64,000 nucleotides of DNA from an uncultured bacterium (GTDB taxonomy: Bacteria > Omnitrophota > Omnitrophia > Omnitrophales > Abzuiibacteriaceae). Numbering within the stretch: position 1 is the stretch's first letter; the number at the start of each line of letters is the position of its first letter. The position numbers and the translations under genes are program-made. The stretch covers positions 1 through 64,000 of the forward strand of contig CAYLXA010000001.1 of NCBI GenBank assembly GCA_964387845.1, given 5' to 3'. The notes beneath the pieces were generated by a model. The model was not told the origin of the DNA. It ran no database searches and saw only the letters and a list, made by a program, of their open reading frames with translations. Below, in pieces: positions 1 through 64,000 of the stretch.

Positions 1-119
1 AGAACGCCTGCTGAAGTATTTAATGAATTGTTGCATTAGTAACTTGTATCCACACTGTTCCAAAAGTGCCAGGTTCGCTCTCAAAAATGTCGTATTTTAT
101 GCTTCAAATGAAGAAGTGT

Positions 120-509
120 CTAGCGTGACAATTTTGAACCGGCTCTGCGCCGGCGGGTCTGTTTTGCCACTGAGGGACTTAGTGGCACGGCGCGCATTTG
201 GACGGTGTAGCCGACAAAGCGCAGGACTTTCTGGAGAGTTTCCATGCTCGTAAAATCGCCGCTTTCGATTTTGGAAAGGTGCTGCTGCGAAATCCCAAGT
301 TTCTGGGCAAGCTGCGCCTGCGTCAAGTCATGCTTATTGCGGTAATCGATGATCGGCAGAATGGTGTTTGTTTTCTGCCTTTCTAGCTCATAGAGTTCCC
401 TGAAGTGAGGATCTTTGAGTTCCTCTGCTAACCAATCATCTACTTTTATTAATTTGGGTTTCATTTTAGCCTCTACTTTGCAAATATGAATTCTTACGCT
501 GAACAGCAA
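120..509 (-). CDS. higA: HTH XRE-family antitoxin (HigA-like). The true start is probably near 467 (MKPKLIKV...)
   Basis: The translation has a helix-turn-helix, 'LTQAQLAQKLGISQQHLSKIESG'. It lies immediately downstream of, and overlaps, a RelE/ParE-type toxin ORF. Confidence 0.6.
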   Translation of the reverse strand: MLFSVRIHICKVEAKMKPKLIKVDDWLAEELKDPHFRELYELERQKTNTILPIIDYRNKHDLTQAQLAQKLGISQQHLSKIESGDFTSMETLQKVLRFVGYTVQMRAVPLSPSVAKQTRRRRAGSKLSR

Positions 510-762
510 TCACTTTCTCATGCAGCGGCAATTTATCCGTCTTTTTGATAAAACCGTTTGTAAAGATCACTTCTTCTCCTTTAAAGAAGAAATAAAGCAT
601 TCTCACAGCGCCTTCGTTGCCTGAAAATCTCAACTCAAAGATGCCGTCTCCCACATATTTTGCATAAGGCTCTTTGAGATCCCTGCCTCGATCTTCTAAC
701 AATCTCTTGATGTCAGAAAATTTGGTTCTTGTTCTTCGATCAAGTGACTTGATAAAGTCCAT
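466..762 (-). CDS. higB: RelE/ParE-superfamily toxin (HigB/Gp49-like). The ORF track extends to 816; the probable start is MDFIKSL.
   Basis: It contains 'DGIFELRF...RMLYFFFKGEEVIFTNGFIKKTDKLPLHE', typical of phage Gp49/HigB toxins. The toxin-first order with an HTH partner is typical of HigBA. Confidence 0.55.
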   Translation of the reverse strand: MDFIKSLDRRTRTKFSDIKRLLEDRGRDLKEPYAKYVGDGIFELRFSGNEGAVRMLYFFFKGEEVIFTNGFIKKTDKLPLHEKVIAVQRKNSYLQSRG

Positions 763-858
763 GGCGGGCGAACGGCCCGACGGCAGACAATAGAAATAGC
801 AAACTACTTTACTCACTGACAGCTCCTTTAAGTATACAACCAGATAGTTGTAAAGTCA

Positions 859-905
859 AAAACAAAAAAACCTCCGCGCAGATACCCTTGCGTGGAGGTT
901 TTATA
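859..905 (-). terminator. Rho-independent terminator (hairpin flanked by an A-run and a T-run, so possibly bidirectional) downstream of punA
   Basis: aaaaaaa-CCTCCGCGCA-gataccctt-GCGTGGAGG-tttta: a GC-rich stem with a U-run on the minus-strand transcript. Confidence 0.5.
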
Positions 906-955
906 TGACGATTATGATACTAAATTATTTCTTTTTGTCAATAGAAGATTTTGGC

Positions 956-1777
956 CTAGAGGCTTTTAATCACTGCTTCAAACAGCTGATCTAATTTAGG
1001 ACCGGCCTTCTGGGCGGTTTTGATGATTTCCGAAATGTCCACAGGATGCAGGTTATCGGGATCGCAAGTGTCGGTGACAATGCTGACGCCTAAGATTTCG
1101 AAACCGGCGTGGACGCCCACAATCACTTCCGGAACGGTCGACATGCCGATCACGTCCGCGAATTCGCGGAACATTCTGTATTCCGCGCGGGTTTCGAGAC
1201 ACGGGCCCGTCACGCCCACATAAACTCCCTTTTGCAGCGGAATTTTTTTGGATTGCGCAACTTTCTCTGCAAGTTTCATAAGCTTCTTCGAGAATGGTGC
1301 GCACATATCGGGGAATCTAATTCCCAAACGATGGTCATTCGGCCCTACGAGAGGATTGACGCCCATAAAATTAATTTGGTCTTCAATCAAAATCAAATCG
1401 CCTTTGTTATATTGCAAATTAAGCCCGCCTGCCGCGTTTGACACGAACAAATATTTCGCTCCGAGGCGGCGCATGACTCGCACGGGAAACGTGACTTGTT
1501 CGAGTGAGTAACCTTCGTAGAAGTGGAAACGCCCTTCCATCGCAACCACGACTTGCGAGCCGATTTTGCCGATCACGAGTTTGCCTGCGTGCGACTCGAC
1601 CGTCGATTCCGGAAAGTGCGGAATCGCATCATACGAAAGTTCCACGTCTTTCTTGATTCGTTTCGCAAGATCGCCCAAGCCGGTTCCCAAAATGACGGCG
1701 ACAGTGGGTTTTAACTTGGTGTGCGACTGGATAAATTCCGCCGCGGCTTCAATTTTTTGAAACAGATCTTCAGTCAT
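956..1777 (-). CDS. punA: Purine nucleoside phosphorylase (trimeric PNP-I/PunA type)
   Basis: 273 aa with PNP family motifs: 'VAMEGRFHFYEGY', 'GVTGPCLETRAEYRMFR', 'GMSTVPEVIVG'. Confidence 0.75.
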   Translation of the reverse strand: MTEDLFQKIEAAAEFIQSHTKLKPTVAVILGTGLGDLAKRIKKDVELSYDAIPHFPESTVESHAGKLVIGKIGSQVVVAMEGRFHFYEGYSLEQVTFPVRVMRRLGAKYLFVSNAAGGLNLQYNKGDLILIEDQINFMGVNPLVGPNDHRLGIRFPDMCAPFSKKLMKLAEKVAQSKKIPLQKGVYVGVTGPCLETRAEYRMFREFADVIGMSTVPEVIVGVHAGFEILGVSIVTDTCDPDNLHPVDISEIIKTAQKAGPKLDQLFEAVIKSL

Positions 1778-1835
1778 TTCTCAATCTCCTTCTTTTGGGG
1801 ACAGTCCCAATTGGGACAGTCCCCAATTTCAATTT

Positions 1836-2135
1836 CTAGCCGCTAAATTGGATGGCAAGACGCGTCAAAATACCGACCACAAAATTATCCAGAAAACTAA
1901 TCGCCAGAAACGCAACGATGGGCGATAGGTCCAACATGCCGATCTGGAGCGGCAATTTACGAAACGGCGCCAAAATGGGGTCTGTCACCGCGTAGAGCGT
2001 GCTCACAAAGCCGCTGTAAGGATCCACCGAAAACCACGAAAGAATGATGCGGATCACGAGCAGAAAATACAGCACTTTAAAAATCATGCTGAATAAAAAC
2101 GCGAGACTCGAAAACAATTGCGCAGCAACAAACAT
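1836..2135 (-). CDS. yggT: YggT-family small membrane protein
   Basis: 99-aa hydrophobic protein in the conserved yggS–proC–yggT arrangement. Confidence 0.6.
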   Translation of the reverse strand: MFVAAQLFSSLAFLFSMIFKVLYFLLVIRIILSWFSVDPYSGFVSTLYAVTDPILAPFRKLPLQIGMLDLSPIVAFLAISFLDNFVVGILTRLAIQFSG

Positions 2136-2152
2136 GATTTATCCTTTCGTAT

Positions 2153-2180
2153 GTACGGGCGAGGCATACCTCGCCCCTAC
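2153..2180. repeat. 28-nt palindromic repeat GTACGGGCGAGGCA(T/C)(A/G)CCTCGCCCCTAC, copy 1 (yggT/proC intergenic)
   Basis: Near-perfect 12-bp inverted repeat around a 4-nt centre. Four copies lie between 2153 and 5950. Confidence 0.8.
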
Positions 2181-2182
2181 GA

Positions 2183-2974
2183 TCACGAGCGCGATAATTC
2201 TTTCGCCCGCTTGACCGCTTTTTTCAATGCTTCTTCTACAATTTTGGGCAATTTTCTTTTGAACATCACTTTGAGCGCTGCGTCCGTCGTGCCTTTCTTC
2301 GAAGTGACGCGGGCACGCAGAACAGCCGGTGAGTCTTTCGCGCACGACGCGAGCTTCGCGGAGCCGAGCGCCGTTTGGATCGCGAGCTGGTTGGCTTGTG
2401 CTTCGGACAGTCCACTTTTTTTGGCGTAGCTAGCCAATAACTCCATCAATAAAAAGAAATACGCGGGGCCGCTGCCGCTCACGGCGGTCACTAAGTCTAA
2501 ATATTTTTCAGACGTTCGGATCACTTTGCCGCATGCGGAGAAAATCACTTCCGCTTTTTTTAATCCTTTTGCATCACCCGTCACAGCCGTCATCGATTCG
2601 CCGACAACCGCACCCAAATTCGGCATGGCGCGCACGACGGTGAAATTCTTACCCAAATGTTTTTTGATTTTCGAAACCGGCGTTCCGGCCAAAATAGAAA
2701 TCACGGTGTGACGTTTCGTTAAACCTGCTTTTAATTCCTTCGCAACATTCGCGAGCTCTTGTGGTTTAATCGCGAGAATCACGATACTTGAACTTTTAAG
2801 CACATCGCGATTGTTTCGCACTACGCGAACTCTATACCGCGAGAGATTTCTGGCGTAGGGATCGTGGACAAAAATCTGGCCGGGCGAAGCGAGCTTCTTC
2901 TGCAGAATTCCCTGCAAAATGCCGCCGCCCATGTTGCCGCAGCCGATAAATCCGATTTTTTGGTTTAACATCAT
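2183..2974 (-). CDS. proC: Pyrroline-5-carboxylate reductase
   Basis: 'IGFIGCGNMGGGIL' NAD(P)-binding N-terminus with ProC family similarity throughout. The start is placed at MMLNQK because the longer ORF runs into the palindromic repeat. Confidence 0.8.
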   Translation of the reverse strand: MMLNQKIGFIGCGNMGGGILQGILQKKLASPGQIFVHDPYARNLSRYRVRVVRNNRDVLKSSSIVILAIKPQELANVAKELKAGLTKRHTVISILAGTPVSKIKKHLGKNFTVVRAMPNLGAVVGESMTAVTGDAKGLKKAEVIFSACGKVIRTSEKYLDLVTAVSGSGPAYFFLLMELLASYAKKSGLSEAQANQLAIQTALGSAKLASCAKDSPAVLRARVTSKKGTTDAALKVMFKRKLPKIVEEALKKAVKRAKELSRS

Positions 2975-2986
2975 TTTTATCCTTCT

Positions 2987-3014
2987 GTGCGGGCGAGGCA
3001 TGCCTCGCCCCTAC
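2987..3014. repeat. 28-nt palindromic repeat, copy 2 (proC/yggS junction)
   Basis: gtgcgggcgaggcatgcctcgcccctac. Confidence 0.8.
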
Positions 3015-3700
3015 GTACGCGCTCCAAACACCGCGGTACCGATCCGGATTAAATTGGAACCTTCTTCGATTGCGATTTCAAAATCCGAGCTCATGCCCAT
3101 CGATAATATTTTGAAATCGGGCTTCGCCGTCTTCTTTATTTTTTCAAACAACTCTCTTAACATTTTAAATGAAGCACGTGTTTTTGTTGCGTCATCCGTC
3201 AAAGGCCCGATCGTCATCAGGCCTTTCAAAGCAAGCTGCGGCAAATTCAAAACCGCCTCCGCCAGCTTTTCGGCTTCGTTTGGCGCAACACCGAATTTCG
3301 TGTCTTCCCCGCTCGTATTGACCTGAATCAAGCAATCCACGATCTGGTCTTTCCGGGCAGCTTCTTTATTGATGGTGTTCGCCAGCTTCAAACTGTCGAC
3401 TGAATGAATCAGTACGGGCGAGGCATGCCTCGCCCCTACACAATATTTCACTTTGTTCGTCTGTAAATGCCCGATCAGGTGCCAGCGAATGTCATTCGGC
3501 AGTGCGCGGCTTTTTTCGCGCCATTCCTGGACCCGGTTTTCGCCAAAATCACGGCAGCCGAGCTTATACGCCTCCGAAATCACTTCCGCAGGAATTGTTT
3601 TGGTGACCAAAACCAATTGAATATCCTGAGCGCTTCGGCCTGAGCGTGCACGCGCAGCTTCAATCTTCTCCCTGAGAGTCTCTAAATTCTTGGCAATCAC
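3011..3700 (-). CDS. yggS: YggS-family PLP-binding homeostasis protein
   Basis: 229 aa. 'LVLVTKTIPAEVI', 'FGENRVQE', 'WHLIGHLQTNK', 'LSMGMSSDFEIAIEEGS..IRIGTAVFG' match the YggS/Alr-N-domain fold. Palindromic repeat copy 3 is translated in-frame inside it (VGARHASPVL). Confidence 0.8.
   Translation of the reverse strand: MIAKNLETLREKIEAARARSGRSAQDIQLVLVTKTIPAEVISEAYKLGCRDFGENRVQEWREKSRALPNDIRWHLIGHLQTNKVKYCVGARHASPVLIHSVDSLKLANTINKEAARKDQIVDCLIQVNTSGEDTKFGVAPNEAEKLAEAVLNLPQLALKGLMTIGPLTDDATKTRASFKMLRELFEKIKKTAKPDFKILSMGMSSDFEIAIEEGSNLIRIGTAVFGART
3413..3440. repeat. 28-nt palindromic repeat, copy 3, inside the yggS coding sequence
   Basis: gtacgggcgaggcatgcctcgcccctac at 3413-3440. The yggS reading frame continues through it. 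Confidence 0.8.
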
Positions 3701-3773
3701 AGAGGGACATTTTAGACAAGATTTTATCTGATGTCAATCTAACTGATTGCTGGAAAAAGACTTACAAATAGAT

Positions 3774-3868
3774 TTTCCCTCTCCCTCTGGGAGAGGGATC
3801 AAGGGTGAGGGATTTCAAATCTATCACCCTCATCCTAACCTTCTCCCTCTTCAGAGGGAGAAGGGATA
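3774..3868. repeat. CCCTCTCCC-type hairpin repeat pair (copy A), likely terminator region of the GldG-like gene
   Basis: 'tccctctccctctgggagagggatcaagggtgaggg' plus a perfect hairpin 'ccttctccctc-ttca-gagggagaagg'. It is homologous to 53490-53547. Confidence 0.6.
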
Positions 3869-3871
3869 ATG

Positions 3872-5914
3872 CTAAACCTTATTGAAAACGAGTTTAATAA
3901 ATCCACCTAACAGCAAAATAGCGGGAATAAAGAAAATAGAGACACTAAAGAGAATGGCGTGTTCAGAGCCGCTCAATATAAACGGTTCGCGGGACGACGG
4001 GCTGGCTTTAAATACAAATTTTTCATCCGGGCGCTCAGACATCAGCCATTTAACAATGATGACCAGAAAATCCCGATTCCCGAGCAGCTCAATCCGCGAA
4101 TTCACCAGCCAGTCGCTGTCGCCTATGACCGCCATTTTACCGCCCGACTTTTGCTCCTCCAGCGCGCACACAACCGCCACAGGGCCGGCGATATCTTCCT
4201 TTTCATTAAATTCGGCCTTATCATTTTCCAAATCTGTGAGATTCGTCTCTGCCCAGCTGCCCTTTCCGGTCCGCGCGATTTCGGTAATTTCGATATTGTC
4301 CGGAACGTTGAGGCGCTTGCGGACCGAGCGCGTGACGGGCATGATGACCGGCTTGGTAAAATTTTGGACGCTTGCGTGCGACCCAAAATCGGTGACAACC
4401 ATGGCAAGCTTCTCGACGCCTTGCAGTTGGCTGAATTTATCGATCATCACATTGCGCCCAAAATCAACGCCGAGTTCCCACAAAAACCGCCGGATGTGCT
4501 CGCCTTCTTTGGGAAAGACAGGGTCAACCGCAATCAAAACACTGCCGCCCGATTCAAAATGGCGGCGCAGAACCTCAATCTCATCGCGGCTTAAGTCCGA
4601 ATGCGGGCCGGCCAGCAAAATCAAATCTTGCGGATTCAAATCTTCAATGCGGGTCAAAACCGATTCCTGCAATTCATACCGCAGACTTTTGATTTTGGCC
4701 GCGAGGTTTTCATAGCCCATCTCATTTTGATCCGCGAGACTCGGCTCACCGTGCCCGATGGCAAAAAAAATCCGGCGTTCGCGTTTTTCCAGGAACGACG
4801 CGAGCGCGGCGGTAATTTTATTTTCATCCGGAAAACTGACCGTCATTTTTTTCCCTTTTGCTTCGACAATGGTCGCGCCGTAAGCGTCGACACGGTTTTC
4901 GAGCGCTTCCTCGGGATTTTGATCGGGATCGACGAGTTTGTACTTGAAGCCCGGCGCACGATAAGCGTATTCTTGGAGCACATTCTCAACATTTTTAAAA
5001 TTGACATCGCGGCGCGATAAAAACGCCGTGATTAAAATGGGGTCACGCCCGAATTGTTTTAAAACACCTTCGGTTTGTACGGAAAGAAGATTCTGGTTGG
5101 TGTCTGATAAATCAATCCGGCGTAAAAATTCGGGCGGCAATACGCAGAGCAGCGCAATCACGGCAAGGCTTGTGATGATCCGGCCGTTCGACTTTGATTT
5201 TTGCTTTTTGGCGTAAAAAAGTGTCCGGCTGAAAATAATCCAAACGCACACAGTGTAAATTAAAATCGCTTTGATATCTAAAATTCCCCGGCTGAATTCA
5301 CCGATAAGCGTAAACGGCAGCCATCTTTGGCCCGGCCACGTAAACTGACCGGCAAACCAAAGCAATCCGCACGTGAATAAAGACGCCAGAAAAGCTCTTT
5401 TCCGGTTTTTATCCGCGGCAGTGAAAAAAATCGAGCATGCAACGAACAAAACCGTGACCAACAGAACACCCAGAAAAGCCGATGCAAGCCGCCCGGAATC
5501 CAACCCGCCTTTCATGATCTGTAAAATAAAGAACCCAAGCGACGACGGCAGTAAAATCAAAATCGAAAACGAAAGTACGGTCAAATATTTTCCCGAAAGC
5601 GTTTTGCCGGCCGTCAACTTGATGAAAATCAGTTTTTGGCTTCGGTGAATAACCAAATCCGCCAGGATCGGAACCGCGATGACCAGCACCCACACCACAT
5701 TGACGAGGTGCGGATGGATGAGCGCCTGGTTCAGGTCAAAAAAGTAGTGTGGATCTTCGGCCAGCCGCTTCACGGAAAGTGCGTGCGCCACATACACATT
5801 GGTCCAAAACAGCATTCCTGTGATGAGCGTTCCCAAGATCAGGAACAAAAATTCAAAAAAGGATGATAACTGAAGGTTTAGAAAGGTCCGGGAAGTTTTT
5901 AGAATGGAACTCAT
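3872..5914 (-). CDS. Fused ABC-2-type permease-like N-terminal domain plus GldG-like ABC-transporter auxiliary domain membrane protein
   Basis: 680 aa. An N-terminal multi-TM segment is followed by a central region ('FFAIGHGEPSLADQNEMGYENLAAKI...LILLAGPHSDLSRDEIEVLRRHFESGGSVLIAVDP') matching the ABC_transp_aux/GldG pattern, with a C-terminal TM anchor. Confidence 0.5.
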   Translation of the reverse strand: MSSILKTSRTFLNLQLSSFFEFLFLILGTLITGMLFWTNVYVAHALSVKRLAEDPHYFFDLNQALIHPHLVNVVWVLVIAVPILADLVIHRSQKLIFIKLTAGKTLSGKYLTVLSFSILILLPSSLGFFILQIMKGGLDSGRLASAFLGVLLVTVLFVACSIFFTAADKNRKRAFLASLFTCGLLWFAGQFTWPGQRWLPFTLIGEFSRGILDIKAILIYTVCVWIIFSRTLFYAKKQKSKSNGRIITSLAVIALLCVLPPEFLRRIDLSDTNQNLLSVQTEGVLKQFGRDPILITAFLSRRDVNFKNVENVLQEYAYRAPGFKYKLVDPDQNPEEALENRVDAYGATIVEAKGKKMTVSFPDENKITAALASFLEKRERRIFFAIGHGEPSLADQNEMGYENLAAKIKSLRYELQESVLTRIEDLNPQDLILLAGPHSDLSRDEIEVLRRHFESGGSVLIAVDPVFPKEGEHIRRFLWELGVDFGRNVMIDKFSQLQGVEKLAMVVTDFGSHASVQNFTKPVIMPVTRSVRKRLNVPDNIEITEIARTGKGSWAETNLTDLENDKAEFNEKEDIAGPVAVVCALEEQKSGGKMAVIGDSDWLVNSRIELLGNRDFLVIIVKWLMSERPDEKFVFKASPSSREPFILSGSEHAILFSVSIFFIPAILLLGGFIKLVFNKV

Positions 5915-5922
5915 GTTATTTT

Positions 5923-5950
5923 GTACGGGCGAGGCACGCCTCGCCCCTAC
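5923..5950. repeat. 28-nt palindromic repeat, copy 4 (tyrS / GldG-like intergenic)
   Basis: gtacgggcgaggcacgcctcgcccctac. Confidence 0.8.
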
Positions 5951-7170
5951 TTAAGACTGACGCGGGCAAACTTGCGCTTGCCGCATTGCACAATCACCGC
6001 CGGATCGAGCGCAAAACTGGATTCCGGCGACTCGACTTTTGATTTATTGACTTTGACGCCGCCCTGCTCGACTAAGCGGCGGCCTTCGCTTTTGCTCGCC
6101 ACGAGGCCGGCTTCTTTGAGAAGGTTCACGATATCGATTTTGCCGTTTTGAAGCAAACTTTTAGAAATTTTCACTTCTTCAATTTCATCCGGCATTTCTT
6201 TATTCTTGAATACCTGATCGAACTGGTCGCTCGCTTTTCCGGCAGCGTCTTTTCCGTAATAAATCGTGATAATGTCACGCGCCAGCTGGGCTTTCGCGTT
6301 GCGCGGATTGGTTTCGATTTCTTTGGCGCTGATTTTACTGGAAGTTAAATACTGGAAATATTTGGCAATGAGCGGATCCGGAATCGACATCACTTTTCCG
6401 AACATTTGATCCGGCGCATCCTGCAAAGCAATGTGATTCGAGAGTGATTTGGACATTTTCTGTTTGCCGTCCAAGCCTTCAATGATCGGAAGCGTCATCA
6501 CGACTTGCGGCTCCTGGCCGTAATCGCGCTGAAGTTCACGGCCCACAAGCAGATTGAATTTCTGATCGGTGCCGCCAAGCTCGACATCGGCCTTCAAAGC
6601 AACGGAATCGTAGCCCTGCATCAAGGGATACAGAAATTCCAGAATCGTGATCGGTTGCTTGTCGTCGTAGCGCTTCTTAAAATCATCGCGCTCCAAAATC
6701 CGCGCGACGGTGTATTTAGACGTGAGCGCTAGAAAATCCGCAGGCTTCAAAGCATCCAGCCATTTGGAATTGTAAACCACTTCGACATTTTTATTTTTAT
6801 CGAGAATTTTGAAGACTTGTGCTTGATACGTTTCCGCGTTTTTCTTGATCTCTGCTTCCGAAAGCGGCTTGCGGGTTTCCGAACGGTGCGACGGATCGCC
6901 GATACGCGCCGTAAAATCGCCGATCAGAAAGACGATCGTGTGGCCGAGCTCCTGAAGCGCTTTGAGTTTGCGGAGCGGAACCGTGTGGCCCAAATGCAAA
7001 TCCGGAGCCGAAGGGTCGGCGCCGTATTTGATCCGGAGTGGTTTGCCGCGTTCAAGCTTCTTCAGCAAATCGGCTTCGGAAATCAGGTCGACTGTATTTT
7101 CTTTGAATATTTTGAGCTGGTCTTGGGGCTTCATAGTGTTAAGTTTACAGAAATCAACCGCGCGATTCAA
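5947..7170 (-). CDS. tyrS: Tyrosyl-tRNA synthetase (true start possibly 7134, MKPQDQL)
   Basis: Class I 'HLGH' and 'KMSKS' motifs, with a C-terminal S4-like domain. Confidence 0.9.
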
Positions 7171-7765
7171 TCAATCGTTTAGCACGGAATATTCTTTGAA
7201 TCACCGTGAAATAAATCGCGAAATTGAGGCCGATGAGCGTCCAAAAAAAGAGCGTTTGGCCGGCAATCGTGATTTGAAAAAACTCGGAAATGAAAAACCC
7301 TAGGATAAAAACAATATTGCGCTCAAAACGCTCCATCAAGTCCGGCCATTCCAAGTTCGAGACCGGCGTTTCCATCGCAGCACGCGCTTTCGCATAACTG
7401 ACCAAAAGCCCGCCAGCAAGGCCCGCAAAAATTAAAGTCCACTCGCCCGTAAAAATCGCGGCCGTGAGGGCCGCAACAATATCGAAAATCCGGTCGCACA
7501 TAGCATCCAAATAAGCACCAAACTTACTCTCCGACTTCGTCAGGCGCGCCAGGACACCGTCAAACACATCCACCAGGCCGCTTAAAACGATTAAAACAAA
7601 GAATAGAACGAGATTACCGGTCGCGAGAAAAATCGCGCAGCTTGCGATTCCGAAGATGAGCCCCGCAACCGTCAATTGATTGGGTGTGATTCTTAAAAAT
7701 GCGAAAAACCACGCGACGGGCTTGAACAATCCTTCAAAAAATTGTTTGAAGTTACTGTTGATCAT
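7154..7765 (-). CDS. CDP-alcohol phosphatidyltransferase family protein
   Basis: '[30 protein letters not shown]' matches D-G-x2-A-R-x8-G-x3-D-x3-D in a multi-TM protein. Confidence 0.75.
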
Positions 7766-9011
7766 TTTTCCCTTTCGCCAATTTATAAGTGAAATAAATC
7801 CACAACGTGAGCGCCGAAAACGCGCCGAATCCTAAAAATTTGAAATATTTAACCGCTTGCGCAAAATAAAAAACGGCGGATGTGAGAAGAAACCGCTTCT
7901 CGGTTTTTCTGTTCTTTGCACAGACGCTGATTTGATTGACGAGCACAAGCCACGGGAAAGTCAGAAACACGAAAAAATGGCTGCGCGCTTTCGGTGAAAC
8001 CAATACCATTGTCGTCAAAATCAGGGAAACGGTGTATAAAAATGATTCCTTGTCCTTCATCCGGCCGTTTTTAATCATGATGAAAATAAAAGAGAGAAAA
8101 ATAAATCCGACCGCCGCATTTCCGGCAGTTCCCGACTGCTTTTCACTGAGCCCGTAGGGCAGCCTGAAGAAAAATTCGCGGCCGTGCGGACCTCCCGTCG
8201 CTTCCCTGTGACGCCAATCGATGACCCAGCGAAAGACCACGGCTTTCAAATCTTGGTGGCTCGGGTTGAGCTGGTTGGAATAAAATGCCAAAGTTTTCGG
8301 CATCATGTGGGGCCGGATGGTTTCATCAATCCATTGCCGGTGAAGCTCAATGGTTTTTGAAATACCAAATGAAGCTCCGGGCACCAGACAAATACAAACA
8401 AGAGCGGCCGCCAGCCCGCCCAGCAGCGCAGACCATTTTCGCCTGATGAGAAAATAAGGAAAGAAAATAGCAGGAAACAATTTGATGCAAGCCGCCACGC
8501 CAATCCAAAAGCCCGACCAAAAATCGCGCGCTTTTTCGAGCAGATAAATGCCGAATATAGCGAGAAAAAAAACAAAGCAATTCACCTGCCCCATCACGAG
8601 GTTATCAATCAGGACAGCGGCTGAAAGCACGATAAAAATAATTCCCCAAACAATATTTTTTTGATCCGGGTAAAAAGTTAGATTCATCATCCGGCCCATC
8701 AAAAACAGCGCCGCCAAAAAAGAAAACAAACTGAACGCGTTCCACGCGGCTGCAGCAAAGTAAATCGGAAGGATCGAAAACGGAGTGATGAAAAAAGCGA
8801 AAAACGGCGGATAGACGAACGGGCTTTGGGACAAATTGACAGAATGCTGAGAAATCGTGTAGAGCGGCAAACCTTCTAAAATGGCTTTCCCGGCGTAATA
8901 ATAAGTGTCGAAATCGCTTGAGCCGCTCAAAGCCCGGTGTCCCGCCACCAGAGAGGTCACCGCAAGAATGGTAAGGATTAGGAAAATCTGAAAAATACGC
9001 GATTTGGCCAT
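7752..9011 (-). CDS. Polytopic GT-C-type membrane glycosyltransferase (DUF2029/GT87-like)
   Basis: 419 aa with at least 10 predicted TM helices and a His/Trp-rich loop. It is adjacent to and overlapping the CDP-alcohol phosphatidyltransferase gene. Confidence 0.4.
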   Translation of the reverse strand: MAKSRIFQIFLILTILAVTSLVAGHRALSGSSDFDTYYYAGKAILEGLPLYTISQHSVNLSQSPFVYPPFFAFFITPFSILPIYFAAAAWNAFSLFSFLAALFLMGRMMNLTFYPDQKNIVWGIIFIVLSAAVLIDNLVMGQVNCFVFFLAIFGIYLLEKARDFWSGFWIGVAACIKLFPAIFFPYFLIRRKWSALLGGLAAALVCICLVPGASFGISKTIELHRQWIDETIRPHMMPKTLAFYSNQLNPSHQDLKAVVFRWVIDWRHREATGGPHGREFFFRLPYGLSEKQSGTAGNAAVGFIFLSFIFIMIKNGRMKDKESFLYTVSLILTTMVLVSPKARSHFFVFLTFPWLVLVNQISVCAKNRKTEKRFLLTSAVFYFAQAVKYFKFLGFGAFSALTLWIYFTYKLAKGKNDQQ

Positions 9012-9193
9012 TATTCTTAAGAAGTTATCGGTTAGATTAGATTAAAAACACCTTAATTTCAAGCACAGGTTCGCCTGACAATCACTAAATAAACAGCTTT
9101 AGAAAGCCGATCGGGAGTTTCTCAACTCCTTGTAAGGAGAAGATTAGACTGTTACTTTTTACTTTGTAGAAGCCGATTTTCTATAGGTAACCC

Positions 9194-11203
9194 ATGACAA
9201 ACGCTATCTTCCAGACAGGTTTTTTGATGACGATGTGGGCAGCTGCCGTTTTATCAATCGCCGCCCTGACTGTGGGCGTCAAGCGGCTGAGCGCCATCGC
9301 CCTGTTTTTGATTTTCATGGTGATTGCCGGCTGGGCCTACTTCAGCCAGCAAGCCATGGAACTTATTTTCACGCAAAATGCCGCGCAGCAGTCTTTGCTT
9401 AACCTCGCTTCAATGATTTTGCTTTTACTGCCGCCTCTTTTTTATCATTTAGCCTGCCTCGTGATGCGCAGGTCGTGGACGCTGCGCCTTTCGCTCGGCA
9501 CCATTTATGCCCTGCATCTATTTTTTGTCGGGCTTATTAATTATCGATATGTGCCAGAAGGCGACGAATCGTTCGCGATCCACTTTTGGTTTTTTCAAAT
9601 TTTCCTGTCTGATCTTTACCGCACACTCTTCTTTGCGACTTTCATAGCGGCTATCATCCGCATGGCCCAGTTTCACGTCGAAGTCAACGGGCGACTCCGG
9701 TTCCGGGTCCAGTACCTGCTGCTGTCAATTTTTGTGCTCATCGTCGGATATTTGGGCACACCGGGCTTTAGCAACCTGCTTTTCGGGCTTGATCCGATGC
9801 CGCAAATGCTGCTCGCGTTTCCCTGCTTTGCACTGCTTACTTCTTACGCGATTTTATCCAATGCAACGATGAGCATTCAGCGGGGCACGGTCCGGTTCTC
9901 GATTTTCGCGGCTGTCATCGCCAGTTTCGTCTGGTGCCTGATGACGCTCAGCGCGATTTTGCCGGTCTACGCCGGAAGGCTTGAACTCATCCATCCTTAT
10001 CTGGCGCAAATCCTGGCTGCAGTCATCGTGACCGGTGTTTACATCACCGCATACCGTCTGATTCAAAGTTTGGTTAATAAATTCGCCAAAAAACAAAACG
10101 ACGAGGTCCAAAATACCGTTCTGCAGGTTGCTGCCAAAGCCGCATCCGAAAAGAACCTCACGGAAGCCGTCCGGATTTCGATGGATTTTTTAAGAGATTA
10201 TTTCCGGCTCGACGAAGTAGCGCTGCTTGTTAAAGAGGATGAAAAGGACATTTACACGGTGAAATACTGCCACGGGCTCGATTTCTTCCGGTTGAAGGGT
10301 TTTGAAGTTGCTAAGAGCTTGATCAAATGGCTGAACGACAAGCGCCGCTCTTTTATTTTGAGCGAAGAAATGCAGAACATGACACCTTCGGTTTTTTATG
10401 AACATACTTACACGCTGCGCGATTTAAAATTGGAAGCATGCCATCCGCTGTTCATTAAAGAAGTGTTGGGCGGAATTGTGCTTTTGGGTTTCAAAGAGAA
10501 ACGGCAAATTTATACGCAACGGGATCTGAATCTCATCACCATCATGAGCACCATCCTGGCTTCTATTATCGAAAACCAACGGCTGCTGGGCCAGGCAGTC
10601 ACGGATGGTTTGACCGGCCTTTTCCATCAGAAATATTTCAAGGCCCGCCTGGGCGAAGCGCTTGAGCGCAGCAATCATAATAAATCCGAGCTGGCTTTAA
10701 TTTTGCTCGATATTGACCACTTTAAAAAGCTGAATGATACGCAAGGGCACTTGGCCGGTGACCGGGTCCTTCAGGGCATTTCGAAAACACTGCAGGAAAC
10801 CGTCCGTTCAAACGACATTCTCGCCCGCTACGGCGGTGAAGAATTTGCGGTTTTTATTTACAGGCCTTATGCGGGCAACCAAGTCGAAAAACACGACCTT
10901 TTGACCGCCGCGGAACGGCTTGCCGAAAAAATGCGCGTGAATGTGAAGGACAAGAAAATCCTCTACAACGACCGCCTTCTACAGGCAACCATCAGTGTCG
11001 GCGTTGGCTTTAAAGACCCCGGCGAAACCAATCTTTCGGTTCAGGAACTCATTGAAAGAGCGGATCAAGCGCTTTACCACGCCAAACGGCACGGACGCGA
11101 CCGGGTTGCCATTGCCACGCGGTTCGGGATCCGCATTGAAGAACCTTCTATTGAGCCGCCCGACACCGATCCTTTCTCTAAAAATCCGGGCCCCAACGTT
11201 TAA
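9194..11203 (+). CDS. Membrane-anchored sensor diguanylate cyclase (multi-TM N-terminus, GAF, GGDEF)
   Basis: 'RYGGEEFAVFIY' GGEEF active site. The domain is preceded by a GAF-like region and an N-terminal hydrophobic domain of about 7 TM helices. Confidence 0.85.
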   Translation: MTNAIFQTGFLMTMWAAAVLSIAALTVGVKRLSAIALFLIFMVIAGWAYFSQQAMELIFTQNAAQQSLLNLASMILLLLPPLFYHLACLVMRRSWTLRLSLGTIYALHLFFVGLINYRYVPEGDESFAIHFWFFQIFLSDLYRTLFFATFIAAIIRMAQFHVEVNGRLRFRVQYLLLSIFVLIVGYLGTPGFSNLLFGLDPMPQMLLAFPCFALLTSYAILSNATMSIQRGTVRFSIFAAVIASFVWCLMTLSAILPVYAGRLELIHPYLAQILAAVIVTGVYITAYRLIQSLVNKFAKKQNDEVQNTVLQVAAKAASEKNLTEAVRISMDFLRDYFRLDEVALLVKEDEKDIYTVKYCHGLDFFRLKGFEVAKSLIKWLNDKRRSFILSEEMQNMTPSVFYEHTYTLRDLKLEACHPLFIKEVLGGIVLLGFKEKRQIYTQRDLNLITIMSTILASIIENQRLLGQAVTDGLTGLFHQKYFKARLGEALERSNHNKSELALILLDIDHFKKLNDTQGHLAGDRVLQGISKTLQETVRSNDILARYGGEEFAVFIYRPYAGNQVEKHDLLTAAERLAEKMRVNVKDKKILYNDRLLQATISVGVGFKDPGETNLSVQELIERADQALYHAKRHGRDRVAIATRFGIRIEEPSIEPPDTDPFSKNPGPNV

Positions 11204-11294
11204 TCCTCTTTTTACCTGTCCAAACTGGTAAAACACAAAGTCATACGGCATACTTTTAATAGTAAATGCAGATTAGGAAAGCGTATGAATTTTC

Positions 11295-12419
11295 ATGCCG
11301 CCAAAAGGAGTTCTGTCATTTAAACTTGTCGTGTTATTGGCTTCGGCTGTTTTCGCAGGCTGCAGCGTGGCGCCCAAATCCCCCATCTCCCTTCTTGACC
11401 TGCTTTCAAAACCGGACTCCGGTGAGCATCAAACCTATCGCGGCGTTTTTCATATTCACAGCCGTTATTCACACGATTCTTCGGGATCCGTTTCAAGCAT
11501 CATTAAAACCGCTCGGAAAAACAAACTCGATTTCGTTGTCGTGACCGATCACAACACGACAGAAGCAAAAACCGATCCGGCAGCGGTTCGGCATAGCGGC
11601 TCGCCGCTTTTAATTGTCGGAAGCGAACTTTCGACCACGGACGGCCATCTCATCGCGCTCGGCACTGATCAGAAATTTGAAGATCCGATCAATCCGCAAA
11701 CGGCGATTGATATGATCAAACAAAGCGGCGGATTTTCGGTTTTGGCGCATCCCGTTTGCGACAAATCCTACTGGAAAAATTGGGAAGTCCGGAATTTCGA
11801 TGCCATGGAAGTTTATAATCACGCCTGTGATTTTTATGATGCCAACAAATTCGGCTTTGTGATGAAAACGGTTTTGTTTTCACCGGACCTATTCGCCAAA
11901 TTCATCGTCCGCGAGCCGCGTGAAGCGCTTGGAAAATGGGATACGCTGATGCTCGAACGCGGGCGCGTAATTTCCGCGGTTGGCGCACTCGATGCGCATG
12001 TCCGGTACCGCATTTTGGGATTTCCGCTCATGCGCTACAGCAACGCTCTTCAAATTGTCACGCTTTATGTGCCCGCCAAATCGCTGTCTGAGCAGGAAAT
12101 TTTGCGGAATCTTGCGGCCGGCAACTCTTATTTCGCATTTGAATCGCAGGGCAATGCCGCCGGATTCAAATTTCAGCTCCGGAGCGCTTCGCAAATTTAC
12201 GGCATGGGCAGCACTGCAGAGTCCGAAGCGCCTTTGATGCTGGCGGTTCAGCTTCCCAAATCGGCGGAAGTACGCATCATACACAACGGAAAAATGATCA
12301 AAACGGCATATGCTTCAATCTTTTCGATGGATATTCCGGGTCCCGGCATTTACCGGGTGGAGGTTTTTGAACGTGGAAAAATGTGGATTGTTTCTAATCC
12401 GATTATGGTTCAAGCGTAA
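11295..12419 (+). CDS. PHP-family metal-dependent phosphoesterase, lipoprotein
   Basis: 'VFHIHSRYSHDSSG' and 'DFVVVTDHNT' PHP His motifs. A lipobox-like 'VFAGCSV' follows the signal peptide. Confidence 0.6.
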   Translation: MPPKGVLSFKLVVLLASAVFAGCSVAPKSPISLLDLLSKPDSGEHQTYRGVFHIHSRYSHDSSGSVSSIIKTARKNKLDFVVVTDHNTTEAKTDPAAVRHSGSPLLIVGSELSTTDGHLIALGTDQKFEDPINPQTAIDMIKQSGGFSVLAHPVCDKSYWKNWEVRNFDAMEVYNHACDFYDANKFGFVMKTVLFSPDLFAKFIVREPREALGKWDTLMLERGRVISAVGALDAHVRYRILGFPLMRYSNALQIVTLYVPAKSLSEQEILRNLAAGNSYFAFESQGNAAGFKFQLRSASQIYGMGSTAESEAPLMLAVQLPKSAEVRIIHNGKMIKTAYASIFSMDIPGPGIYRVEVFERGKMWIVSNPIMVQA

Positions 12420-12441
12420 GCCAACGCGCCGCTCAGCGCAA

Positions 12442-13479
12442 ATGATGAGCGCGTGCCTGGCTTTATGCCTCGCGCTCACTTCATGCACAATTTGGCACCC
12501 GATTCTCCCGAGCCAGGATCCGCCGCCGAAACTACCGCCTCAGATTCTAAATTATTATGATTATCCGAAAGCGCCTTACGAATCCGAAGTCATCGAAGAA
12601 AAAGAAGAAAAGAATTACATTTTCAGACAGGTTGAAATCCCGCTTCATTTACCCGAAGACGCGCAGCTGAAACCGCTCGAAGAGTGGAAGCGCGAATATC
12701 ACGACATCAAGCCCACCAATGAGAAAGGTGCGCGCGACCTGAAGCTTCATTTCGTGAACCGGCTGGATATTTATCTGCCGAAGAAAAACCGTCAAAAACG
12801 CCCGCTCATCATCATTTCGCCGATTTTGGGCGGCAACATGGTCGTCGATATCTTCGCGAAATATTTTGCGAAACACGGTTATGTGGCGGTGATCGTCAAC
12901 CGTAAAAAGTCTTTTTACGACGAATCGTTGGGCGGCACGGAGCAAGTTGAGAAATATTTACGCAGCTCCGTCATCCGTCTTCGCCAAGCCATTGATTGGC
13001 TCGAGGTGCAGCCGGAGGTTGATCCGGACCGGATCGGCGCATTCGGCATCAGTTACGGCGCAGTCTTGCACAGTATTTTGGCGGCCATGGAGCCGCGCAT
13101 CAAAGCACACATCCTCGCGATGCCTGCAGGCGACCTGCCGGATGTCATTATGGACTGCCCTGACGGCGGTGTCCGCAAACTCGTCAAACACGTGGAAAAA
13201 ATGGGCTGGTCGCGCGAGAAAATTTATTATTCGCTAAAAGACACCATTCGGACCGATCCGATGCGCTTTGCGCCTTATGTTGATAAAAACCGAATTATGA
13301 TTTTTGCAACACTCTTTGACCGCGTGGTCGGAACTTCGCGCATTTTTAAATTATGGAACGAAATGGGGCGTCCGAAACTCAAAACCATGCCGGTCGGTCA
13401 TTACGGCGCGCTGCTGGTTTACCCCTACCTCGAGTGGGCTTCCCTACGCTTTTTCAAGTCCCGCCTGAAAGTCGTTTAG
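12442..13479 (+). CDS. Alpha/beta-hydrolase (dienelactone hydrolase/S9-like) lipoprotein
   Basis: Lipoprotein signal 'LALTSC'. The 'GISYGA' GxSxG nucleophile elbow follows a beta-strand, and His is near the C-terminus. Confidence 0.55.
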   Translation: MMSACLALCLALTSCTIWHPILPSQDPPPKLPPQILNYYDYPKAPYESEVIEEKEEKNYIFRQVEIPLHLPEDAQLKPLEEWKREYHDIKPTNEKGARDLKLHFVNRLDIYLPKKNRQKRPLIIISPILGGNMVVDIFAKYFAKHGYVAVIVNRKKSFYDESLGGTEQVEKYLRSSVIRLRQAIDWLEVQPEVDPDRIGAFGISYGAVLHSILAAMEPRIKAHILAMPAGDLPDVIMDCPDGGVRKLVKHVEKMGWSREKIYYSLKDTIRTDPMRFAPYVDKNRIMIFATLFDRVVGTSRIFKLWNEMGRPKLKTMPVGHYGALLVYPYLEWASLRFFKSRLKVV

Positions 13480-15916
13480 CAAAGACTCAAAATTGAAGTG
13501 ATGGTACTCGGTTTCAGAGGCCGGCAATTCATCGGTGGCATTCGCCACCCAAAATTCGGGAAATTGATACACCACACTTTGAATATTGGAGTCGGGCGCA
13601 ATTGCCTGCGCGATTTTTCTCGCGATTTCGGGGTCAATTTTTCCGTAATTTTCGATCACAAGCTCGCCTTGCTTTTTGTAGCGTGTTTCATAAGCGCTTC
13701 CGGCCGGAAATTCGAGACCGGGCTTTTTGGGATTGCCTTTCGCGCAAGTCTGCAGATCGCGGACCTGCTGGTCCATCGCCGCATCAGCTCTCAAAAGCGC
13801 GTTTTCAATCGGCATTCCGTAGCTCGCTGCTTTTTCCTTCGGATCATTGTCACGAAAAACCTGAAAGTGATTCGCAGTGGTTTCAATAGCGACAGCTTCT
13901 TTTTTCTTCGCATCTGCAATCATATAATTGAAGCCGCTCGTCCGCGGATTGAGCGTAATGATTTTCTCCGCCGTTTCCAAAGAATCGGCGTTCTGCAGAA
14001 TGCGTTTTAAGAGAAACGGCATCGGCGTTCCTTTGAACGTTTCATCAACCGAATCAGAGCCGACTTGTCCGACCGAAATTCCCTGCTGATTCACGCCCGA
14101 TAAAACGCCCGTAAAGCCGTAATAACCGATGTTCGCGTACGGAATTCCGTTGTCGGGTTTATGGACCATGATAGCCGCCAATCGGTGAACGCCGATGTCT
14201 TTGACCCAATCGAGGTTGCGGATGTGGATTAATTTTTCGCCTTTCGTGGCTTTTCCGAAATAAACGCCGTTGGCACAGAACGATTCGATGTAATCCGGGA
14301 TCGCGTGCAGCCGCTTCACTTCTTTGAATGAAAGTCCTGAGCCGTCGGCAAGACCTTTCATTTCCATCAGTTCACCATATGTCACATAAGGCGCCATCTT
14401 TTTCCAGGCGCGGTTCAGGCGCCATTTCAGAATCCATTTCGAAATGCCCGGAACATAAAGCAAGCGGTTGAGGTAACGGCTGATTTGTTTGTCTGCGGCC
14501 CGGATTTCTTTTTTCATAAGACTTCCGTGCTGAAACCCCATTTCATACGCGCTGCCGTGTAAATACAAAACAGGAATTAGGCCATCGCGGACCAAAATTC
14601 CCTCTTTTGATTCTTTTTTCGAAATTGAATTGAGCAAGCGGTCAAAAGTTTTGTAGAAAAAGAGGTCAAATTTTTTTCCGTAGAAACTCGCGCGGGATTC
14701 ATACTGAGAAGAATCCAAGTAATAACGCTCCGGAATCACGTAGCCCAAGTAATCGTTCGCGTAACCGATTGCAAGCAGCATCAGCTTGCGTGCGTTCATG
14801 AGATTCTCGATTTCGAGCCCAACCTGCGAAGAAGCTTCCGCCGGAAGCGCCGCAAAACCGAGCTCGCCCATTCGGAAAACTTGAAATTCCGATCGGCGCG
14901 GGAAAAACCGGTTTCCGATGACAGGCGGAACACGCAAAAATGATGCGCGCAGCTTGACGCGCGGAAGCCTTGTGCGTTCGTGCGCCGATTTCCATTCGCC
15001 GCTTGCATCCACTTTTTTGAACTGGATAGACTTGATCTTGCTTTTGACGGCTTCTGCATAGAGCTTCATCTTTTTTTCAGGATAATCGGAATCAATACCA
15101 CTCGGGCGCAAATCACCGGAAGCGCCCTGCGCAAACAGTGCGACTGATCCGGGATTCTCGGTTTCCAAGAGTTTCGCGAGCTCGCCGGCGTAATCGGCCG
15201 AAAAATGCCGGTTCATTTTTTTGAGAATGGTTGGATGAGCGCCAAAAAGAACGATTTGAGAAACCAGCCCGTGACCTTCACCGTAAAATCTCACGGCTTT
15301 TACAAGTTCGGGGACTTCAATTTTCTCATCCATCCGGTTTTCAATCAATTCACCCGCATCGATTTCACCGTACTCGATGCGTGAGACTTGCGTTTCATTT
15401 TGAACCGCGAGCACGATGCTTTCTGCAATTTTGTCGGTCGTGAATTCAAAGACCTTGCGGTCAAATCCGCCGCCGATGAACCTTTGCCAGAACCGGCTGC
15501 CGATGGCACCTGTTCCCGAATGCGTGTGCGTCGCGAATATCATCACATGCGATTCAGAAAGGTGCCTGGCACCATTTTGGGCGCCTGGCACCGTCTGGGC
15601 GTTCACTTTTTTGACAACGGATTTTTTCAAATTGGAATCAATGAGGAGAAGATCCGCCGACACAAACACAAACGTTTCTCCGTCTTTTGTAACACTCAAG
15701 GCTCTTGAAAATAGCGGATCGAGAACACCCTTAGACGGCTTTCCGCCCCGCTTACCGTATCCGGCAAGCGGCGTCCCGATGGGCGGCGTAATCTCAATTT
15801 TGGCCGCACCGGCAAAAATCTGGCTCTCTTCGGCAAAAGATTGCTCAGGCAAGCACAATAAGACAAGCAATAGAAAAATGTATATGACGCTAGGACATTT
15901 TAACAACGAAGACATC
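13444..15916 (-). CDS. Secreted two-domain amidohydrolase: neutral/alkaline ceramidase N-terminal domain fused to a peptidase C45 (acyl-CoA:6-APA acyltransferase-like Ntn hydrolase) domain
   Basis: Signal peptide 'KCPSVIYIFLLLVLLCLPEQSFA'. 'AAKIEITPPIGTPLAGYG' and 'ATHTHSGTGA' match the ceramidase family. The C-terminal half ('FCANGVYFG...IRNLDW...IGYYGFTGVLSGVNQQGISVG') matches C45. The ORF track's upstream extension to 16218 is rejected. Confidence 0.55.
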
Positions 15917-16187
15917 GACGAAACCGCGTCTGGAGGCTGCCCGAGCATGGTGGCAAGAATGGGCTTCTCATCCAGCACCGGCACTCGAGCCGCTCCTGCG
16001 GCGCCTCGGTGCCTTCGCTCTCGCTCTTGGGACTTCGCCTTCGGCGAAGACCAAGCTCCCAAGAGCTCCGAGAGATGCTTCTTGAGAAGCCCATTCTTGC
16101 CGAGGGCAGCTGGAAGTCGAGTGAGGATTTCTCGCTGGGAAATCCGAGCGTCGGTAGAGTCGATTGTCTGAGTTAAGTTAAAATGTC
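15894..16187. repeat. GC-rich ~300-nt repeat element with terminal inverted repeats (copy X); overlaps the start of the amidase gene
   Basis: It begins 'gacattttaacaacgaagac' and ends 'gttaaaatgtcc'. It is alignable at roughly 60-65% identity along its length with 59085-59386, with shared blocks (cgcgtctgRagg, ggaagtcgagtgaRga, gagcgtcgg, gtctgag). Confidence 0.6.
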
Positions 16188-16299
16188 CAAAAAGGTCCTT
16201 TTTTATCTGATCGGCCATCTGAAGTTCCTCGCCTTAAAATAGTGCCATCTGTTTTGCTCATCTTCAAGCGGCTTTAAGCCAAACTTCTCTTGTGTTACA

Positions 16300-17160
16300 A
16301 TGCCCGCCATGAAAAATCAGATTCATCCCACAGCCATCATCGGCAAAAAGGTTGATTTGGGCGAAGCGAACGAAATCGGCCCGCATGCCATTATTGAAGA
16401 CGGCGTCAAACTCGGCTCGGCCAACAAGATTCTCGCCAATGCCTACATTTCATCCGGAACCGAATTGGGCAACAATAACGAAATCCACATGGGCGCCATC
16501 GTGGGCCATGCGCCGCAGGATGTGGCTTACAAAGGCGCCAAAACGTTCACTAAAATTGGCGACTCCAATATCATCCGCGAATACGCCACCATTCACCGCG
16601 GCACGAAAGAAGGCACCGCAACCATCATTGGAAACCACAATTTCATCATGGCGAATGCGCATATCGCACACAACTGCGTGCTCGGCAACCGGATCATCAT
16701 GGTGAATATGGCTTCACTCACCGGCCATTGTGAGGTGGAGGACATGGCGTTTCTCTCCGGCATGACGGGCTTTCATCAATTTACGCGCATCGGAACCCTC
16801 GCCATGGTGAGTGCGCTTTCTGCGATCAACAAAGACATTCCGCCCTACATGATTTGCGGCGGACGGCCGGGCGTGATTCAAGGGATTAACGTGGTGGGAT
16901 TAAGGCGCGCCGGAATTTCGCAAGCGATTCGCACGGAAATCAAAGAATCTTACCGGTTACTTTACCGTTCGGGGTTAAATGTAGAACAAGCTCTGAAAGA
17001 AATCGAAAAGAATTTCAAATCCAAAGAAGTCGCTCACCTCACCAGCTTCATCCGCTCCTCGAAGCGCGGCATCTGCGCCGGGCAAAAAGAGGGACTGGAA
17101 ACACTACTCTCCAAAAAAGGCAGCTCCGCTGGAATTCTGGAAGACGAAGAAGAAGTTTAA
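16300..17160 (+). CDS. lpxA: Acyl-ACP–UDP-N-acetylglucosamine O-acyltransferase
   Basis: Left-handed beta-helix hexapeptide repeats and strong colinearity with E. coli LpxA ('HPTAII', 'NAHIAHNCVLGNR', 'DIPPYMI', 'YRLLYRSG'). Confidence 0.85.
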   Translation: MPAMKNQIHPTAIIGKKVDLGEANEIGPHAIIEDGVKLGSANKILANAYISSGTELGNNNEIHMGAIVGHAPQDVAYKGAKTFTKIGDSNIIREYATIHRGTKEGTATIIGNHNFIMANAHIAHNCVLGNRIIMVNMASLTGHCEVEDMAFLSGMTGFHQFTRIGTLAMVSALSAINKDIPPYMICGGRPGVIQGINVVGLRRAGISQAIRTEIKESYRLLYRSGLNVEQALKEIEKNFKSKEVAHLTSFIRSSKRGICAGQKEGLETLLSKKGSSAGILEDEEEV

Positions 17161-18395
17161 ATTTTTCCGATTACAAGAATTGAGTTTTTGCCGCCGAAGC
17201 CGAAGGAATTTTTCATCGCGATGTTGATTTTCGCAGGGCGCGCCTTGTTCGGCACGTAATCCAAATCGCATTCAGGGTCCGGCGTCCCGTAATTAATTGT
17301 AGGCGGCAATGTTTGATTCTCGATGGCGAGCAAAGTCGCAATCAATTCCACGCTTCCGGCCGCACCGATCAAATGCCCGACCATGGATTTGGTTGCGCTC
17401 ACCGGAATTTTCTTCGCGTGATCACCAAACACTTGCTTAATAATCAGTGTTTCGGTTTTGTCATTGAGAGGCGTTGAAGTGCCATGCGCGTTGATGTAAT
17501 CGATTTTGTCAGGCGTGACACCTGCAGTTTTAAGCGCAAGCTGCATCGCGCGAGCCGCTTCTCTGCCGGCCGGATCAGGACTTGTCATATGATATGCATC
17601 GCAAGTCATTCCGCTGCCCAAAACTTCGGCGTAAATATGTGCGCCGCGCTTTTTAGCGTGTTCATATTCTTCAAGAAACATCATGCCCGCACCTTCACCG
17701 AGCACAAAGCCATCACGGTCCCGGCTGAAAGGCCGCGACGCCGTTTCCGGCGCATCATTGCGGGTTGATAGAGCGCGCGCCACGCAAAATGCGGCCAAAA
17801 TTCCGGGATACATCGAAGCTTCAGCACCGCCCGTCAACATGAAATCCGCCGTACCGTTCCGAATCGCTTCCGTCGCGAAACTCACGGCGTCAGACGCTGA
17901 CGAACACGCGGTTGAAACTGAATAACTCGGGCCTGAAATTCCAAATTCGATCGAGACCTGAGATGCGCACGCATCCGGAAACGATGCAAGCGCCGTGTAA
18001 GGGCTGATGCGCATCGGCCCTTTTTCCATCAAAGTTGTGTGCTGATTGAGAATGTAGCCGTGTCCCGCCATCGCGGTTCCGATGATCACGCCCGTACGTT
18101 CGCGGGCCCCATTTTCACCCGGATGAAAACCCGCGTCTTGAACAGCCATCTTGGAACACGCGACCGCAAATTGGGACGTGCGGTCCATGCGCTTCACTTC
18201 TTTGTGTTCGACGTACTGGAGAGGTTCAAAGTTTTTAACTTCGCCACCAAATTTGGTGGTGAAATCGGAAGTGTCGAAAGCGGTAATGGGAGAAACGCCT
18301 GAGCGGCCGTTTTTGAGCGCGTCCCAAAATGCGTCTTTGCCGATGCCATTACAGGCAACGACCCCGATTCCGGTAATGACTACGCGGCGTTTCAC
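17157..18395 (-). CDS. fabF: 3-oxoacyl-ACP synthase II
   Basis: 412 aa KAS II. Active-site Cys is in 'SVSTACSS'. His/His are in 'NAHGTSTPLND' and 'KSMVGHLIGAAG'. Confidence 0.9.
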   Translation of the reverse strand: MKRRVVITGIGVVACNGIGKDAFWDALKNGRSGVSPITAFDTSDFTTKFGGEVKNFEPLQYVEHKEVKRMDRTSQFAVACSKMAVQDAGFHPGENGARERTGVIIGTAMAGHGYILNQHTTLMEKGPMRISPYTALASFPDACASQVSIEFGISGPSYSVSTACSSASDAVSFATEAIRNGTADFMLTGGAEASMYPGILAAFCVARALSTRNDAPETASRPFSRDRDGFVLGEGAGMMFLEEYEHAKKRGAHIYAEVLGSGMTCDAYHMTSPDPAGREAARAMQLALKTAGVTPDKIDYINAHGTSTPLNDKTETLIIKQVFGDHAKKIPVSATKSMVGHLIGAAGSVELIATLLAIENQTLPPTINYGTPDPECDLDYVPNKARPAKINIAMKNSFGFGGKNSILVIGKI

Positions 18396-18482
18396 GATAT
18401 GAAAAACCTTTTTGGGTTACGCGAAAAGCAAGCGGACGATCTCCAGACCTTCTTTCAGCACGTGTCGCCTAGTACAAGAAAA

Positions 18483-20057
18483 TTACTTGGCTTTGAGTGA
18501 AAGTGCGATCTTGCGGGCTTCGGAATCAATGCTGATAACCGAAACCTTAACGCTTTCGCCTGCCTTAAATGCAGATTCAAGCTGAGCTGTTTTCTGATGT
18601 GGAATTTCAGAAATGTGGACAAGGCCTTCCAGCCCGTTTTCAAGCTCCACAAACAATCCGAAATTAACCACTTTGACAATCTTGCCCGATACGGTTGAGC
18701 CGATTTGGACTGCACCGCTCAAACCCGGCCACGGATCATCGGTAAGCTGCTTAACACCGAGTGAAATTTTGTGGCTGGTCGTATCGATTTCGAGAATTTT
18801 TGCCTTCACCGCATCGCCTTTTTTTACAACATCAGACGGCGCTGAAAATTTGCGCGTCCAGGAAATGTCAGAGGCGTGAATCAAGCCGTCAATGCCGGGC
18901 TCGATTTCGAGGAAAATGCCGTAGTCTGTAACATTGCGCACTTTGCCTTCGACGATATCGCCCACATTAAATTTTCCCTGAAGCGATTCCCACGGGCTTT
19001 TTTCAAGCTGCTTGAGGCCGAGGGATAATTTACGGGAAGCTTTGTCGATTGAAAGCACCATCACTTCCACTTCCTCGCCTTGCTTGAGGACTTCAGAAGG
19101 ATGATTGATGCGCTTCGTCCATGAAAATTCACTGATGTGAATCAGGCCTTCGATTCCCTTTTCGAGTTCCACGAACGCGCCGTACGGAAGCAAGTTGGTC
19201 ACTTTTCCGCGGACTTTGGCGCCGGGCGTGTATTTGTCCGCCGCATTTTCCCATGGGCTTGCCGTGATTTGTTTGAGGCCGAGCGACACTTTTTCGTTGT
19301 CGCGGTCAATGCCGATCACAATCACTTGAATTTCATCGCCGAGGTTCAAAATCTCGGAAGGATGCGTAATCCGGCCCCAGCTGATATCCGTGATATGCAG
19401 AAGCCCGTCAATGCCGCCCAAATCAATGAACGCGCCGAAATCCGTGATATTTTTCACGCGGCCTTTCACGACCTGGTTCAGAGACAATGTTTCGAGGAAT
19501 TTGGATTTCGCATGCTCTTTCTCTTTATCGAGAAAATCTTTGCGGGAAACAACAATGTTCTTTCTTTTATGATTGATCTTAACGATCACAAATTTGGAAG
19601 TCTGGCCCAAGAACTGATCGATGTTGCGGACCGGCTTGATATCCAGGAGCGAGGCCGGCAAAAAGGCTTCCATGCCGATATCGACCATGAATCCGCCGCG
19701 GACTTTCTTAAAAATACGGCCTTCCACAACGCCGCCTTCGTTCGCATTGGCGAGCAAATCATCCCAGCATTTCTGGCGGTCAGCCTTGCGCTTCGATAAA
19801 ACCACCATGCCGTTTTCATCTTCCATGAATTCAAACAACACATCGACTTCGTCGCCGACTTTAATGGATTGCGGATCCGCAAATTCATCCAGCGGGAGGA
19901 TTCCTTCAGATTTATAATTGATATCGATGAGAGCTTCGCGCCCGTTGATCGCTACGACTTTACCGCGGACAATCTGACCTTCCTCGAACGACTTGAAAGT
20001 CTGCTCGTAAAGTGCTGCAAATGAAGATGATACTTCTTTCTCTGATTTTAACGCCAT
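18483..20057 (-). CDS. rpsA: 30S ribosomal protein S1
   Basis: 524 aa with multiple tandem S1 domains. Confidence 0.85.
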   Translation of the reverse strand: MALKSEKEVSSSFAALYEQTFKSFEEGQIVRGKVVAINGREALIDINYKSEGILPLDEFADPQSIKVGDEVDVLFEFMEDENGMVVLSKRKADRQKCWDDLLANANEGGVVEGRIFKKVRGGFMVDIGMEAFLPASLLDIKPVRNIDQFLGQTSKFVIVKINHKRKNIVVSRKDFLDKEKEHAKSKFLETLSLNQVVKGRVKNITDFGAFIDLGGIDGLLHITDISWGRITHPSEILNLGDEIQVIVIGIDRDNEKVSLGLKQITASPWENAADKYTPGAKVRGKVTNLLPYGAFVELEKGIEGLIHISEFSWTKRINHPSEVLKQGEEVEVMVLSIDKASRKLSLGLKQLEKSPWESLQGKFNVGDIVEGKVRNVTDYGIFLEIEPGIDGLIHASDISWTRKFSAPSDVVKKGDAVKAKILEIDTTSHKISLGVKQLTDDPWPGLSGAVQIGSTVSGKIVKVVNFGLFVELENGLEGLVHISEIPHQKTAQLESAFKAGESVKVSVISIDSEARKIALSLKAK

Positions 20058-20229
20058 GATGCTTTAGTCCCCTTTCGGACAAATGGAATTGAAGTGCCCG
20101 CTACTTAAAGTCTAATACATAGATTTGAGGAATGGGTCACGACTTGACGCATTATAGCAAAATTACTACCGCTTGAAAAATATTATTTGGTAAAAATAAT
20201 ATTTATATAACCTATTGATATTAATAGAC

Positions 20230-21060
20230 TTACGACAATTTATTAGAAGCGGATTTCAGAAAGGAGGTTAACTGTTTCTGATTGGAACGGCTCAGGCTGG
20301 ACTTTATCTGATTCAAAGTGCGTGAAAATTCTCCTAATTTTCGGAGCAGGTTTCGGCGGTTTGAAAGAAGGATCGGAACCCAAAGCCGTGCGTCACTACG
20401 TGCAATCCGGGTTGTATCGCGAAAGCCGGAACTTGCGAATGGCAAGCTCGTGGTCGAGGCCGACTGGGCGAGAAGCGCCGCAACGACATGCGGCAGGTGG
20501 CTGATTTCGGAAACAATTTTATCGTGCCGTTCCGCAGGCAGGACGACAACTTTCCGGCAAAGTTTTCTCCAAAAAGACACCACCGACTTCAACGATCCTT
20601 TATGAGCGCCCGCATGCTTGGTGACAAACGTGAGCGAATCCCGGTATAAATCGGAACTCGCGTGGCTTAAGCCCGTTAAGTGAGAACCGGCCATGGGATG
20701 AGAGCCGATGAAACGAATGTTTTTGAATTTTCTTTTGGCCGCCCAGCGGATCAGAGTTTCTTTGGTGCTGCCGACGTCCGTCACAATTGCACTTCGCTTA
20801 GCGAAGCGATCGACTTCGGCAATCAGTTTTGGAATGGTATCCACCGGCGTGCAGATGATGATAAAATCCGCGGACTGAACGCCGTTACGTAAATCGCGCG
20901 CGCCATCGGTGATGAGTTTTTTGCGTTTTGCTTCGCGGAGCTTTGAGGCGGAACGGCTGATGCCGATCACGCGCGCATTTCGAAATTGTTTCCGCAGCGC
21001 TCCCGCGAGTGACCCACCCAAAAGCCCGAGGCCGATAATCGCGAAAGTTTGCCGGCGCAT
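20230..21060 (-). CDS. tyrA: Prephenate/arogenate dehydrogenase
   Basis: Rossmann 'IIGLGLLGGSLA' and a TyrA-family C-terminal domain. It is part of an aromatic-amino-acid gene block. Confidence 0.7.
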   Translation of the reverse strand: MRRQTFAIIGLGLLGGSLAGALRKQFRNARVIGISRSASKLREAKRKKLITDGARDLRNGVQSADFIIICTPVDTIPKLIAEVDRFAKRSAIVTDVGSTKETLIRWAAKRKFKNIRFIGSHPMAGSHLTGLSHASSDLYRDSLTFVTKHAGAHKGSLKSVVSFWRKLCRKVVVLPAERHDKIVSEISHLPHVVAALLAQSASTTSLPFASSGFRDTTRIARSDARLWVPILLSNRRNLLRKLGEFSRTLNQIKSSLSRSNQKQLTSFLKSASNKLS

Positions 21061-21065
21061 GCGAT

Positions 21066-22082
21066 TTAAATTTCGCGCCCGACCGCGTGCGCGACCGCTC
21101 TTAATTCCTTCATGAGAGCCACAAAACTCTCCGGCCGAAGCGACTGTTCGCCGTCCGACTTGGCCTCTTCAGGATTGTCGTGAACTTCCAGCATGAGGCC
21201 GTCTGCGCCGGCAGCCACCGCTGCTTTCGCAATCGGCGCCACATAATCCCGCTTGCCGGTTCCATGCGAAGGATCTATTAAAATTGGGAGATGAGTTTCG
21301 TCTTTCACCACCGGAACCGCATTGATATCAATCGTGTTGCGCGTTGCGGTTTCGAAGGTCCGGATGCCGCGTTCGCCTAAGAGTACTTTGAAATTTCCTT
21401 TTGAGAGGATGTACTCCGCCGAAAGAATCAGCTCCTTGATCGTGGCGCTCAAGCCGCGCTTCAAGAGAACGGGTTTCTTGCACATGCCGCATTCCTTCAA
21501 TAAATCGAAATTCTGCATGTTGCGGGCTCCGATCTGCAGCATATCGGAATATTGCGCCACCAAATCCACATTGCGCGGATCCATGACTTCCGTCACAACC
21601 AAAAGCCCGACTTCATCGGCCACTTCACGCAGGTATTTCAAACCCTCTTCGCCGAGGCCTTGAAAACTGTAAGGCGATGTACGCGGTTTAAACGCGCCGC
21701 CGCGAAGGAAGTCGGCGCCTGTTTTCTTCACCGTTTTTGCGATCCTGAGAAGCATGTCGCGGCCTTCCACGGAACACGGGCCCGCCATAACGACAATTTT
21801 TTTGCCTCCGACTTTGACGCCATTGCCCATTTCAAAAACAGTCGGCTCGGGCTTGAAATCTTTACTGGCCAATTTGTAAGGGCGCAGAATCGGAACAACG
21901 TTTTCGACACCTGGAAACGCTTCGAGCGGCTTTACGCGAAGCGTATCTTCTTCGCCGATTACGCCGATGATCGTGCGTTCGACGCCGCGCGAAACCTGGG
22001 GCGTCAGGCCCAACTCTTTTACTTTTTCGCAGATGTGGCTCACCTGCTCCGGCGTTGCATTGGTTTTCAAAACAATAATCAT
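21066..22082 (-). CDS. aroF: 3-deoxy-7-phosphoheptulonate (DAHP) synthase, type I-beta, with an N-terminal ferredoxin-like regulatory domain
   Basis: The '[18 protein letters not shown]' and '[19 protein letters not shown]' KDO8P/DAHPS family core is preceded by an ~80-aa ACT-like domain. Confidence 0.8.
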
Positions 22083-22104
22083 TTTATGTTTTCTCCTTCA
22101 TCTA

Positions 22105-23199
22105 TTATGATTTCAAAACTTCTTTCAGTGCGCGAATGAATTTCTGATTTTCGGCCTGAGTTCCGATCGAAACACGAATATAAGTATCCAATCCGTAAGC
22201 TTTCATTGATCGCACAATAATTCCCTTTTTGAGCAGGGACTCGAACACGTGCGAGGCACTCCGCCTCACGTCAAACAAAATAAAATTGGCTTGGCTTCGA
22301 ACATACCGAAGCTTCAGCTTGTCAAATTCACCGTACAAAAATTTCCGGCCGGCCGAAACGACTTTCTTCGTTTTCGCCAAAAACGCACGGTCATCCAATG
22401 CCGCGCAGGCGGCTTCCTGCGCCAGCCGGTTCACATTAAACGGTTGGCGGATTTTGTCGAGATATTGAATCATCTCAGGACTGCCCAATCCATAACCGAT
22501 CCGCAAGCCCGCCAAGCCGTAGGATTTCGAGAAAGTCCTCAAAATCACCACGTTGGATTTGCCGGATTTTACATGAAAAATCGAATTTGGGAAATCTTTG
22601 CTTTCAACGAAATCATAGTAGGCCTCATCGAAGCAAACGACCACATCGTCGGGCACCTGCCTCAAAAACGCCTCGACTTCGCGCCGGTCCAGATAGGTTC
22701 CGGTCGGGTTATTGGGGTTTGCAATGAAAATGAGGCGCGTTTTGCTGTCAATTTCCCTTAAAATCGCGGCCAAATCATACCGAAAGCTCTTCATTTTGGT
22801 TTCCACATACCGGCCGCCGTAAACCTGGGTAATGATCGGATACACCAGGAACGATGTCTCGGACGAAATCACTTTTTCGCCGTTTCCCAAAAATCCGCGC
22901 GCCAGGAGTTCAATGATTTCGTTCGAACCATTTCCGATGATCACATTCTTCACCGAAACGCCGAGTTCCTTGGCAAGCCGCTTCTTCAAATAAAAACAAC
23001 CGCCATCGGGATATAAAAACGCTTTTTTAGCGCCTTTCCGAAGCGCCTTCACCGCCTTGGGCGATGCACCGAGCGGATTTTCATTGGACGCCAGCTTGAT
23101 AGCTTTTGAAACCCCAAGCTCGCGCTCGACTTCTTCGATCGGCTTGCCGGGTTCATACGGCGCAATTTGAGAAATTTCTTCCTTAAATATTTTTTTCAT
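22105..23199 (-). CDS. hisC: Histidinol-phosphate/aromatic aminotransferase (class II PLP)
   Basis: 364 aa; 'RTFSKSYGLAGLRIGY' contains the PLP lysine motif. Confidence 0.75.
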   Translation of the reverse strand: MKKIFKEEISQIAPYEPGKPIEEVERELGVSKAIKLASNENPLGASPKAVKALRKGAKKAFLYPDGGCFYLKKRLAKELGVSVKNVIIGNGSNEIIELLARGFLGNGEKVISSETSFLVYPIITQVYGGRYVETKMKSFRYDLAAILREIDSKTRLIFIANPNNPTGTYLDRREVEAFLRQVPDDVVVCFDEAYYDFVESKDFPNSIFHVKSGKSNVVILRTFSKSYGLAGLRIGYGLGSPEMIQYLDKIRQPFNVNRLAQEAACAALDDRAFLAKTKKVVSAGRKFLYGEFDKLKLRYVRSQANFILFDVRRSASHVFESLLKKGIIVRSMKAYGLDTYIRVSIGTQAENQKFIRALKEVLKS

Positions 23200-23216
23200 A
23201 GGATTAAATCCGAAAG

Positions 23217-24284
23217 TTACACTTCGCGTATGGATGGATAAGAACCGAGCACTTTCAAAAAGCGCGCGGTCTTTTCAACCTGGTCGAGCGTTTTCTGGAT
23301 GTGCTTGTCTTCAACGTGTCCTTCCAAATCGATGAAGAAATAATAATCCCAGGCCTTTTTCTTGGAAGGCCGCGATTCGATCTTTGTCATGTTAACTTTA
23401 TTCCGGCGGATCGGATCGAGCATTTCATAAAGCGCACCAACTTTATCCTTAATCGAAACCAAAACGGATGTTTTGTCTTTCCCTGTTCTTTTTGAAATCT
23501 GACGGCCGATCACCAAAAAACGCGTTACATTGTTCGGTGAATCTTCGATTCCTTCCGCTAAAATCGGCAGATTATAAACGGATGCTGCCAGCTTCGACGC
23601 AATCGCCGCCGCGCCGTCTTCACGCGAAGCGCGTTCCGCGGCTGCCGTGGTGCTGGTTGTATCGACAAGCTCTGCCTTCGGCAAATTCGTCTCAAGCCAA
23701 ATCCGGCACTGGCCGAACACTTCGGGCTTTGAGTAAATTTTTCGGACTTGCTTCAAATTTGACTGCGACATCAAATAATGCGAAATCTCGAAAATAATTT
23801 CGGAGCAGATTTTGAGATCCGAATCGATAAACATATCGAGTGAGTGGTTCACGGCGCCCTCAATCGAATTTTCAATCGGAATCACGCCATAATCGGCGCG
23901 TTTGCGCGTCACTTCCTGGAAGACTTCCGTAATGCTGATGCAGGGCGTATATTTGACGCTTGTTCCGAATTTTGAGACAGATGCCAAGTGTGTAAACGAT
24001 GCCTGCGGGCCCAGGTACGCAACCGACATCGGTTTCTCAAGCGAAAGGCTGGCCGACATCACTTCGCGGTAAATGGCTTTCAAGGCGTCTTTCGGCATCG
24101 GCCCTTTCGAAAGCTCGTCAATCTTGCGGTACACTTCGCTTTCACGGTCCGGTGAATAAATTTCGGCGCCTTTGGATTCTTTTTCCTTCGCGGTTTTGAC
24201 CGCAAGCTCCGTGCGCTCGTTTAAAAGCTCGATAATTTTCTTATCGAGCGCGTCAATTTTTTTACGGATTTCGTCTAAACTCAT
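23217..24284 (-). CDS. pheA: Bifunctional chorismate mutase/prephenate dehydratase (P-protein) with ACT domain
   Basis: N-terminal AroQ chorismate mutase helix pair ('IDALDKKIIELLNER'), a prephenate dehydratase core and a C-terminal ACT domain. Confidence 0.8.
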   Translation of the reverse strand: MSLDEIRKKIDALDKKIIELLNERTELAVKTAKEKESKGAEIYSPDRESEVYRKIDELSKGPMPKDALKAIYREVMSASLSLEKPMSVAYLGPQASFTHLASVSKFGTSVKYTPCISITEVFQEVTRKRADYGVIPIENSIEGAVNHSLDMFIDSDLKICSEIIFEISHYLMSQSNLKQVRKIYSKPEVFGQCRIWLETNLPKAELVDTTSTTAAAERASREDGAAAIASKLAASVYNLPILAEGIEDSPNNVTRFLVIGRQISKRTGKDKTSVLVSIKDKVGALYEMLDPIRRNKVNMTKIESRPSKKKAWDYYFFIDLEGHVEDKHIQKTLDQVEKTARFLKVLGSYPSIREV

Positions 24285-25069
24285 GGGTTTTCGGTTTGTC
24301 CTTCGGCAGGATTTGCGGCAGGCGCGGACACATTTTCCTCATTCATGACAATCGTCGTTCCTTCGCTTTTGAGCAGGTCTTCACGGCGGACGGAATTTTC
24401 GACGAGTGTTTTAATTTCAGAAATGTTGGGCAAATCATTGAGCGACTTGAGCCCGAAGTGCTCCAGGAATTTGTCGGTCGTACCATACATGTAAGGCCGG
24501 CCCGGGACTTCTTTGCGGCCGACGATTTTAATTAAATTGCGTTCCAGAAGCGTGGACACAACACCCGAAACGTCGACGCCGCGCAAATCCTCGATTTCAG
24601 CACGCGTAATGGGCTGCTTGTAGGCCAAAATCGCAAGTGTTTCGAGTGCAGACTGCGTCGCTTGTTTCGCTTTTTTCTGCAGTTCGAGCTTCACGATCCA
24701 CGGCGCATATTGCGGAAGTGTCGAAATTTCATACCCACCCGCCACTTCATTGATCCGGAATGCGCGGCCGTTCGTTTCATAATCGGTTTTCAGCTCTTCG
24801 ACGATTTTTTGAATCTGCGGCGCCGTGAACCCTTTCAAAACGCGCTTGAATTCCGCAACCGTCATGGTCCGGTTCGATGAAAAAAGAATCGCTTCCACCA
24901 CTTTTTTCACTTCTTCTTCCGACAACTCGGAAGGTTCCACAAACTTGGCAGAACCCGATTGCGCAGGCATTGTGTCCTGCTCGAGCTGCTCTTCCAATTT
25001 TTCTTCAAGCTCCTGGCGGAGGCGCTTCAATTCCAGATTCTTTTCTTTTTCACTTTTGGTTTGTGGCAT
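24281..25069 (-). CDS. scpB: Segregation and condensation protein B
   Basis: Winged-helix 'VVEAILFSSNRTMTV...GGYEI' ScpB pattern, downstream of scpA. Confidence 0.75.
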   Translation of the reverse strand: MPQTKSEKEKNLELKRLRQELEEKLEEQLEQDTMPAQSGSAKFVEPSELSEEEVKKVVEAILFSSNRTMTVAEFKRVLKGFTAPQIQKIVEELKTDYETNGRAFRINEVAGGYEISTLPQYAPWIVKLELQKKAKQATQSALETLAILAYKQPITRAEIEDLRGVDVSGVVSTLLERNLIKIVGRKEVPGRPYMYGTTDKFLEHFGLKSLNDLPNISEIKTLVENSVRREDLLKSEGTTIVMNEENVSAPAANPAEGQTENP

Positions 25070-25072
25070 CGT

Positions 25073-25855
25073 TCAGATCCTTTGAATTAAAATGTCACCA
25101 AAACTTTGTGTTTGAACTACTTTTGCGACTTTTGACCGCACAATTTCGAGAAGCGCCAGAAAAGTCGCAATCAATTCATTCTTCGTTACTTGATCACTGA
25201 AGAGCTTGCGAAACGGGATCGATTCTTCATTCGTAAGCCGGTTTTTAATCATCTCGATTTTTTCTTCGATCGAAACGATTTCCTCGAAAACTTCGTGAAA
25301 ACTTTCTTTTTTGACCTGACTCAGCACGTTGTGAAACGCACCGATCAAATCATACAAATTCGCACTGAAGGTATCGATTCCGACGTCCTCGGGCGACAAA
25401 GTGTTTAAATAATAATCCGAAAGCTGCCGCGTGTAATATTTGCCGCGTTCAGATTCCAATTCGCTTAAGGTTTTTGCCGCTTCACGGAACGCCTGATATT
25501 CCAGAAGTTTGCGCACGAGTTCTTCGCGCGGGTCACCGCCCTCTTCATCCGTTTCAAGCTCTTCGTTCGGCAGGAGCATCTTGGATTTAATGTAAATCAG
25601 CGTCGCTGCCATCACCAAAAAGTCACCCGCTATTTCGAGATTGAGTGCTTTCATTTGACCCAAATGCTCCAAATACTGCTTTGTAATCTCCGAGATTTCA
25701 ATGTTGTAGATATCCATCTCGTTTTTCTTAATGAGATCCAAAAGCAAATCGAGCGGCCCTTCGTAAGCCGCCACTTTGATATGAAGCGGACTGGTCGGGT
25801 CGATCGGTGTTTCAAAACTTTGAACCGGCTGATTGGTATCGTTAGCTTCGCTCAT
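25073..25855 (-). CDS. scpA: Segregation and condensation protein A
   Basis: 'LDLLLDLIKKNEMDIYNIEISEIT' matches the ScpA N-terminal kleisin motif. Confidence 0.8.
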   Translation of the reverse strand: MSEANDTNQPVQSFETPIDPTSPLHIKVAAYEGPLDLLLDLIKKNEMDIYNIEISEITKQYLEHLGQMKALNLEIAGDFLVMAATLIYIKSKMLLPNEELETDEEGGDPREELVRKLLEYQAFREAAKTLSELESERGKYYTRQLSDYYLNTLSPEDVGIDTFSANLYDLIGAFHNVLSQVKKESFHEVFEEIVSIEEKIEMIKNRLTNEESIPFRKLFSDQVTKNELIATFLALLEIVRSKVAKVVQTQSFGDILIQRI

Positions 25856-25861
25856 AATCTA

Positions 25862-26845
25862 TCAAATCCCGACGGCTGTTTTGGCGTCTTGTAATGTTTT
25901 TTCGGCAATTTCGGATGCTTTCTTTGAGCCATTCTTCAAGACATCCAAAACGTAATCTTTCTTCGATTTCAGCTCCGAACGTTTCTCATAAATGGGTGTC
26001 GTAAACGCCTGCAGGCAGCCCGACATCTCGCGCTTGCATTCAACACAGCCGCGCGCAGCCGTCCGGCACTCTTTTGCCACAATTTCGACCTTCTCCGGTG
26101 TATTAAAAATCTTGTGATAAAAATACACCGGACAAACATCCGGATTTCCCTTGTCTTCGCGCCGCTTGCGCGCAGGATCCGTCACCATTTGCATGACTTT
26201 CTTATCCGCTTCTTTCGGCGAATCCGATAAATAAATCGCGTTGCCGTAAGACTTGCTCATTTTCCGGCCGTCGGTGCCGGGCAGCTTTTTTACTTTCGAT
26301 AAAAGCGCTTCAGGCTCCTTGAATGTTTTCTTGCCGTACAAATGATTAAAGCGCCGCGCGATTTCGCGGCAAAGTTCCAAATGTGGCAGCTGATCTTCTC
26401 CGACCGGCACAGTATCTGCTTGATAAAGCAGGATGTCGGCTGCCTGCAGAACCGGATAACCCAAAAAACCGTGCGTGTGCAAGTCTTTCTCTTTGAGTTC
26501 CTGAATCTGATCTTTGTAAGTTGGATTCCGCTCAAGCCACGAGAGCGGCGTAATCATCGATAATAAAAGCGCGAGTTCTGCGTGCTGCCTGACTTGGCTT
26601 TGTATAAAAATTGTCGCGCGGTTCGGATCAAGCCCGCTGGCCAAATAATCAAGTGCAACTTCAAATACATTTTCCCGGATTTTCGTATGAGATTCATATT
26701 CGGTCGTCAGCGCGTGCCAGTCGGCGACCATGAAAAAAGCTTCTTCGCCTTCGAATTTCTTCCAATTTTCAAGCGCGCCCAGCAAATTTCCCAAATGAAG
26801 CTGACTGGTCGGCCGGGTGCCGCTTAAAATCCGTTTTTTTGCCAT
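25862..26845 (-). CDS. trpS: Tryptophanyl-tRNA synthetase
   Basis: 327 aa class I aaRS with 'TGTRPTSQLHLGNLLG' and 'KMSKS'. Confidence 0.9.
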   Translation of the reverse strand: MAKKRILSGTRPTSQLHLGNLLGALENWKKFEGEEAFFMVADWHALTTEYESHTKIRENVFEVALDYLASGLDPNRATIFIQSQVRQHAELALLLSMITPLSWLERNPTYKDQIQELKEKDLHTHGFLGYPVLQAADILLYQADTVPVGEDQLPHLELCREIARRFNHLYGKKTFKEPEALLSKVKKLPGTDGRKMSKSYGNAIYLSDSPKEADKKVMQMVTDPARKRREDKGNPDVCPVYFYHKIFNTPEKVEIVAKECRTAARGCVECKREMSGCLQAFTTPIYEKRSELKSKKDYVLDVLKNGSKKASEIAEKTLQDAKTAVGI

Positions 26846-27039
26846 TTTTACCTGAAATAAGTCTCTATTTTTACCTAAACTACGAAGTTGTCATATCTTA
26901 CAAAAACAGGCAATACTACACTAAAGTACTTAAGAAAGTCAATTAAGCAACGGCCGATCGCTTGTAAAGCTAAAATAATCGGGTTATTCTTAAAGTGTCT
27001 TTAAAAAACTGCTCATTAAAGTGTGAATCGAACGTCCGC

Positions 27040-27215
27040 CAAAGATCGTGGCGGATCCGCTAAGCAGTGTGGCGGAGGTAAACTAACTGAAAAGTTGGGG
27101 CGCAAAGCAAGAGGTCCGAAATGAAATTAAAAGGATGGCTCGGCTGCCGAAATTCATATTCAGAATTTGGAATAAACGCCCGTACTTTTTAGTACGGGCG
27201 TTTATGTTTTTATGG
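27040..27215 (+). promoter_or_regulatory. Candidate c-di-GMP-I (GEMM) riboswitch with an intrinsic-terminator expression platform in the 5' leader of the pilin-like gene
   Basis: 27071-27106 'GGCGGAGGUAAACU-AACU-GAAA-AGUU-GGGGCGCAAAGC' matches the GEMM core 'GGCAAACC-stem-GNRA-stem-GGGACGCAAAGCC' with identical spacing. A 13-bp perfect hairpin plus U-tract sits at 27174-27212, and the ATG is at 27226. Confidence 0.5.
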
Positions 27216-27225
27216 AGAAAAACGG

Positions 27226-28218
27226 ATGAAGCAAAAAAAGTTGGGTGTAACGCTGGTTGAAATCATGATTGTGGTTGCCATCATCGGTATAGTGGCAGCA
27301 TTCGCAATCCCCAACTATCTACGTTCAAGGCAAACAGCCGATACCGCTTCTTTGGAACAAACCGCACGTCAGATTGCGCAAAAAATGGAACAAATTTTCT
27401 GGGGCCAGAATCCAAACGAATATCCGCCGGAATTGTCGATGCCTTCCGGGCTTGTCACGTGGGCTGCGCCAACCAACTTGGGCAATATTCAAGATTTGCT
27501 TGAATTGCTCAAGAAAATTTGTGAACAACAGGGTAAAAGCTTGTCATCCGGCCAAATCGGAGATTTGACGGCCTCTGAAATTGCTGCCGATCCCGAAGCC
27601 ATGCAAGCGCTCGTTGAAACTTGTTTCCAGAACAATCCGCCACTAACATACACAACACCGGCCGGCGGACAAACCTATTTATTTTCTGTGTCATCACCCA
27701 ATGGAACCAACTACACGGCAAGCCCGGGCGGCGTCAGCCAAACGCCTCCCGATTGCACCGGTGATGCCGGATGCGATGACGGTGTTTATTGCAATGGTGT
27801 TGAAACCTGCCAGTACGGAAGCTGCCAGGCCGGAATTAGTCCGTGCGACGAAGGATATACCTGCCACGAATCTTATCAGGAATGTACTGAGGGCATCTGC
27901 GGAAACGGTATTTGGGAAGGTTATGAAGAATGCGGTGAAGAAGATACGGGATTTAGTTATGAATTCATGGAATGCATTAATTGCCGCTGGGAATTCGTCG
28001 GCTGCCCAGAGGGTTACTATTTCTACGACTGGGCATGCTATCCATCGCCGCCCGACTGCCCATCAGGCTCTTACAAACAACCCGGTCTCGGATGCTGTTG
28101 GCCCGATCCCGGCATGCCGCCGTGGCCAAGACCTATTCAACTGCCTACTTGCGGAGAAGTCGCTGAAGTAATCCCGGATGGCGGCGGGCCCCCTCCGATG
28201 GACGACCCGTCATTTTAA
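27226..28218 (+). CDS. Prepilin-type (GspG/type IV pilin-like) protein with a large Cys-rich C-terminal domain
   Basis: N-terminal 'KKLGVTLVEIMIVVAIIGIVAAFAIPNY' class III signal/methylation motif. The C-terminal 160 aa contain about 30 Cys in CGNG..E.CGE-type repeats (myxobacterial Cys-rich-repeat-like). Confidence 0.75.
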   Translation: MKQKKLGVTLVEIMIVVAIIGIVAAFAIPNYLRSRQTADTASLEQTARQIAQKMEQIFWGQNPNEYPPELSMPSGLVTWAAPTNLGNIQDLLELLKKICEQQGKSLSSGQIGDLTASEIAADPEAMQALVETCFQNNPPLTYTTPAGGQTYLFSVSSPNGTNYTASPGGVSQTPPDCTGDAGCDDGVYCNGVETCQYGSCQAGISPCDEGYTCHESYQECTEGICGNGIWEGYEECGEEDTGFSYEFMECINCRWEFVGCPEGYYFYDWACYPSPPDCPSGSYKQPGLGCCWPDPGMPPWPRPIQLPTCGEVAEVIPDGGGPPPMDDPSF

Positions 28219-28264
28219 GATAAGGTTTGGTTGGCTTTTCGATCGTTCGGATCAATTCTGCGGC

Positions 28265-29305
28265 TTACACACTTTGACCAAAAAATTTAACGCCCTCCGC
28301 AGCTGACTTTGGGCAAATCAGAACGGTGTCGTGAGAATCAATCACGATCAAGTCTTTGACGCCCAGCATCGCAACAAGCCGTTTGGGTGAATAAACAAGA
28401 TTATCTCCTGCAGTTTGAGCTAACAACTTCCCAAAAACCGCATTGTTTTGAGTATCTTTCGGCCAAACGGATTCCAACGCGTTCCAGCTCCCGATGTCAT
28501 TCCAATCAAAACGAGCCGGCACAATATAACTTTTCGCTACTTTCTCCATAACACCGTAATCGATTGAAATGGAAGGAAGTTTTTTAAATAATCCGGCTTT
28601 CGGAAGTGTCAGATTTTTCTCAAAAGATCCGGCAATTTGTAAAAGTGTTTTATGATGGCGCGGCAGAAATCGGCGAATCGACTCCAAAATAGTGCTGCAG
28701 CGGAACACGAAGATTCCGGATTGCCATAAAAACCTTCTTCTCTTCAAGAATTGAACTGCTTTTTTGTAAGGCGGTTTTTCAATATACCGCTTCGCTTCAA
28801 AAAGCCCGCTTGCCGGCACTTTCCGGCCGATCTCTAGATAACCATACGCTGTCGAGGGGAAAGTCGGCTTCACGCCAAAAACAACATGATGACTTCCTTT
28901 TGCAGCCCATCGGACTGCGATTTTGAGACAGCGGACAAATTCACGCGTATTTTGAATCACATGATCGGCGGGAAATGCGCACATCACCGCATCGGGATCG
29001 CGTTTGTAAATAATCGCCGCTGCAAGGCCGATGGTTGCGGCCGTATTACGCCCTGCCGGCTCTCCAATGATCTGGTGTCTGGGAATTTTCGGGAAAAGTT
29101 TGCGAACACGCAGAACATGCTCGGCGCCGGTGATAATTAAAATTCGCTTTGCGGGGACAAATTTTGAAATCCGCTCAACGGTGTTCTCAATCAGCGATTT
29201 CTTGCCGAATAGCGTTAGAAATTGTTTGGGATTATCTTTTCGGCTAAGCGGCCACAGGCGCGCGCCCTGCCCTCCCGCCATCACCACTGCCCATGCATTC
29301 ATCAT
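28265..29305 (-). CDS. manC: Mannose-1-phosphate guanylyltransferase
   Basis: 'AVVMAGGQGARLWPLSR' nucleotidyltransferase P-loop with overall GDP-mannose pyrophosphorylase similarity. Confidence 0.8.
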   Translation of the reverse strand: MMNAWAVVMAGGQGARLWPLSRKDNPKQFLTLFGKKSLIENTVERISKFVPAKRILIITGAEHVLRVRKLFPKIPRHQIIGEPAGRNTAATIGLAAAIIYKRDPDAVMCAFPADHVIQNTREFVRCLKIAVRWAAKGSHHVVFGVKPTFPSTAYGYLEIGRKVPASGLFEAKRYIEKPPYKKAVQFLKRRRFLWQSGIFVFRCSTILESIRRFLPRHHKTLLQIAGSFEKNLTLPKAGLFKKLPSISIDYGVMEKVAKSYIVPARFDWNDIGSWNALESVWPKDTQNNAVFGKLLAQTAGDNLVYSPKRLVAMLGVKDLIVIDSHDTVLICPKSAAEGVKFFGQSV

Positions 29306-29525
29306 ATTAACTCCAGATTAAAATTTTCATAACCCATTCAACACAAATAGCTTATGGAAACAAGAGGTATAGTAGCTAAATCGCTTCATAAAGTCAAATT
29401 GACTATTTAAGATGGATTGCAATAGCCCAACATTACAGGTAAATTTTAACAGATGCATCAGAAATGCAGCGACAGCTTACTTCGATTATTAAATTAATAA
29501 AGTAAGCCAAAAGGCCGAAGCAATA

Positions 29526-30779
29526 TTGCACATGAAAACTTCAAAAAAATATGGTTTAACGCTGGTTGAAATTGTGATTGTGGTAGCGCTCATCGCACTT
29601 GTTTCAATGATCGCAATTCCCAACTTTATGCGCAACCATCAAACCGCCAATTCACAATCTTTTGCTCAAACCATTAAACAAATTGCCCAGAAACTGGAGT
29701 TGATATTCTGGGGCCAGAACCCAAACGAATATCCGCCCGTATCCGCCTTTACAAACGGCCTGCAAACCTGGGCAGCGCCTACGAACCTCGGAAACATCGA
29801 GGATTTGGAGCGGCTTCTTCAAAAAGCATGTGAAGAAATTCTAAAACAAAATTTCAGCGCGGCTTCTCTCAACGATCAAACAGTATTTGCCCAGGAACTC
29901 TTTAATTGCCTTGACGGGCATGTGATTGATTATATTGTCACCGAAGACTTACAAAATTATTGGTTTAATTTTGCGGATCCATACACGACCGGCTATTACA
30001 GCATCGGAAATGGTTTTAGCGAACCTAAATACAACGATCCCGTAGTGCCGGCTCCTCCGCCTCCTCCGCCGCCAGCTTGCGGAAACGGCATTGCTGACGC
30101 AGGAGAGTTTTGCGGCGAGCCCCAATTTCCGGGCTGTCACGCAGGTACAACCTGCATTAACTGTCAATGCGAAGCAATAGCAGGCTGTGGTGGCTTCTCA
30201 GGAGGAAGCTGTAATCCTAATTTTCCATCTACCTGTCCGCCCGGATATTCTTGCCATGCACAATGCCGCCAATGCGTGTTCAATAATTGGAACCCTACCG
30301 GGGGCGGCAGCTGTTTTGTCGGTGATACGCAAATTTTGATGACGGACGGAAGCACAAAAGCCATTAGCGATATTCAGGTAGGCGATCAAGTCGCCAGCTA
30401 TAATGAAGAAACTAAAACGGTGGTAGTATCAAAGGTTGATAAATTACTAATCCACGATCCGGAAATTTATTGGATCATCAACGATCGAATCAAAGTAACG
30501 CCGAACCACAGCTTTTATATTGACGGAAAATGGAAGCATATTGGACAAGCTGAGCTGGGTGACAACATGCTCAAGCATGACGGAAATCAGGAAGCTATTG
30601 TAAAAATGGAACTAATTACTATTAAAGAACCTATTTACAACTTGGAAATTCAGGACACGCACACCTACTATGCGGAAGGGGTCTTGGTACATAATGCAAT
30701 CAAGGGGTATACTCCCGGTTGGACGCATGGAAACATGGACGGAATTGAAGCGCCGGACGGTGATGGGGACGGCGGTTGA
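29526..30779 (+). CDS. Prepilin-type (GspG-like) protein with a Pro-run, a Cys-rich module and a C-terminal Hint (intein-like/BIL) autoprocessing domain
   Basis: N-terminus 'KKYGLTLVEIVIVVALIALVSMIAIPNF', paralogous to 27226. The Hint domain lies at nt 30312-30695. Confidence 0.75.
   Translation: MHMKTSKKYGLTLVEIVIVVALIALVSMIAIPNFMRNHQTANSQSFAQTIKQIAQKLELIFWGQNPNEYPPVSAFTNGLQTWAAPTNLGNIEDLERLLQKACEEILKQNFSAASLNDQTVFAQELFNCLDGHVIDYIVTEDLQNYWFNFADPYTTGYYSIGNGFSEPKYNDPVVPAPPPPPPPACGNGIADAGEFCGEPQFPGCHAGTTCINCQCEAIAGCGGFSGGSCNPNFPSTCPPGYSCHAQCRQCVFNNWNPTGGGSCFVGDTQILMTDGSTKAISDIQVGDQVASYNEETKTVVVSKVDKLLIHDPEIYWIINDRIKVTPNHSFYIDGKWKHIGQAELGDNMLKHDGNQEAIVKMELITIKEPIYNLEIQDTHTYYAEGVLVHNAIKGYTPGWTHGNMDGIEAPDGDGDGG
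30312..30695 (+). other. Hint/intein-like domain (blocks A, B, F, G) inside the pilin-like CDS
   Basis: The intein/Hint splicing blocks are present: 'CFVGDTQILMTDGS', 'TPNH' (TxxH), '...YNLEIQDTHTYYAEGVLVHN'. No endonuclease domain is present, and the +1 residue is Ala. Confidence 0.75.
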
Positions 30780-30821
30780 TCAAATTCTCCTTTTTCCGGT
30801 TATGCGATTATTTTGCAAACT

Positions 30822-32222
30822 TTAAGTACCGGAAATTTGATTGACTTTGTCTTCAACTAACTCTCTAATTTCGGCTAGTCTTTTCTCACTTACTGCTTCA
30901 AAACGCATGACCAGTACCGGCTGCGTATTGCTGGCCCGCACCAACCCCCAGCCATCCGGAAATTCAACACGAGCACCATCAATATCCGCTACTTTGTATT
31001 GTTTCTTGAAAAATTCGACTGCCTTCTTAACTACGTCAAACTTTTTTTCATCTGGGCATGTCATACGAATTTCGGGAGTCGCAAACATTTTTGGCAAATC
31101 TGCCAGCAACTCGGAAAGTGGCTTTTTTTCTTGTTCCAAAATTTCAAGTACGCGGCAAGCGGCGTAAATTCCGCTGTCGAATCCGAGCCACCTGTGCTGA
31201 AAAAACATGTGGCCGCTCACTTCGCCCGCAAGCGCTGCATGTTCCTCTTTCATTTTTGCTTTCATCAAAGAATGGCCTGTTTTCCACATAATGGGGCGTC
31301 CGCCGTGTTTGGCAATATCTTTAAACAGCAAACTCGAGCATTTGACGTCTCCGATAATCGTCGCACCGGGATTACTTTTTAAAACACTACGGGCAGCAAT
31401 GATGAGCAAATAATCTCCGTAAATAAAATTTCCTTTTTCATCTACAACGCCTAACCGGTCACCATCGCCATCAAAACCGATTCCAATATCTGCTCCGGTT
31501 TTTTTAACAGCCTTTACGACATCATGCATGTTTTCAGGATCTGACGGGTCCGCCGGATGATTCGGAAATTTACCGTCAATTTCCGTAAATAATTCGACAA
31601 CGTTGTGTCCAAATTTTTTGAAAAGCTGCGGGGCAATCATGGCCGTCATGCCGTTTCCGCAATCAACCACAACTTTGAGCTTCTTTTTGAACTGGAAAAT
31701 TTTGTATATAAAATCGAAATACGCGTCTACTTGTGGTTTTTCCTGAATCGCGCCTTTACCCTTTTCGAAATCGCCTTTTTGAATAATTTTGAGAAGTTCT
31801 TGAATTTGTGACCCAAAGAGACTCGCCTGCCCGATGCACATTTTGAGCCCGTTTTGATCCGGCGGATTGTGAGAACCCGTGATCATGATGCCGCCGTCCA
31901 ATTTTAAATGATGAATGGAAAAATACTGGCAAGGGGTTGTTGCAAACCCGATATCCACCACATCAAGGCCGGTTGATAGGAGGCCTTTCAAAAGCGCTTT
32001 GTGAATTCGGGGAGAACTGACACGCGCATCGCGGCCGATTGAAATCGTATTTTTTTTCTTACGTTTCAGGTAAGTGCCGTAAGCTTTTCCGATAGCTTCA
32101 ACCGCATCATCGGTTAAATCGCGGTCCGCCACACCGCGGATATCGTATTCACGAAAGATGGACGGATTAACTGAAACATTCAATTTCTGACTTGGGACCT
32201 TCTTAATCTTTGTCTGTTTCAT
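30822..32222 (-). CDS. manB: Phosphomannomutase/phosphoglucomutase (alpha-D-phosphohexomutase family)
   Basis: 'GIMITGSHNPPDQNG' active-site Ser motif and 'GFDGDGDR' metal-binding loop. The ORF track extends to 32285; the probable start is MKQTKIKK. Confidence 0.8.
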   Translation of the reverse strand: MKQTKIKKVPSQKLNVSVNPSIFREYDIRGVADRDLTDDAVEAIGKAYGTYLKRKKKNTISIGRDARVSSPRIHKALLKGLLSTGLDVVDIGFATTPCQYFSIHHLKLDGGIMITGSHNPPDQNGLKMCIGQASLFGSQIQELLKIIQKGDFEKGKGAIQEKPQVDAYFDFIYKIFQFKKKLKVVVDCGNGMTAMIAPQLFKKFGHNVVELFTEIDGKFPNHPADPSDPENMHDVVKAVKKTGADIGIGFDGDGDRLGVVDEKGNFIYGDYLLIIAARSVLKSNPGATIIGDVKCSSLLFKDIAKHGGRPIMWKTGHSLMKAKMKEEHAALAGEVSGHMFFQHRWLGFDSGIYAACRVLEILEQEKKPLSELLADLPKMFATPEIRMTCPDEKKFDVVKKAVEFFKKQYKVADIDGARVEFPDGWGLVRASNTQPVLVMRFEAVSEKRLAEIRELVEDKVNQISGT

Positions 32223-32394
32223 AATTGTTAGGATAAAAAATGCGAGCGAGAGGACTTGACGCCTCCAGCTCATTGTCAGCTTCATAATTTGCTTTGCAAA
32301 TTATTCAGCTATTTCGCTTCCGGTCGGTCAGCCGCAGCTTCGAATGAAGTCGATACTCCTAGACGTCGCATCTCCATTTATTTGGCTCAGCTGT

Positions 32395-32460
32395 TCCCAT
32401 TCAAGTCCTGTCATCCATTGTTTTAATTTGGCCTTGAGAAGAAATAAAAGTGATGCTTCG
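32395..32460. repeat. Inverted duplicate of the tRNA-Leu 3' end plus its 3' flank
   Basis: 32395-32460 is the reverse complement, at roughly 85% identity, of 32533-32600 (includes 'ttcaagtcctg', 'cattgttttaatttggcc', 'aaataaaagtgatgcttc'). Confidence 0.7.
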
Positions 32461-32577
32461 CCGCGAGTTCCGCAGGCATCAACCACTTTGTATTTAAGTA
32501 AATATAGAGATGCCGAGGACTGTCTGAGCGCCGAAGCATCACTTTTATTTTGATACGATAAGGCCAAATTAAAACAA

Positions 32578-32658
32578 TGCGCGGGACAGGACTTGAACCT
32601 GCACTCCTTGCGGAACCAGCCCCTCAAGCTGGCGTGTCTGCCATTTCACCACCCGCGC
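32578..32658 (-). tRNA. tRNA-Leu (anticodon GAG), 81 nt with a long variable arm
   Basis: GCGCGGGTGGTGAAATGGCAGACACGCCAGCTTGAGGGGCTGGTTCCGCAAGGAGTGCAGGTTCAAGTCCTGTCCCGCGCA. The cloverleaf has a GTTCAAGTC T-loop and a CTTGAGG anticodon loop. Confidence 0.85.
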
Positions 32659-32935
32659 AAATATAAGCCACTAATCGAAATTTAAAGTCAAAACTGAATA
32701 AGCTGTCACGCCAGCGAAGCGGCGTGTCTGTCCCAGAGTTTCCATAGACTGGTATTCGATTTTTAATTGTAACTCTGGGACTGCCCTGACTTCCGATTAA
32801 AACCCTACTTGTACATCAATGTGAGTCAGGGCTGCCATTTCACCACCCGCGCATAACATAAACTACTAACTAAAATCTAATAAGAAAACGTGATAAGCCG
32901 TCACGCCAGCAAAGCGGGTATTATAGGAAGATTAA
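32659..32935 (-). repeat. Degenerate upstream duplicate of the tRNA-Leu 5' region, interrupted in the D-loop by a two-hairpin ~105-nt element. It also carries a second direct repeat of the tRNA promoter-proximal sequence.
   Basis: Minus strand: 'GCGCGGGTGGTGAAATGGCAG' (32852-32832), then hairpins CCCTGAC..GTCAGGG and TCCCAGAG..CTCTGGGA, then 'ACACGCC...'. A ~95-nt direct repeat is shared with the region immediately 5' of the genuine tRNA. Confidence 0.6.
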
Positions 32936-32957
32936 CAGATAAAGTAAACGGGAATCC

Positions 32958-33407
32958 TTAATGGCCTAAATGATACGGGAGCTTCCGAATGATGGTAAAA
33001 GCCCTATAGACTTGTTCAGCCGCCACAACCGCCGCTAGTTCATGCGGAAGCGTCATTGGTCCAAAACTCCATCTAAAATCAGGTGCGATTTGCTTAATAT
33101 CCGAAAGTCCGTCAGGCCCGCCGATCACGATTTGAAGCTCCTTTGTTCCGGATTGAAGCTCAGTGTCGATCCGTCTCGCCAATTCTTCCGATGAAACCAT
33201 TCGGGATCCGGTATTAAAATCGCAAAACCAGATTTTAACGCCGGATTTTTTCTGATATTGGTCGGCGGAGAAACTCTTAGCTTCAACGGATGAGAATTGA
33301 GAAATGCGCTTCGTGTATTCGGAAAATAATCCGAAGGATTCCGGGTTTTTGAATGATTTAGCGGCAATGTTTCCGCTTTTCTGCCACGCCAGGCAAAATT
33401 GGATTTT
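32958..33407 (-). CDS. rlmH: 23S rRNA (pseudouridine1915-N3)-methyltransferase RlmH (SPOUT)
   Basis: 'MKIQFCL...', 'LQIVIGGPDGLSDI', 'SFGPMTLPHELAAVVAAEQVYRAF...LPYH' are colinear with E. coli RlmH. Confidence 0.75.
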   Translation of the reverse strand, partial: KIQFCLAWQKSGNIAAKSFKNPESFGLFSEYTKRISQFSSVEAKSFSADQYQKKSGVKIWFCDFNTGSRMVSSEELARRIDTELQSGTKELQIVIGGPDGLSDIKQIAPDFRWSFGPMTLPHELAAVVAAEQVYRAFTIIRKLPYHLGH

Positions 33408-33523
33408 CATAGGTAAATTTTGCAGCCCTAAAATATTGATGACCAATCATCTATTTGTTGAGATTTTAGGGCAGCATTTACTTTTGATTAATAAACGAAT
33501 TGACGCTTTAAGGAAAGTAAACG

Positions 33524-33594
33524 CTGGGAGACCTGGATTCGAACCAAGATTGCCTGATCCAGAGTCAGGAGTGCTACCGTTGCACCATCTCCCA
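33524..33594 (-). tRNA. tRNA-Pro (anticodon TGG), approximately 71 nt
   Basis: TGGGAGATGGTGCAACGGTAGCACTCCTGACTCTGGATCAGGCAATCTTGGTTCGAATCCAGGTCTCCCAG. Anticodon loop CTCTGGA, T-loop TTCGAAT. The exact ends are uncertain. Confidence 0.6.
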
Positions 33595-33680
33595 ATGATC
33601 GAACATCGAACGTCGAACGTCGTGATTCGAAAACCGATCTACCATCTAGATAGTCACAATCCGAGGTTCGATGTTCGGCT

Positions 33681-33938
33681 TTATTTATTCAAACAACATT
33701 TCTTATACTTTTTTCCGCTGCCGCAGGGACAAGGATCATTGCGCCCGGCTTTGGCGTGCGGAATATCCTGGATGTCCGCTTTTACTTTCGCCGCGTCTTT
33801 CTTTTTCGCATCCTGCTCCACATGATGCTCGGCATCTTGGCGCATTTTCAGATGCGATTTATCCCGAAAAGAAAGCAAATGGCCCTTGCCCGCTTTTAAC
33901 TGCTGAACTTCTTTCTGGCGATTGTCTATTTGTTTCAT
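33681..33938 (-). CDS. SEC-C motif small metal-binding protein (YecA/SecA C-terminal-like)
   Basis: C-terminal '[14 protein letters not shown]'. Confidence 0.6.
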
Positions 33939-34055
33939 AGATCACCTCTATTTTCAAGGCAGCCCTACGCTTCGCTCAGGGCGATCCCTCAGGAAAACCA
34001 TCGGGAGGGATCGAGTTTAAAGGAAAGAAGGAAGATTTTCAATAGCCAGTGTGGC

Positions 34056-34895
34056 TTATTTCGCGGCGGCTGTTTCCGGCGCAGAGCTTTTTACAAGCAA
34101 GCCCCAAACGACGAACAGATAGATGCCGTAAGCACTGATTTCCACTAATGAAGGATTGCCATTATAACCAAATAGGGCTTTTAAGAACGAGCCGACGCCC
34201 TCTTTTTCATTGAGAATGTGATTGATGTCCCATACATGTTCAATTACAGGCGGAATCCAGTTAATTTCATGCAGTTCGTGAATACCGTACGCCAATAGGC
34301 CCGCCGCTACAAAAATCAGGAAAAATCCCGTGCCGCGGAAGAGCGGTTTTAGCGGCACCCGCTTCCCCCATGCAAAGATCGCAAACGAAATCAAGACGGC
34401 AAGTCCGAATCCTGTAAATCCGCCTATAGCAGAAACCGTTCCGGAATTTTGAAGCGCAACCGCTTTTAAAAACAAAACCGTTTCAAAACCTTCCCGAATC
34501 ACCGCCAAAAAAGGCAGTGATACGATCGCAAAAAGTTCCGAATTGGAAACAGCGCTTTCGAGCTTCGATTCAATTTCAGGACGTATGCGCTTCGCCTGTT
34601 TGTCCATCCAGAAAATCATATACGTAAGCACGCCGCAGGCCAAAATTGAAATACCGCCTTCAAGCGCTTTGGCCGCAACTCCTTCCAGATTCTCGGTCAT
34701 CATATCCAGCGTCCATGCAAGCCCAAGGCTGGCGATCAGCGCTGTTAAAATGCTGGCGCCCACATGCCCCGCATAGCGCATCGCTTTCATGCGATACAGC
34801 AGCGTTAAAATAATTCCGACAATGAGCCCTGCTTCCAAAGTCTCACGAAAAACCACCAAAAAAGTTGACGCCAACACACCTTCGTTCATGACCAA
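34056..34895 (-). CDS. efeU: FTR1/EfeU-family high-affinity iron permease
   Basis: Two REXXE motifs ('FRETLEAG', 'IREGFETV') in a 7-TM protein. Confidence 0.75.
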   Translation of the reverse strand: MVMNEGVLASTFLVVFRETLEAGLIVGIILTLLYRMKAMRYAGHVGASILTALIASLGLAWTLDMMTENLEGVAAKALEGGISILACGVLTYMIFWMDKQAKRIRPEIESKLESAVSNSELFAIVSLPFLAVIREGFETVLFLKAVALQNSGTVSAIGGFTGFGLAVLISFAIFAWGKRVPLKPLFRGTGFFLIFVAAGLLAYGIHELHEINWIPPVIEHVWDINHILNEKEGVGSFLKALFGYNGNPSLVEISAYGIYLFVVWGLLVKSSAPETAAAK

Positions 34896-34903
34896 CTCCT
34901 CAT

Positions 34904-35491
34904 TTAATCTTTGGTTAATACAAAGCGAACCGGAATTTTAACCCACGACGCAAACCGGACACTTCCGACGTGAGCGGGGCTGAACTGCCATTTCCAAATG
35001 GTTTGTACCGCCGAATCATCTAAAATCGTAAAACCTGAGCTGGATTCCACAATCACTTGACTCACTTTCCCGCTATCTTCCACATGAACGCGCAGCACCA
35101 CCAAACCTTCCCACCCGCGTTCGCGCGCATAACGCGGATACGCAGGCGCCGGATTCCGAAGGTATAACGGGTCATTCTCGCGAATCGCCCGCGCTTCCGT
35201 TTCCACCGGCGCTTCCTCAGGTTTTGGTTCCTCTAACTCTTCCTTTTTCTCTTCAACTTGCGGTAATGGCTCAGCCGGCTGGATAGCCGTTAACACTTTT
35301 TCGGGTTCTGCTTTCGGCTTTTGAATATCGGGAACAATCCGGACCGCGATCGTGCTCACGCCCTGGTCTACGGAAAACTCCGGCTTCAAATCCATCAAAC
35401 CCGCGCCGGCAAATGCCGCCAAATGCGCGGCCAGTGAAGCCGCCAGAACCGGTTTAAAAAAATCGTGTTTATAGGAAAAGTGGATTTTCAT
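34904..35491 (-). CDS. tonB: Energy transducer TonB
   Basis: N-terminal anchor, Pro/Glu/Lys-rich spacer ('EPKPEEAPVE') and a C-terminal TonB domain. Confidence 0.75.
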   Translation of the reverse strand: MKIHFSYKHDFFKPVLAASLAAHLAAFAGAGLMDLKPEFSVDQGVSTIAVRIVPDIQKPKAEPEKVLTAIQPAEPLPQVEEKKEELEEPKPEEAPVETEARAIRENDPLYLRNPAPAYPRYARERGWEGLVVLRVHVEDSGKVSQVIVESSSGFTILDDSAVQTIWKWQFSPAHVGSVRFASWVKIPVRFVLTKD

Positions 35492-35889
35492 TTCTTTTGA
35501 CCGTCGTGAATGATATTGATTTGCGAAGCGCCCGCTTGCCGCGCGGAATCCATGACTTCCACAAACAAATGATATGGAATTTTTTCATCACCGCGAAAAT
35601 GCACCGATTTGTCATCGCTAGCTGCCAATTTTGATTCCACCACGGGCTTCAAAGACTGCATCGGTACTTTTTGATTATTGACGAAAATCGATCCCTTCTG
35701 ATCTGCGCTGATCACAATTCTCTCTTGCGGGATGTCATCTTCTATCGAAGCCTTGGGAAGCGTGAGTTTCAAAGCGGGGCTTAAGAACGATGAGCTCAGC
35801 ATAAAAAAAATAAGCAGCTGAAACACGCAGTCAATCAGAGGCGCCATATCGAGCCCAAGTCCGACTTTTTTTGCGCGGATAAAATCCAT
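35488..35889 (-). CDS. exbD: Biopolymer transport protein ExbD/TolR
   Basis: 133 aa with a single TM helix, 'APLIDCVFQLLIFFM'. Confidence 0.8.
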   Translation of the reverse strand: MDFIRAKKVGLGLDMAPLIDCVFQLLIFFMLSSSFLSPALKLTLPKASIEDDIPQERIVISADQKGSIFVNNQKVPMQSLKPVVESKLAASDDKSVHFRGDEKIPYHLFVEVMDSARQAGASQINIIHDGQKK

Positions 35890-36572
35890 CAGGCCGTCAC
35901 TCCAATGTGCTCAGGTTCAACGTCAAAATCTTCCGCTTTGAAATTCTTCTCTGACTGTTTTCCAAAAAATTCATCCAAGTCCAGAACGATATACTGCATC
36001 CGGCGTGCAATTTTATCCGCGCGGCTTTCGAAAGCATGATAGGCCGCCATACAAGGAATCGCCACAACAAGCCCAAAAACCGTGGTGGTGAGAGCCTCCC
36101 AAATTCCGGACGCTAAATCGCCCGGATTAACCTGTCCGCCCAAAAGCTCAATCGCATGAAACGCGCTGACAAGGCCCGTCACAGTGCCCAACAATCCCAA
36201 AAGTGGTGCGATATGCGTCAGCGCCGCAAGCGCACGCAGCCGCTGCTCCACCTTTTCGAGCGCGAGTGAACCCTCGCGCTTCAGGATTTCGCTGCGGATT
36301 TGATCCTCTTTTAAATTGAGAAGGTACTTTTCCGCAATTTTGGCAACCGGATGGGATGACGATTTGCACAGCCGCATTGCATTCTTTAATTTCTTCTTCT
36401 TGAGCTCGGATTTCAACGCGGAACTGAAGCTTGCATAATCAAACCGGAGCCGCAAAAAATAAATCCCCCGCTCCACAATGATGGCAAACCCCACGATCGA
36501 GCAGACCAAGAGCGGCCACATCGCGAAACCGCCCTTTCTGAAGAGTTCAATCAGAGTTTGATCCCAAAACAT
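35889..36572 (-). CDS. exbB: MotA/TolQ/ExbB proton channel
   Basis: 227 aa, 3 TM helices, 'LGLLGTVTGLVSAF' pattern. Confidence 0.8.
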   Translation of the reverse strand: MFWDQTLIELFRKGGFAMWPLLVCSIVGFAIIVERGIYFLRLRFDYASFSSALKSELKKKKLKNAMRLCKSSSHPVAKIAEKYLLNLKEDQIRSEILKREGSLALEKVEQRLRALAALTHIAPLLGLLGTVTGLVSAFHAIELLGGQVNPGDLASGIWEALTTTVFGLVVAIPCMAAYHAFESRADKIARRMQYIVLDLDEFFGKQSEKNFKAEDFDVEPEHIGVTA

Positions 36573-36586
36573 ATTTTTTACCTTTC

Positions 36587-38803
36587 TTAGTAACCAGTCT
36601 TTGCGCTTGCAGGACTTGCAGGATTGGTCTCGCCCGGCAATCCCAAACTGATTTTAAATCCGCCATAGACATTTCGGTCATTGGCAGGATCGATTCCGGC
36701 GCTTGTAACACGCGCATAATAGTTTTCATCAAATAGATTGTTGACGCCTCCGAATAAACTCAGATCAAAAGCATCCCACGCATCCTTGACCAAAACCACT
36801 TCGCCGGTTAAGTCCCAAACCTTATAGGACGGAACCAAACGATTAGGCGTCAATGCATCATCGGCGTATTGATCATCCACAAAAGTACTGAGGATGCTGA
36901 TTTTAACTCTGTCCTTAAAATTATACGTGCTGCCAAACCGCAGAAGATAATCCGGCGCGTACTGAGGCGACTTGCCTTTGTTAGGACCTTGGTCAAATTC
37001 CGCGTCGAGCAAGGTCAGCGCGATAAAAGGCGAAAAAGAACCGATCCTGTTTTCCAACTCGGATTTATTCAGGAAGTCATACAAGCCGACAATGTCGACT
37101 TCTGTGAAAAGCTCGACCCCTTGGTGCCAGGCATCGCCGACGTTAGAAATAGTATTGCCGACTGTTCCGACCTGATCTGAAAAATCCAAGATGAAATAAT
37201 TAATATCCCAGCTCAGAAATGAAAATGGCTCGCCGCGCAAACCAAAATCATACTGTTTCGCAAAACCATCGCTAAGATCATTATCAACAACTTGGTTAGT
37301 TCCAAGCGGCACGCTATCGGCAAAGATTTTAGGCCGGTACGATTGTGACAAATTGATATAAGCCTCCACTTGTTTCACAATTTCGTAGGCAATCCCTAAG
37401 CCGAAAAGCGGAACGGCGCGATGGTCTTTTGCATCCGCAAGCGGAACGGTGGTTTTATCGGCGTTGTATTCCTCATGGATTCTTTGCCAAATATTCTCAA
37501 TACGGACACCGGGCGTGATTGACAACTTTCCGATTCGAAATAGATTTTCCAAAAATACCGAGAGATACCAAAGGCCCCTAAAAACTTCCTTCCGGACAAT
37601 ACCGCTTTCCGCCATCGGATTTGAAGTCCGGCCTTCTACTCGTGGTGAGTGACTGAGAAAAGTATGCGTGCCGGCTGTTAAAGTATGCGTCTCGCCGAAA
37701 AGCTCATAATCGTGACGCACTCTGGGCTCGAAGCCGATATTGTAAAAGTCTTGCTCCTGAATATCGCTCGTTTGGGCTGCCGCTCCGGTTGGCACCGTTC
37801 CGAATCCGCCGCCTCTTTGACGCGTACTCCAACGGCGATAATGGCCGCCGTAGGTCCGCCAATCAAACTGCGTATCCTCTGAAAATTCTTTTTCATAAAT
37901 TAAAGAACCATAATAACGTTCGAGCCTGAAACGATCGTGCTCGCGCGTTGAAAAATTGCGGTTCTGCTCATATGTCGGATTGGCGGTTGTGCTTAAAGAC
38001 AATCCGCCCGGCTCGCCGTGCTCTTCGTGATATTCATCGTAATTAAATGTGAGACGCGAATCGCTCGTTTGATTGAGAACCACTTTAACGCCGGAACTAA
38101 TCACTTCAAAATCACTGTTTGTTTGGCGAAAACCGTCACCCTGCCGTTCATGAAAATACGCGTAATAACCCATCGGACCAACGGTACCGGTTGCGGCATT
38201 GTAAGTTGAAAAATAATTGTCGGAACCAAAAACGTTTTCAGAATAAGTCCGAAGCGGCGTATCCAAGTCAGGCTGTTTTGTAATAAAGTTAAGCGCGCCG
38301 CCGGGCTGAGGGCCGTACATGAGTGCGGAACCGCCGCGAATGTATTCGATATTTTCAATCGATTGGAAAGGCGGTGTGTAATAGGCCTCCGGGTAGCCAA
38401 ACATGTCGGCATGAATCGGAATTCCGTCTTTCATGACTTGAATATATTGAGCCCGGTCCGGCGCAAGGCCCCGCGAACCAATGCTCACAAGCGGCGTTGT
38501 TTCTTCGCTTAGATTAAGCCCCGTTGTTTTCGCAAGAGCTTGGCGATAATTGTTGTTGGTAACGGGAGGAAGTTCTTCAAAATTTAGAAGCGATGTCTTC
38601 TTGCCGGCATTAATCGTTGTCCCTTGGACATCGGGCAGAAAGTTGCTCCGCTCTTCCGGTTTTTTGGCGGCAACCAACACTTCATCGGTTACCGGATCGG
38701 ACGAAGTTGGCTTTTGGACTGCCAAGCCTTCGTTCACTGAGAACAAAGATAAAATTAAAACAAACACTAACGGACGTACCAGCTTCAATCGATGCAAAAA
38801 CAT
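36587..38803 (-). CDS. TonB-dependent outer-membrane receptor
   Basis: Signal peptide, plug domain and 22-strand barrel-length protein (738 aa) with a C-terminal aromatic residue. It lies upstream of exbBD-tonB. Confidence 0.75.
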   Translation of the reverse strand: MFLHRLKLVRPLVFVLILSLFSVNEGLAVQKPTSSDPVTDEVLVAAKKPEERSNFLPDVQGTTINAGKKTSLLNFEELPPVTNNNYRQALAKTTGLNLSEETTPLVSIGSRGLAPDRAQYIQVMKDGIPIHADMFGYPEAYYTPPFQSIENIEYIRGGSALMYGPQPGGALNFITKQPDLDTPLRTYSENVFGSDNYFSTYNAATGTVGPMGYYAYFHERQGDGFRQTNSDFEVISSGVKVVLNQTSDSRLTFNYDEYHEEHGEPGGLSLSTTANPTYEQNRNFSTREHDRFRLERYYGSLIYEKEFSEDTQFDWRTYGGHYRRWSTRQRGGGFGTVPTGAAAQTSDIQEQDFYNIGFEPRVRHDYELFGETHTLTAGTHTFLSHSPRVEGRTSNPMAESGIVRKEVFRGLWYLSVFLENLFRIGKLSITPGVRIENIWQRIHEEYNADKTTVPLADAKDHRAVPLFGLGIAYEIVKQVEAYINLSQSYRPKIFADSVPLGTNQVVDNDLSDGFAKQYDFGLRGEPFSFLSWDINYFILDFSDQVGTVGNTISNVGDAWHQGVELFTEVDIVGLYDFLNKSELENRIGSFSPFIALTLLDAEFDQGPNKGKSPQYAPDYLLRFGSTYNFKDRVKISILSTFVDDQYADDALTPNRLVPSYKVWDLTGEVVLVKDAWDAFDLSLFGGVNNLFDENYYARVTSAGIDPANDRNVYGGFKISLGLPGETNPASPASAKTGY

Positions 38804-38879
38804 CGTACAGCCTCCTTTTTCCTTTTTGCACTTTCTAGCTGGGTATCCATCATTGACTTGAAGGTTTTCCTTGCTGGAT

Positions 38880-39326
38880 TCATGACTTTGGTTGGTTTTG
38901 GTTAATCGGTATCAAAAATTCCATCGGGACCCAAGAGCCGTTTTTGTCGACTTCTACTAATATATGGATTGAGTCAGACCCTGAAACCGGAAGTTCGCTT
39001 TCATAATACTCATCACTCGGACCTGCCTTAAACTCTCCATGGACAGGTTTTTCGCTATCCGGCGATAATGTCCAGCGCGCCTCAATATTCGTCACTTTCA
39101 TTGGCTCCGCTTCTGAATCGTATAAGAAAAAACGAAGCAAATTTTGATTCACCATAAGCAGTTCATAATGATAAATATTCCCGACATCGCCAAAATGACC
39201 GCCGTGACGCGCTTCGTGTCCATGATATTCCTTGGGCATGGTTTCAATAGCAAACATATTGTTCACCAAACCGAAGGAAGCTCCCAAACAGACAAACACG
39301 AAAAGGAAAAATGTGCGAATAATCAT
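38880..39326 (-). CDS. Secreted His-rich small protein, possible periplasmic metal-binding component of the iron-uptake operon
   Basis: Signal peptide followed by 'KEYHGHEARHGGHFGDVGNIYHYE'. It sits between fur and the TonB-dependent receptor gene. Confidence 0.4.
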   Translation of the reverse strand: MIIRTFFLFVFVCLGASFGLVNNMFAIETMPKEYHGHEARHGGHFGDVGNIYHYELLMVNQNLLRFFLYDSEAEPMKVTNIEARWTLSPDSEKPVHGEFKAGPSDEYYESELPVSGSDSIHILVEVDKNGSWVPMEFLIPINQNQPKS

Positions 39327-39489
39327 ATGGTTTATTTATTTAAAATTAACTTGTTGGTTTTTGTGATCAACAACCGGTAGCGGTCCTGATTGTGTAGAAT
39401 CACCACTTCCCGCTTACCCTGAAACAGATGACTGGATTCTAAAACGACCGGGCTGAACATTTCGGCTTTTTCGTTATTTTCGGATTGCT

Positions 39490-39960
39490 TCATGGTTTCT
39501 GGCAATCCTTACATTTTCCAAACAAACGGTGATCATGATACACAAGCTTAAATTGATACTTTTCACAAATTTCTTCCTGCAGCCGTTCGATTTCTTCGCA
39601 TTGAAACTCGATGACTTTGCTGCATTGAATGCAAACCATGTGGTCGTGATGGCCGCGCGCGCTGGTGCGTTCAAAGAATTCTTTTTTGCCGTCGCCCGCC
39701 GATTTTTGGATAACACCGCTTTCGAGCAAAAGCGGAATGGTACGATAAACGGTATCGCGCGAAATCCGGTCGCCGCGGTCTTTAAAGCGGTGATAAAGTC
39801 CGTCGGCGTCGAAATGTTGTTTGAGGCGAGCAACTTCGTCAAAAATAGCCTGACGTTCAAAAGTGTATTTCAAACCCTTCTCTTCCAAGAGAGTTTGAAA
39901 TCGCTTAGCGCCTTCTTTTAGGTCTGAAATTTGGTGATGTTTATGCGCATCCATAATCAA
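39490..39960 (-). CDS. fur: Fur-family transcriptional regulator
   Basis: 'HHDHMVCIQCSKVIEF' and 'HDHRLFGKCKDC' metal sites, with a winged-helix N-terminus. Confidence 0.85.
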   Translation of the reverse strand: MIMDAHKHHQISDLKEGAKRFQTLLEEKGLKYTFERQAIFDEVARLKQHFDADGLYHRFKDRGDRISRDTVYRTIPLLLESGVIQKSAGDGKKEFFERTSARGHHDHMVCIQCSKVIEFQCEEIERLQEEICEKYQFKLVYHDHRLFGKCKDCQKP

Positions 39961-40130
39961 TCTGAATTCGGATTAGTTCCTATTAAGATTCAGTCTTAAT
40001 TGAGGCTATTTTACAGATGGCTGGGTGGATGTCAAATGTTATTTCGAGACCTGGCTAGATTTAAAAGCCAGACCTCGTCCTGAGAGAGCGGAGTGAATCG
40101 AAGGATTACGGCTGGTTTTTGAGCTAATAA

Positions 40131-40796
40131 TCAGCTCTTTTGAAAGCGGCGCTGGAGAAGGAAAAAAACCAAAAGAACAGCTAAAAATAACCACAGATAG
40201 AAGAACTCCATCTGCTGCGAAAAAAGGCCGGTGCCTTCTTGAAACCAAATTTGACGCAGATAGAGACTTGCGATAATCAACCCAATCCCGCTTAACGTGA
40301 TTGGCTCACTGGTTTTTTGGAAACGCGCCCAGCTGAAAGATCCTTCCCCGTTTTTGCGATATTTCTTGAGCGACGGAAAAAAGCGCGGAACTGACTTGCA
40401 ATAATCTTCGAAAGCAGCTCCGTGTTCGCTGGCAAGATATTTTTCTTCCGAAATAATGAGATGACGGTAAAGAAAAAAGAACCCAACAAGATACGCAATC
40501 ACAATCCAAACATTCGACAAGATCAAAACAAAACCAAGGCCGATTAAAAAATTACCCACATACAAAGGATTGCGCACGTAAGCATACGGGCCCCACACCG
40601 CAAGCTTTGTTCTCTTTTCGATACAGCCCTGCGCCCAAATGCGGATTAATTCGCCGAAAATAATAAAAGGAATGCCGGCCAAAAAACCGGCTGTGGAAGT
40701 TTGGGCGATGGAGATAACAACTGCCGCAGAAATCCAGCCGAGGTAAAATCGGAGCTTCGGTTTTTTAAACCGGTTTGAATTTGAATCGGAAGGCAT
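40131..40796 (-). CDS. Isoprenylcysteine carboxyl methyltransferase (ICMT/PEMT)-family membrane methyltransferase
   Basis: 'GPYAYVRNPLYVGNFLIGLG' matches the G-x-Y-x3-R-[HN]-P-x-Y-x-G family motif. Confidence 0.5.
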   Translation of the reverse strand: MPSDSNSNRFKKPKLRFYLGWISAAVVISIAQTSTAGFLAGIPFIIFGELIRIWAQGCIEKRTKLAVWGPYAYVRNPLYVGNFLIGLGFVLILSNVWIVIAYLVGFFFLYRHLIISEEKYLASEHGAAFEDYCKSVPRFFPSLKKYRKNGEGSFSWARFQKTSEPITLSGIGLIIASLYLRQIWFQEGTGLFSQQMEFFYLWLFLAVLLVFFLLQRRFQKS

Positions 40797-40802
40797 GACG
40801 AT

Positions 40803-41147
40803 TTATCTCAGGACAGGGTCTTTTACCTGAATCACGGATGCTTTGAAATCCTCGCCGGAACCAGGCCTTGCAATAATAATCACTTTTGTCCCGGGATTTA
40901 AATCAGCGAGAGACAAAATCTGAGAACCTTTTTTGATCAAAGTATGGTCCGGGTGAACCAGGCATTTGAAAGATTTTCTGAACGAATCCTTGACCAGCAC
41001 GAAAGCGGTCCATTCGCCCGACTTTGTTTCATAAACCCGATCGAGCGACCCGTCAATATACTGGACGGATGATGCAAATCCGCTAACCGGCACAAATAGA
41101 ACCGACAGAATACAGAAAAATAAAATGATAGTTTTCTTCATGACCAT
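40803..41147 (-). CDS. Small secreted hypothetical protein
   Basis: Start MVMKKTIILFFCILSVLFVPVSGFA (signal peptide). The ORF track's longer N-terminus overlaps the upstream gene. Confidence 0.4.
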   Translation of the reverse strand: MVMKKTIILFFCILSVLFVPVSGFASSVQYIDGSLDRVYETKSGEWTAFVLVKDSFRKSFKCLVHPDHTLIKKGSQILSLADLNPGTKVIIIARPGSGEDFKASVIQVKDPVLR

Positions 41148-41803
41148 TTTTTGAACCACTCCGTTTGTAAATCCATGAAAGACCTCCCGCACAAAAATAA
41201 ACCGAACCCCATCAACACAAAACCCGAAATTCTGGCAATCAGCTGCAGCGTTTTCGGATTCAGCATATGATGCGACCGCGCAACATGAAATGCAATTAGC
41301 GAAAACCAGCACATTGACCCGATTCCGCCGAAAACCACAAAAATCAAAATGTTGGATTCGGTCGGATCAAACAGATGGTTCGAAACAATCAAAGTGTAAA
41401 CAATTCCCCACAAAATGAAAAGCCCCGGATTAGACATCGCCATAAAAAACCCGACCGGAAACGCTTTTTGGAAATGGCTCAGCTTGCTTTCCTTTTTCTT
41501 CTCGCGTGGTGTCAGTTTTGTGTGGTCTATTTTCAAATACCGGATCCCGTAAAATAAAATCAAAAGCCCGCTCGTAACTTTGAGAAGGGAACCAACTTCG
41601 TGTGCGCGGTCGGCAAAAGCGGAAAATCCGAAGAACGCCATCGCGCAATAAATCATGTCGCCGGCAACGCCGCCGACACCCACCCATGCTGCACGCCAAA
41701 AACCCTTTCGGAACGCTTCGTTAATCACCATTAGATTAATCGGGCCGATGGGGATCGACAGGAAAAAACCGACCAAAATACCAAGTACGCACGCCACGAT
41801 CAT
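41138..41803 (-). CDS. LysE/RhtB-family amino-acid exporter
   Basis: 'LSIPIGPINLMVINEAFRKG' matches the N-terminal LysE motif; about 6 TM helices. Confidence 0.65.
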   Translation of the reverse strand: MIVACVLGILVGFFLSIPIGPINLMVINEAFRKGFWRAAWVGVGGVAGDMIYCAMAFFGFSAFADRAHEVGSLLKVTSGLLILFYGIRYLKIDHTKLTPREKKKESKLSHFQKAFPVGFFMAMSNPGLFILWGIVYTLIVSNHLFDPTESNILIFVVFGGIGSMCWFSLIAFHVARSHHMLNPKTLQLIARISGFVLMGFGLFLCGRSFMDLQTEWFKKWS

Positions 41804-41807
41804 CGCA

Positions 41808-42146
41808 TCAACCGGGAGGCCAGTGCATGGTCCGTCCGCCCAATAAATGAAGATGAATATGAAAAACCGACTGCCCGGCTCCGGCGCCGTTATTAAAAAC
41901 CAAGCGGTAATCCGAAAGTTTCCGAGCCTGTGCCACGCGTTTGGCAGCATCTGTCAGTTCGCCGATAAGCTGAAATTGATTCTTCTGGACCTCATCGATT
42001 CGAGCAATGTGCTGCTTGGGAATCACCAATAAATGGGTCGGCGCTTGCGGATTGATATCGTGAATGACCACAAGGCTCGCTTCGTCCAACTCGATTTTGG
42101 CCGGAATTTGTTTTGCCACAATTTTGCAGAATAAACAGTCGCTCAT
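41808..42146 (-). CDS. HIT-family (histidine triad) nucleotide hydrolase
   Basis: 'HIHLHLLGG' histidine triad. Confidence 0.85.
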   Translation of the reverse strand: MSDCLFCKIVAKQIPAKIELDEASLVVIHDINPQAPTHLLVIPKQHIARIDEVQKNQFQLIGELTDAAKRVAQARKLSDYRLVFNNGAGAGQSVFHIHLHLLGGRTMHWPPG

Positions 42147-43474
42147 AAAACCTTTTGAGATGAAAAATGCTGCGAAGCTTGCTTTAAACGCTCAATGACT
42201 TTGGTTTTTCCCAATACGCGCATGACCGAAAAAAGGCTTGGACTGACGGACTTTCCGGTCATCGCAATCCGGACCGGATGGATCAAATCGCGCGCCTCAA
42301 TTCCCATCTGTTCGGCGGTATCTCGAAGCGTTAATTCTACCCGTTTTTCATCTGAAAAATCAATTAATTGTTGAAGCGCATCCGACAGTTTTTGCAGCTC
42401 TTTCCCTGTCTTTCCGGCGCGGACATACTGAGCGAGCGCTTCCGGATCATATTGCACTTCATCAACAAACAGGAATTCCGTTTGCCAGATCAAGTCATGC
42501 AGAATGCTGATTCTGGATTTAAAAAGCAGCAAGATCTCGTCGAGATTGAATTGAGAAAGCTTTTCCTTCAAATCAGTATGCGATTCAAGAAATGCGCGCC
42601 CGAGTTTCAAGAATTCCGGATCCGCCGTCGCTCGGAAATGCTCTTTGTTCACCCATTTTAACTTTTCGAGGTCAAATTTGGCGTTGGTTTTGTTAATCCG
42701 GCTGATCGAAAACAGTTTGACTAAATCTTCACGCGTGAAAAATTCCTTGTTGCCGCCCGCAGACCATCCGAGAAGCGCCAAATAATTAAGAAGCCCGTCC
42801 GGCAAATAGCCCTCTTTGCGGTATTGTGTTAAGTTCACAATCGCATCGCGCTTTGATAAGGGTTGCCCGTTGGTGCCGGCCACGAGCGGCAGATGCGCAA
42901 ATTTCGGAGGCTTCCAGCCGAGCGCGATATACATCAAAATTTGACGCGGCGTGTTGGACAAATGGTCATCACCCCGAATCACGTGCGTTATGCCGAATTC
43001 ATGATCGTCCACGACGCACGCAAAGTTATAAGCCGGATAACCGTTCGATTTTAAAATGACAAAGTCATCAAAAGTCGCCGAATCAAACTCGATTTCTCCG
43101 TGCACCAAATCCTTGAACTTGATTTTGGTATGATTCACTTTAAATTTCAGGGCGCCTTGATCGGCGTAAGCTTTTCCCTCCGAAACCAATTGATCCGCAA
43201 ATTTCTTATAAATCGAAAGCCGCGCGCTTTGGCGCTCAACCGGGCCGTCCCATTTGAGGTTGAGCCAGGACAAAGAATCGAGAATATCTTTCTCGAATTC
43301 CGGCTTCGAACGTTCTAAATCCGTATCTTCGATCCGGAGTATGAACGTTCCGCCCTCTTTCTTCGCGTAGAGATAATTAAAAAGCGCGGTCCTGACGCCT
43401 CCGATATGAAGCGGGCCTGTCGGTGACGGTGCAAAGCGAACTTTAATGGCGGCTTTCTCAGCAGTCATGGGCAA
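42143..43474 (-). CDS. gltX: Glutamyl-tRNA synthetase
   Basis: 'RFAPSPTGPLHIGGVRTALFN' HIGH region and 'PLSKRD' KMSKS-equivalent. Confidence 0.85.
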   Translation of the reverse strand: MPMTAEKAAIKVRFAPSPTGPLHIGGVRTALFNYLYAKKEGGTFILRIEDTDLERSKPEFEKDILDSLSWLNLKWDGPVERQSARLSIYKKFADQLVSEGKAYADQGALKFKVNHTKIKFKDLVHGEIEFDSATFDDFVILKSNGYPAYNFACVVDDHEFGITHVIRGDDHLSNTPRQILMYIALGWKPPKFAHLPLVAGTNGQPLSKRDAIVNLTQYRKEGYLPDGLLNYLALLGWSAGGNKEFFTREDLVKLFSISRINKTNAKFDLEKLKWVNKEHFRATADPEFLKLGRAFLESHTDLKEKLSQFNLDEILLLFKSRISILHDLIWQTEFLFVDEVQYDPEALAQYVRAGKTGKELQKLSDALQQLIDFSDEKRVELTLRDTAEQMGIEARDLIHPVRIAMTGKSVSPSLFSVMRVLGKTKVIERLKQASQHFSSQKVL

Positions 43475-43477
43475 TGA

Positions 43478-46400
43478 TTAGGAGGTGTGTAAATCTGCAA
43501 AAAGGTCAGATGAAAGCTGCGCCGGTTTGCCGGATTGGGTTAGCTTTCCGGAGAGAAAATCCTGGGCGCGCGCTTGGGCTTCTTTCATTTTGGGATAACG
43601 GACTTCGCGGTATCCGCGCACGGTTTCCGGAACTTCGAGAGCATTGGCGTAACGTTCGTATTCCTGCGCATTCGCAAACTTGAAATTTTGGGCCAAATCG
43701 ATATACCAATCACGGAATGCCTTTTCCTGCACGTGCCATTCGGGCAGAAGCGCTCTCAAAAATTTCATGTGCTTCATGATCCCGAGCTGCCAATCTTTCG
43801 TCCTGAGTGAAAACCGGATGGTTTTTCCGAAAATCACGAATTCCGGGCTGTTGATGTGCGAATAACGGATTTTATCGCCCTGCTTCGGATTAACGTTGTA
43901 GCGCGCCAAATCCCGCTTGCGCTTTTCTTCACTTGTGAGCAAATGCGCCACATAAACTTCGTCTTTAATCGCCATCACTTTGAACAAATTCCGGATCGCG
44001 GCTTTCGTCGCCCTGAATTGATACGGCCGGGCATCTTTGGCATAAATGCGTTCAACCAATTCGACGTAGCGTTTCGCGAGTTGGAGACTGTCGTATTGAA
44101 TGAGCTCATAAATCCTGAGCGCAAAATGAATCCTCACATCTTCATCAAGGTTCATCTGCGTAGCCGCAGCGCGCGCCAAGCGGCCGTATTCCAACGCAAG
44201 CTCCGGCCCGTACCAAGCTCTGCGCGACAGAATTTCCGATTTCTCATCGATTAATGCGGTCAAAGTTTGAACCGATGTCTCTAAAAAGTCAGTCTCTGAA
44301 ATCGCAAGACGGCGGCCGAGATCAAAAGCTTCCAGATCCTCTTTTAACGCATCTTTGCGGACGGTTTTCTCAATCGCCCACCTTAAATTCTGTAACGTAA
44401 TAGGCAAAAGCCCTTTCTGATAAGCCATGCCAAGCATCATCAAATTCGCATAGAGTTTATTTCCTAAAAATTGTTCGGAAATCGAGGACAGATCAACGCC
44501 CAAATACGACCCTTTTCTGGCTTTGGACCGGATCACGTTTTCAAGCTGTTCAATGTCAAAATCTTCCTTCCCCGTCAAAGTCGCGATAGTCGGTGTTTTG
44601 TGTGTATTGATCAGCGCGGCAGCTCGGCCGGGATGCGCAATGCGCATGTTGGTCGTCGGATCGATGCTCCGCACGGCTTCCAATATATCAAGCCCTAATA
44701 TCAAGTCGGTCTTTCCGTAGGCCGTGACCGGCGATGTATAGTCTCTGTTTTTTAAGAAATGAATGTGGGAATAAACGCCTCCGTTCCGGATCGCAAGTCC
44801 TTTCTTATCGACAAAACGTACTTCATAGCCCTGGCGCATGCCCGCCTGCACCAAAATTGCCGTAATGACGCCGATCCCCATGCCGCCGACGCCGGCCACA
44901 TAAGCGCTCCATACTTTGTCAAAATGAAACGGCCTCGGAATTTCGGGAAGCGTAACGGGTTTCAGCGTCTCCAGCGGCATTGCGGGCGCTTTACTTCTTT
45001 CAATAATCACTTCCTCAAACGAGGGGCATGCGTTGATTTTCGTGCAGGCTCCGTCAGATTTACACCACGACAGATCGGTTTCCAACTTCTTGCCGAACGG
45101 CGTTTCAAGAACCGTCAAGCCGGGACAACCGGTTGCAACCGTGCATTCCAGGCAAAATTCGCAGACGTCCGGCGATAAGTTGATAAAGCGCTTGCGCGGC
45201 AGAAATCCTTTTTGCTTTTTGATTTTTCGCTCAACATCCACAACCTTGCGGTCATACGTAATGCCGCATTCCTTGTCCGCGATAATCACTTTGACACCGT
45301 CTTTTAAAATCGTGTCCTCGATCAGAGATTTGTAGCTCTCGCGGTATGAAGGATCTACGCGATGGACTTGAATATCCGCCAAACTCGCGAGGCCGCGCAC
45401 CACGTTTTCGATATTTTGCGCGACAGTCGGATTGCCTAAAAGATCATATTCCTGCCCCGGCGTCGGCTGATGGCCTGTCATGGCGATCGTGCCATTATCT
45501 AAAATGACGAACGTGATATCCTGTCCGTTTTTAATGGCATCCGAAATCGCGATCATGCCGCTGTGGAAAAATGTGGAGTCGCCCATGAACACGACCTGCT
45601 TGTTGGTAACAAACGGATCAATGCCGGCGCCGGTTCCGCCGCCCAGGCCCATACCCGAATAATTGTGCATGAGGTCCTGATTGGGCTCAAACATGAGCAT
45701 TGTGTAGCAACCCGTATCGCCGTGAAACAAAAGGTCGACCGGTGCGCGGTCAAAATGCTCTTTCATATAGCCAGAATCACGGAACTTGCGTTTCACTTCG
45801 ATAAAAACGCTCGAACTATCGCGATGCGGGCACCCCGGGCAAAAAGTCGGCGTACGCTGCGGAATGGCAATCTGGGCTTCTGCGGTCTGGCGGATCAGCA
45901 CGAGCTCTTTTTCGATCGTTTCCGGCTCAAAATAAATCCGCGCCTGCCGTGCTAGAAAAAGCGGCCCCAAACGCTCGATTAATATGGAGGGATTAAGGCC
46001 TTTGGTAGACGGAATTCCTGCGAGACTATCGGGAAAATGTTTGCCCCAAACAGGCGGCATCCGGTCTAATCGACCGCTCTGAACGGCATCTTTCAGGATC
46101 GCCACCGCCTGAGATTCGACAAAATCGCGTTTTTCTTCGATCACGACAATTTCATCTACTTGGTTCGCAAATTGAATCAAAAGCTGGGCATCCAGCGGAT
46201 AAGTAATGCCGAATTTTAAAACCGGAACTTGCGGCGTCAGGCCGAACGTTTCGAGCACCTGCTCTAAATAAAAATAAGCAAGCCCCGAAGCAACGAAACC
46301 GACGGGCCGTTTTTGAGTTCCCGGCCGGATGATTTTGTTGACCTCCAGTTTGCGGGCTTCATCGATTAACACCGCATAGCGATCCTCCAAAGTCAATTCC

Positions 46401-47077
46401 CGGTCAGCCGTACGCGGCGAAAGAATGACAGTCTCTTTCACGGGAATTGCTTGTGTATCAATCGCGACCGGATGTTTGGTGCTGACCGTCGCGTAATCGT
46501 TTGCGAACACTTCGACTGTGCCGCCGCCGTCCGCAAGGTTTGTGGTTACGAGATATGTCAGATACAGATTGGATTTTTTTGACAAATCAAGCCCGAGGCC
46601 GACCCAATCTTTGAGTTCCTGAAAATTCGAGGGTTCCATGACGGGGATATACAAATGTTTCGAAAGAAACCGGGAATCACTCGGCACCTGCGTGCTGTCT
46701 GACCACGGGTCATCGCCGATCAGGACAAGCGCGCCGCCTTGGTGGCTGGTCTTGGCAAGATTGCCGATGATCAAGCCATCGCTCGCCACATGCGCACCGA
46801 CGCTTTTAACGGCGATAATCGCGCGCACATCCGCCATTTGAGAACCATTTAAGCGCGCCGCTGCAAGCGCTTCATTGTTGGCCATTTCGGCGACAATGCC
46901 ATGCTCATTTAAAATATCTTTGATCGCACGCGCACCGTTAAACACATCCGCAATCGGCGAACCGGGATAGCCCGTGATCAGGCCGACACGGGCTTCAAGC
47001 GCACCTTTCAAGATAAGCTCTGTGCCTGTATAAATTTGCCTGCCGGATTCCTGGAGAAAACGCGGATCAGTGCTCAT
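43478..47077 (-). CDS. Indolepyruvate:ferredoxin oxidoreductase, fused IorA/IorB type (1199 aa)
   Basis: TPP-binding 'GDSTFFHSGM', 4Fe-4S Cys clusters ('CPGCPH', 'CEFCLECTVATGCPG') and a C-terminal IorB-like domain in a single ORF. Confidence 0.75.
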   Translation of the reverse strand: MSTDPRFLQESGRQIYTGTELILKGALEARVGLITGYPGSPIADVFNGARAIKDILNEHGIVAEMANNEALAAARLNGSQMADVRAIIAVKSVGAHVASDGLIIGNLAKTSHQGGALVLIGDDPWSDSTQVPSDSRFLSKHLYIPVMEPSNFQELKDWVGLGLDLSKKSNLYLTYLVTTNLADGGGTVEVFANDYATVSTKHPVAIDTQAIPVKETVILSPRTADRELTLEDRYAVLIDEARKLEVNKIIRPGTQKRPVGFVASGLAYFYLEQVLETFGLTPQVPVLKFGITYPLDAQLLIQFANQVDEIVVIEEKRDFVESQAVAILKDAVQSGRLDRMPPVWGKHFPDSLAGIPSTKGLNPSILIERLGPLFLARQARIYFEPETIEKELVLIRQTAEAQIAIPQRTPTFCPGCPHRDSSSVFIEVKRKFRDSGYMKEHFDRAPVDLLFHGDTGCYTMLMFEPNQDLMHNYSGMGLGGGTGAGIDPFVTNKQVVFMGDSTFFHSGMIAISDAIKNGQDITFVILDNGTIAMTGHQPTPGQEYDLLGNPTVAQNIENVVRGLASLADIQVHRVDPSYRESYKSLIEDTILKDGVKVIIADKECGITYDRKVVDVERKIKKQKGFLPRKRFINLSPDVCEFCLECTVATGCPGLTVLETPFGKKLETDLSWCKSDGACTKINACPSFEEVIIERSKAPAMPLETLKPVTLPEIPRPFHFDKVWSAYVAGVGGMGIGVITAILVQAGMRQGYEVRFVDKKGLAIRNGGVYSHIHFLKNRDYTSPVTAYGKTDLILGLDILEAVRSIDPTTNMRIAHPGRAAALINTHKTPTIATLTGKEDFDIEQLENVIRSKARKGSYLGVDLSSISEQFLGNKLYANLMMLGMAYQKGLLPITLQNLRWAIEKTVRKDALKEDLEAFDLGRRLAISETDFLETSVQTLTALIDEKSEILSRRAWYGPELALEYGRLARAAATQMNLDEDVRIHFALRIYELIQYDSLQLAKRYVELVERIYAKDARPYQFRATKAAIRNLFKVMAIKDEVYVAHLLTSEEKRKRDLARYNVNPKQGDKIRYSHINSPEFVIFGKTIRFSLRTKDWQLGIMKHMKFLRALLPEWHVQEKAFRDWYIDLAQNFKFANAQEYERYANALEVPETVRGYREVRYPKMKEAQARAQDFLSGKLTQSGKPAQLSSDLFADLHTS

Positions 47078-47445
47078 TTGCTCTTCTGCTTTTCCTTTTC
47101 GATATGGCTGATAATGTTTTGAATTTCTTTGATCTTAAACGGCTTGCTCAGGCAGTCATAAGCTCCGGCACGCTTGACCTGAAGCTCCATGTCTTCGGCC
47201 AAATAACCTGACATGATCACGACCGGTGCTTCCGATATCTTTTTGATTTCGACCAGCGCTTCAGAGCCTTCCATTTTGGGCATCAGCATATCCAGAAAAA
47301 TGACGTCGTAAGTTTCTTTTTTGGCTTTTTCAATGCCGTCCTTGGCCTTATCCGTGCAGTGAACCACATGCTTAAACTGTTCTAAAATTTCGGCGAGTTC
47401 GGAACAAACATCGATTTCGTCATCAATCACCAAAACTTTTGCCAT
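47074..47445 (-). CDS. Single-domain response regulator (CheY-like receiver)
   Basis: 'VLVIDDE', 'DVIFLDMLMP', 'KPF' receiver motifs. Confidence 0.8.
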   Translation of the reverse strand: MAKVLVIDDEIDVCSELAEILEQFKHVVHCTDKAKDGIEKAKKETYDVIFLDMLMPKMEGSEALVEIKKISEAPVVIMSGYLAEDMELQVKRAGAYDCLSKPFKIKEIQNIISHIEKEKQKSK

Positions 47446-47478
47446 TCTTCAAGCCCCTCTGCTGTTCGCCAAGCTGGT

Positions 47479-48321
47479 TTAAGCTGGAATCTTAAATTTT
47501 TCCTGCAAGGTTCCCAAATAACTGCGTTTTGAACTTTTGATCAACGGAAATTTGTTGTCGGACGCCGTAATTTCAATCACAAAATGTTTATCGATCTGAA
47601 CGCTTTCCTGCCCGTCGGCTGTGAGCAGCGCCTTGTCCTGCTCCCGGTCACAGGTAATCTGAATCTCTATTTTTTTATCGGCAGAAAGGATGACGGAACG
47701 AAGTGCCGAGACGTGTGGGCAAATCGGCGTGACGACGACCGTATTTAACCCCGGATGAACGATCGGGCCACCGGCCGAAAGTGAGTAAGCCGTTGATCCT
47801 GTCGGGGTTGCGACGATGACGCCGTCGCCCGGAAAACGTGTTACCCGCTCACCGTTTAATTTTAAATCGACATACATATACCGGGTCAATCCTTCGCGAT
47901 TAATCACAAGGTCATTCAAAGCCTGAAACCGCCGTTCAATCGAACCGTTTCCGGAGCGCGCGATTCCGCACAACATCAGCCGGTTTTCAACTTCATATTG
48001 GCCGGAGAGAATGAGTTTGAGCTCATCAAACGCTTCATCAACTTTGACTTCCGTCAAAAATCCGAGACTGCCCATATTGATGCCGAGCACGGGAATCATG
48101 CGCTGGATCATCCGTCCGGCCAGATGCAAGATAGTGCCGTCTCCGCCCAGACAAATGATCAAATCCGCTTCGCGCATGACGCCGTCAAGGTTGTGATCAC
48201 TGCTTTCAATCACCTTGAGACTGCGTTTTTCTAACCAATCTTTCAACTGCTTGGAAAAAGTGCCGATTTCGGGTTTAGCGGAAAAAGCAACAATGCCGAT
48301 TTTATGAAATGCGGTGCTCAT
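47479..48321 (-). CDS. nadK: NAD kinase
   Basis: 'LIICLGGDGTILH' GGDG motif and 'NDLVINR' NE/D motif. Confidence 0.85.
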   Translation of the reverse strand: MSTAFHKIGIVAFSAKPEIGTFSKQLKDWLEKRSLKVIESSDHNLDGVMREADLIICLGGDGTILHLAGRMIQRMIPVLGINMGSLGFLTEVKVDEAFDELKLILSGQYEVENRLMLCGIARSGNGSIERRFQALNDLVINREGLTRYMYVDLKLNGERVTRFPGDGVIVATPTGSTAYSLSAGGPIVHPGLNTVVVTPICPHVSALRSVILSADKKIEIQITCDREQDKALLTADGQESVQIDKHFVIEITASDNKFPLIKSSKRSYLGTLQEKFKIPA

Positions 48322-50222
48322 GAATGAACGAGGCCGGAAATATTTTCCGGCGCTTTAACAGATTGCAGTGCGGCGGATGCAATTTTCTCGGCTGAAAGCC
48401 CGAAACGGTCGAGCAGCGTATCGCGGACACCTTGCTCGATAAATTGATCGGGCAACGCAAGACGTTTCACGTTTGTTTTGATTTGTTTCCGCTCAAAAAA
48501 TTCCAAAACCTTTGAACCGAAGCCGCCTGTAAGGACATGCTCTTCAACAGTGAGAATTAATTTCGTTTTTTTGGCTGCTTCGAGCAGAATTTTTTCATCG
48601 AGCGGTTTTGCAAAACGCATATTGTAAACCGCCGCCGAAACTCCCTGCTTACGCAAAAGACCGGCCGCCTCAATCGACGGGCTGACCATCGTGCCGAACG
48701 CCAAAATGGCTACCTCATTTCCATCGATCAAAAGCTCGCCTTCCCCGATCCGGAAAGGCCGGTTCGAAAGCTGCGGAATTTCGGGAACGCTCGCGCGCGG
48801 ATAACGCAATGCAAACAAATGCGGATATTCGATCCCAAGTTTGAGCATTTGATACATTTCAAATTCGCTCACGGGCGCGGCAATCACTGACTCCGGAATA
48901 TGGCCCAAGTAACTGATGTCAAAAACACCGTTGTGCGTTGCCCCGTCGGCGCCGACAAGCCCTGCGCGGTCAAGGCCGAGTGTGACATTCAGGCGTTGGA
49001 GTGCCACGTCGTGGATTAATTGATCCTGCGAGCGCTGAAGGAAAGTTGAATAAATCGCACAAACGGGTTTCAAGCCGCCTTTCGAAAGCGCGCCGGCAAA
49101 TGTGACAGCGTGCTGTTCGGCAATTCCGACGTCAAAGAAGCGGCTCGGAAATTCCGAAGCGAACTTATTAAGCCCGGTCCCCGAAGGCATGGCGGCCGTA
49201 ATGGCGACCACGCGCTCATCTTCTTTGGCAAGTTTCAATAAAGCATTTGCGAATGCCTGGGTGTATGTGATTTCGGTTTTTGCTTTTACTTCCGCCGGAC
49301 TTTTCATTTTTAGACCCGTCTTAATATCGAAAGGCGTTACGCCATGTAAACGCTCGGGATCTTTGTCTGCAAATTCGCAGCCGAAACCTTTTTTGGTGAT
49401 GACGTGGAGAAAAGAAGCTTCCTCCAGCGGCGCAATGTTGCGTAAAATTTTCACAAGGCCTACGACATCGTGGCCGTCCACCGGGCCGAAATAACGAAAA
49501 CCCAATTCATCAAAAATCAATCCGGGAACCAGCAGATGTTTGAAATTATCGAGCAATTTATTGGCAAGCCGTTCCATGCGCGGAAAATTTTTCAACATGC
49601 GCTCGATTTCGCTGCGGATGCGATTGTACAAAGGGTTTGTGATGACGCCGTTTAAATATTTGCTGATCGCGCCAACATTTTTGGAAATCGACCAGGCGTT
49701 GTCATTCAAAATAATCAGCATCTTCCGCTTGGAGTGCCCTGCGTTGTTCAAAGCTTCATACGCCAACCCGCCCGTTAAACTGCCGTCGCCCACGACCGCA
49801 ATCACATTACCCTTCGCGCCGGTCAGGTCTCTTGCGGCCGCAAGTCCAAACGCTTGCGAAATCGCCGTGCAGGCGTGGCCCACGATGAACTGATCGTGCG
49901 GATTCTCAAACTGGCTCGGGAAGCCGCTCAGGCCTTCTTCCTGGCGGATGGTGCGCATCTGGTCGCGCCGGCCGGTAATCATCTTATGAACATACGCTTG
50001 ATGGCCCACGTCCCAGCAGATTTTATCCGCCGGAGAATCGAACACATAGTGAAGCGCAATATTGAGCTCTAAAGCGCCGAGGCTCGCGCCCAAATGGCCG
50101 CCGGTTTTGGAGATGGTTTCGATTAAAAATTCGCGGTATTCCTGTGCAACCTTGGGAAGCTCCTCAAGCGGAACTTTTTTCAGGTCCTGTGGAGAATTAA
50201 TGTGACGGATATAAGAAAACAT
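48318..50222 (-). CDS. dxs: 1-deoxy-D-xylulose-5-phosphate synthase
   Basis: 634 aa transketolase-like protein with 'GHACTAIS' and 'GDGSLTGGLAYEALNNAG' TPP motifs. Confidence 0.9.
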   Translation of the reverse strand: MFSYIRHINSPQDLKKVPLEELPKVAQEYREFLIETISKTGGHLGASLGALELNIALHYVFDSPADKICWDVGHQAYVHKMITGRRDQMRTIRQEEGLSGFPSQFENPHDQFIVGHACTAISQAFGLAAARDLTGAKGNVIAVVGDGSLTGGLAYEALNNAGHSKRKMLIILNDNAWSISKNVGAISKYLNGVITNPLYNRIRSEIERMLKNFPRMERLANKLLDNFKHLLVPGLIFDELGFRYFGPVDGHDVVGLVKILRNIAPLEEASFLHVITKKGFGCEFADKDPERLHGVTPFDIKTGLKMKSPAEVKAKTEITYTQAFANALLKLAKEDERVVAITAAMPSGTGLNKFASEFPSRFFDVGIAEQHAVTFAGALSKGGLKPVCAIYSTFLQRSQDQLIHDVALQRLNVTLGLDRAGLVGADGATHNGVFDISYLGHIPESVIAAPVSEFEMYQMLKLGIEYPHLFALRYPRASVPEIPQLSNRPFRIGEGELLIDGNEVAILAFGTMVSPSIEAAGLLRKQGVSAAVYNMRFAKPLDEKILLEAAKKTKLILTVEEHVLTGGFGSKVLEFFERKQIKTNVKRLALPDQFIEQGVRDTLLDRFGLSAEKIASAALQSVKAPENISGLVHS

Positions 50223-50236
50223 TTTATCTGTTTTTT

Positions 50237-51067
50237 CTATTTTTTACGCTCAACAACGTAGTCTGCTAAGCTTTCCAATGCTGCTTTCGGCCCCGAAAAA
50301 CCGGACAATTCCTGCTTGGCTTGCTGGATTAATTCCTGGGCCTTTTGGCGGGCTTGGCGCTCATTCATATGATGAAGATAACCATCGGCGTCCATTATAT
50401 CATCGACGATTTGGAAGGCAAATCCCAAATACTCGCCAAACCGTAAGATACGCAATTCTTCTTCATGGCTCACATCCGACACAACCGCCCCGGCCAGGCA
50501 GCTCACCTGGATCAAAGCGCCCGTTTTTTTACGGTTAATGTCGTTTAACTGCTCCAGCGTGATTTTCCGGTTCTTGGCTTCGATATCCAAAACTTGGCCG
50601 CCGATCATTCCAATCGTACCGGCAGCTTTTGCAATATCCGCAACAAGCCGGAAATGTTTCGGATTTTTAAGCCTTCCCAAAATTTCAAAGGCAAGCGTCA
50701 GAAGCGCATCCCCCGTTAAAATCGCCATCGCTTCACCGTAACGCACATGACAGGTCGCCCGGCCGCGCCGCAGCGAATCATTGTCAAGTGAAGGCAAATC
50801 GTCGTGAATGAGTGAGTAAGTATGGATCAATTCGATTGCAGAAGCCGCGATTTTGGCTTGCTCGACCGGTCCGCCGCACATTTCCGCAACCGAAAGCGTC
50901 AGCACGGGCCGAATCCGTTTGCCGCCGCTAAAAACCATGTAGCGCATCGCTTCATGAAGCTTTTCGGGCGATTCGGATTCTTTCGGCAGCAATAAATGAA
51001 GCGCTCGGTCAATCGCATCAGACTTTTGCTGCAAATAACTGTCTAAATCAAACGAAGTGGTCGGCAT
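50237..51067 (-). CDS. ispA: Polyprenyl (farnesyl/geranylgeranyl) diphosphate synthase
   Basis: FARM 'LIHDDLPSLDND' and SARM 'FQIVDDIMD'. Confidence 0.85.
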   Translation of the reverse strand: MPTTSFDLDSYLQQKSDAIDRALHLLLPKESESPEKLHEAMRYMVFSGGKRIRPVLTLSVAEMCGGPVEQAKIAASAIELIHTYSLIHDDLPSLDNDSLRRGRATCHVRYGEAMAILTGDALLTLAFEILGRLKNPKHFRLVADIAKAAGTIGMIGGQVLDIEAKNRKITLEQLNDINRKKTGALIQVSCLAGAVVSDVSHEEELRILRFGEYLGFAFQIVDDIMDADGYLHHMNERQARQKAQELIQQAKQELSGFSGPKAALESLADYVVERKK

Positions 51068-51070
51068 TGA

Positions 51071-51364
51071 TTAAAGTAAAATATCGTCGTCTTCTGATAC
51101 GCTTTTCTGGGGTTTTTTGGATTTGGCCGGTTTTTTAGAGCTTGAATCCGCATCTTCAATATCCGCGGCACCGTTTAAGGAACGCGTCAGCATTTCAATT
51201 TTCTTTTCGGTTTCGTTTAATTTTTTGCTGCACGCACGCGACAATTTGACGCCTTCTTCATATCGTTTGAGCGCTTCATCAAGCGAGAGCTCGCCTGATT
51301 CCAACGCTTCCACGATTTTTTCTAACTTTTCGAGCGCTTTTTCAAATTGAATGTCTTCGTCCAT
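51071..51364 (-). CDS. xseB: Exodeoxyribonuclease VII small subunit
   Basis: 'FEKALEKLEKIVEALESGELSLDEALKRYEEGVKL'. Confidence 0.85.
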   Translation of the reverse strand: MDEDIQFEKALEKLEKIVEALESGELSLDEALKRYEEGVKLSRACSKKLNETEKKIEMLTRSLNGAADIEDADSSSKKPAKSKKPQKSVSEDDDILL

Positions 51365-51365
51365 G

Positions 51366-52610
51366 TTATTCTCCCCGTTCAATTACTTTTGATTTTAAAG
51401 ATCCTTTACTGAATCGCGTTGTCATGGTGCTCCCGACTTGAATTTGTCCTGCGGTTTTAACCAAACTTCCTTTTTCATCCGTCGTCAGACTGTATCCGCG
51501 CTCCAAAACGGACATCGGGCTTAGCGCGTTTAATTTTCCGAGAACATTTTGAAACTCGAGCTTCTTATTTTCTGCCTGAGCACGCAAATAATTCTGCATT
51601 TGCCTCAAGAGCTCATCCACGCGCTGCGACAATTGCCCGAGCTGCGCCATGGGCTGGCGGAATGCATAACTCGTTAAAAGCGATTCGAGATTTTCGCGAT
51701 TGGTTTTCACAATCGACTTCACCGCTATCTGCATCCGGTTTTTGTATTCACGAATCCGCTCATACAATTCATCCCAAAAAAACACAACCTGTTCCGCTGC
51801 AGCGGTCGGTGTGTGCGCTCTTTGATCCGCCACAAAATCGGCAATGGTCCAATCCACTTCGTGCCCGACAGCTGAAATCACGGGAATTTTGGATTTAAAA
51901 ATCGCGCGCGCCACGATCTCCTCGTTAAATGCCCACAAATCTTCCAAACTGCCGCCGCCTCGGCCCACGATCAGCACGTCGGTGTCTTTCTGTGCGTTGA
52001 AATTTTCGATCGCACGCGCAATTTCCGCCGCAGCGCCTTCGCCCTGAACCCGCGCCGGCGTCAAAATGATTTGAAACCCATAAGATTTGCGCTTCAATAC
52101 TTTCAGCATATCCTGCAGTGCGGCGCCCGTCTCGGAAGTCACGATTCCGATCCTATGCGGAAACTTGGGGATCGGCTTTTTCGCCGCCGGATCAAAAAGC
52201 CCTTCGGCCTCGAGTTTCTTTTTTAATTGTTCAAATGCCAGCTGCAGCGCGCCGACACCTTTTGGTTCCACACGTTCGACGTAAAGTTGGTAACTGCCGC
52301 GCGCGTCATAAACGGAAACGCGCCCGATCGCGACGATTTTTATGCCGTCTTCGAGTTTAAAATTAAGCGACTGGTTTGCGCGCGCAAAAAAACAGCAATT
52401 GAGCTGTGCGGCTTCGTCTTTCAGTGTGAAATACATGTGCCCGGACGGCTGTTGGTGTTTGAAGTTGGAAATTTCGCCTTCGACCCACACGAGCGGAAAA
52501 TTTTTCTCTAGCAGTGTGTGAATTTCGCGTGTAATTTCCGAAACTTTGTAAACTTTGCGGCCCGGAACTTGCAGCGGTGGCATTGTCACGGTATTTTTTG
52601 TTTTTTCCAT
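51366..52610 (-). CDS. xseA: Exodeoxyribonuclease VII large subunit (start uncertain; the ORF track extends to 52640, into a palindromic repeat)
   Basis: OB-fold N-terminus with an XseA catalytic core ('GRGGGSLEDLWAFNEE'). Confidence 0.85.
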   Translation of the reverse strand: MEKTKNTVTMPPLQVPGRKVYKVSEITREIHTLLEKNFPLVWVEGEISNFKHQQPSGHMYFTLKDEAAQLNCCFFARANQSLNFKLEDGIKIVAIGRVSVYDARGSYQLYVERVEPKGVGALQLAFEQLKKKLEAEGLFDPAAKKPIPKFPHRIGIVTSETGAALQDMLKVLKRKSYGFQIILTPARVQGEGAAAEIARAIENFNAQKDTDVLIVGRGGGSLEDLWAFNEEIVARAIFKSKIPVISAVGHEVDWTIADFVADQRAHTPTAAAEQVVFFWDELYERIREYKNRMQIAVKSIVKTNRENLESLLTSYAFRQPMAQLGQLSQRVDELLRQMQNYLRAQAENKKLEFQNVLGKLNALSPMSVLERGYSLTTDEKGSLVKTAGQIQVGSTMTTRFSKGSLKSKVIERGE

Positions 52611-52625
52611 TTTTACACTAAATTT

Positions 52626-52687
52626 GTCATTCTGAGGCAAAGCCGAAGAATCTGCGGACTTAGATCCTTCGCTACGCTCAGGATGAC
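52626..52687. repeat. 62-nt imperfect palindromic repeat (copy P)
   Basis: gtcattctgagg-caaagc-cgaagaatct-...-agatccttcg-ctac-gctcaggatgac. Its reverse complement is about 85% identical to 56196-56255. Confidence 0.7.
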
Positions 52688-52695
52688 ACCAAACA

Positions 52696-53478
52696 TCATG
52701 TCAATTTTTCATGGACTCTCTTAATACTTTTTGCCCTGCCGCTTGAGGAGTCAATGTCAATGATCACGCCACTCAGCCGCGCGTCTTCGCTTGCAACTTC
52801 CAAATGAGGCGGCATCTGCGTAATGAAATGCGTGAGCACATCTTCAATTTTGCGGCCGATGACGGATTTGTGCGGCCCGCACATCCCGAGATCCGTGATG
52901 TACGCCGTGCCGTTCGGCAAAATTTCTTCATCCGCCGTTTGCACGTGTGTGTGCGTTCCGACCACTGCGCTCACTTTGCCGTCTAAAAACCAGCCCATCG
53001 CCCGCTTCTCAGACGTAGCTTCGGCATGCAGATCCACAATGATATTGGGCGTTTCTTTACGCAATTTATCGAGCTCTTTCTCGACAGCGCGGAACGGACA
53101 ATCGATGGTTTTAAGAAACACACGGCCCATTAAATTAATCACGGCGACTTTGGTTTTATCCGCGAGTTCAATCACGACGGAACCTTTGCCCGGAGTGCCC
53201 TGCGGATAATTGAGGGGCTTCAAGATGCGGGGATTTTGCTCCAAAAGTTCGATGGAATCTTTTTTGCGGTAAATGTGGTCGCCCGATGTGATCACATGCG
53301 CACCCGAATCAAACAATTCGCGGATGGTATCGGCCGTAATGCTCGAACCGCCCGCGATGTTTTCGCCGTTTACGATAATTAAATCAAGCTTCTCGGATTC
53401 GCGCAGTCTCGGAATAATTTTAAGACATGCCTGACGCCCCGGTTTTCCGACCGTATCACCGACAATTAAAACTCTCAT
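52696..53478 (-). CDS. ymdB: YmdB-like TIGR00282 metallophosphoesterase (2',3'-cyclic-nucleotide phosphodiesterase family)
   Basis: 'MRVLIVGDTVGKPGR', 'GENIAGG', 'DLHAEATSEK', 'GTHTHVQTADE'. Confidence 0.75.
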   Translation of the reverse strand: MRVLIVGDTVGKPGRQACLKIIPRLRESEKLDLIIVNGENIAGGSSITADTIRELFDSGAHVITSGDHIYRKKDSIELLEQNPRILKPLNYPQGTPGKGSVVIELADKTKVAVINLMGRVFLKTIDCPFRAVEKELDKLRKETPNIIVDLHAEATSEKRAMGWFLDGKVSAVVGTHTHVQTADEEILPNGTAYITDLGMCGPHKSVIGRKIEDVLTHFITQMPPHLEVASEDARLSGVIIDIDSSSGRAKSIKRVHEKLT

Positions 53479-53489
53479 TCTTCCTACTT

Positions 53490-53547
53490 TCTAATCATCC
53501 CTCACCCTTCCCTCTCCCTGTGGGAGAGGGATAAAGGGAGAGGGTTT
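53490..53547. repeat. CCCTCTCCC-type hairpin repeat (copy B)
   Basis: 'ccctctccctgtgggagagggataaagggagagggttttt' is homologous to 3785-3830. Confidence 0.6.
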
Positions 53548-54111
53548 TTAATCATGAAAAACGCGCGAGACGGGGATATCAAGTTCCGTCACCGGAAGCG
53601 CGCTTAATATTTGAAATTGAAACGCTATGCCGTAACTCACTGTCTTCTTTGGCAATTTCGCCAAAAAACGGTCGTAGTAACCGCCGCTCCTGCCGAGACG
53701 ATTGTTCGCTTGATCGAACGCAAGACCCGGTACCAATACCAAATCAATTACGTCATTTGAAACCGGCTTCCGGAATTCAGGCTTGGGCTCTAATATTCCA
53801 TAATTACCCGGCACTAAATCTTTTTCCGGATCGTGAATCTTGCAAGGCATGAGCAGTTTACTCTTTGGATCAACCGCCGGCACCACGATGGTTTTCCTCG
53901 CCTTCACCGCTTCTGCCATCAGTTCGTGCGTATCGACTTCTTCATCGGTCGACACGTAAAACATGACCGTTTTTGCCGATTGAAACCGGCTGTCTTTCAA
54001 TATCTTATGACAGACCATGCGGCTGCGCTTCTTACGCTCGCTTGCAGGTTCGGCTTTCAATTTGGTGCGCATTTCAGCGCGTATTTCTTCTTTTTCCTGT
54101 TCGATGGTCAT
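53548..54111 (-). CDS. 5-formyltetrahydrofolate cyclo-ligase
   Basis: 'LVPGLAFDQANNRLGRSGGYYDRFL' matches the 5-FCL signature. Confidence 0.8.
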   Translation of the reverse strand: MTIEQEKEEIRAEMRTKLKAEPASERKKRSRMVCHKILKDSRFQSAKTVMFYVSTDEEVDTHELMAEAVKARKTIVVPAVDPKSKLLMPCKIHDPEKDLVPGNYGILEPKPEFRKPVSNDVIDLVLVPGLAFDQANNRLGRSGGYYDRFLAKLPKKTVSYGIAFQFQILSALPVTELDIPVSRVFHD

Positions 54112-54120
54112 AACGAATCA

Positions 54121-54317
54121 TGCGCCCGGCCGGAATTGAACCAGCAACCCTCTCCTTAGGACGGAGATGCTCTATCCAATTGTCCTGACTTTCATTAAAA
54201 CCCCAATGCGTTTATTCATCGGAAGTCAGGACTACCCTTGCGCTTTCATTAAAACCGATTCATTCGGTCTATCAGTAGCGCAAGGGTTGAGCTACAGGCT
54301 TAGTAAATTTTAATATC
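54121..54317 (-). pseudogene. Second tRNA-Arg(CCT)-like copy with a degenerate acceptor stem and a ~110-nt two-hairpin insertion in the D-loop
   Basis: Minus strand: 'GCCTGTAGCTCAA' + [CCCTTGCGC...GCGCAAGGG, GTCCTGAC...GTCAGGAC] + 'AATTGGATAGAGCATCTCCGTCCTAAGGAGAGGGTTGCTGGTTCAATTCCGGCCGGGCGCA'. Confidence 0.6.
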
Positions 54318-54391
54318 TGCCCTCGGCCGGAATTGAACCAGCAACCCTCTCCTTAGGACGGAGATGCTCTATCCAATTGAGCTACGAGGGC
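54318..54391 (-). tRNA. tRNA-Arg (anticodon CCT), 74 nt
   Basis: GCCCTCGTAGCTCAATTGGATAGAGCATCTCCGTCCTAAGGAGAGGGTTGCTGGTTCAATTCCGGCCGAGGGCA. Confidence 0.9.
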
Positions 54392-54469
54392 ACAATTGTA
54401 GCATTTTATCATAAAACCACGGGGAGATATTCCGAAACTTACAGATAAAAATAAGCCGCAAACGGGAGA

Positions 54470-55003
54470 TTAATACGTGATCAGGGAGTGAAGCGGGAGT
54501 TTGGGAAATTTTGTACGGCCTTTTAAAAATTCAAGCTCGATCACGAACGCGAGGCCGAGCACTTGGCCGCCGAGTTTCTCGACCAACTTCACGACCGCTT
54601 CGGCCGTTCCGCCGGTCGCGAGCAAATCATCAACAATAATGACTTTTTGGCCTTTGTGAATCGCGTCCTTGTGAATTTGCAAATGGTCCTGGCCATATTC
54701 CAAATCATACGAAACCGTCTCGCACGCGTGTGGCAGCTTCCCCTTTTTCCGTACCGGCACAAACCCGGCACCCAATTGATATGCGATCACAGGGCTGAAT
54801 ATAAATCCGCGCGATTCAATTCCAACCACTTGATCAATTTTCTCAGCTTTAAATTTTGACGCCAGCTCATCGCAAATCATGCGCAAAGCTTCCGCGTTCT
54901 GCAAAATGGGCGTGATGTCTTTAAAAATAATGCCCGGCTTCGGGAAATCCGGAACGTCGCGGACGAGCGAGCGGATCAGGGTTGGGTTATATTTCTCAAT
55001 CAT
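54470..55003 (-). CDS. apt: Adenine phosphoribosyltransferase
   Basis: '[14 protein letters not shown]' PRPP-binding motif; 177 aa. Confidence 0.9.
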
Positions 55004-55089
55004 AAGAACCTATTTCGGAATGTGGATTGCGGAATGCGGATTGACCAAATTTTCAATCCGAAATCCGAAATCTGAAATTCGCAATTGAA

Positions 55090-56184
55090 TTACTTTTGTA
55101 CGTAATCGCCTAGCTGATCGGAATCGGATTTGAGCTGGATCCTGATTTTTGCAAGCGCCGCGACTTCGATTTGACGGACACGTTCGCGTGTAATATTGAA
55201 TTTCTTCGCGGTATCTTCCAAAGTTTTCGGCTCATCGCCCCGCAAACCAAATCTTAAAACTAAAATCTCGCGTTCACGCTCGTCCACCATTCCGAGCAAC
55301 TTATCAATCCGTTCAGACGTAAAAAGGTCCTGGATATTCTCCGTTGCGCGCGTAGCGTTTTCGTCCTCGACCAAATCCATGATTTCCGCCGAACCGTCGA
55401 GACTGACGGGCATATTGAGCGAACTCGGCTGCAAAGCAACGCGTTCGATTTCTTTCACTTTTCGAATCGGAATGTCCATCGCGTCCGAAATTTCCTTGCG
55501 CGAGGGCTCGCGGCCAAGTTTCTGCGTGAGACCGTCCCTCACCTTCCGCCACTTGGAAATAATGTCATACATATAAACCGGCACGCGGATCATTTTGCCC
55601 TGGTTGGAAAGCGCGCGCATGATGGCCTGCTTGATCCACCAGGAGGCATAAGTCGAAAAACGGTATCCTTTTTTATAATCAAATTTGTCGACGGCACGCA
55701 TAAGGCCGATGTTGCCTTCTTCCACCAAATCTGAAAATGGAAGGCCGATATTGGCGTAGCGTTTCGCAATGGAAATCACGAGCCGTAAATTGGAACGGAT
55801 CATTTTCGTGCGCGCAGCTTTTGATTCAATCGACTCGCCATCAATCGCTTTGGCAAGACTGACTTCTTCTTCAGGTGTCAGCAGCGGAATGTGCTCGATT
55901 TGCTGAAGATAAATCTTCATCGGCGTTTTATCGAGCGTTGCTTCGCTGGCCAAATCTTCCTCATCCTCGTGCTTGGATTTTTTCTTTTCTTTTTTAGCTG
56001 CTTGCGGTTTCGCGGGTGCTTTTTCCTTGGCCGGAGGCAGGGGCTTGGCCTTTTTGAGAGCTTTTTTTGGTTTTGAGGATTTGAGCTTCTTTTTGGAAGA
56101 ACGCTTGGCGAGTTTCTTGCGAAGTTTTTTCTTTTTCGCGCGCGACAACTTCTTTTTCTTTTTCAAGGACTTCTTTTTTGGCAT
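55090..56184 (-). CDS. rpoD: Sigma-70 family primary-like sigma factor with a poly-Lys N-terminal extension
   Basis: Regions 1.2–4 are present ('YLQQIEHIPLLTPEEE', 'IGLMRAVDKFDYKKGYRFSTYASWWIKQAI', 'TLEDTAKKFNITRERVRQIEVAALAKIR'). The first ~65 aa are K/A/P-rich in place of acidic region 1.1. Confidence 0.8.
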   Translation of the reverse strand: MPKKKSLKKKKKLSRAKKKKLRKKLAKRSSKKKLKSSKPKKALKKAKPLPPAKEKAPAKPQAAKKEKKKSKHEDEEDLASEATLDKTPMKIYLQQIEHIPLLTPEEEVSLAKAIDGESIESKAARTKMIRSNLRLVISIAKRYANIGLPFSDLVEEGNIGLMRAVDKFDYKKGYRFSTYASWWIKQAIMRALSNQGKMIRVPVYMYDIISKWRKVRDGLTQKLGREPSRKEISDAMDIPIRKVKEIERVALQPSSLNMPVSLDGSAEIMDLVEDENATRATENIQDLFTSERIDKLLGMVDEREREILVLRFGLRGDEPKTLEDTAKKFNITRERVRQIEVAALAKIRIQLKSDSDQLGDYVQK

Positions 56185-56195
56185 AGAAAAAGTTC

Positions 56196-56255
56196 GTCAT
56201 CCTGAACGAAGTGAAAGATCTAAGTCCGTAGATTCTTCGCTTCGCTCAGAATGAC
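56196..56255. repeat. 62-nt imperfect palindromic repeat (copy Q)
   Basis: gtcatcctgaacgaagtgaaagatctaagtccgtagattcttcgcttcgctcagaatgac. Confidence 0.7.
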
Positions 56256-56282
56256 GTCGATGATAACGGTTAAAGACAACTG

Positions 56283-58964
56283 TTATTTCAACTTTGCCCG
56301 AACGACTGCCTGTGCTGCCGCAAGGCGCGCGATCGGAACCCGGTACGGAGAACAGCTGACGTAATTCATGCCGATCCGGTCGCAAAATTCAACCGTCGCA
56401 GGATCGCCGCCGTGCTCACCGCAAATACCGACTTTCAGGTCTTTGCGGACCGAACGGCCGCGCTGAATGCCCCACTGAATGAGCTGGCCGATACCTTCTT
56501 GATCGATCGACTGGAACGGGTCCTTCTCCAGAATTCCTTTTTCGACATAAACCTTCAAAAAGTTAGCCGCGTCATCGCGCGAATAACCGAAAGTCATCTG
56601 CGTCAAGTCGTTGGTGCCGAATGAGAAAAACTCGGCTTCCTCGGCGATCTTATCCGCCACAATCGCCGCGCGCGGAATTTCGATCATCGTGCCGATTTTG
56701 TACTCGACTTTCTGCTTTTTCTCTTCGATCACTTCGTCGATCACTTTCTGCATGTCGGCCTTGAGGATTGTAAACTCCTTGATCGTTCCGACCAGAGGGA
56801 TCATGATCTCCGGAATCACCTTGATTCCCTTTTTCTTCATATTGCAGGCCGCTTCCATAATGGCGCGTGTCTGCATGTTATAAATTTCGGGATACGTGAT
56901 ACCGAGACGGCAACCGCGGTGCCCCAACATCGGGTTCATTTCATGAAGGAGCGCGACTTTGCGCTTCACGTCTTCCACCGATTTCCCGATTGATTTCGCG
57001 AGTTCCTGCTGCGCGGCTTCTTCGTGCGGCACAAACTCGTGGAGCGGCGGATCTAAGAGACGGATCGTGACCGGAAGGCCGTTCATTTCTTCAAAGATGC
57101 CTTCAAAGTCTTTCCGCTGCATCGGAAGCAATTTCGAAAGCGCAGCTTCGCGCCCTGCGGTGTCATCCGCCAAGATCATTTCACGGACGGCAACGATCCG
57201 GTCGCCTTCGAAGAACATATGCTCCGTACGGCAGAGCCCGATACCTTCGGCGCCGAACTTACGCGCGACGCGCGCATCGGTCGGTGTATCACCGTTTGTG
57301 CGAACACGCAAACGGCGCACCGCATCGGCCCATTTCATTAAGGTCCCAAAGTGTCCGCTCATCTCAGGTTCCAAAGTAGAAACTTGGCCGAGATAAACTT
57401 CGCCCAAAGATCCGTCCAAGGAAATGTAATCGCCTTCTTTTACGGTCACGCCGCCAGCCGTAAATTTCTTTCCGGCGTAATCAATATGAACATCACCGCA
57501 GCCTGCAACGCAGCAAGTACCCATGCCGCGCGCCACAACGGCCGCGTGCGACGTCATGCCGCCGCGGGCGGTCAAAATGCCTTCTGCTACGTGCATGCCG
57601 CCGATATCTTCCGGCGACGTTTCGATACGGACCAAAATCACTTTTTCCTTCTTTTGTTTGACCCACTCTTCCGCTACATCGGCGTCAAACACGACTTTGC
57701 CGGTCGCTGCGCCCGGAGATGCCGGAAGGCCTTTTGCGATTTTGTTTTTCTTTTCTTTGGGGTCAAAGCGGGGATGGAGCAACTGATCAAGCTGCGCAGG
57801 CTGAACTCGAAGGAGCCCTTGCGATTGCGTGAGCATTTTCTCTTTCACCATTTCAACCGCGATGCGGACTGCCGCGTGAGCCGTGCGCTTTCCGTTTCGG
57901 GTTTGAAGGATGTAGAGCTTTCCTTCTTGGATCGTGAATTCAATGTCCTGCATGTCGCGGTAATGCTTTTCGAGCCGTTCGCGAAATTTGCAGAGCTGCT
58001 TATAGATTTCCGGGTTTTGGCTTTTGAGCTGCGACAAAGGCTCGGGTGTCCGGATACCGGCCACGACGTCTTCGCCTTGCGCATTCATCAAATATTCCCC
58101 GTAAAACACATTTTCACCGGTGGAAGGATCGCGCGAAAAACAAACGCCCGTTCCGGAGGTGTCGCCCATGTTGCCGAACACCATCGACTGAACGTTGACG
58201 GCCGTTCCGAGAAGCCCGCGGATTTCATTGAGTTCGCGGTATTTCAAAGCGCGCGGATTGTTCCACGAATTAAACACGGCGTTGATTGATTTTTGAAGCT
58301 GGAGCCATGGATCGTTCGGAAATTCCTCGCCCGTTTTTTCCTGGTAGATTTTTTTATACTGACGGACAACTTCTTTTAAATCATTGGCGTTGAGGTCGGT
58401 ATCGAGCTTGGTGCCGGCCTTATGCTTGATTTTTTCGAGAATGTGTTCGAAATCATCGTGCGAAACGCCCATCACGACGTTGCCGAACATTTGAATAAAA
58501 CGCCGGTAAGAATCCCACGCGAAACGCTCATTCTCGGTTTTGATAATGAGGCCTTGCACCACTTCGGAAGTGAGGCCCAAATTTAAAATCGTGTCCATCA
58601 TGCCCGGCATCGAAACCGCCGCGCCGGAGCGCACAGAGACAAGCAAAGGATTGTCGCGGCTTCCGAACTTGGCACCCATCGTGCTTTCAAGCTTTTCGAT
58701 GTTGGCTTTCACCTGCGCTTCAAGACCTTCCGGCCATTTGCGCCCGGCTTCATAAAATAAATGACAAGCTTCGGTGCTGATTGTAAATCCTGCGGGAACC
58801 GGAATGCCGAGATTGGTCATTTCCGCGAGGTTGGCGCCTTTTCCGCCAAGGAGGAGTTTTAATTTTGCATCGCCTTCGGCTTTTCCGCCGCCGAAGAAAT
58901 AAACATGCTTTTTGTTCTTGGTTTTTGAGTTTGACTTCGATTTTGACTTGGTCATGGTAGACAT
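56283..58964 (-). CDS. ppdK: Pyruvate, phosphate dikinase
   Basis: 893 aa with the PEP-utilising enzyme phosphohistidine motif 'GGMTSHAAVVARGMG', an N-terminal ATP-grasp and a C-terminal TIM-barrel PEP domain. Confidence 0.9.
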   Translation of the reverse strand: MSTMTKSKSKSNSKTKNKKHVYFFGGGKAEGDAKLKLLLGGKGANLAEMTNLGIPVPAGFTISTEACHLFYEAGRKWPEGLEAQVKANIEKLESTMGAKFGSRDNPLLVSVRSGAAVSMPGMMDTILNLGLTSEVVQGLIIKTENERFAWDSYRRFIQMFGNVVMGVSHDDFEHILEKIKHKAGTKLDTDLNANDLKEVVRQYKKIYQEKTGEEFPNDPWLQLQKSINAVFNSWNNPRALKYRELNEIRGLLGTAVNVQSMVFGNMGDTSGTGVCFSRDPSTGENVFYGEYLMNAQGEDVVAGIRTPEPLSQLKSQNPEIYKQLCKFRERLEKHYRDMQDIEFTIQEGKLYILQTRNGKRTAHAAVRIAVEMVKEKMLTQSQGLLRVQPAQLDQLLHPRFDPKEKKNKIAKGLPASPGAATGKVVFDADVAEEWVKQKKEKVILVRIETSPEDIGGMHVAEGILTARGGMTSHAAVVARGMGTCCVAGCGDVHIDYAGKKFTAGGVTVKEGDYISLDGSLGEVYLGQVSTLEPEMSGHFGTLMKWADAVRRLRVRTNGDTPTDARVARKFGAEGIGLCRTEHMFFEGDRIVAVREMILADDTAGREAALSKLLPMQRKDFEGIFEEMNGLPVTIRLLDPPLHEFVPHEEAAQQELAKSIGKSVEDVKRKVALLHEMNPMLGHRGCRLGITYPEIYNMQTRAIMEAACNMKKKGIKVIPEIMIPLVGTIKEFTILKADMQKVIDEVIEEKKQKVEYKIGTMIEIPRAAIVADKIAEEAEFFSFGTNDLTQMTFGYSRDDAANFLKVYVEKGILEKDPFQSIDQEGIGQLIQWGIQRGRSVRKDLKVGICGEHGGDPATVEFCDRIGMNYVSCSPYRVPIARLAAAQAVVRAKLK

Positions 58965-59084
58965 TCTATCTCCTTTAAATTCAACTAGTTACGCTATATT
59001 ATATATTGCGGAAAGTCAGGTATTGTAGCACATCCACAGATAAAAACCACTGTTTTGTAGACATGTTTTGCGGAGCTGCCGTTT

Positions 59085-59386
59085 GTACATTTTAACAGCG
59101 AAGACCTCAGCTGAGACGCGTCTGAAGGCTCGAGCGGGCATGGGGGGGCGGCAAGGGATATCTTCCGGCACCGGCAGTTCGGCTCTTCCTGCGAGAGCCG
59201 CCTGCCTCGGCGCTCACCGTTTGAATCCCGCCAGAAACGGCGGGAGCCAAGCTTCAAACGGTTGCGCGACGTGCCTACAGATATTCCTTGCCGCCGAGTG
59301 AGAGCCGGAAGTCGAGTGAAGACTTGCCTCGCCGGGGCAAGTCGAGCGTCGGCGAAGCTGAGAGTCTGAGCAAAGTTAAAATGTGC
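59085..59386. repeat. GC-rich ~300-nt repeat element with terminal inverted repeats (copy Y)
   Basis: It starts 'gtacattttaacagcgaagacctcagctgag' and ends 'gtctgagcaaagttaaaatgtgc'. It is homologous to 15894-16187 in the same orientation. Confidence 0.6.
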
Positions 59387-59425
59387 GGGCGCTAGTTCTG
59401 CAGAAAAGTTTTTAGGGTGTGAAAA

Positions 59426-60469
59426 CTACTTGAGCGTCGCGAAAACTTCGCGGTTGGTGGGATACTTGGCGAGCGCTTCTATTAATGTTTTCATGGCTTC
59501 CGGCGGGTTTAGATCGGCGAGTGTATGGCGGATTTTTGCGATTTGTTCGCGCTCTTCTGCGCCAAGCAAAAGTTCTTCTTTGCGCGTACCGCTTTTCGAA
59601 ATATCAACTGCCGGAAAAATGCGCCGGCTCGAGATGTCGCGCGATAAATAAATTTCCATATTCCCCGTTCCCTTGAATTCTTCAAAGATCACTTGGTCCA
59701 TCCGTGAGCCGGTGTCGACCAAAATGGTCGCAAGAATCGTGAGCGATCCTCCGTTTTCGATTTTGCGCGCGGCGCCAAAAATCCGGCGCGGCGTTTCAAG
59801 CGCCCGCGCGTCCACGCCGCCCGAAAGCGTGCGGCCGCTATTACGCTGCTCGGCATTATGAACACGCGCAAGCCGCGTCAGCGAATCCACGAGCAGCACA
59901 ACATCTTTGCCGGCCGCGGTTTCTTCGAAGATTTGCTGCATCAGCGCATTCGCCGTTTCAATATGATGTTCCTGTGATTCGTCAAGTGACGAAGAACGGA
60001 CTTCCGCCGGCACGCTGCGTTTAAAATCGGTGACTTCTTCCGGCCGTTCATTAACGAGCAGGCAATAAAGTTTTGCATTGGGAGAGCATTTGGAAATCGC
60101 GACACAGAGATGTTTCAGAAATGTGGTTTTCCCAGATCCCGGAGGCGCCACGATGAGTCCGCGCTGGCCAAATCCGATCGGACAAATCAGGTCCATCACA
60201 CGCATTGTCATCTCACTTGATCCGTCTTCAAGCCGAATTCTAGGGGACGGATCAATCGCGGTCCCTGCAAGGAACTTTTTCTCCGCTTCACCGGGTTGCA
60301 ACTTCGGACGAGATTTCAAATCTCGCCGAATAGCACTCGAATCATAAGGATTCGAGTGGCGGCGGGACGACGGTTGCTGCCCGCGTTGGCGCGAATCATT
60401 CGGATTCAAGCGGTACGGTTGGTCATAACGATTGTTAGAACGATTATTGGAACGATTGTCTCTTCTCAT
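59426..60469 (-). CDS. rho: Transcription termination factor Rho, short form lacking the canonical N-terminal OB-fold domain
   Basis: The C-terminal RecA-like ATPase is colinear with E. coli Rho from about residue 127 ('[11 protein letters not shown]', '[13 protein letters not shown]', '[39 protein letters not shown]'). The first ~65 aa are R/N/Q/S-rich low complexity. Confidence 0.85.
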
Positions 60470-60517
60470 AATGTATTAATTTGCAGAAGCATATGCCGGA
60501 ATACGGCCGAAGACGGA

Positions 60518-60742
60518 TTAGGAAATAATTCTTTCGTTTTGGGCAATTTGGAATGCTTTATTGGTCGCATCAAACCGGTCAGAAAATTCCACGCCCTCTT
60601 CACGCATTTTAACCATCAGCAGTTCATGATATTTGGTTCTAAGCGCATTCATTTGATCCTTGGCATGATGTTCTTCTTCAGGAATTTCCCGCTCCGCTTT
60701 GACCAAATCCGTATAGATCTTGGCGAGTTCAACTAAACTCAT
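60518..60742 (-). CDS. Hypothetical small helical protein (74 aa)
   Basis: An ORF with no recognisable motif, tightly packed between rho and an SRPBCC gene. Confidence 0.3.
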   Translation of the reverse strand: MSLVELAKIYTDLVKAEREIPEEEHHAKDQMNALRTKYHELLMVKMREEGVEFSDRFDATNKAFQIAQNERIIS

Positions 60743-60752
60743 AATTCCCTAT

Positions 60753-61235
60753 TTACGATCCTGCCCGCTTAATCCTTAATCCTAAAACAGATTCCAGGCG
60801 GTCAAAATTTTCCCCGGTCGCTTGAGAGAGAAAGGCCTTGAGCTTGGCGTTATCCGGTTTGGCATCAAACAGCATCCGCCAGGTCATTTCGGTTTTGCCG
60901 GCGCGCTCCGCGAGCGTGATCGTCATGTAATACCACGGCTGTTTGTGTTCATAAACTATTTTCTCCTCCGGCACGATTTCAAGGAATGTTGATTCGTTGT
61001 TAAAATCCTTGCCGTCAGGACCGTGCATCACAAAAATCCATTTGCCTCCGGGCTTGAATTCAAATGTTTGAAACGTGTTCGTAAAACCTTTCGGCCCCCA
61101 CCATTTGGCAAGTTGTTTGGGATCAGTGAACGCTTCAAACACGCGTTCGCGCGACGCATCAAACACACGCGCCGTGATCACTTCCAGTTCCGGTAGTTTT
61201 GATTTCATAGGTTTTAACACTTCTTTCGCCGGCAA
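60753..61235 (-). CDS. SRPBCC-superfamily (AHSA1/START-like) protein
   Basis: 'WWGPKGFT...FEFKPGGKWIFVMHGPDGKDF' matches the Aha1-C/polyketide-cyclase-like fold family. Confidence 0.6.
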   Translation of the reverse strand: MPAKEVLKPMKSKLPELEVITARVFDASRERVFEAFTDPKQLAKWWGPKGFTNTFQTFEFKPGGKWIFVMHGPDGKDFNNESTFLEIVPEEKIVYEHKQPWYYMTITLAERAGKTEMTWRMLFDAKPDNAKLKAFLSQATGENFDRLESVLGLRIKRAGS

Positions 61236-61238
61236 ACG

Positions 61239-61763
61239 CTAAACAATTTGTTCGACGACGGAACTGCGCGCAATGTCGCCGGGAGAAGTGGTTTCGGATT
61301 TTCCGATTTGGGGCGCGATATCGAGTTTCGATGTGTTAAACGCTTCCCACACGAGTTCGCTGCAGAAATAATCTTTGTCTTTCTGAAATGAATTGTGCAT
61401 CTTAAGCGCTCCGAATGTGAGCAGGCTTCCCGCTTTCATCAGGCCGAGTGAAATCACACCGCCCCAATCATACGGCGCGCCGAGATGGTTCACCAAATAG
61501 GAAATGACTTTCTCAGGGTCAAATTTGTGCGCACTTTTGATGCGGAACAAATCAACGGAAGATTCTTGGAGTTTGCGCAGGTCAAATGCCCGGACGCCGG
61601 CCTGATGCCCCGTGTTGGACTCAATCCCCAAATTCATTTCCGGGTTTACGACCACCGCCACGTGATTATATTTACTCGAGGTTCCGAATTGAATGAGCCA
61701 ACTATTAAATCCAGTGCCTTTGTATAATAAGATATCGCACGATTTGAGTTTGGAGGTGTCCAC
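61239..61763 (-). CDS. YiiX/YaeF (peptidase C92) permuted papain-fold hydrolase family protein
   Basis: 'CDILLYKG...YNHVAVVV' and later 'YDW...YFCSELVWEAF' match the C92 pattern. Confidence 0.45.
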   Translation of the reverse strand: MDTSKLKSCDILLYKGTGFNSWLIQFGTSSKYNHVAVVVNPEMNLGIESNTGHQAGVRAFDLRKLQESSVDLFRIKSAHKFDPEKVISYLVNHLGAPYDWGGVISLGLMKAGSLLTFGALKMHNSFQKDKDYFCSELVWEAFNTSKLDIAPQIGKSETTSPGDIARSSVVEQIV

Positions 61764-61765
61764 GA

Positions 61766-61957
61766 TTAATCAGCTTTTTTGCAGCCCGAATCACAGCCCG
61801 TGAAGTGGCGCAAAATGCACCAGCCGAAAATGCCTTCCGCAACCGGTACCAGACCGATCAAACCCCAGAAACTTTGATAATGATAACCAATTCCCAAAAT
61901 GCCGAGCCCGATTATAACCCTCGCCGCGCGGCCCGCCAGTCCGATATTTTTTTTCAT
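61766..61957 (-). CDS. DUF2892 (YgaP C-terminal-like) small inner-membrane protein
   Basis: 'RVIIGLGILGIG...GLIGLVPVAEGIFGWCILRHFTGC' matches the DUF2892 pattern. Confidence 0.5.
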   Translation of the reverse strand: MKKNIGLAGRAARVIIGLGILGIGYHYQSFWGLIGLVPVAEGIFGWCILRHFTGCDSGCKKAD

Positions 61958-62116
61958 AATGATTGCCTCCGATGCTCAGCTACATTAAAGCTACCCGCAG
62001 AATATCAATTGAAGCTGAGTATCGCCCCTAGGAGCGTTTTTCAGCGACGTGGGGCTACCTTAATTTAAAGTACCTGCTATCCGTAACGAGGCCAACCTTG
62101 AGCCTCGCGCGGAAGC

Positions 62117-62201
62117 ACTCACGCATTAAGCGTGAGCGTCCCCTTTTTTGGTGCCTGGTACTGTCTTACATAGAATCATTTCATCCTGGCACCGTCTTTT
62201 T
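62117..62201 (+). terminator. Two tandem plus-strand intrinsic terminators in a minus-strand gene neighbourhood
   Basis: 'ctcacgc-attaa-gcgtgag-cgtcccctttttt' and 'ggtgcctgg...cctggcacc-gtcttttta'. U-tracts follow the hairpins only on the plus strand. Confidence 0.45.
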
Positions 62202-63105
62202 ATCCCCCGCTTGAACGTGGGGGCACCAGCGCTCCGAACCCACCTGCAGCGGCTCTGCGAAACGCAGAATTTTCAAATAAAGAAAAACTGCTCAGAACCG
62301 TTTTACGCGACTGAACATGATAGGACTCCGGCCTATCAAGAGCTGCCGCTGAAACTTTAAAGATCTGGATTCCTTCACTCGCTAGCGCGCATAAATAGGG
62401 ATTCAAATCATCAGTTTCAACATTTGGATTAAAATTTAGTAAATCACTTTTAATATAATAGATTTGGTAGATACCATGTTGTTTGAAATACTTCGCGGGT
62501 GGTAAATCTTCTTCACTCAGAAAGTATCGATTATCAAAATCATTCTCATTCGGCATGCGATTGCCCAGCCGGCCGCAATCCACCATAAAAAACGGAGGGC
62601 TTTGGCTCGTTAATTTTGAACCGCCCGAAGCCATTTGTGGCGCTAACGCTAGCAAGCTCACTAAAATAGATTCGCAATTGACCAAACCTCTCCAATCTGG
62701 CCAATTGTTAAAAAGCGCCACAGGCTGAAAGCCATAACGGTCTGCAAAATGAGCCGCCAAAATCACAGACTCATCCTGGGACATGTCTGCGATGATTGCC
62801 ACTCCCTGCGAAACCCAATTCAGGGCAGTTAAACTTGTGAGGCGATCTTGAAAAGATCGAGAGAGAATAACCTTGCCCGTCGCGGCAAGCTGCTTATTAC
62901 TGTCGAGACTCGCGAAAAGAGTGGCTTTGTTATAGGGAAACCAAGGGCTATCGGGCCGCGGGGACCAAGCTTTAAAAAGAGTCTCTGCTTTCCACTCGCC
63001 CGCCTGAGCACTCATAACGGCACGTTTAGCGTAAAGGTTACGATGCGGAAATCTCCCCAGCGCGTCAAGAAAGTTTAATAATAGTTGCAACATCCATCGC
63101 CTCAT
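62200..63105 (-). CDS. Hypothetical protein (301 aa), possibly co-transcribed with the GspS-like ATP-grasp gene
   Basis: No recognisable motifs. It overlaps the upstream GspS-like ORF by about 40 nt. Confidence 0.3.
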   Translation of the reverse strand: MRRWMLQLLLNFLDALGRFPHRNLYAKRAVMSAQAGEWKAETLFKAWSPRPDSPWFPYNKATLFASLDSNKQLAATGKVILSRSFQDRLTSLTALNWVSQGVAIIADMSQDESVILAAHFADRYGFQPVALFNNWPDWRGLVNCESILVSLLALAPQMASGGSKLTSQSPPFFMVDCGRLGNRMPNENDFDNRYFLSEEDLPPAKYFKQHGIYQIYYIKSDLLNFNPNVETDDLNPYLCALASEGIQIFKVSAAALDRPESYHVQSRKTVLSSFSLFENSAFRRAAAGGFGALVPPRSSGG

Positions 63106-63943
63106 ACGTGGTTAAAGGAGTTAATGATGCTCTTGTAAAATAACCCGAAAAGCGTCCGTTGATTACAAAAACACCGACGCAAGGATAGCAGTTCGCCAAA
63201 GAAAACTGAACGGGCGCGATATCAAAGCATTCCTGAACGGCATATTGCTCAGGTTTTTTAGACGCGAGGCCGAGGTTTTTTTGCCACTCTTCACTTGTTT
63301 GCAGTTTACCGATACAGACATCATATCCCATTCTTCCGAAAATCGGTTTCAACACCCAACGATCTTTTTCCTCCATATACGCCGGGATTCTCTCCAGCGA
63401 AAAAGGTTCGGTATACGGAATGAAATTTAAACTTGAAGTTGCATCATCCGCCGGAAATAAATGACGCGACTCTTTGTGAAGTACAGCGAAAAAGTTTTTG
63501 CTTTGCGAAATGATCGTGGAAAGCGGGTTGATCATTTGTAAATTTTTTAAGCGAAGCGCGCTTTTCCAATCGGACCTGTTCGGAAGCGCCGAAAACCATT
63601 CCACCGGATAAACTCGATAAATAGCGTCCTGGGGCTCATTCCAGACAGTGGCCTTGTTGCGGGAAGCTCTTAAATGCGAAGGCGAAGCTAAAACAACCTT
63701 CAAGAATGACTGCAAATGGTCTTTCAGAAATAAACAAACCTGTAAATCCTCGGCGTAGGCAGTTCCGTAAATCATAGCCAGCGAACGCAAGTTCTGGGCC
63801 CGAATCGCGCGAACAAAATTTTCGGTCACCGAATCCGGTATATCATACTGCCCCGATCCTTGCCAAGACCGCAGGGCCAATTCGTGCATAAAACCCGACT
63901 CATTGAAGCCGGATGGTACGTCGTTGTTGATTTCGGAAATCAT
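63065..63943 (-). CDS. Glutathionylspermidine-synthase-like (YgiC/YjfC-type) ATP-grasp protein; the N-terminus may extend beyond the window
   Basis: 'WVLKPIFGRMGYDVCIG', 'YAVQECFDI', 'YPCVGVFVINGRFSGYFTRAS' are colinear with the C-terminal half of E. coli YgiC. Confidence 0.55.
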   Translation of the reverse strand: MISEINNDVPSGFNESGFMHELALRSWQGSGQYDIPDSVTENFVRAIRAQNLRSLAMIYGTAYAEDLQVCLFLKDHLQSFLKVVLASPSHLRASRNKATVWNEPQDAIYRVYPVEWFSALPNRSDWKSALRLKNLQMINPLSTIISQSKNFFAVLHKESRHLFPADDATSSLNFIPYTEPFSLERIPAYMEEKDRWVLKPIFGRMGYDVCIGKLQTSEEWQKNLGLASKKPEQYAVQECFDIAPVQFSLANCYPCVGVFVINGRFSGYFTRASLTPLTTYEAMDVATIIKLS

Positions 63944-64000
63944 CCATCGACCATCCGTCGTTTTGAAGAAATCATACCGGGCAATTTCAAGACCTGATTT

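Follow-up and report, generated by a model that had tools for sequence, protein, structure and literature searches.

Four GTAG-tagged REP-like palindromes at gene ends and inside yggS in an Omnitrophota-like genome

Four 28-nt palindromes lying among tyrS, yggS, proC and their neighbours in the 64-kb stretch analysed here (the window) are best explained as GTAG-tagged REP elements of the type that accompanies TnpAREP subclass 2.4, put in place via a RAYT and kept where they could be tolerated. We assign this reading a probability of about 0.82. A REP of this kind would be a short DNA element that does not move autonomously; RAYT/TnpAREP (HUH/Y1) would recognise and process its hairpin, in single-stranded form, together with the 5′ GTAG. 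The reading draws on the anatomy and positions of the copies, their donation of stop codons, an in-frame insertion, the spread of the family across phyla and its link to RAYT genes in other genomes. TAG donation as well as intragenic and clustered GTAG REPs have already been described; the phenomenon is known and the window provides a clean example, the host of the new family member being an Omnitrophota-like genome. What is less ordinary is that at identical positions the REP variant differs from one related genome to another.

A pattern search of the window allowing up to 3 mismatches returned four copies, all in a single common orientation (4/4), and 100 shuffles gave 0 matches to the 28-nt pattern. 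All four palindromes listed in the sequence-only reading were thereby recovered, although the third begins at 3412 and not at 3413. Its statement that the rest of the window holds no further copy agrees with both this search, which found no fifth copy in the 64 kb, and a hairpin scan (stem of at least 8), which found no other GC-rich GTAG hairpin there. On the minus (coding) strand each copy consists of GTAG, a perfect 20-nt palindrome, GGGCGAGGCATGCCTCGCCC, and GYAC. The consensus is GTAG-GGGCGAGG(C/T)(A/G)TGCCTCGCCC-G(T/C)AC, variation being limited to two central loop bases and one tail base. GTAG abuts the hairpin foot directly in 4/4 copies and the tag is on the sense strand in all of them; the 28-nt unit falls within the 20–40 bp given for the GC-rich stem-loops of GTAG REPs. 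Assignment to the "canonical long/near double-foot" type paired with TnpAREP subclass 2.4 (RAYT group 4) is suggested by the foot, GGGCG/CGCCC, which has at least three G-C pairs, and by the 3′ tail, a near complement of the tag (GTAC or GCAC, one base off CTAC). The GC skew of the plus strand is negative throughout the window. This makes the tag strand the G-rich one, which is consistent with a mechanism acting on single-stranded DNA of the lagging-strand template.

The four copies counted in these 64 kb of a 409-kb contig all lie within 3.8 kb, their starts 834, 425 and 2511 nt apart and the closest pair separated by 397 nt, with direct orientation throughout. The clustering asserted earlier is borne out within the window, with P roughly 4 × (3.8/64)^3 ~ 8e-4 under uniform placement, a post hoc figure. 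A CRISPR array was considered and rejected on this spacing and on the housekeeping genes between the copies.

Table 1. Palindrome copies, genes and promoter in the part of the window under study.
Feature	Position	Strand	Location or evidence
REP copy 1, GTAG GGGCGAGGCGTGCCTCGCCC GTAC	5923..5950	-	tyrS/gldG-like junction
REP copy 2	3412..3439	-	inside yggS, in-frame VGARHASPV(-L)
REP copy 3, tail GCAC	2987..3014	-	yggS/proC junction
REP copy 4, loop UAUG	2153..2180	-	proC/yggT junction
tyrS (tyrosine-tRNA ligase), terminated by copy 1	5947..7134	-	PF00579, PF01479, PF22421 on identical protein P0241
GldG-like ABC-transporter auxiliary protein gene	3872..5914	-	PF09822 ABC_transp_aux
yggS (PLP homeostasis protein, Ala_racemase_N fold)	3011..3700	-	E. 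coli YggS 1W8G, E 1e-41
proC (pyrroline-5-carboxylate reductase)	2183..2974	-	PF03807, PF14748
yggT-family membrane protein gene	1836..2135	-	74% identity to PF02325-bearing L123 gene
Sigma-70-like promoter TTGACA-17-TAAAAT upstream of yggS	3709..3737	-	sequence motif

Two of the copies supply a stop codon. The TAG of copy 1 (5949–5947) terminates tyrS, and that of copy 3 (3013–3011) terminates yggS, which bears out the overlap of this copy with the gene end. Copy 4 begins 2 nt past the proC stop (TGA). Three of the four copies thus lie 0–2 nt from a stop codon, the genes all running in one direction, and the gene coordinates agree with the earlier placement of these three at intergenic junctions, typical REP positions. 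The Shine-Dalgarno sequence of proC (AGAAGGA) immediately follows copy 3, and that of yggT (AAAGGA) is 6 nt downstream of copy 4. The promoter motif before yggS, a gene that holds copy 2 internally and ends in copy 3, is kept in related genomes and would put copies 2–4 in one mRNA with yggS, proC and yggT, and copy 1 in another with tyrS and gldG.

Predicted RNA hairpins range from −18.9 (copy 3) to −25.9 kcal/mol (copy 4), with −22.1 kcal/mol and z −4.9 for copy 1; equally good folds arose in 0–5 of 200 shuffles. Hairpins of −19 to −26 kcal/mol would form in the mRNA and, as with E. coli REPs, would be expected to block 3′–5′ exonucleases; they may also affect initiation at proC and yggT, whose Shine-Dalgarno sequences lie 0–6 nt downstream. 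The mRNA-stability or attenuation role first proposed from the sequence is plausible by this analogy. Beyond that proposal there are the 5′ GTAG on the coding strand, the two stop codons supplied, and membership of a cross-phylum family with its cognate type of transposase.

Copy 2 is read in frame as V-G-A-R-H-A-S-P-V(-L), as had been claimed. The idea that these residues form a 10-aa insertion survives in part: in an alignment of orthologs the segment is missing from 22 of 23 YggS homologues, but native residues have been replaced, CVG-ARHASPV-LIHS standing where the homologues have CVG-xxx-LIHS (seven residues for three, a net gain of 4 aa), and V, G and L match ancestral residues. In the AF2 model the loop runs between helix 81–87 and strand 97–101, with a local pLDDT of ~82 vs a mean of 93.7, and copy 2 is predicted to extend a surface loop of YggS by 4 aa. 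In-gene REP copies add a net +12, +21, +15 and +9 nt, never exactly 28, so these events are not described by simple cut-and-paste insertion. Under the RAYT-based reading copies would have been inserted, or retained, only at places that tolerate an extra 28 nt, namely at or after the tyrS, yggS and proC stops and in the YggS surface loop with the frame kept.

The identical 24-mer occurs at >120 genome loci in well over a dozen phyla, as well as in >120 contigs from metagenomes and 23 viral ones; isolate and long-read genomes are among those that carry the family. Over ~240 loci, ends of ORFs with at least 150 codons lie on the tag side in 98 copies vs 40 on the tail side, and the TAG of the tag is the stop codon in 40 of the 98 tag-facing copies. 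Both feet are present in 30 of 166 copies elsewhere. At two loci (L172 and L085) the same REP lies on both sides of a Pfam Y1_Tnp gene, forming a REPtron, and also in frame inside this gene, after the HUH motif, where it encodes RARHASPLQ and VGARRASPV, respectively. An in-frame REP between the HUH and Tyr motifs, a feature of subclass 2.4, is therefore found in the family, in genomes other than that of the window. There were 4773 RAYT homologues, and most of the top 120 have a VGA(R/T)HASP-type or similar peptide, encoded by a REP, at this place. No RAYT gene was found in the 64-kb window or at the syntenic loci of its relatives; the cognate transposase is presumed to reside elsewhere in the genome, and a RAYT there would have mobilised the copies. 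GTAG REPs are typically dispersed over a genome in tens to hundreds of copies. That four copies are visible, all of them direct singlets, with no RAYT in 64 kb and with in-gene gains other than 28 nt, weighs against the REP reading.

Comparison of filled and empty sites among related genomes identifies the copies as insertions. The copy 1 site at the tyrS stop is empty, with a homologous spacer, in the sister genomes L273 and L122, and is filled in L121/L272 by another REP variant, with identical 5′ context and a different 10-nt centre. L122 has no insert at the copy 3 site, L123 has a different variant there, and the copy 4 site is empty in L123. The same ProC loop is filled in L272 and L122 by variants that differ, and in the YggS loop different variants are inserted 9 nt apart. 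Four-copy clusters are found in the same operon in two species. Of the stem pairs compared across ten copies in related genomes, 5 are invariant and 3 changed only doubly, 100% of cells being paired; the GGGCG/CGCCC foot is unchanged in 10/10 and the upper stem is fully compensated. Such same-site variants (tyrS stop, YggS loop, ProC loop) may reflect targeted insertion, overwriting in situ or a small number of permissive sites. We regard it as possible, though doubtful, that the variants share positions through targeted integration, at an existing GT[AG]G tag or at a REP of earlier date, or through overwriting in place, by which the variable upper stem is converted to the currently active variant of the genome, and not through chance insertion plus selection. 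The occupied and empty tyrS sites, the ProC and YggS loops and the recurring clusters all speak for this, and the native YggS codons at the loop, GTG GG or GTA GG, form a natural GT[AG]G tag; there is also an enrichment of ABAB-pattern sites in the last 100 nt of tyrS, although this recombination signal is weak (4 unforced sites vs 1.6 expected). The comparison, however, covers a handful of sites in six genomes, and because permissive positions in a compact operon are few, recurrence is partly expected. A further difficulty is that in E. coli and Stenotrophomonas the tag serves as recognition or guide sequence and the DNA is cut at CT dinucleotides rather than at the tag (PMC8266576). A tentative generalisation is that GTAG REPs of this Omnitrophota clade are site-faithful but sequence-fluid, with a constant tag and GGGCG foot and a changing, compensated upper stem. 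It entails that different variants repeatedly come to lie at identical nucleotide positions of one conserved operon, at the stops of tyrS and yggS and in common loops of YggS and ProC, a conjecture we hold with equal reserve. If true, it would imply a homing or conversion step that is not yet part of the RAYT/REP model.

What maintains the copies is a related question, and we think it rather unlikely that the hairpins are kept mainly for host use, as operon punctuation that sets the expression of tyrS, yggS, proC and yggT through protection of mRNA 3′ ends, ribosome stalling at the stop and occlusion of the next ribosome-binding site. This explanation overlaps with the RAYT-based one and departs from it only on maintenance, the mobile origin becoming secondary. 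It accounts for the position of all three intergenic copies 0–2 nt from a stop and just upstream of the next start region, for the sense orientation of every copy, for the stability of the hairpins, and for REPs at the same junctions of relatives despite differing variants, the stem always being compensated; E. coli REPs <16 nt from a stop lower translation (Liang, Rudd and Deutscher 2015, as cited in a passage of PMC12306157). Yet L273, L122 and the more distant relatives L275–L277 run the same operon hairpin-free at these junctions, copy 2 sits in a coding sequence, an unlikely place for this function, and the same sequence is found dispersed in many phyla among contexts that are unrelated. 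Perfect 20-bp palindromes at gene boundaries might also be operators of a dimeric regulator or intrinsic terminators or attenuators, with no mobility. This is very improbable: one copy is within an ORF, the palindrome has no Rfam match, and the identical sequence recurs in hundreds of unrelated contexts across phyla, also beside RAYT genes. No T-run follows any copy, and the terminator scan called 0/4, the tails being GTACAAAAUAAC, GUACUGAUUC, GCACAGAAGG and GUACAUACGA. An artefact of assembly or sequencing, which the sequence-only reading had allowed for, or alternatively a chimera, is least probable of all and can practically be dismissed. Contigs of related assemblies do tend to break at the repeats (L124, L122, L273), but an independent assembly of this sequence from Logan (L124) has the same copies, including copy 2; the contig of L273, a related genome from another sample, ends inside the same in-gene yggS copy; the reading frames are intact; and the family is known from isolate and long-read genomes.

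Among known systems, the REP/BIME elements of E. coli and their partner RayT (YafM) resemble the window copies in the GTAG tag and hairpin, the Y1 transposase partner and the location near stop codons. E. coli stems are, in contrast, imperfect and bulged, and are usually paired in alternating orientation; RayT itself is only distant kin of the RAYTs found with the window-type REP (phmmer E 4e-5 and 2e-3). In Pseudomonas and E. coli the unit that moves is taken to be the inverted pair (REPIN/BIME). A REPIN or BIME was rejected for the window, where 4/4 copies are direct and 425–2511 nt apart from start to start. REPINs (Bertels and Rainey 2011) are likewise REP-derived, RAYT-dependent and non-autonomous, but consist of two inverted REPs and a short spacer, whereas the window has direct copies at least 397 nt apart. 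The likeness to Rickettsia palindromic elements (RPEs) drawn earlier holds as an analogy for in-frame colonisation, since palindromic repeats in frame in coding genes can add a surface peptide; this is the only common property, the window element being 28 nt long with a GTAG tag and a RAYT link, and its proper family is the GTAG REP superfamily. Elements of the classical RPE-1 type, a Rickettsia-specific family inserted in frame in genes, far exceed 28 nt in length, and this type was rejected as a poor fit to a 28-nt GTAG-tagged unit. RPEs are described as "longer palindromic insertions" in the part of PMC3733652 that treats them, where only the short RPE-4 and RPE-6 are filed with tagged REPs.

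The REPs of TnpAREP subclass 2.4 (Quentin, Siguier, Chandler and Fichant 2018, PMC6006769), which corresponds to group 4 in the RAYT classification of Bertels et al. 2017, are characterised by a long canonical stem with three consecutive G-C pairs at its foot or by a double foot (5′ GTRG ... 3′ CYAC), and by copies that lie in frame within tnpAREP. The window family shares with them the long perfect stem with a foot of at least three G-C pairs, double-foot variants (5′ GTAG ... 3′ CTAC) in many genomes, the REP that in L172 and L085 flanks the transposase gene and enters it in frame between the HUH and Tyr motifs, and a patchy distribution over multiple phyla. The window departs from them in its tail, GTAC/GCAC, an imperfect CTAC foot, and in having no transposase gene in its 64 kb. 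GTAG REPs, defined also by Nunvar 2010, form a superfamily that includes the Stenotrophomonas SMAG elements and has been sorted into 24 numbered families (Di Nocera, De Gregorio and Rocco 2013, PMC3733652). In the passages of that paper used here they have a 5′ GTAG abutting a GC-rich stem-loop of 20–40 bp, lie mostly outside genes, just downstream of ORFs and between unidirectional or convergent genes, "often provide the stop codon (TAG)" and also occur, in frame, wholly inside ORFs; certain families cluster, and certain families recur in distant taxa. All of this applies to the window copies, which differ in being direct-orientation singlets only and in their host, an Omnitrophota-like MAG, a phylum absent from those passages. 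A match on the megaplasmid of Thermomicrobium roseum hints at the GTAG-23 family of Di Nocera 2013.

A pattern search of the 64-kb window allowing up to three mismatches placed the 28-mer at exactly four sites, all in one orientation (see the table), and 100 dinucleotide-preserving shuffles gave no match. This agrees with the sequence-only reading, which had described a cluster of four copies in about 4 kb and none elsewhere; three of its start positions are correct, and the third copy, placed at 3413, begins at 3412. Under uniform placement, four copies within 3.8 kb of 64 kb would have a probability of about 8e-4 (post hoc arithmetic). The variant present in the window is GAGGCATGCCTC. On the minus strand each copy consists of GTAG (the tag), the perfect 20-nt palindrome GGGCGAGGCATGCCTCGCCC and GTAC (GCAC in one), variation being confined to two central loop bases (CATG, CGTG, TATG) and one base of this tail. 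The RNA fold of each is an 8-bp stem with a tetraloop, lengthened by GUA/UAC pairing (-18.9 to -25.9 kcal/mol). When the window was scanned for perfect hairpins with a stem of 8 bp or longer, none besides these copies was both GC-rich and of the GTAG type, no Rfam family matched in the palindrome region, and a full-text literature search with the 20-mer returned no match.

A GTAG at the foot of a GC-rich hairpin defines, in Di Nocera et al. (PMC3733652), the GTAG-tagged superfamily of repetitive extragenic palindromes (REPs), and the REPs recognised by REP-associated tyrosine transposases (RAYTs, or TnpAREP) have the same anatomy of GTAG plus hairpin (PMC2817692, PMC8266576). The window palindromes are GTAG-tagged REPs of the subclass-2.4 type, carried by an Omnitrophota-like genome; the earlier interpretation is supported in part and is narrowed to this type. 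TnpAREP subclass 2.4, equivalent to RAYT group 4, is characterized by REPs that are long and have either a foot of three G-C pairs or a "double foot," by REP copies in frame inside the transposase gene, and by a patchy distribution over many phyla (PMC6006769).

Three RAYT-like genes were found among six-frame ORFs of all fetched loci. Locus L172 shows a textbook layout, with a RAYT gene flanked by the same REP (a REPtron) located in the interval from panB to panC. Ahead of this 164-aa gene is a forward REP (GTAG...GCAC); a second forward REP provides, through its TAG, the stop codon, and a third, inverted REP lies in frame inside the gene just past the HUH motif, encoding RARHASPLQ. Locus L085 is arranged in the same way, with a protein that exceeds the Pfam Y1_Tnp threshold. 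The REPs and RAYTs of both loci match exactly the description of subclass 2.4 by Quentin et al. (PMC6006769). Homologues of the L172 protein number 4773, and many of them bear the name "REP element-mobilizing transposase RayT". In most of the best 120, the stretch from the HUH motif to the next helix holds peptides encoded by a REP, of the VGA(R/T)HASP type or similar, the word-index search being biased toward matches that share such a peptide; some of these 120 hold two or three in-frame copies. Queries with E. coli RayT, two of the RAYTs found here and an HMM of the 120 homologues detected no RAYT in either the window or its relatives' syntenic loci, so the RAYT association is established for the REP family and not for this genome.

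Among the matches listed from a species-representative genome collection, more than 120 loci hold the 24-mer GGGCGAGGCAYRCCTCGCCCCTAC exactly; by record titles, their hosts belong to well over a dozen phyla, including Chloroflexota, Latescibacterota, Acidobacteriota, Cyanobacteria, Proteobacteria, Actinomycetota, Bacteroidota, Planctomycetota, Verrucomicrobiota, Deinococcota and Gemmatimonadota. Isolates with the 24-mer include Erwinia rhapontici, Pelotalea chapellei and Planktothrix. It is also present in 23 IMG/VR contigs, more than 120 metagenome contigs carry the 28-mer ending in the GYAC tail of the window copies, and near-identical copies are found on an Erwinia aphidicola plasmid and the Thermomicrobium roseum megaplasmid. 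The identity across phyla is largely explained by the small number of free palindromic positions, about five within the conserved frame, and by the known patchy distribution of subclass 2.4 RAYTs, presumably through horizontal gene transfer. Some genomes have tandem blocks of this REP. On the E. rhapontici chromosome (L097, 7210-7500) and in an Anaerolineales MAG (L068, 370-880) the REP and its flanking DNA are amplified with periods of about 62 and 94 nt; these blocks look superficially CRISPR-like, yet their "spacers" are identical.

The genes neighbouring the window copies all lie on the minus strand. The tag supplies the stop codon of tyrS (TAG, 5949-5947) and of yggS (TAG, 3013-3011), and the TGA of proC ends 2 nt ahead of the fourth copy. 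Three copies are intergenic and one of these overlaps the end of yggS, as had been noted previously from the sequence. The Shine-Dalgarno sequences of proC (AGAAGGA) and yggT (AAAGGA) lie 0-6 nt past the hairpins. The promoter motif upstream of yggS is kept in the related loci L121, L122, L273 and L123, which suggests that yggS-proC-yggT may form its own transcription unit; since this promoter precedes yggS, copy 1 is probably on the tyrS-gldG transcript and copies 2-4 on that of yggS-proC-yggT.

Locations of the REP copies, neighbouring genes, RAYT genes, and filled and empty sites (window unless another locus is named)
Feature	Location	Strand	Remarks
REP copy 1	5923-5950	minus	tyrS end
REP copy 2	3412-3439	minus	inside yggS
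REP copy 3	2987-3014	minus	yggS end
REP copy 4	2153-2180	minus	proC end
tyrS	7134..5947	minus	first in gene order
GldG-like ABC-auxiliary gene	5914..3872	minus	second
sigma-70-like promoter	3737..3709	minus	strong, near-consensus TTGACA-17-TAAAAT, 11/12; directly upstream of yggS
yggS	3700..3011	minus	third
proC	2974..2183	minus	fourth
yggT	2135..1836	minus	fifth
RAYT (Y1 transposase) genes	L172 4025-4556; L085 847-1473; L048 4813-5178		flanked by same REP; cognate REP copy in frame right after HUH motif
tyrS stop, filled	window; L121/L272		centre AGGCG/TGCCT in window, TATCG/CGATA in L121/L272; 5' context identical
tyrS stop, empty	L273; L122		sisters of filled genomes; spacers homologous to each other
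YggS loop, filled	window; L273; L121/L272		other variant 9 nt downstream in L121/L272 (PVGAYGNTPL)
YggS loop, empty	L122; L123		
yggS stop, filled	window; L123		another variant in L123; stop is TAG of REP tag in both
yggS stop, empty	L122		
yggS stop, other repeat	L121 10695-10757; L272 13935-14100		stop within GTAG, then different widespread repeat (GTCATTGCGAAGC...GAAGCAATCTC type plus further hairpins), not the GGGCG hairpin
ProC, in-frame REPs	L272 14368-14395, 14545-14572; L122 10929-10957		L122 has third variant, in same loop as first of L272
ProC, empty (window: at both sites)	window; L123		

The placement of the tag relative to ORFs was examined in about 240 fetched loci. Among single-tag copies, an ORF of at least 150 codons ends facing the tag in 98 cases and the tail in 40; the TAG of the tag is the stop in 40 copies, every other distance accounting for at most five. 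Some 50 copies fall within long frames that run through them, including real genes of the isolate Pelotalea, a methylase-like and a DnaG-like gene. The distance and orientation distribution replaced a cruder test (tag TAG ending a long ORF, 16% versus 11% for any GTAG), because GC-rich genomes hold many spurious long frames. Di Nocera et al. report GTAG REPs that often supply a TAG stop codon, REPs lying wholly within ORFs in several species, and different REPs at approximately the same recB site in two Xanthomonas species (PMC3733652). These tendencies hold for the present family as well.

The yggS ORF around the in-gene copy reads ...NKVKYCVGARHASPVLIHSVDS... Aligning 24 YggS proteins gives the consensus NKVKxCVG-xxx-LIHSVDS; the loop has seven residues in the window protein and three in 21 of the 23 others, the exceptions being proteins P0002 and P0014, the latter with a 6-aa insert. 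Relative to E. coli YggS (PDB 1W8G; E 1e-41) the window protein likewise has four additional residues. The V, G and L of the ten residues that the sequence-only reading had called an insertion are therefore ancestral positions: the in-frame insert in a loop is confirmed, and its length is corrected to a net four residues, 15 nt having been replaced by 27 nt. Every invariant YggS column is kept. The AlphaFold2 model has a mean pLDDT of 93.7, which falls to about 82 at the insert site, a loop between helix 81-87 and strand 97-101; the insert is probably neutral. An assembly artefact, raised earlier as a possible refutation, is rejected: the copy is also present in L124, where Logan assembled this sequence independently, and the L273 contig, from another sample (TyrS 96% identical), breaks off within it at the same codon.

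Five related genomes share the synteny: L273, L121 (same species as L272), L122 and L123; L123 and L270, from the same sample, are probably one genome. A tree from the identities of TyrS and GldG pairs the window with L273 and L121/L272 with L122 and leaves L123/L270 outside these two pairs, and the site patterns are AABB 62, ABAB 21 and ABBA 11. In ten copies the five pairs GGGCG/CGCCC at the stem foot are invariant, and the three upper stem pairs change only on both sides, so that all remain paired. The in-gene copies have net gains of +12, +21, +15 and +9 nt; since the gain is never 28, native sequence was lost at each. As in the window, the copies of L272 are clustered: all four fall inside 3.3 kb of this operon, and its other 18 kb have none. 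No GC-rich hairpins were found in more distant Omnitrophota carrying the same operon.

That different REP variants recur at identical sites may reflect integration targeted to those positions, overwriting in which a resident copy has its upper stem replaced in place, or a scarcity of permissive sites, the operon being compact. A "tag-first" model, in which a 24-nt unit inserted on the 3' side of a native GTAG would automatically be in frame, is not adopted, as the observed gains fit neither 24 nor 28 nt. Sites shared by the window and L121 (ABAB) are weakly enriched toward the tyrS 3' end, not significantly and with only four unforced sites; a filled tyrS junction allele common to the two is hinted at. 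We presume that a RAYT of the subclass-2.4 type, acting on single-stranded DNA, generated the copies. The tag strand is the G-rich strand throughout the window, which is the strand expected as lagging-strand template, as in IS200/IS605 relatives. On mRNA the hairpins would, by analogy with E. coli REPs, behave as barriers to 3'-5' exonucleases. A terminator scan found neither a T-run nor a terminator call at any of the four copies, and the palindromes are accordingly rejected as intrinsic terminators; CRISPR and operator readings were likewise discarded.

The main value of these data is for annotation. Peptides such as VGARHASP, GRGMPRPY and RGEACLAP in metagenome-derived genomes are REP read-throughs, as are the many short hypothetical ORFs that such peptides create, and stop codons at such REP junctions derive from the element. 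REPs of the subclass-2.4 type are now documented from an Omnitrophota-like lineage as well. In six related genomes the filled and empty sites, with in-frame YggS and ProC copies and differing variants at identical positions, form a compact natural experiment that could bear on the insertion route of single REPs and the homogeneity of copies within a genome.

Other features were also observed. A second, unrelated GC-rich hairpin repeat (TCCCTCTCCC-NNN-GGGAGAGGGA, with a CCTTCTCCCTCT/AGAGGGAGAAGG hairpin) lies in the gldG-yggS spacer and once 50 kb away (window 3776-3798, 3839-3864 and 53509-53531; L273 5042, L122 4563, L123 3834); its copy at 3798..3776(-) was called terminator-like. Twin mini-palindromes (GGGGACTGTCCC-AATT-GGGACTGTCCCC; 1790-1830, minus strand) between yggT and the next gene downstream may represent a further family of short repeats, or else a terminator. 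Two small overlapping ORFs (120-816, minus strand) upstream of a purine-nucleoside-phosphorylase-like gene look, from their translations, like a toxin-antitoxin pair of an HTH/Xre-like protein and a small partner. A c-di-GMP-I riboswitch (27067-27151; Rfam, 52.8 bits) precedes a hairpin that has a 15-bp stem and a T-run (27172-27205), and a pilin-like N-terminal coding segment (27234-27433) has a second copy 2.3 kb downstream (29543-29742) with 73-74% identity.

Follow-up and report, generated by a model that had tools for sequence, protein, structure and literature searches.

The window analysed here, the whole 64,000-nt stretch of Omnitrophota DNA, contains two copies, X and Y, of an element of about 300 bp. 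Copy X lies in frame inside a minus-strand ceramidase-like gene, and copy Y lies 43 kb away, in the intergenic segment between the stop codon of an ATPase gene (59426) and the promoter of ppdK; the plus orientation given for both is the orientation in which the two copies align.

13444..16218, minus strand: Ceramidase_alk/AAT-domain gene containing X in frame; product of 924 aa
15894..16187, plus strand: copy X; 294 nt, equal to 98 codons
15894..15905, unstranded: left terminal inverted repeat of X, GGACATTTTAAC; 5' arm of basal helix P1
16176..16187, unstranded: right terminal inverted repeat of X, GTTAAAATGTCC; 3' arm of P1
15906..15915, minus strand: in-frame ATG (15915) and TTG (15906) inside the end of X
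59022..59052, minus strand: conserved ppdK promoter block (…GTGGTTTTTATCTGTGGATGTGCTACAAT…), identical in relative L012
59085..59386, plus strand: copy Y; 302 nt (about 300)
59085..59096, unstranded: left terminal inverted repeat of Y, GTACATTTTAAC
59375..59386, unstranded: right terminal inverted repeat of Y, GTTAAAATGTGC

X and Y align in the same orientation at 66.4% identity over 301 columns (BLASTN, E=1e-11), and alignment with MAFFT recovers the blocks common to both: CGCGTCTG, GCACCGGCA, CCAAGCT, GGAAGTCGAGTGA, CGAGCGTCGG, and GTCTGAG. The terminal inverted repeat, ACATTTTAAC ... GTTAAAATGT, is perfect in both copies over 10-12 bp, reaching 12 bp in X (GGACATTTTAAC/GTTAAAATGTCC) and 12 bp with one T.G in Y, and imperfect complementarity continues inward for about 45 bp. 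The GC content is 56.8% for X and 60.9% for Y vs. 48.4% for the window. These results bear out what the original prediction had claimed for the pair: that is, full-length homology in the same orientation, shared sequence blocks, terminal inverted repeats at both ends, and a GC content above that of the surroundings. A chance resemblance between two GC-rich hairpins, in favour of which there is nothing except the small sample size, is refuted by the BLASTN E value, by the presence of the identical 12-nt termini at these two places only, and by an identical order of helices in X and Y with at least 24 compensated pairs.

A branched fold upheld by compensatory substitutions

The minimum free energies (MFE) are -158.9 kcal/mol for X and -167.5 kcal/mol for Y, and the corresponding z-scores against dinucleotide shuffles are -10.3 and -8.9 (about -9 to -10 on either strand), vs. 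a mean of -0.3 and a minimum of -3.0 for random 300-nt control windows. Comparison of the two strands gives equal z-scores for X and modestly different z-scores for Y. X and Y share one branched rod that spans the whole element and comprises a basal rod (P1-P6), a single side hairpin (P9), and, at the distal end, a three-way junction from which hairpins P7 and P8 extend.

15952..16101, plus strand: distal domain of X; P5 closes the three-way junction bearing P7 and P8
15952-15970 with 16083-16101: P5 of X; 19 perfect pairs
15980-16013: P7 hairpin of X
16018-16074: P8 long hairpin of X, with the conserved 7-nt bulge (A/G)CCAAGC
16112..16155, plus strand: junction/P9 region of X; GGAAGTCGAGTGA (16112-16124), P9, CGAGCGTCGG
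16125-16145: side hairpin P9 of X; GGATTTC/GAAATCC
59147..59295, plus strand: distal domain of Y; architecture as in X, sequence different
59147-59163 with 59279-59295: P5 of Y
59173-59206: P7 of Y
59210-59267: P8 of Y
59307..59353, plus strand: junction/P9 region of Y; GGAAGTCGAGTGA (59307-59319), P9, CGAGCGTCGG
59321-59343: side hairpin P9 of Y; 10 bp, compensated relative to X

The conserved CGAGCGTCGG forms the 3' arm of P3. A K-turn considered at the P4/P5 internal loop was rejected on inspection: the required GA is absent from the bulged strand. The three-way junction and the conserved loops are more RNA-like than a simple transposon foldback, an observation that counts against a mobile-element reading.

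On an alignment made from sequence only, 24 of the 92 consensus pairs are changed on both sides and 100% of cells are paired; slid controls, in contrast, yield 1-3 doubly changed pairs with about 40% of cells paired. Projection of the X MFE structure onto Y through the same kind of alignment retains 19 doubly changed pairs, and alignment of P5 and P9 by hand adds at least 8 compensatory pairs to the 24, which brings the number to about 30. Unpaired columns are more conserved than paired columns (74% vs. 63%), and several unpaired motifs, together with the termini, are constant between X and Y. We conclude that the intrastrand fold is upheld by compensatory substitutions between the X and Y subfamilies. 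The original prediction had described two compensated internal hairpins and had read them as the signature of a structured RNA or of structured transposon ends: both hairpins exist, within a larger fold that covers the whole element, and the signature is real, with strong covariation (24/92 pairs).

Host genes, empty sites, and further copies

The ceramidase-like product has 924 aa, vs. 800-840 aa in all homologues, and its residues 11-108 are encoded by the element; the segment is absent in 50/50 homologues, and the NCBI annotation gives the fused 924-aa product. The ATG at 16218 aligns with the start codon of the relatives (M-x-x-Q-I/V-K). X, which had been thought to overlap the start codon of this secreted amidase, instead begins 31 nt downstream of that ATG, inside the ORF; its 98 codons are in frame and stop-free, and they separate the conserved start codon from the hydrophobic core of the signal peptide. 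The insertion may be tolerated through a length divisible by three, a stop-free frame, and a position in the n-region of a leader for which cleavage is probable. Because X sits in that n-region, the mature enzyme may be unaltered; alternatively, translation could restart at the in-frame ATG at 15915 or TTG at 15906, and the signal peptide would then look ordinary (MSSLLKCPSVIYIFLLLVLLCLPEQSFA). No exact entry in the protein collection corresponded to any of nine versions of the ceramidase with alternative starts.

Copy Y lies 120 nt upstream of the ppdK ATG (58964), exactly the distance first reported, but, since the conserved ppdK promoter block is located between Y and ppdK, the element is upstream of the promoter and not in the leader. 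Its site, past the stop codon of one gene and ahead of the promoter of the next, would explain why the insertion is tolerated.

The claim that neither copy has a consistent ORF holds for the middle parts of X and Y, which are in different frames, but not for the copies as wholes, each of which has one minus-strand frame that runs without a stop from one end to the other. The encoded peptides are 35% identical overall, with the identity limited to the ends, and the CCAAGCT block is translated as A-W in X and as K-L-G in Y. About 9% of shuffles leave a given frame open (about 0.09 per copy), and the openness of two copies is thus a hint only. The minus-frame peptides, used as a profile, matched nothing in 5.8 billion clusters, comparison with 1.84 billion representatives returned a low-complexity artefact only, and ten small ORFs inside X and Y had no exact entry in the protein collection. 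It is highly improbable that the segment of about 98 aa is a functional protein module inserted in proteins, with its nucleotide structure incidental: the open terminal minus-strand frame common to both copies, their length difference of 6 nt, and the fusion annotated by NCBI would agree with such a module, but the differing frames of the middle thirds, the restriction of identity to the ends, the absence of protein relatives from both collections, the frequency with which such a frame is open by chance, and the intergenic position of Y, without start codon context, argue against it.

The two loci were compared with those of related Omnitrophota genomes that are 75-87% identical at the nucleotide level in neighbouring genes; these relatives come from several samples, namely a single JGI metagenome and the Logan runs SRR25730291, SRR25730292, SRR18669184, and SRR18669186. 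The X locus is empty in L008-L010, L013, and L014; in L008, L009, L010, and L013 the lpxA-ceramidase spacing is 80-116 nt and the ceramidase has 827-839 aa. The Y locus is empty in L011, L016, and L012, in which the ATPase-ppdK spacing is 127-201 nt, vs. 462 nt here. The empty state of both loci in relatives points to insertion, not to a conserved RNA gene. We conclude that, as judged from these comparisons, the element was inserted at both loci after the lineage split from its sequenced relatives; loss from all relatives instead of gain here would be less parsimonious. Reading of the sequence reveals no 2-10 bp direct repeat at X or Y, which is atypical for classical MITEs; the junctions are not placeable to the base, the flanks being too diverged from the relatives' empty sites, and a duplication may have decayed.

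Contigs of an independent short-read assembly of the same genome (Logan SRR15237813; k = 31) stop within X at 15961 and 16118 and within Y at 59115 and 59333; one of them enters Y by exactly 31 nt from the side of the left terminal inverted repeat. Three of the four other Logan ends visible in the window are in independently detected repeats (2154 and 2178 in a REP-like repeat and 54350 in a tRNA duplicate). Such interruptions within both copies, matched at other repeats of the window, make further copies probable: two full copies are seen, and the contig breaks suggest that the genome probably holds at least one more X-like and at least one more Y-like copy. This speaks indirectly against the case that the original prediction had named as its refutation, a total of just these two copies. 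A blastn search at word size 7 detected no further or partial copy in the window or in about 200 kb of sequence from relatives. The pattern GGAAGTCGAGTGA-N12-40-GAGCGTCGG gave one match in GTDB representative genomes, in a Mycobacterium coding region, and three in JGI metagenomes, all coding and with no other similarity; we regard all of these as chance matches. Patterns from terminal inverted repeat to terminal inverted repeat, and patterns for the ends, gave chance matches only in IMG/VR. These scans required exact conserved blocks, such that diverged copies would escape them. Plasmids and phages gave no match (blastn, distant mode), and a literature search with the terminal inverted repeat sequence returned nothing useful.

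Nature of the element and comparison with known systems

We consider it probable that X and Y belong to two diverged subfamilies of a new miniature, non-autonomous, hairpin-forming mobile element (MITE/REPIN/bcr1/RPE-like). So understood, the element, about 292-300 bp in length, imperfectly self-complementary from end to end, and without a gene of its own, is a known kind of selfish repeat and not a new kind of system. The empty sites, the terminal inverted repeats, the lack of coding capacity, and the assembly breaks all favour the MITE family that the original prediction had listed among its candidates. Each copy would descend from an active source element, and an enzyme acting in trans would process the element in a single-stranded, folded form, as ssDNA or, with lower probability, as RNA, a route that has been proposed for REPINs and RAYT/IS200-type transposases; single-strand handling would fit the lack of a target-site duplication. 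Since the fold is conserved between subfamilies, each copy of which would come from an active source element, we infer that the fold is needed for propagation. A transposase or RAYT gene was not found in the 64-kb window or an extension of about 6 kb, and a longer element with the same ends was not found in the window or the fetched flanks.

The other two candidates of the original prediction, a large cis-regulatory RNA and an sRNA family, are unsupported: the loci are not conserved in relatives, one copy is in a CDS, no promoter or terminator was found, the two strands fold about equally well, and Rfam has no match. At gathering threshold, Rfam models detect only 3 tRNAs and a c-di-GMP-I riboswitch in the whole window, and at E<=10 both strands of X and Y give only spurious miRNA/lncRNA matches (E 0.39-2.1), with no match to group I/II introns, HEARO/omega RNAs, large ncRNAs, or small ribozymes. 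We judge it unlikely that X and Y are dispersed paralogues of a structured non-coding RNA gene family (sRNA or large cis-acting RNA) whose function resides in an RNA fold. Strong covariation, conserved unpaired motifs, the three-way junction, and GC content above background are what such a family would show, and the plus strand is slightly ahead in folding (G-U pairs 11 vs. 2; MFE -158/-166 vs. -152/-150 kcal/mol). However, the fold signature is no argument for an RNA gene on its own, since it has been described before in mobile repeats that form hairpins (bcr1, REPINs); z-scores barely differ between the strands, the strand that folds better runs antisense to every neighbouring gene, a sigma-70-like promoter and an intrinsic terminator were not found at either copy, both loci are vacant in related genomes, one copy is in frame within an ORF, Rfam offers no family even at E<=10, and the perfectly conserved AT-rich termini resemble recombination ends.

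Much less credible is a new type of mobile structured RNA, akin to an intron or carrying a ribozyme, that would excise itself from the ceramidase mRNA. Insertion in coding sequence without target duplication, a terminal helix that joins both ends, and a conserved branched fold would be expected of it, but neither strand has a group I, group II, or small-ribozyme match at E<=10, X is already in frame and open and so has no need for splicing, and Y is outside any gene. A group I intron in particular was rejected: boundaries with an exon ending in U and an intron ending in G leave an in-frame TAG or a frameshift, and there is no Rfam match. We also entertain, as an outside prospect, a fold that does the work in a mobile element of a class not described before, one propagating as a structured single strand, possibly as a catalytic or guide RNA or ssDNA, or as the substrate of an unknown structure-specific recombinase; jointly with this, and with no greater likelihood, the element might be built translatable (multiple of three, stop-free frame) for life inside streamlined Omnitrophota genes.

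With about 30 compensated pairs at 66% identity, the miniature hairpin-forming mobile element provides a clean case in which selection keeps secondary structure over sequence, and a literature search found no description of a repeat or mobile element for the candidate phylum Omnitrophota. X is a concrete example of a tolerated intragenic insertion, in frame, stop-free, and in a signal peptide leader, and annotation pipelines will present the 924-aa fusion as a genuine protein. Should many copies exist in the full genome, the family would lend itself well to tests of single-strand movement by hairpin-forming repeats and would be a source of assembly breaks in Omnitrophota MAGs.

Classical bacterial MITEs are IS-derived and usually AT-rich, with target-site duplications and ends that match an identifiable IS. 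X and Y resemble them in a size under 500 bp, terminal inverted repeats, the lack of a transposase gene, the occurrence of filled and empty sites, and a transcript or strand that forms a stable stem-loop, but are GC-rich relative to the host, show no duplication, and have no known parent IS. The bcr1 repeat of the Bacillus cereus group, which is about 155 bp, flanked by 5-bp direct repeats, and transcribed, is likewise MITE-like, varies in distribution between close relatives, and has a cruciform-like structure kept by base-pair compensatory changes (summarised in Delihas, 2011; PMC3184786); X and Y differ in that no direct repeats were found at them and in having no sequence similarity to bcr1.

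Rickettsia palindromic elements (RPEs; 105-150 bp, encoding a peptide that is conserved in each family) and other in-frame intragenic MITEs (ERIC, BOX, QMITE1, Anabaena MITEs) are, like X, palindromic, selfish, in frame, and stop-free, and lengthen the annotated protein (PMC10969869; PMC3184786). Unlike RPEs, X and Y do not conserve a peptide between copies, only 1/2 copies is intragenic, and the host is an Omnitrophota bacterium: X is RPE-like in behaviour but is not a family member. REPINs, which are about 100 nt, consist of two short REP palindromes, are strictly extragenic, and occur in tens to hundreds of copies beside a RAYT gene encoding an IS200-like transposase, share with X and Y a miniature, non-coding, dispersed character, the formation of a hairpin by the whole unit in ssDNA or mRNA, conserved ends with a variable but compensated interior, the apparent absence of a classical target-site duplication, and mobilisation by an enzyme in trans, which for X and Y is a proposal (Bertels and Rainey, 2011; PMC3116915). 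X and Y differ from REPINs in being three times longer, in having a three-way junction and conserved loops, in having one copy in an ORF and no RAYT gene in view, and in having termini that are not REP-like GC palindromes; the hairpin fold and its compensation are as in REPINs.

Homology and predicted fold of the two copies

The element is present in the window in two copies:
X, 15894-16187, 294 nt, inside the minus-strand ceramidase-like gene (13444-16218, ATG at 16218)
Y, 59085-59386, 302 nt, between an ATPase gene and ppdK

BLASTN aligns X and Y over their full length in the same orientation, at 66.4% identity across 301 columns (E = 1e-11), upholding the homology claimed in the original prediction at these positions, and MAFFT recovers all of the shared blocks it had listed. 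The terminal inverted repeats it had described are likewise present: ACATTTTAAC opens and GTTAAAATGT closes both copies, with an inverted repeat of 12 bp in each, including one T.G in Y. The GC content is, as it had stated, above that of the surroundings (56.8% in X and 60.9% in Y vs. 48.4% in the window). Exact matches to the 12-mer AAGTTAAAATGT occur in the window at these two places only, and neither the rest of the window nor ~200 kb of sequence from relatives contains a further copy or fragment.

Folded singly, X and Y each give a branched rod that is almost entirely paired. The MFE is −158.9 kcal/mol for X and −167.5 kcal/mol for Y, corresponding to z = −10.3 and −8.9 vs. dinucleotide-preserving shuffles; by strand, a second shuffle set gives −9.8 and −9.9 for X and −9.3 and −7.9 for Y. 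Random 300-nt windows (n = 25) have a mean z of −0.3 and a minimum of −3.0. The helix order of the predicted fold is common to X and Y.

Predicted fold of the element (P1-P9, helices and hairpins)
Order from the base outwards: terminal helix P1; P2; P3; side hairpin P9; P4; internal loop; P5; P6; three-way junction
P3: paired conserved blocks CGCGTCTG and GAGCGTCGG
Internal loop between P4 and P5: asymmetric, contains GCATGG
P5: long perfect helix, 19 bp in X and 17 bp in Y
P7: hairpin on the three-way junction, loop TCCTGCG
P8: long hairpin on the three-way junction, conserved 7-nt bulge (A/G)CCAAGC

RNAalifold, applied to a sequence-only MAFFT alignment, yields 92 consensus pairs, 24 of which differ on both sides yet still pair. 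The pair count gives 100% of cells paired and 24 compensated pairs, as compared with ~40% paired and 1-3 compensated pairs in controls with the partner slid by 1-3 columns. None of 500 shuffles gives values as high as those observed. P5 and P9 are misaligned by MAFFT; when they are matched by position in the helix, P5 contributes at least 5 and P9 at least 3 more compensated pairs. Projection of the X MFE structure on Y through the sequence alignment gives 19 doubly changed, paired positions, with column conservation higher at unpaired (74%) than at paired (63%) columns. We conclude that the covariation between X and Y is real and extensive, with the caveat that the structure itself comes from these two sequences.

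G-U pairs are more numerous and the MFE is lower on the plus strand, the z-scores of the two strands being similar. Because GC skew of the plus strand is negative throughout the window, the G-rich, better-folding strand is on the lagging-strand side in both copies, which, at n = 2, says little. On the gene-sense strand, the P7 loop (X, 15995-16001; Y, 59187-59193) has the Shine-Dalgarno-like sequence CGCAGGA; in X, this sequence precedes an in-frame GTG (15984) by 8 nt, and the corresponding codon in Y is CTG. The resemblance may be coincidence.

Insertion at the X and Y loci

The comparison genomes, one JGI metagenome and several Logan runs (public short-read assemblies), have the gene order of the window and 75-87% nucleotide identity to it in ppdK, the S1 gene, lpxA and the ceramidase gene. 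All named PpdK relatives (74-80% identity) are Candidatus Omnitrophota/Omnitrophica. In alignments with the relatives, X and Y are clean extra blocks in the window. The distance from lpxA to the ceramidase-like gene is 80-116 nt in relatives, with a product of 827-839 aa, and the distance from the ATPase gene to ppdK is 127-201 nt in relatives vs. 462 nt in the window. We conclude from these sequence comparisons that X and Y are insertions, not conserved loci. No target-site duplication is visible at X or Y; the empty sites of relatives are too diverged for a base-exact junction. Between fabF and lpxA, two additional genes, one DUF1643 and the other unknown, are found in the JGI-sample and SRR25730291/2 relatives (L008 13346-14556, L009 9416-10626, L010 6303-7513) and are absent from the window (17157-17160) and SRR18669184.

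X is stop-free and in-frame with the ceramidase-like gene, giving the minus-strand reading MADQIKKDLF-G[HFN...98 element codons...LLKC]P-SVIYIFLLLVLLCLPEQSFA-EE. The original prediction had placed X across the start codon and signal peptide; the signal peptide stands, its hydrophobic core restarting directly after X, but the start codon does not, since it aligns, with the upstream intergenic region, to relatives outside X (window ATGGCCGATCAGATAAAAAAG vs. ATGCGAAAACAGGTAAAAAAC in L013, a related sequence at this locus). The 924-aa fusion is the NCBI annotation. None of the other 49 retrieved homologues reaches this length, full-length ones typically having 800-840 aa, and the X-encoded segment is absent from the twelve closest homologues aligned. 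At the end of X, two in-frame codons, ATG (15915) and TTG (15906), could serve as alternative starts with a leader of normal length.

The same ORF contains, in-frame, a 32-nt palindromic doublet, GGTGCCTGGCACC-N6-GGCGCCTGGCACC (window 15561-15592; L008 15802-15833; L013 7531-7562), which encodes VPGAQNGARHLS, a segment that all more distant homologues lack. L008-L010 have a second doublet copy in the signal-peptide n-region (KVPGTQNGARHL) and, in the same gene, two more single 13-mer matches, or solo half-sites (in L008, 16138-16150 and 17129-17141). The doublet at 15561-15592 resembles a second RPE-like element, a tiny one, inserting in-frame in this lineage.

Y lies 39 nt past the ATPase stop codon. 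The ppdK promoter is presumably a block including TGTGCTACAAT, ~33 nt downstream of Y, that is identical in the relative L012. Prediction gives neither a sigma-70-like promoter nor an intrinsic terminator at the ends of X or Y or in the adjoining flanks.

Assembly breaks, probable further copies and other features

The Logan assembly of SRR15237813, a run of the same genome, is fragmented, with contigs ending in the window at 26, 2154, 2178, 15961, 16118, 54350, 59115 and 59333. The ends at 2154 and 2178 are within a four-copy REP-like repeat, that at 54350 is within a duplicated tRNA-Arg segment, and those at 15961, 16118, 59115 and 59333 fall inside X and Y. The Logan assembly uses k = 31, and a de Bruijn assembler stops where the next k-mer is common to another locus. 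The contig from the ppdK side enters Y by exactly 31 nt, which, with k taken as 31, places the left repeat boundary at 59085/59086. X and Y have no 31-mer in common, and the breaks inside them therefore point to at least one more X-like and at least one more Y-like copy in the sample. On this indirect evidence, additional copies of the element probably exist.

Other features of the window
2149-2183, 2983-3017, 3408-3442, 5919-5953: REP-like hairpin repeat GTACGGGCGAGGCATGCCTCGCCCCTAC, GC-rich, with four intergenic copies in 4 kb; the SRR15237813 assembly breaks in the first
54121-54182 vs. 54318-54379: 3' part of tRNA-Arg(CCT) duplicated, 62 nt, 97% identical, the partial duplicate ~135 nt downstream of the intact tRNA (54317-54392), with a Logan contig end; looks like the att-site remnant of an integrated, then lost, element
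52644-52687 and 56196-56239 (inverted): short dispersed repeat CGAAGAATCTGCGGACTTAGATCCTTCGCTACGCTCAGGATGAC, 44 nt, 89% complementary; a similar sequence starts L020, ~6.4 kb past the right end of the window, at a Logan contig end
3775-3818 and 53508-53551: 44-nt repeat with internal hairpin (TTCCCTCTCCCTCTGGGAGAGGGA...), 89% identical, just beyond gene ends; possibly a shared terminator-like module
27067-27151 (+): c-di-GMP-I riboswitch, 52.8 bits, immediately upstream of the gene for a prepilin-type N-methyl-domain protein (27226-28218)
29526-30779: paralogue of 27226-28218, 2.3 kb downstream, sharing the N-terminal ~200 nt (73-74% identity) and bearing a Hint/pretoxin-HINT domain

Nature of the element

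Assignment to a known RNA family, for which the original prediction had proposed an Rfam search, finds no match: Rfam 15 returns nothing for X or Y at the gathering threshold and, on either strand at E<=10, only spurious matches (E 0.39-2.1). Group I-type boundaries were rejected, as they would leave a stop codon or frameshift. A protein-coding reading has on its side an open frame common to both copies, contrary to the claim of no consistent ORF; the minus-strand peptides, however, agree at their ends only, the middle being read in different frames, as that claim would have it, and searches of two very large protein collections returned no relatives of them. The chance of one given frame being open is ~0.09 per copy by shuffling, so that neither the common open frame nor the length difference of 6 nt amounts to more than a hint. 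GTDB representatives, JGI metagenomes and IMG/VR were scanned for exact patterns, and plasmids and phages were queried by blastn, with chance matches at most; no transposase gene is present in the window or its extension.

By its anatomy, the element matches a hairpin-forming miniature non-autonomous mobile element: it is small, has conserved inverted termini and imperfect complementarity throughout, carries no gene, shows filled and empty sites, and has probable extra copies. We conclude that it is a real, well-structured and previously uncatalogued repeat family. X-Y divergence (34%) exceeds host-gene divergence between species and both insertions are specific to this lineage, so that X and Y must come from two long-separated source lineages; survival of the fold through this divergence suggests that the fold is required for propagation. 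Propagation would involve a single-stranded intermediate recognised by shape, which would also account for the missing target duplication. That the element is something mechanistically new is improbable, the case for it being the three-way junction, conserved loops, GC-richness and lack of target duplication.

The element is best filed as MITE/REPIN/bcr1-like, with RPE-like behaviour at one site, and the MITE family named among the original candidates thus agrees with the anatomy and with the filled and empty sites. Hairpin-keeping compensatory changes, as in X and Y, are on record for bcr1 (PMC3184786) and for REPINs (PMC3116915), and in-frame intragenic copies, as at X, are on record for RPEs and several MITEs (PMC10969869, PMC3184786).

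Follow-up and report, generated by a model that had tools for sequence, protein, structure and literature searches.

The stretch of DNA analyzed here, referred to below as the window, comprises 64,000 nucleotides of a contig from an uncultured bacterium of the order Omnitrophales. It contains a trpS gene on the minus strand (25862-26845; PF00579, 226 bits) and, divergent from it, a gene of 330 codons preceded by several regulatory features (Table 1). The product of this gene is a prepilin-type protein that scores 27.2 bits with PF07963 (cutoff 21.2) and 23.4 bits with TIGR02532 (cutoff 16.3), has the N-terminal sequence KLG/VTLVE with E at +5, and carries 20 cysteines, 18 of them past residue 170, in a Cys-rich C-terminal half. 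These matches confirm the Cys-rich pilin-like identity proposed in an earlier note on this DNA, which was made from the sequence alone. The family of this pilin-like protein is very small, with 5 proteins found among 5.8 billion. The same note recognized a GGDEF cyclase at 9194-11203, and the protein encoded there indeed matches PF00990 with 133.9 bits and has a GGEEF motif, as well as an RxxD site.

The intergenic region between trpS and the pilin-like gene is 380 nt long, as noted earlier; however, the part of it that is transcribed as the leader is probably shorter, about 229 nt, since the region contains a predicted, conserved promoter. We aligned five orthologous or paralogous intergenic regions, including the leader in the window, the upstream region of a Hint-domain paralog, and the corresponding regions of two syntenic relatives (L001 and L004). 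The TTG and TAnnnT elements, with the 17-nt spacer, are invariant in all five, and transcription would start near position 26997. A promoter located between the terminator hairpin and the ATG, which the earlier note had named as a finding incompatible with its proposal, was searched for as well, and no sigma-70-like promoter was predicted in this interval.

Table 1. Predicted features of the leader and folding energies of two alternative states (positions are those of the window)
Feature	Position	Strand	Details
Predicted promoter	26962-26990	+	-35 TTGTAA 26962-67, 17-nt spacer, -10 TATTCT 26985-90
Hairpin H1	27035-27055	+	First repeat unit; stem TCCGCCA/TGGCGGA, 7-nt loop, -12.1 kcal/mol
Hairpin H2	27056-27076	+	Stem TCCGCTA/TGGCGGA, 7-nt loop, -8.4 kcal/mol
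c-di-GMP-I aptamer	27067-27151	+	RF01051, 52.8 bits; RF03167 alignment; conserved positions as in PMC3764141
Putative anti-terminator, upstream strand	27089-27102	+	GAAAAGU..GGGCG; MFE fold and inverted repeat; excludes P2 and core
Small AU hairpin	27150-27168	+	AAAUUC/GAAUUU; between aptamer and terminator; in MFE folds
Intrinsic terminator	27172-27211	+	15-bp stem 27172-86/27191-205, UUUU loop, U tract 27207-11
Putative anti-terminator, downstream strand	27177-27190	+	Terminator 5' arm and loop
SD and regulated gene	27214-28218	+	SD GGAG 27214-17; ATG 27226; CDS 27226-28218, 330 aa
Anti-terminator states	transcript 26997-27190		-49.7 to -52.3 kcal/mol
P2 and P3 intact	transcript 26997-27190		-45.5 kcal/mol

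When the whole window was searched against all 4227 Rfam families, four matches exceeded the gathering scores, namely three tRNAs and a c-di-GMP-I (RF01051) aptamer in the leader. The RF01051 match has an E-value of 1.8e-7, lies well above the gathering score of 35, and covers model positions 1-87 of 87. The search with this model, suggested in the earlier note, thus gave a full-length match, with P3 and the ligand-contact nucleotides present. Thr_leader, MicC and other weak Rfam matches at 27137-27240 were discarded, as they only reflect the terminator hairpin.

The model alignments place the recognition triad (Vc2 numbering) at 27077 (G20), 27104 (A47) and 27147 (C92); the roles of these nucleotides in ligand recognition have been described (PMC3764141, PMC11218506). 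A47-A49 correspond to 27104-06 and C93 to 27148, and both partners of the C44-G83 contact are present (C44 at 27101, the bulged G83 at 27138). The P2 region (27078-27103) consists of outer pairs between 27078-79 and 27102-03, an internal loop with GGC at 27099-101, a 6-bp stem (27083-88 with 27093-98) and a GAAA tetraloop (27089-92); A23, A25, G42 and G45 are A27080, A27082, G27099 and G27102, respectively. In P3 (27106-27145) the lower part pairs well, while the distal stem is nearly missing in the model alignments. The equivalents of the G14-C93/A95 positions are G27071, C27148 and A27150. The tetraloop receptor region (CC-GAAA...AAAA-GG) keeps the CC:GG pairs and the AA step, and departs from the 11-nt motif. 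The positions given above for the triad, the core and G14-C93/A95 are those described as highly conserved or pocket-forming in class I (PMC3764141). The GEMM core that the earlier note had placed at 27071-27106 is present, although it extends to 27108, two bases further, and P2 carries the GAAA cap as described, although its stem has six base pairs and not four. Judged by its nucleotide sequence, the leader of the pilin-like gene carries a genuine class I c-di-GMP riboswitch aptamer.

Two deviations from the canonical core are ordinary by comparison with other class I sequences. The position of C22 is U, giving a U-G wobble that is also found in about 8 of 121 other class I aptamers. The internal loop of P2 reads GGC where the canonical core has GAC; this was considered as a special feature and rejected, as it occurs in at least 120 loci or genomes of many phyla. 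The J1/2 segment, on the other hand, is atypical. Among 121 class I aptamers gathered irrespective of J1/2, A occupies position -3 in 107 and position -2 in 102, whereas G, found at both positions in the window, occurs in 2 and 4 aptamers, respectively. The exact combination of J1/2 and core had no match in a metagenome scan. Another J1/2 outlier is located upstream of a pilin gene in a Candidatus Omnitrophota MAG (L108), and its GC-rich J1/2 also pairs with an upstream segment.

In the window, the 42 nt that precede G20 are a tandem repeat of two 21-nt units (27035-55 and 27056-76), each of which forms a 7-bp stem with a 7-nt loop, H1 and H2. The 3' arm of H2, UGGCGGA (27070-76), takes the place of both the P1 5' strand and the entire J1/2, and ends 1 nt before G20. 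A canonical P1 is barely present: the RF03167 alignment permits P1 pairing only as G27071-C27148, U27070-G27149 and U27068-A27152, and the 5' strand of this helix lies inside H2. Long-range pairing of 27035-41 with 27070-76 was considered as a conserved toggle and rejected: the sequence of H1 varies independently of that of H2 in other loci, so the cross-pairing is not conserved there.

Class I aptamers are usually described as three-way junctions, with ligand binding and the expression platform coupled through the P1 helix. When metagenomes were scanned for class I cores whose J1/2 is rich in G/C, at least 120 loci were obtained, with 106 distinct aptamers among the matches listed. Among these listed matches, nucleotides -7 to -1 are all complementary to a segment within -50 to -10 in 37% of the 106 aptamers, compared to 4% of shuffled and 5% of far-upstream controls. 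Again among the matches listed, a hairpin ends at -1 or -2 in 64 of 100 aptamers, and a second hairpin is found immediately 5' of it in 49 of these 64, with zero gap in 37. We aligned 23 members of this subclass with plain MAFFT; 96.8% of the cells pair, compared to about 40% with slid partners, and two-sided changes are found at 6 of 7 pairs in each hairpin. It should be noted that these 23 members were picked for pairing, thus the unbiased evidence is the enrichment of complementarity at -7 to -1 (37% versus 4-5%). A covariance model of H1, H2 and P2 (R1) gives 81 bits for the window and at most 49.7 bits for each of about 100 aptamers from representative genomes, among which this layout is rare. 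In the metagenome set, at least 36 matches reach 55 bits or more, many of them not among the sequences from which R1 was built. The alignment of those 36 has two-sided changes at 7 of 7 pairs of H1 and 5 of 7 pairs of H2, with 96.2% paired, compared to 35-50% with slid partners. A full-length class I aptamer above the Rfam gathering score is present in 19 of 20 tested subclass loci, and several members pass even the gathering score of RF03167.

The expression platforms of the subclass, among the matches listed, comprise 6 of the ON type, in which the 5' arm of the terminator is the aptamer's own 3' strand, and 17 with a separate terminator, with none detected in 36. The downstream genes encode pilin-like proteins, excisionase-type HTH proteins, RlpA-like proteins and response regulators. 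Since both platforms and downstream genes are diverse, H1 and H2 appear to travel with the sensor rather than with one platform. These comparisons suggest, as a tentative reading that falls somewhat short of an even chance, an undescribed sub-type of class I, in which P1 is replaced by one 5' hairpin or a pair of them, fused directly to G20, there is no single-stranded J1/2, H2 acts as a cis-acting P1 surrogate or an affinity tuner, and signalling proceeds entirely through P2 or P3 and not through P1. A literature search with incomplete coverage found no published description of a class I variant with such 5' hairpins.

With regard to the role of H2, we tend to see it as a substitute for P1: its strands have the polarity of a loop-closed P1, with the chain interrupted after C92. 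We base this on three observations. In the subclass, complementarity between the 5' flank and the 3' tail is not above chance (45% versus 39%), whereas in canonical aptamers it is (68% versus 46%); some members have H2 stems of 9-13 bp, all G+C-rich; and the Cd1 riboswitch of Clostridioides difficile has no detectable P1. The same observations bear on a rather unlikely reading, namely that H2 is a competitor that has to open so that its 3' arm can form the canonical P1 and J1/2, thereby weakening the apparent affinity from pM-nM to the micromolar range of the cell. The energy of H2 in the window is close to the excess binding energy of class I aptamers that bind very tightly (about 7 kcal/mol by our own estimate from a pM Kd and micromolar ligand), P1 stability has been proposed to tune sensitivity (PMC9262584), the RF03167 alignment permits the three P1 pairs named above, and G is common at -6 while C93 is invariant. 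However, ligand binding could hardly open G+C-rich stems of 9-13 bp, complementarity between flank and tail in the subclass does not exceed chance, and Cd1 binds its ligand without P1. A different interpretation, that H1 and H2 are not RNA elements but palindromic DNA operators of a transcription factor (GGCGGATCCGCC and TCCGCCA-N7-TGGCGGA), is highly improbable. The palindromes are perfect, and GTGGCGGA occurs 7 times in the window compared to 2.07 expected; however, the other five copies are on the minus strand (at 27636, 32125, 51826, 55545 and 56653), far from the leader and outside such palindromes. Moreover, H2 is always fused to G20 and lies on the aptamer's strand, and the arms covary while their sequence is not conserved, with the two-sided changes at 7 of 7 (H1) and 5 of 7 (H2) pairs given above; the covariation points to RNA helices rather than a DNA operator.

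The terminator in the window begins 20 nt past the aptamer and ends 14 nt before the ATG. It has a perfect 15-bp stem with 7 G-C pairs, folds at -23.8 kcal/mol and has the tail GTTTTTATGG; the sequence right after the stem is GUUUUUAUGG. A hairpin directly followed by a U tract, in the same orientation as the downstream gene, gives it the features of an intrinsic (Rho-independent) terminator. The earlier note had described this hairpin correctly with respect to the perfect stem, the U tract and the distance to the ATG, whereas the length of the stem was given as 13 bp instead of 15 bp. The SD is unpaired in every predicted fold.

We folded transcripts of growing length, the key 3' end being 27190, where the 5' arm and loop of the terminator have emerged and the 3' arm has not. 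In the MFE fold at this end, 27089-95 (GAAAAGU) pairs with 27184-90 (ACUUUUU) and 27098-102 (GGGCG) with 27177-81 (CGCCC), and this anti-terminator is the MFE fold for every assumed 5' end. The same complementarity was recovered by an independent inverted-repeat search. The P2 hairpin by itself contributes only -4.2 kcal/mol, and the energy of the anti-terminator duplex, -16.5 kcal/mol, was equalled by 23 of 2000 and 43 of 2000 shuffles, by 7 of 652 other segments of the window and by 1 of 200 arm shuffles. The predicted significance from this single sequence is modest, corresponding to about 1-2% of controls. The comparative evidence appears to be stronger. A P2-based anti-terminator is also found in L030 (12 contiguous bp), L022, L114 and L075, unrelated aptamers in which the P2 sequences differ and the terminator arms change to match. 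Within the H1/H2 subclass it is found in L170 (equalled by 0 of 200 controls), L203 (2 of 200), L129, L169 and L241, as well as in L215, where it has 11 contiguous bp and also lies upstream of a pilin-like gene. Altogether, a P2 anti-terminator is predicted for 12 of the 18 members of the subclass, among the matches listed, whose terminator is separate. An anti-terminator through P1, as envisaged in the earlier note, was not borne out: pairing of the P1 5' strand (27066-74) with 27177-86 gives -41.7 kcal/mol, compared to -49.7 to -52.3 kcal/mol for the P2-based states, and the strand is inside H2. The folds instead put the GAAA loop and the 3' strand of P2, together with the GGGCG core, against the 5' arm and loop of the terminator.

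Taken together, the leader of about 229 nt is probably a c-di-GMP-I (GEMM-I) riboswitch that acts on transcription as an OFF switch, with a predicted anti-terminator built from P2. The earlier proposal of a candidate c-di-GMP-I riboswitch with a terminator platform is thereby supported. Without ligand, the emerging 5' arm and loop of the terminator (27177-90) would invade the weak P2 hairpin, where the pairing partner would be 27089-102 (the GAAA loop, the 3' strand of P2 and the GGGCG core); the 5' arm would then be held in the anti-terminator, and RNA polymerase would read through into the pilin-like gene. With c-di-GMP bound, the pocket, the docked tetraloop and the C44-G83 contact would hold P2 locked, so that no anti-terminator forms, the 15-bp terminator folds, and transcription halts before the gene. 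In this model, H1 and H2 are most likely part of the sensor domain, either as a cis-acting substitute of P1 or for tuning of ligand affinity. The OFF logic follows from the separation of terminator and aptamer: as the two do not overlap, the ligand cannot block the terminator directly and can act only on the anti-terminator. The model assumes kinetic competence of the anti-terminator, as the terminator is much the more stable of the two and nucleates locally. In C. difficile, each of the seven functional class I switches is an OFF switch (PMC6366702). It should be noted that the direction of class I switches is not to be extrapolated, the class I switch Bc2 being an ON switch (PMC6366702).

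Three other explanations of the leader were weighed against a c-di-GMP-responsive OFF switch. The aptamer may be real and the switch inert, i.e., a constitutive attenuator or a switch locked regardless of c-di-GMP, and the cause could be that H2 sequesters the P1 and J1/2 strand, or that the element is a recent and decaying acquisition. A ligand-competent fold with the canonical P1 lies 9-16 kcal/mol higher in energy than the folds that compete with it, both the receptor and J1/2 are unusual, and the element is missing from the closest relatives. There are also precedents: 5 of 16 c-di-GMP riboswitches of C. difficile are non-functional (PMC6366702), and the class I switch Bc1 is insensitive to ligand in vivo and appears locked OFF (PMC11218506). 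In spite of these observations we consider an inert switch unlikely: all conserved core nucleotides are intact, H1 and H2 are conserved and covary in many aptamers that pass the Rfam threshold and are thus no local accident, and the anti-terminator complementarity is intact in the window and recurs in the subclass. An ON switch, or an action on translation instead of transcription termination, is very unlikely. ON switches such as Bc2 exist in class I, six subclass members have the ON-type terminator, and a class II switch mediates the activation of type IV pilin expression by c-di-GMP in C. difficile (PMC6366702). In the window, however, the terminator stem (27172-205) is clear of the aptamer end at 27151, no segment freed by the ligand is able to pair with the terminator, and the SD is unpaired in all predicted folds.

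The third explanation, that the ligand is 3'3'-cGAMP or an unknown ligand of the variant families and not c-di-GMP, has a similarly slight probability. With the search in E-value mode, RF03167 (c-di-GMP-I-GGC) ranks first in the clan with 53.4 bits, which is below its own gathering score of 59. The window aptamer resembles RF03167 in the overall fold and the short P3, and its J1/2 is atypical; however, the J1/2 consensus of RF03167 is A-rich, and its consensus has G at the position of A47 (GCGCGAA, compared to GCGCAAA in the window). The window reads GGCGCAAAGC, while the RF03167 consensus is GACGCGAAgC and that of the canonical model is GACGCAAAgC, which corresponds to a canonical A47; C92 is present as well. 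Membership in the c-di-GMP-I-GGC variant was rejected on the same grounds, GCGCAAAGC standing against GCGCGAAgC of the model. A cGAMP-type GEMM-Ib aptamer was also rejected: position 20 is G27077 and not A, cGAMP specificity goes with A20, and the G20A change confers cGAMP binding (PMC7288161), which makes this type unlikely. GEMM-Ib riboswitches, for example that of pilM in Geobacter metallireducens, share the scaffold and the association with pilus genes (PMC9262584); they are, however, ON switches with A20 and an overlapping terminator, whereas the window has G20 and a separate terminator.

Among known systems, Cd1 (Cdi-1-3, upstream of the flgB operon of C. difficile) is similar to the window riboswitch in that it is a class I, transcriptional OFF switch (a direction that is predicted here) with a separate downstream terminator (PMC9262584, PMC6366702). 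Cd1 binds c-di-GMP with a Kd of 0.25 uM although no canonical P1 is detectable in it; its aptamer and terminator coexist, both compete with the anti-terminator, and its authors regard P2 and P3 as the scaffold that is conserved, with tuning by the stability of P1 (PMC9262584). The two differ in the anti-terminator, which in Cd1 is formed from the 'T + A + H' strands, with A being an aptamer-stabilising strand (PMC9262584), whereas in the window its predicted partner consists of the tetraloop and 3' strand of P2 together with the core. In addition, two 5' hairpins fused to G20 were not reported for Cd1, which controls flagellar genes in a Firmicute. Vc2 of Vibrio cholerae shares with the window G20, A47, C92, A48, A49, the GAAA loop on P2, the C44-G83 contact and the G14-C93/A95 positions (PMC3764141). 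Vc2, however, acts on translation and needs a P1 made of its 5' and 3' ends and a single-stranded 5-nt J1/2, where the window has the 3' arm of H2; the receptor in the window, CC:GG with an A-rich loop, is of neither the Vc2 nor the 11-nt type. Cdi-2-4, located before pilA1 of C. difficile, is likewise a riboswitch for c-di-GMP, with a type IV pilin gene under its control by transcription termination (PMC6366702), but it has a class II aptamer and the opposite logic (ON).

The riboswitch is lineage-specific at this locus. In four syntenic relatives (L001-L004), the flanking housekeeping genes have 84-93% protein identity, whereas the pilin-like genes are only 45-67% identical and vary in copy number. 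Nucleotide homology to the relatives ends near 26950 and resumes inside the CDS, and neither the aptamer nor the terminator was found in the same intergenic region of these four. Apart from that in the window, the element has a single copy (L005/L126), with 100% identity over 15,160 nt; thus, the locus itself gives no covariation. A search for a second riboswitch before the Hint-domain paralog found none.

Considered alone, the locus adds to the c-di-GMP-I riboswitches that precede pilus-type genes, here in an uncultured lineage. Class I aptamers are repeatedly followed by pilin and pilus genes, and a class I riboswitch in this position is an ordinary addition to a well-known family. The OFF model predicts that the Cys-rich pilin-like protein would be made only at low c-di-GMP. 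The putative sub-type would have consequences for annotation, as these hairpins are absent from the current Rfam models and some members with A47 are assigned to the GGC variant family. It would also give concrete sequences in which pocket closure without P1, the tuning of affinity, and signalling through P2 may be probed.

The Cys-rich pilin-like gene downstream of the riboswitch has a paralog that encodes a prepilin-type N-terminus (TIGR02532, 18.3 bits, cutoff 16.3), a Cys/Pro-rich middle part and, at the C-terminal end, a domain of the Hint/intein type, matched by PF07591 at 53.8 bits and by intein_Cterm at 21.3 bits (cutoff 15.6). Judging from the domain matches, the combination of a pilin and a Hint domain in one protein is an unusual fusion, which is also kept in the syntenic relative L001. 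We found no riboswitch upstream of the pilin-Hint gene, either in the Rfam scan or with the H1+H2+P2 covariance model. The divergent promoter regions between trpS and the pilin-like gene and between the manC-like and pilin-Hint genes are paralogous blocks, in both of which a predicted promoter TTGAC[T/A] is conserved on the minus strand and a predicted promoter TTG-17-TAnnnT on the plus strand; therefore, the intergenic region was duplicated along with the pilin-like gene.

Comparison of sequences indicates that the pilin-like locus is hypervariable among close relatives: identity is 45-67% for the pilin-like proteins versus 84-93% for the products of flanking genes, and in another syntenic relative, L004, there are three pilin-like genes in tandem and the manC-like gene is reduced to a remnant.

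Coordinates of the features in the window and at fetched loci (L-numbers)
Feature	Location	Strand
Divergent block, trpS/pilin-like gene	window 26886-27000	
Divergent block, manC-like/pilin-Hint gene	window 29335-29460	
Corresponding intergenic blocks	L001 5806-5925 and 8100-8230	
Pilin-like locus in relatives	L004 3515-6819; L001 6001-9539	
Pilin-Hint fusion gene (domain matches)	window 29526-30779	+
GTGGCGGA, leader	window 27048, 27069	+
GTGGCGGA, outside leader	window 27636, 32125, 51826, 55545, 56653	-
Tandem class I aptamers	L046 4665-4796; L100; 3' flanks of L193, L194, L207	

Two short repeats involve the leader. The motif GTGGCGGA has seven copies in the window versus 2.07 expected, a number reached by none of 100 shuffles; all five copies outside the leader are on the opposite strand and far from it. 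The exact 7-nt direct repeat CCGAAAT (27116-27122 and 27147-27153), with one copy in the P3 receptor region and the other starting at C92-C93-G94-A95, may be due to chance.

Paired class I aptamers occur in tandem, within about 100-130 nt, at several fetched loci, an organization previously known for c-di-GMP-I riboswitches. At L129, L170, L192 and L197, small excisionase/MerR-type helix-turn-helix proteins are repeatedly encoded downstream of aptamers that belong to the H1/H2 subclass (those with tandem 5' hairpins). These proteins share ..VGEVA.WL.V...T.YRL...G.LPGFKVG.QWRF.. and, as predicted regulon members, are unexpected for c-di-GMP riboswitches.

Of the 121 listed class I aptamers that contain the core GGGGCGCAAAGC, seven have A in place of G at position 20 and read ..AAUAGC AAAC, including genome loci L012, L015, L025, L030 and L037, two of which (L012, L030) come from Candidatus Omnitrophota MAGs. 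An A at this position is a signature tied to cGAMP specificity (PMC7288161).

Five H1/H2 subclass aptamers (L184, L193, L186, L139, L236) exceed the gathering score of RF03167 (c-di-GMP-I-GGC), even though position 47 is the canonical A in all five. The RF03167 model thus seems also to pick up short-P3 canonical aptamers, and it should be noted that this is a caveat for annotation.
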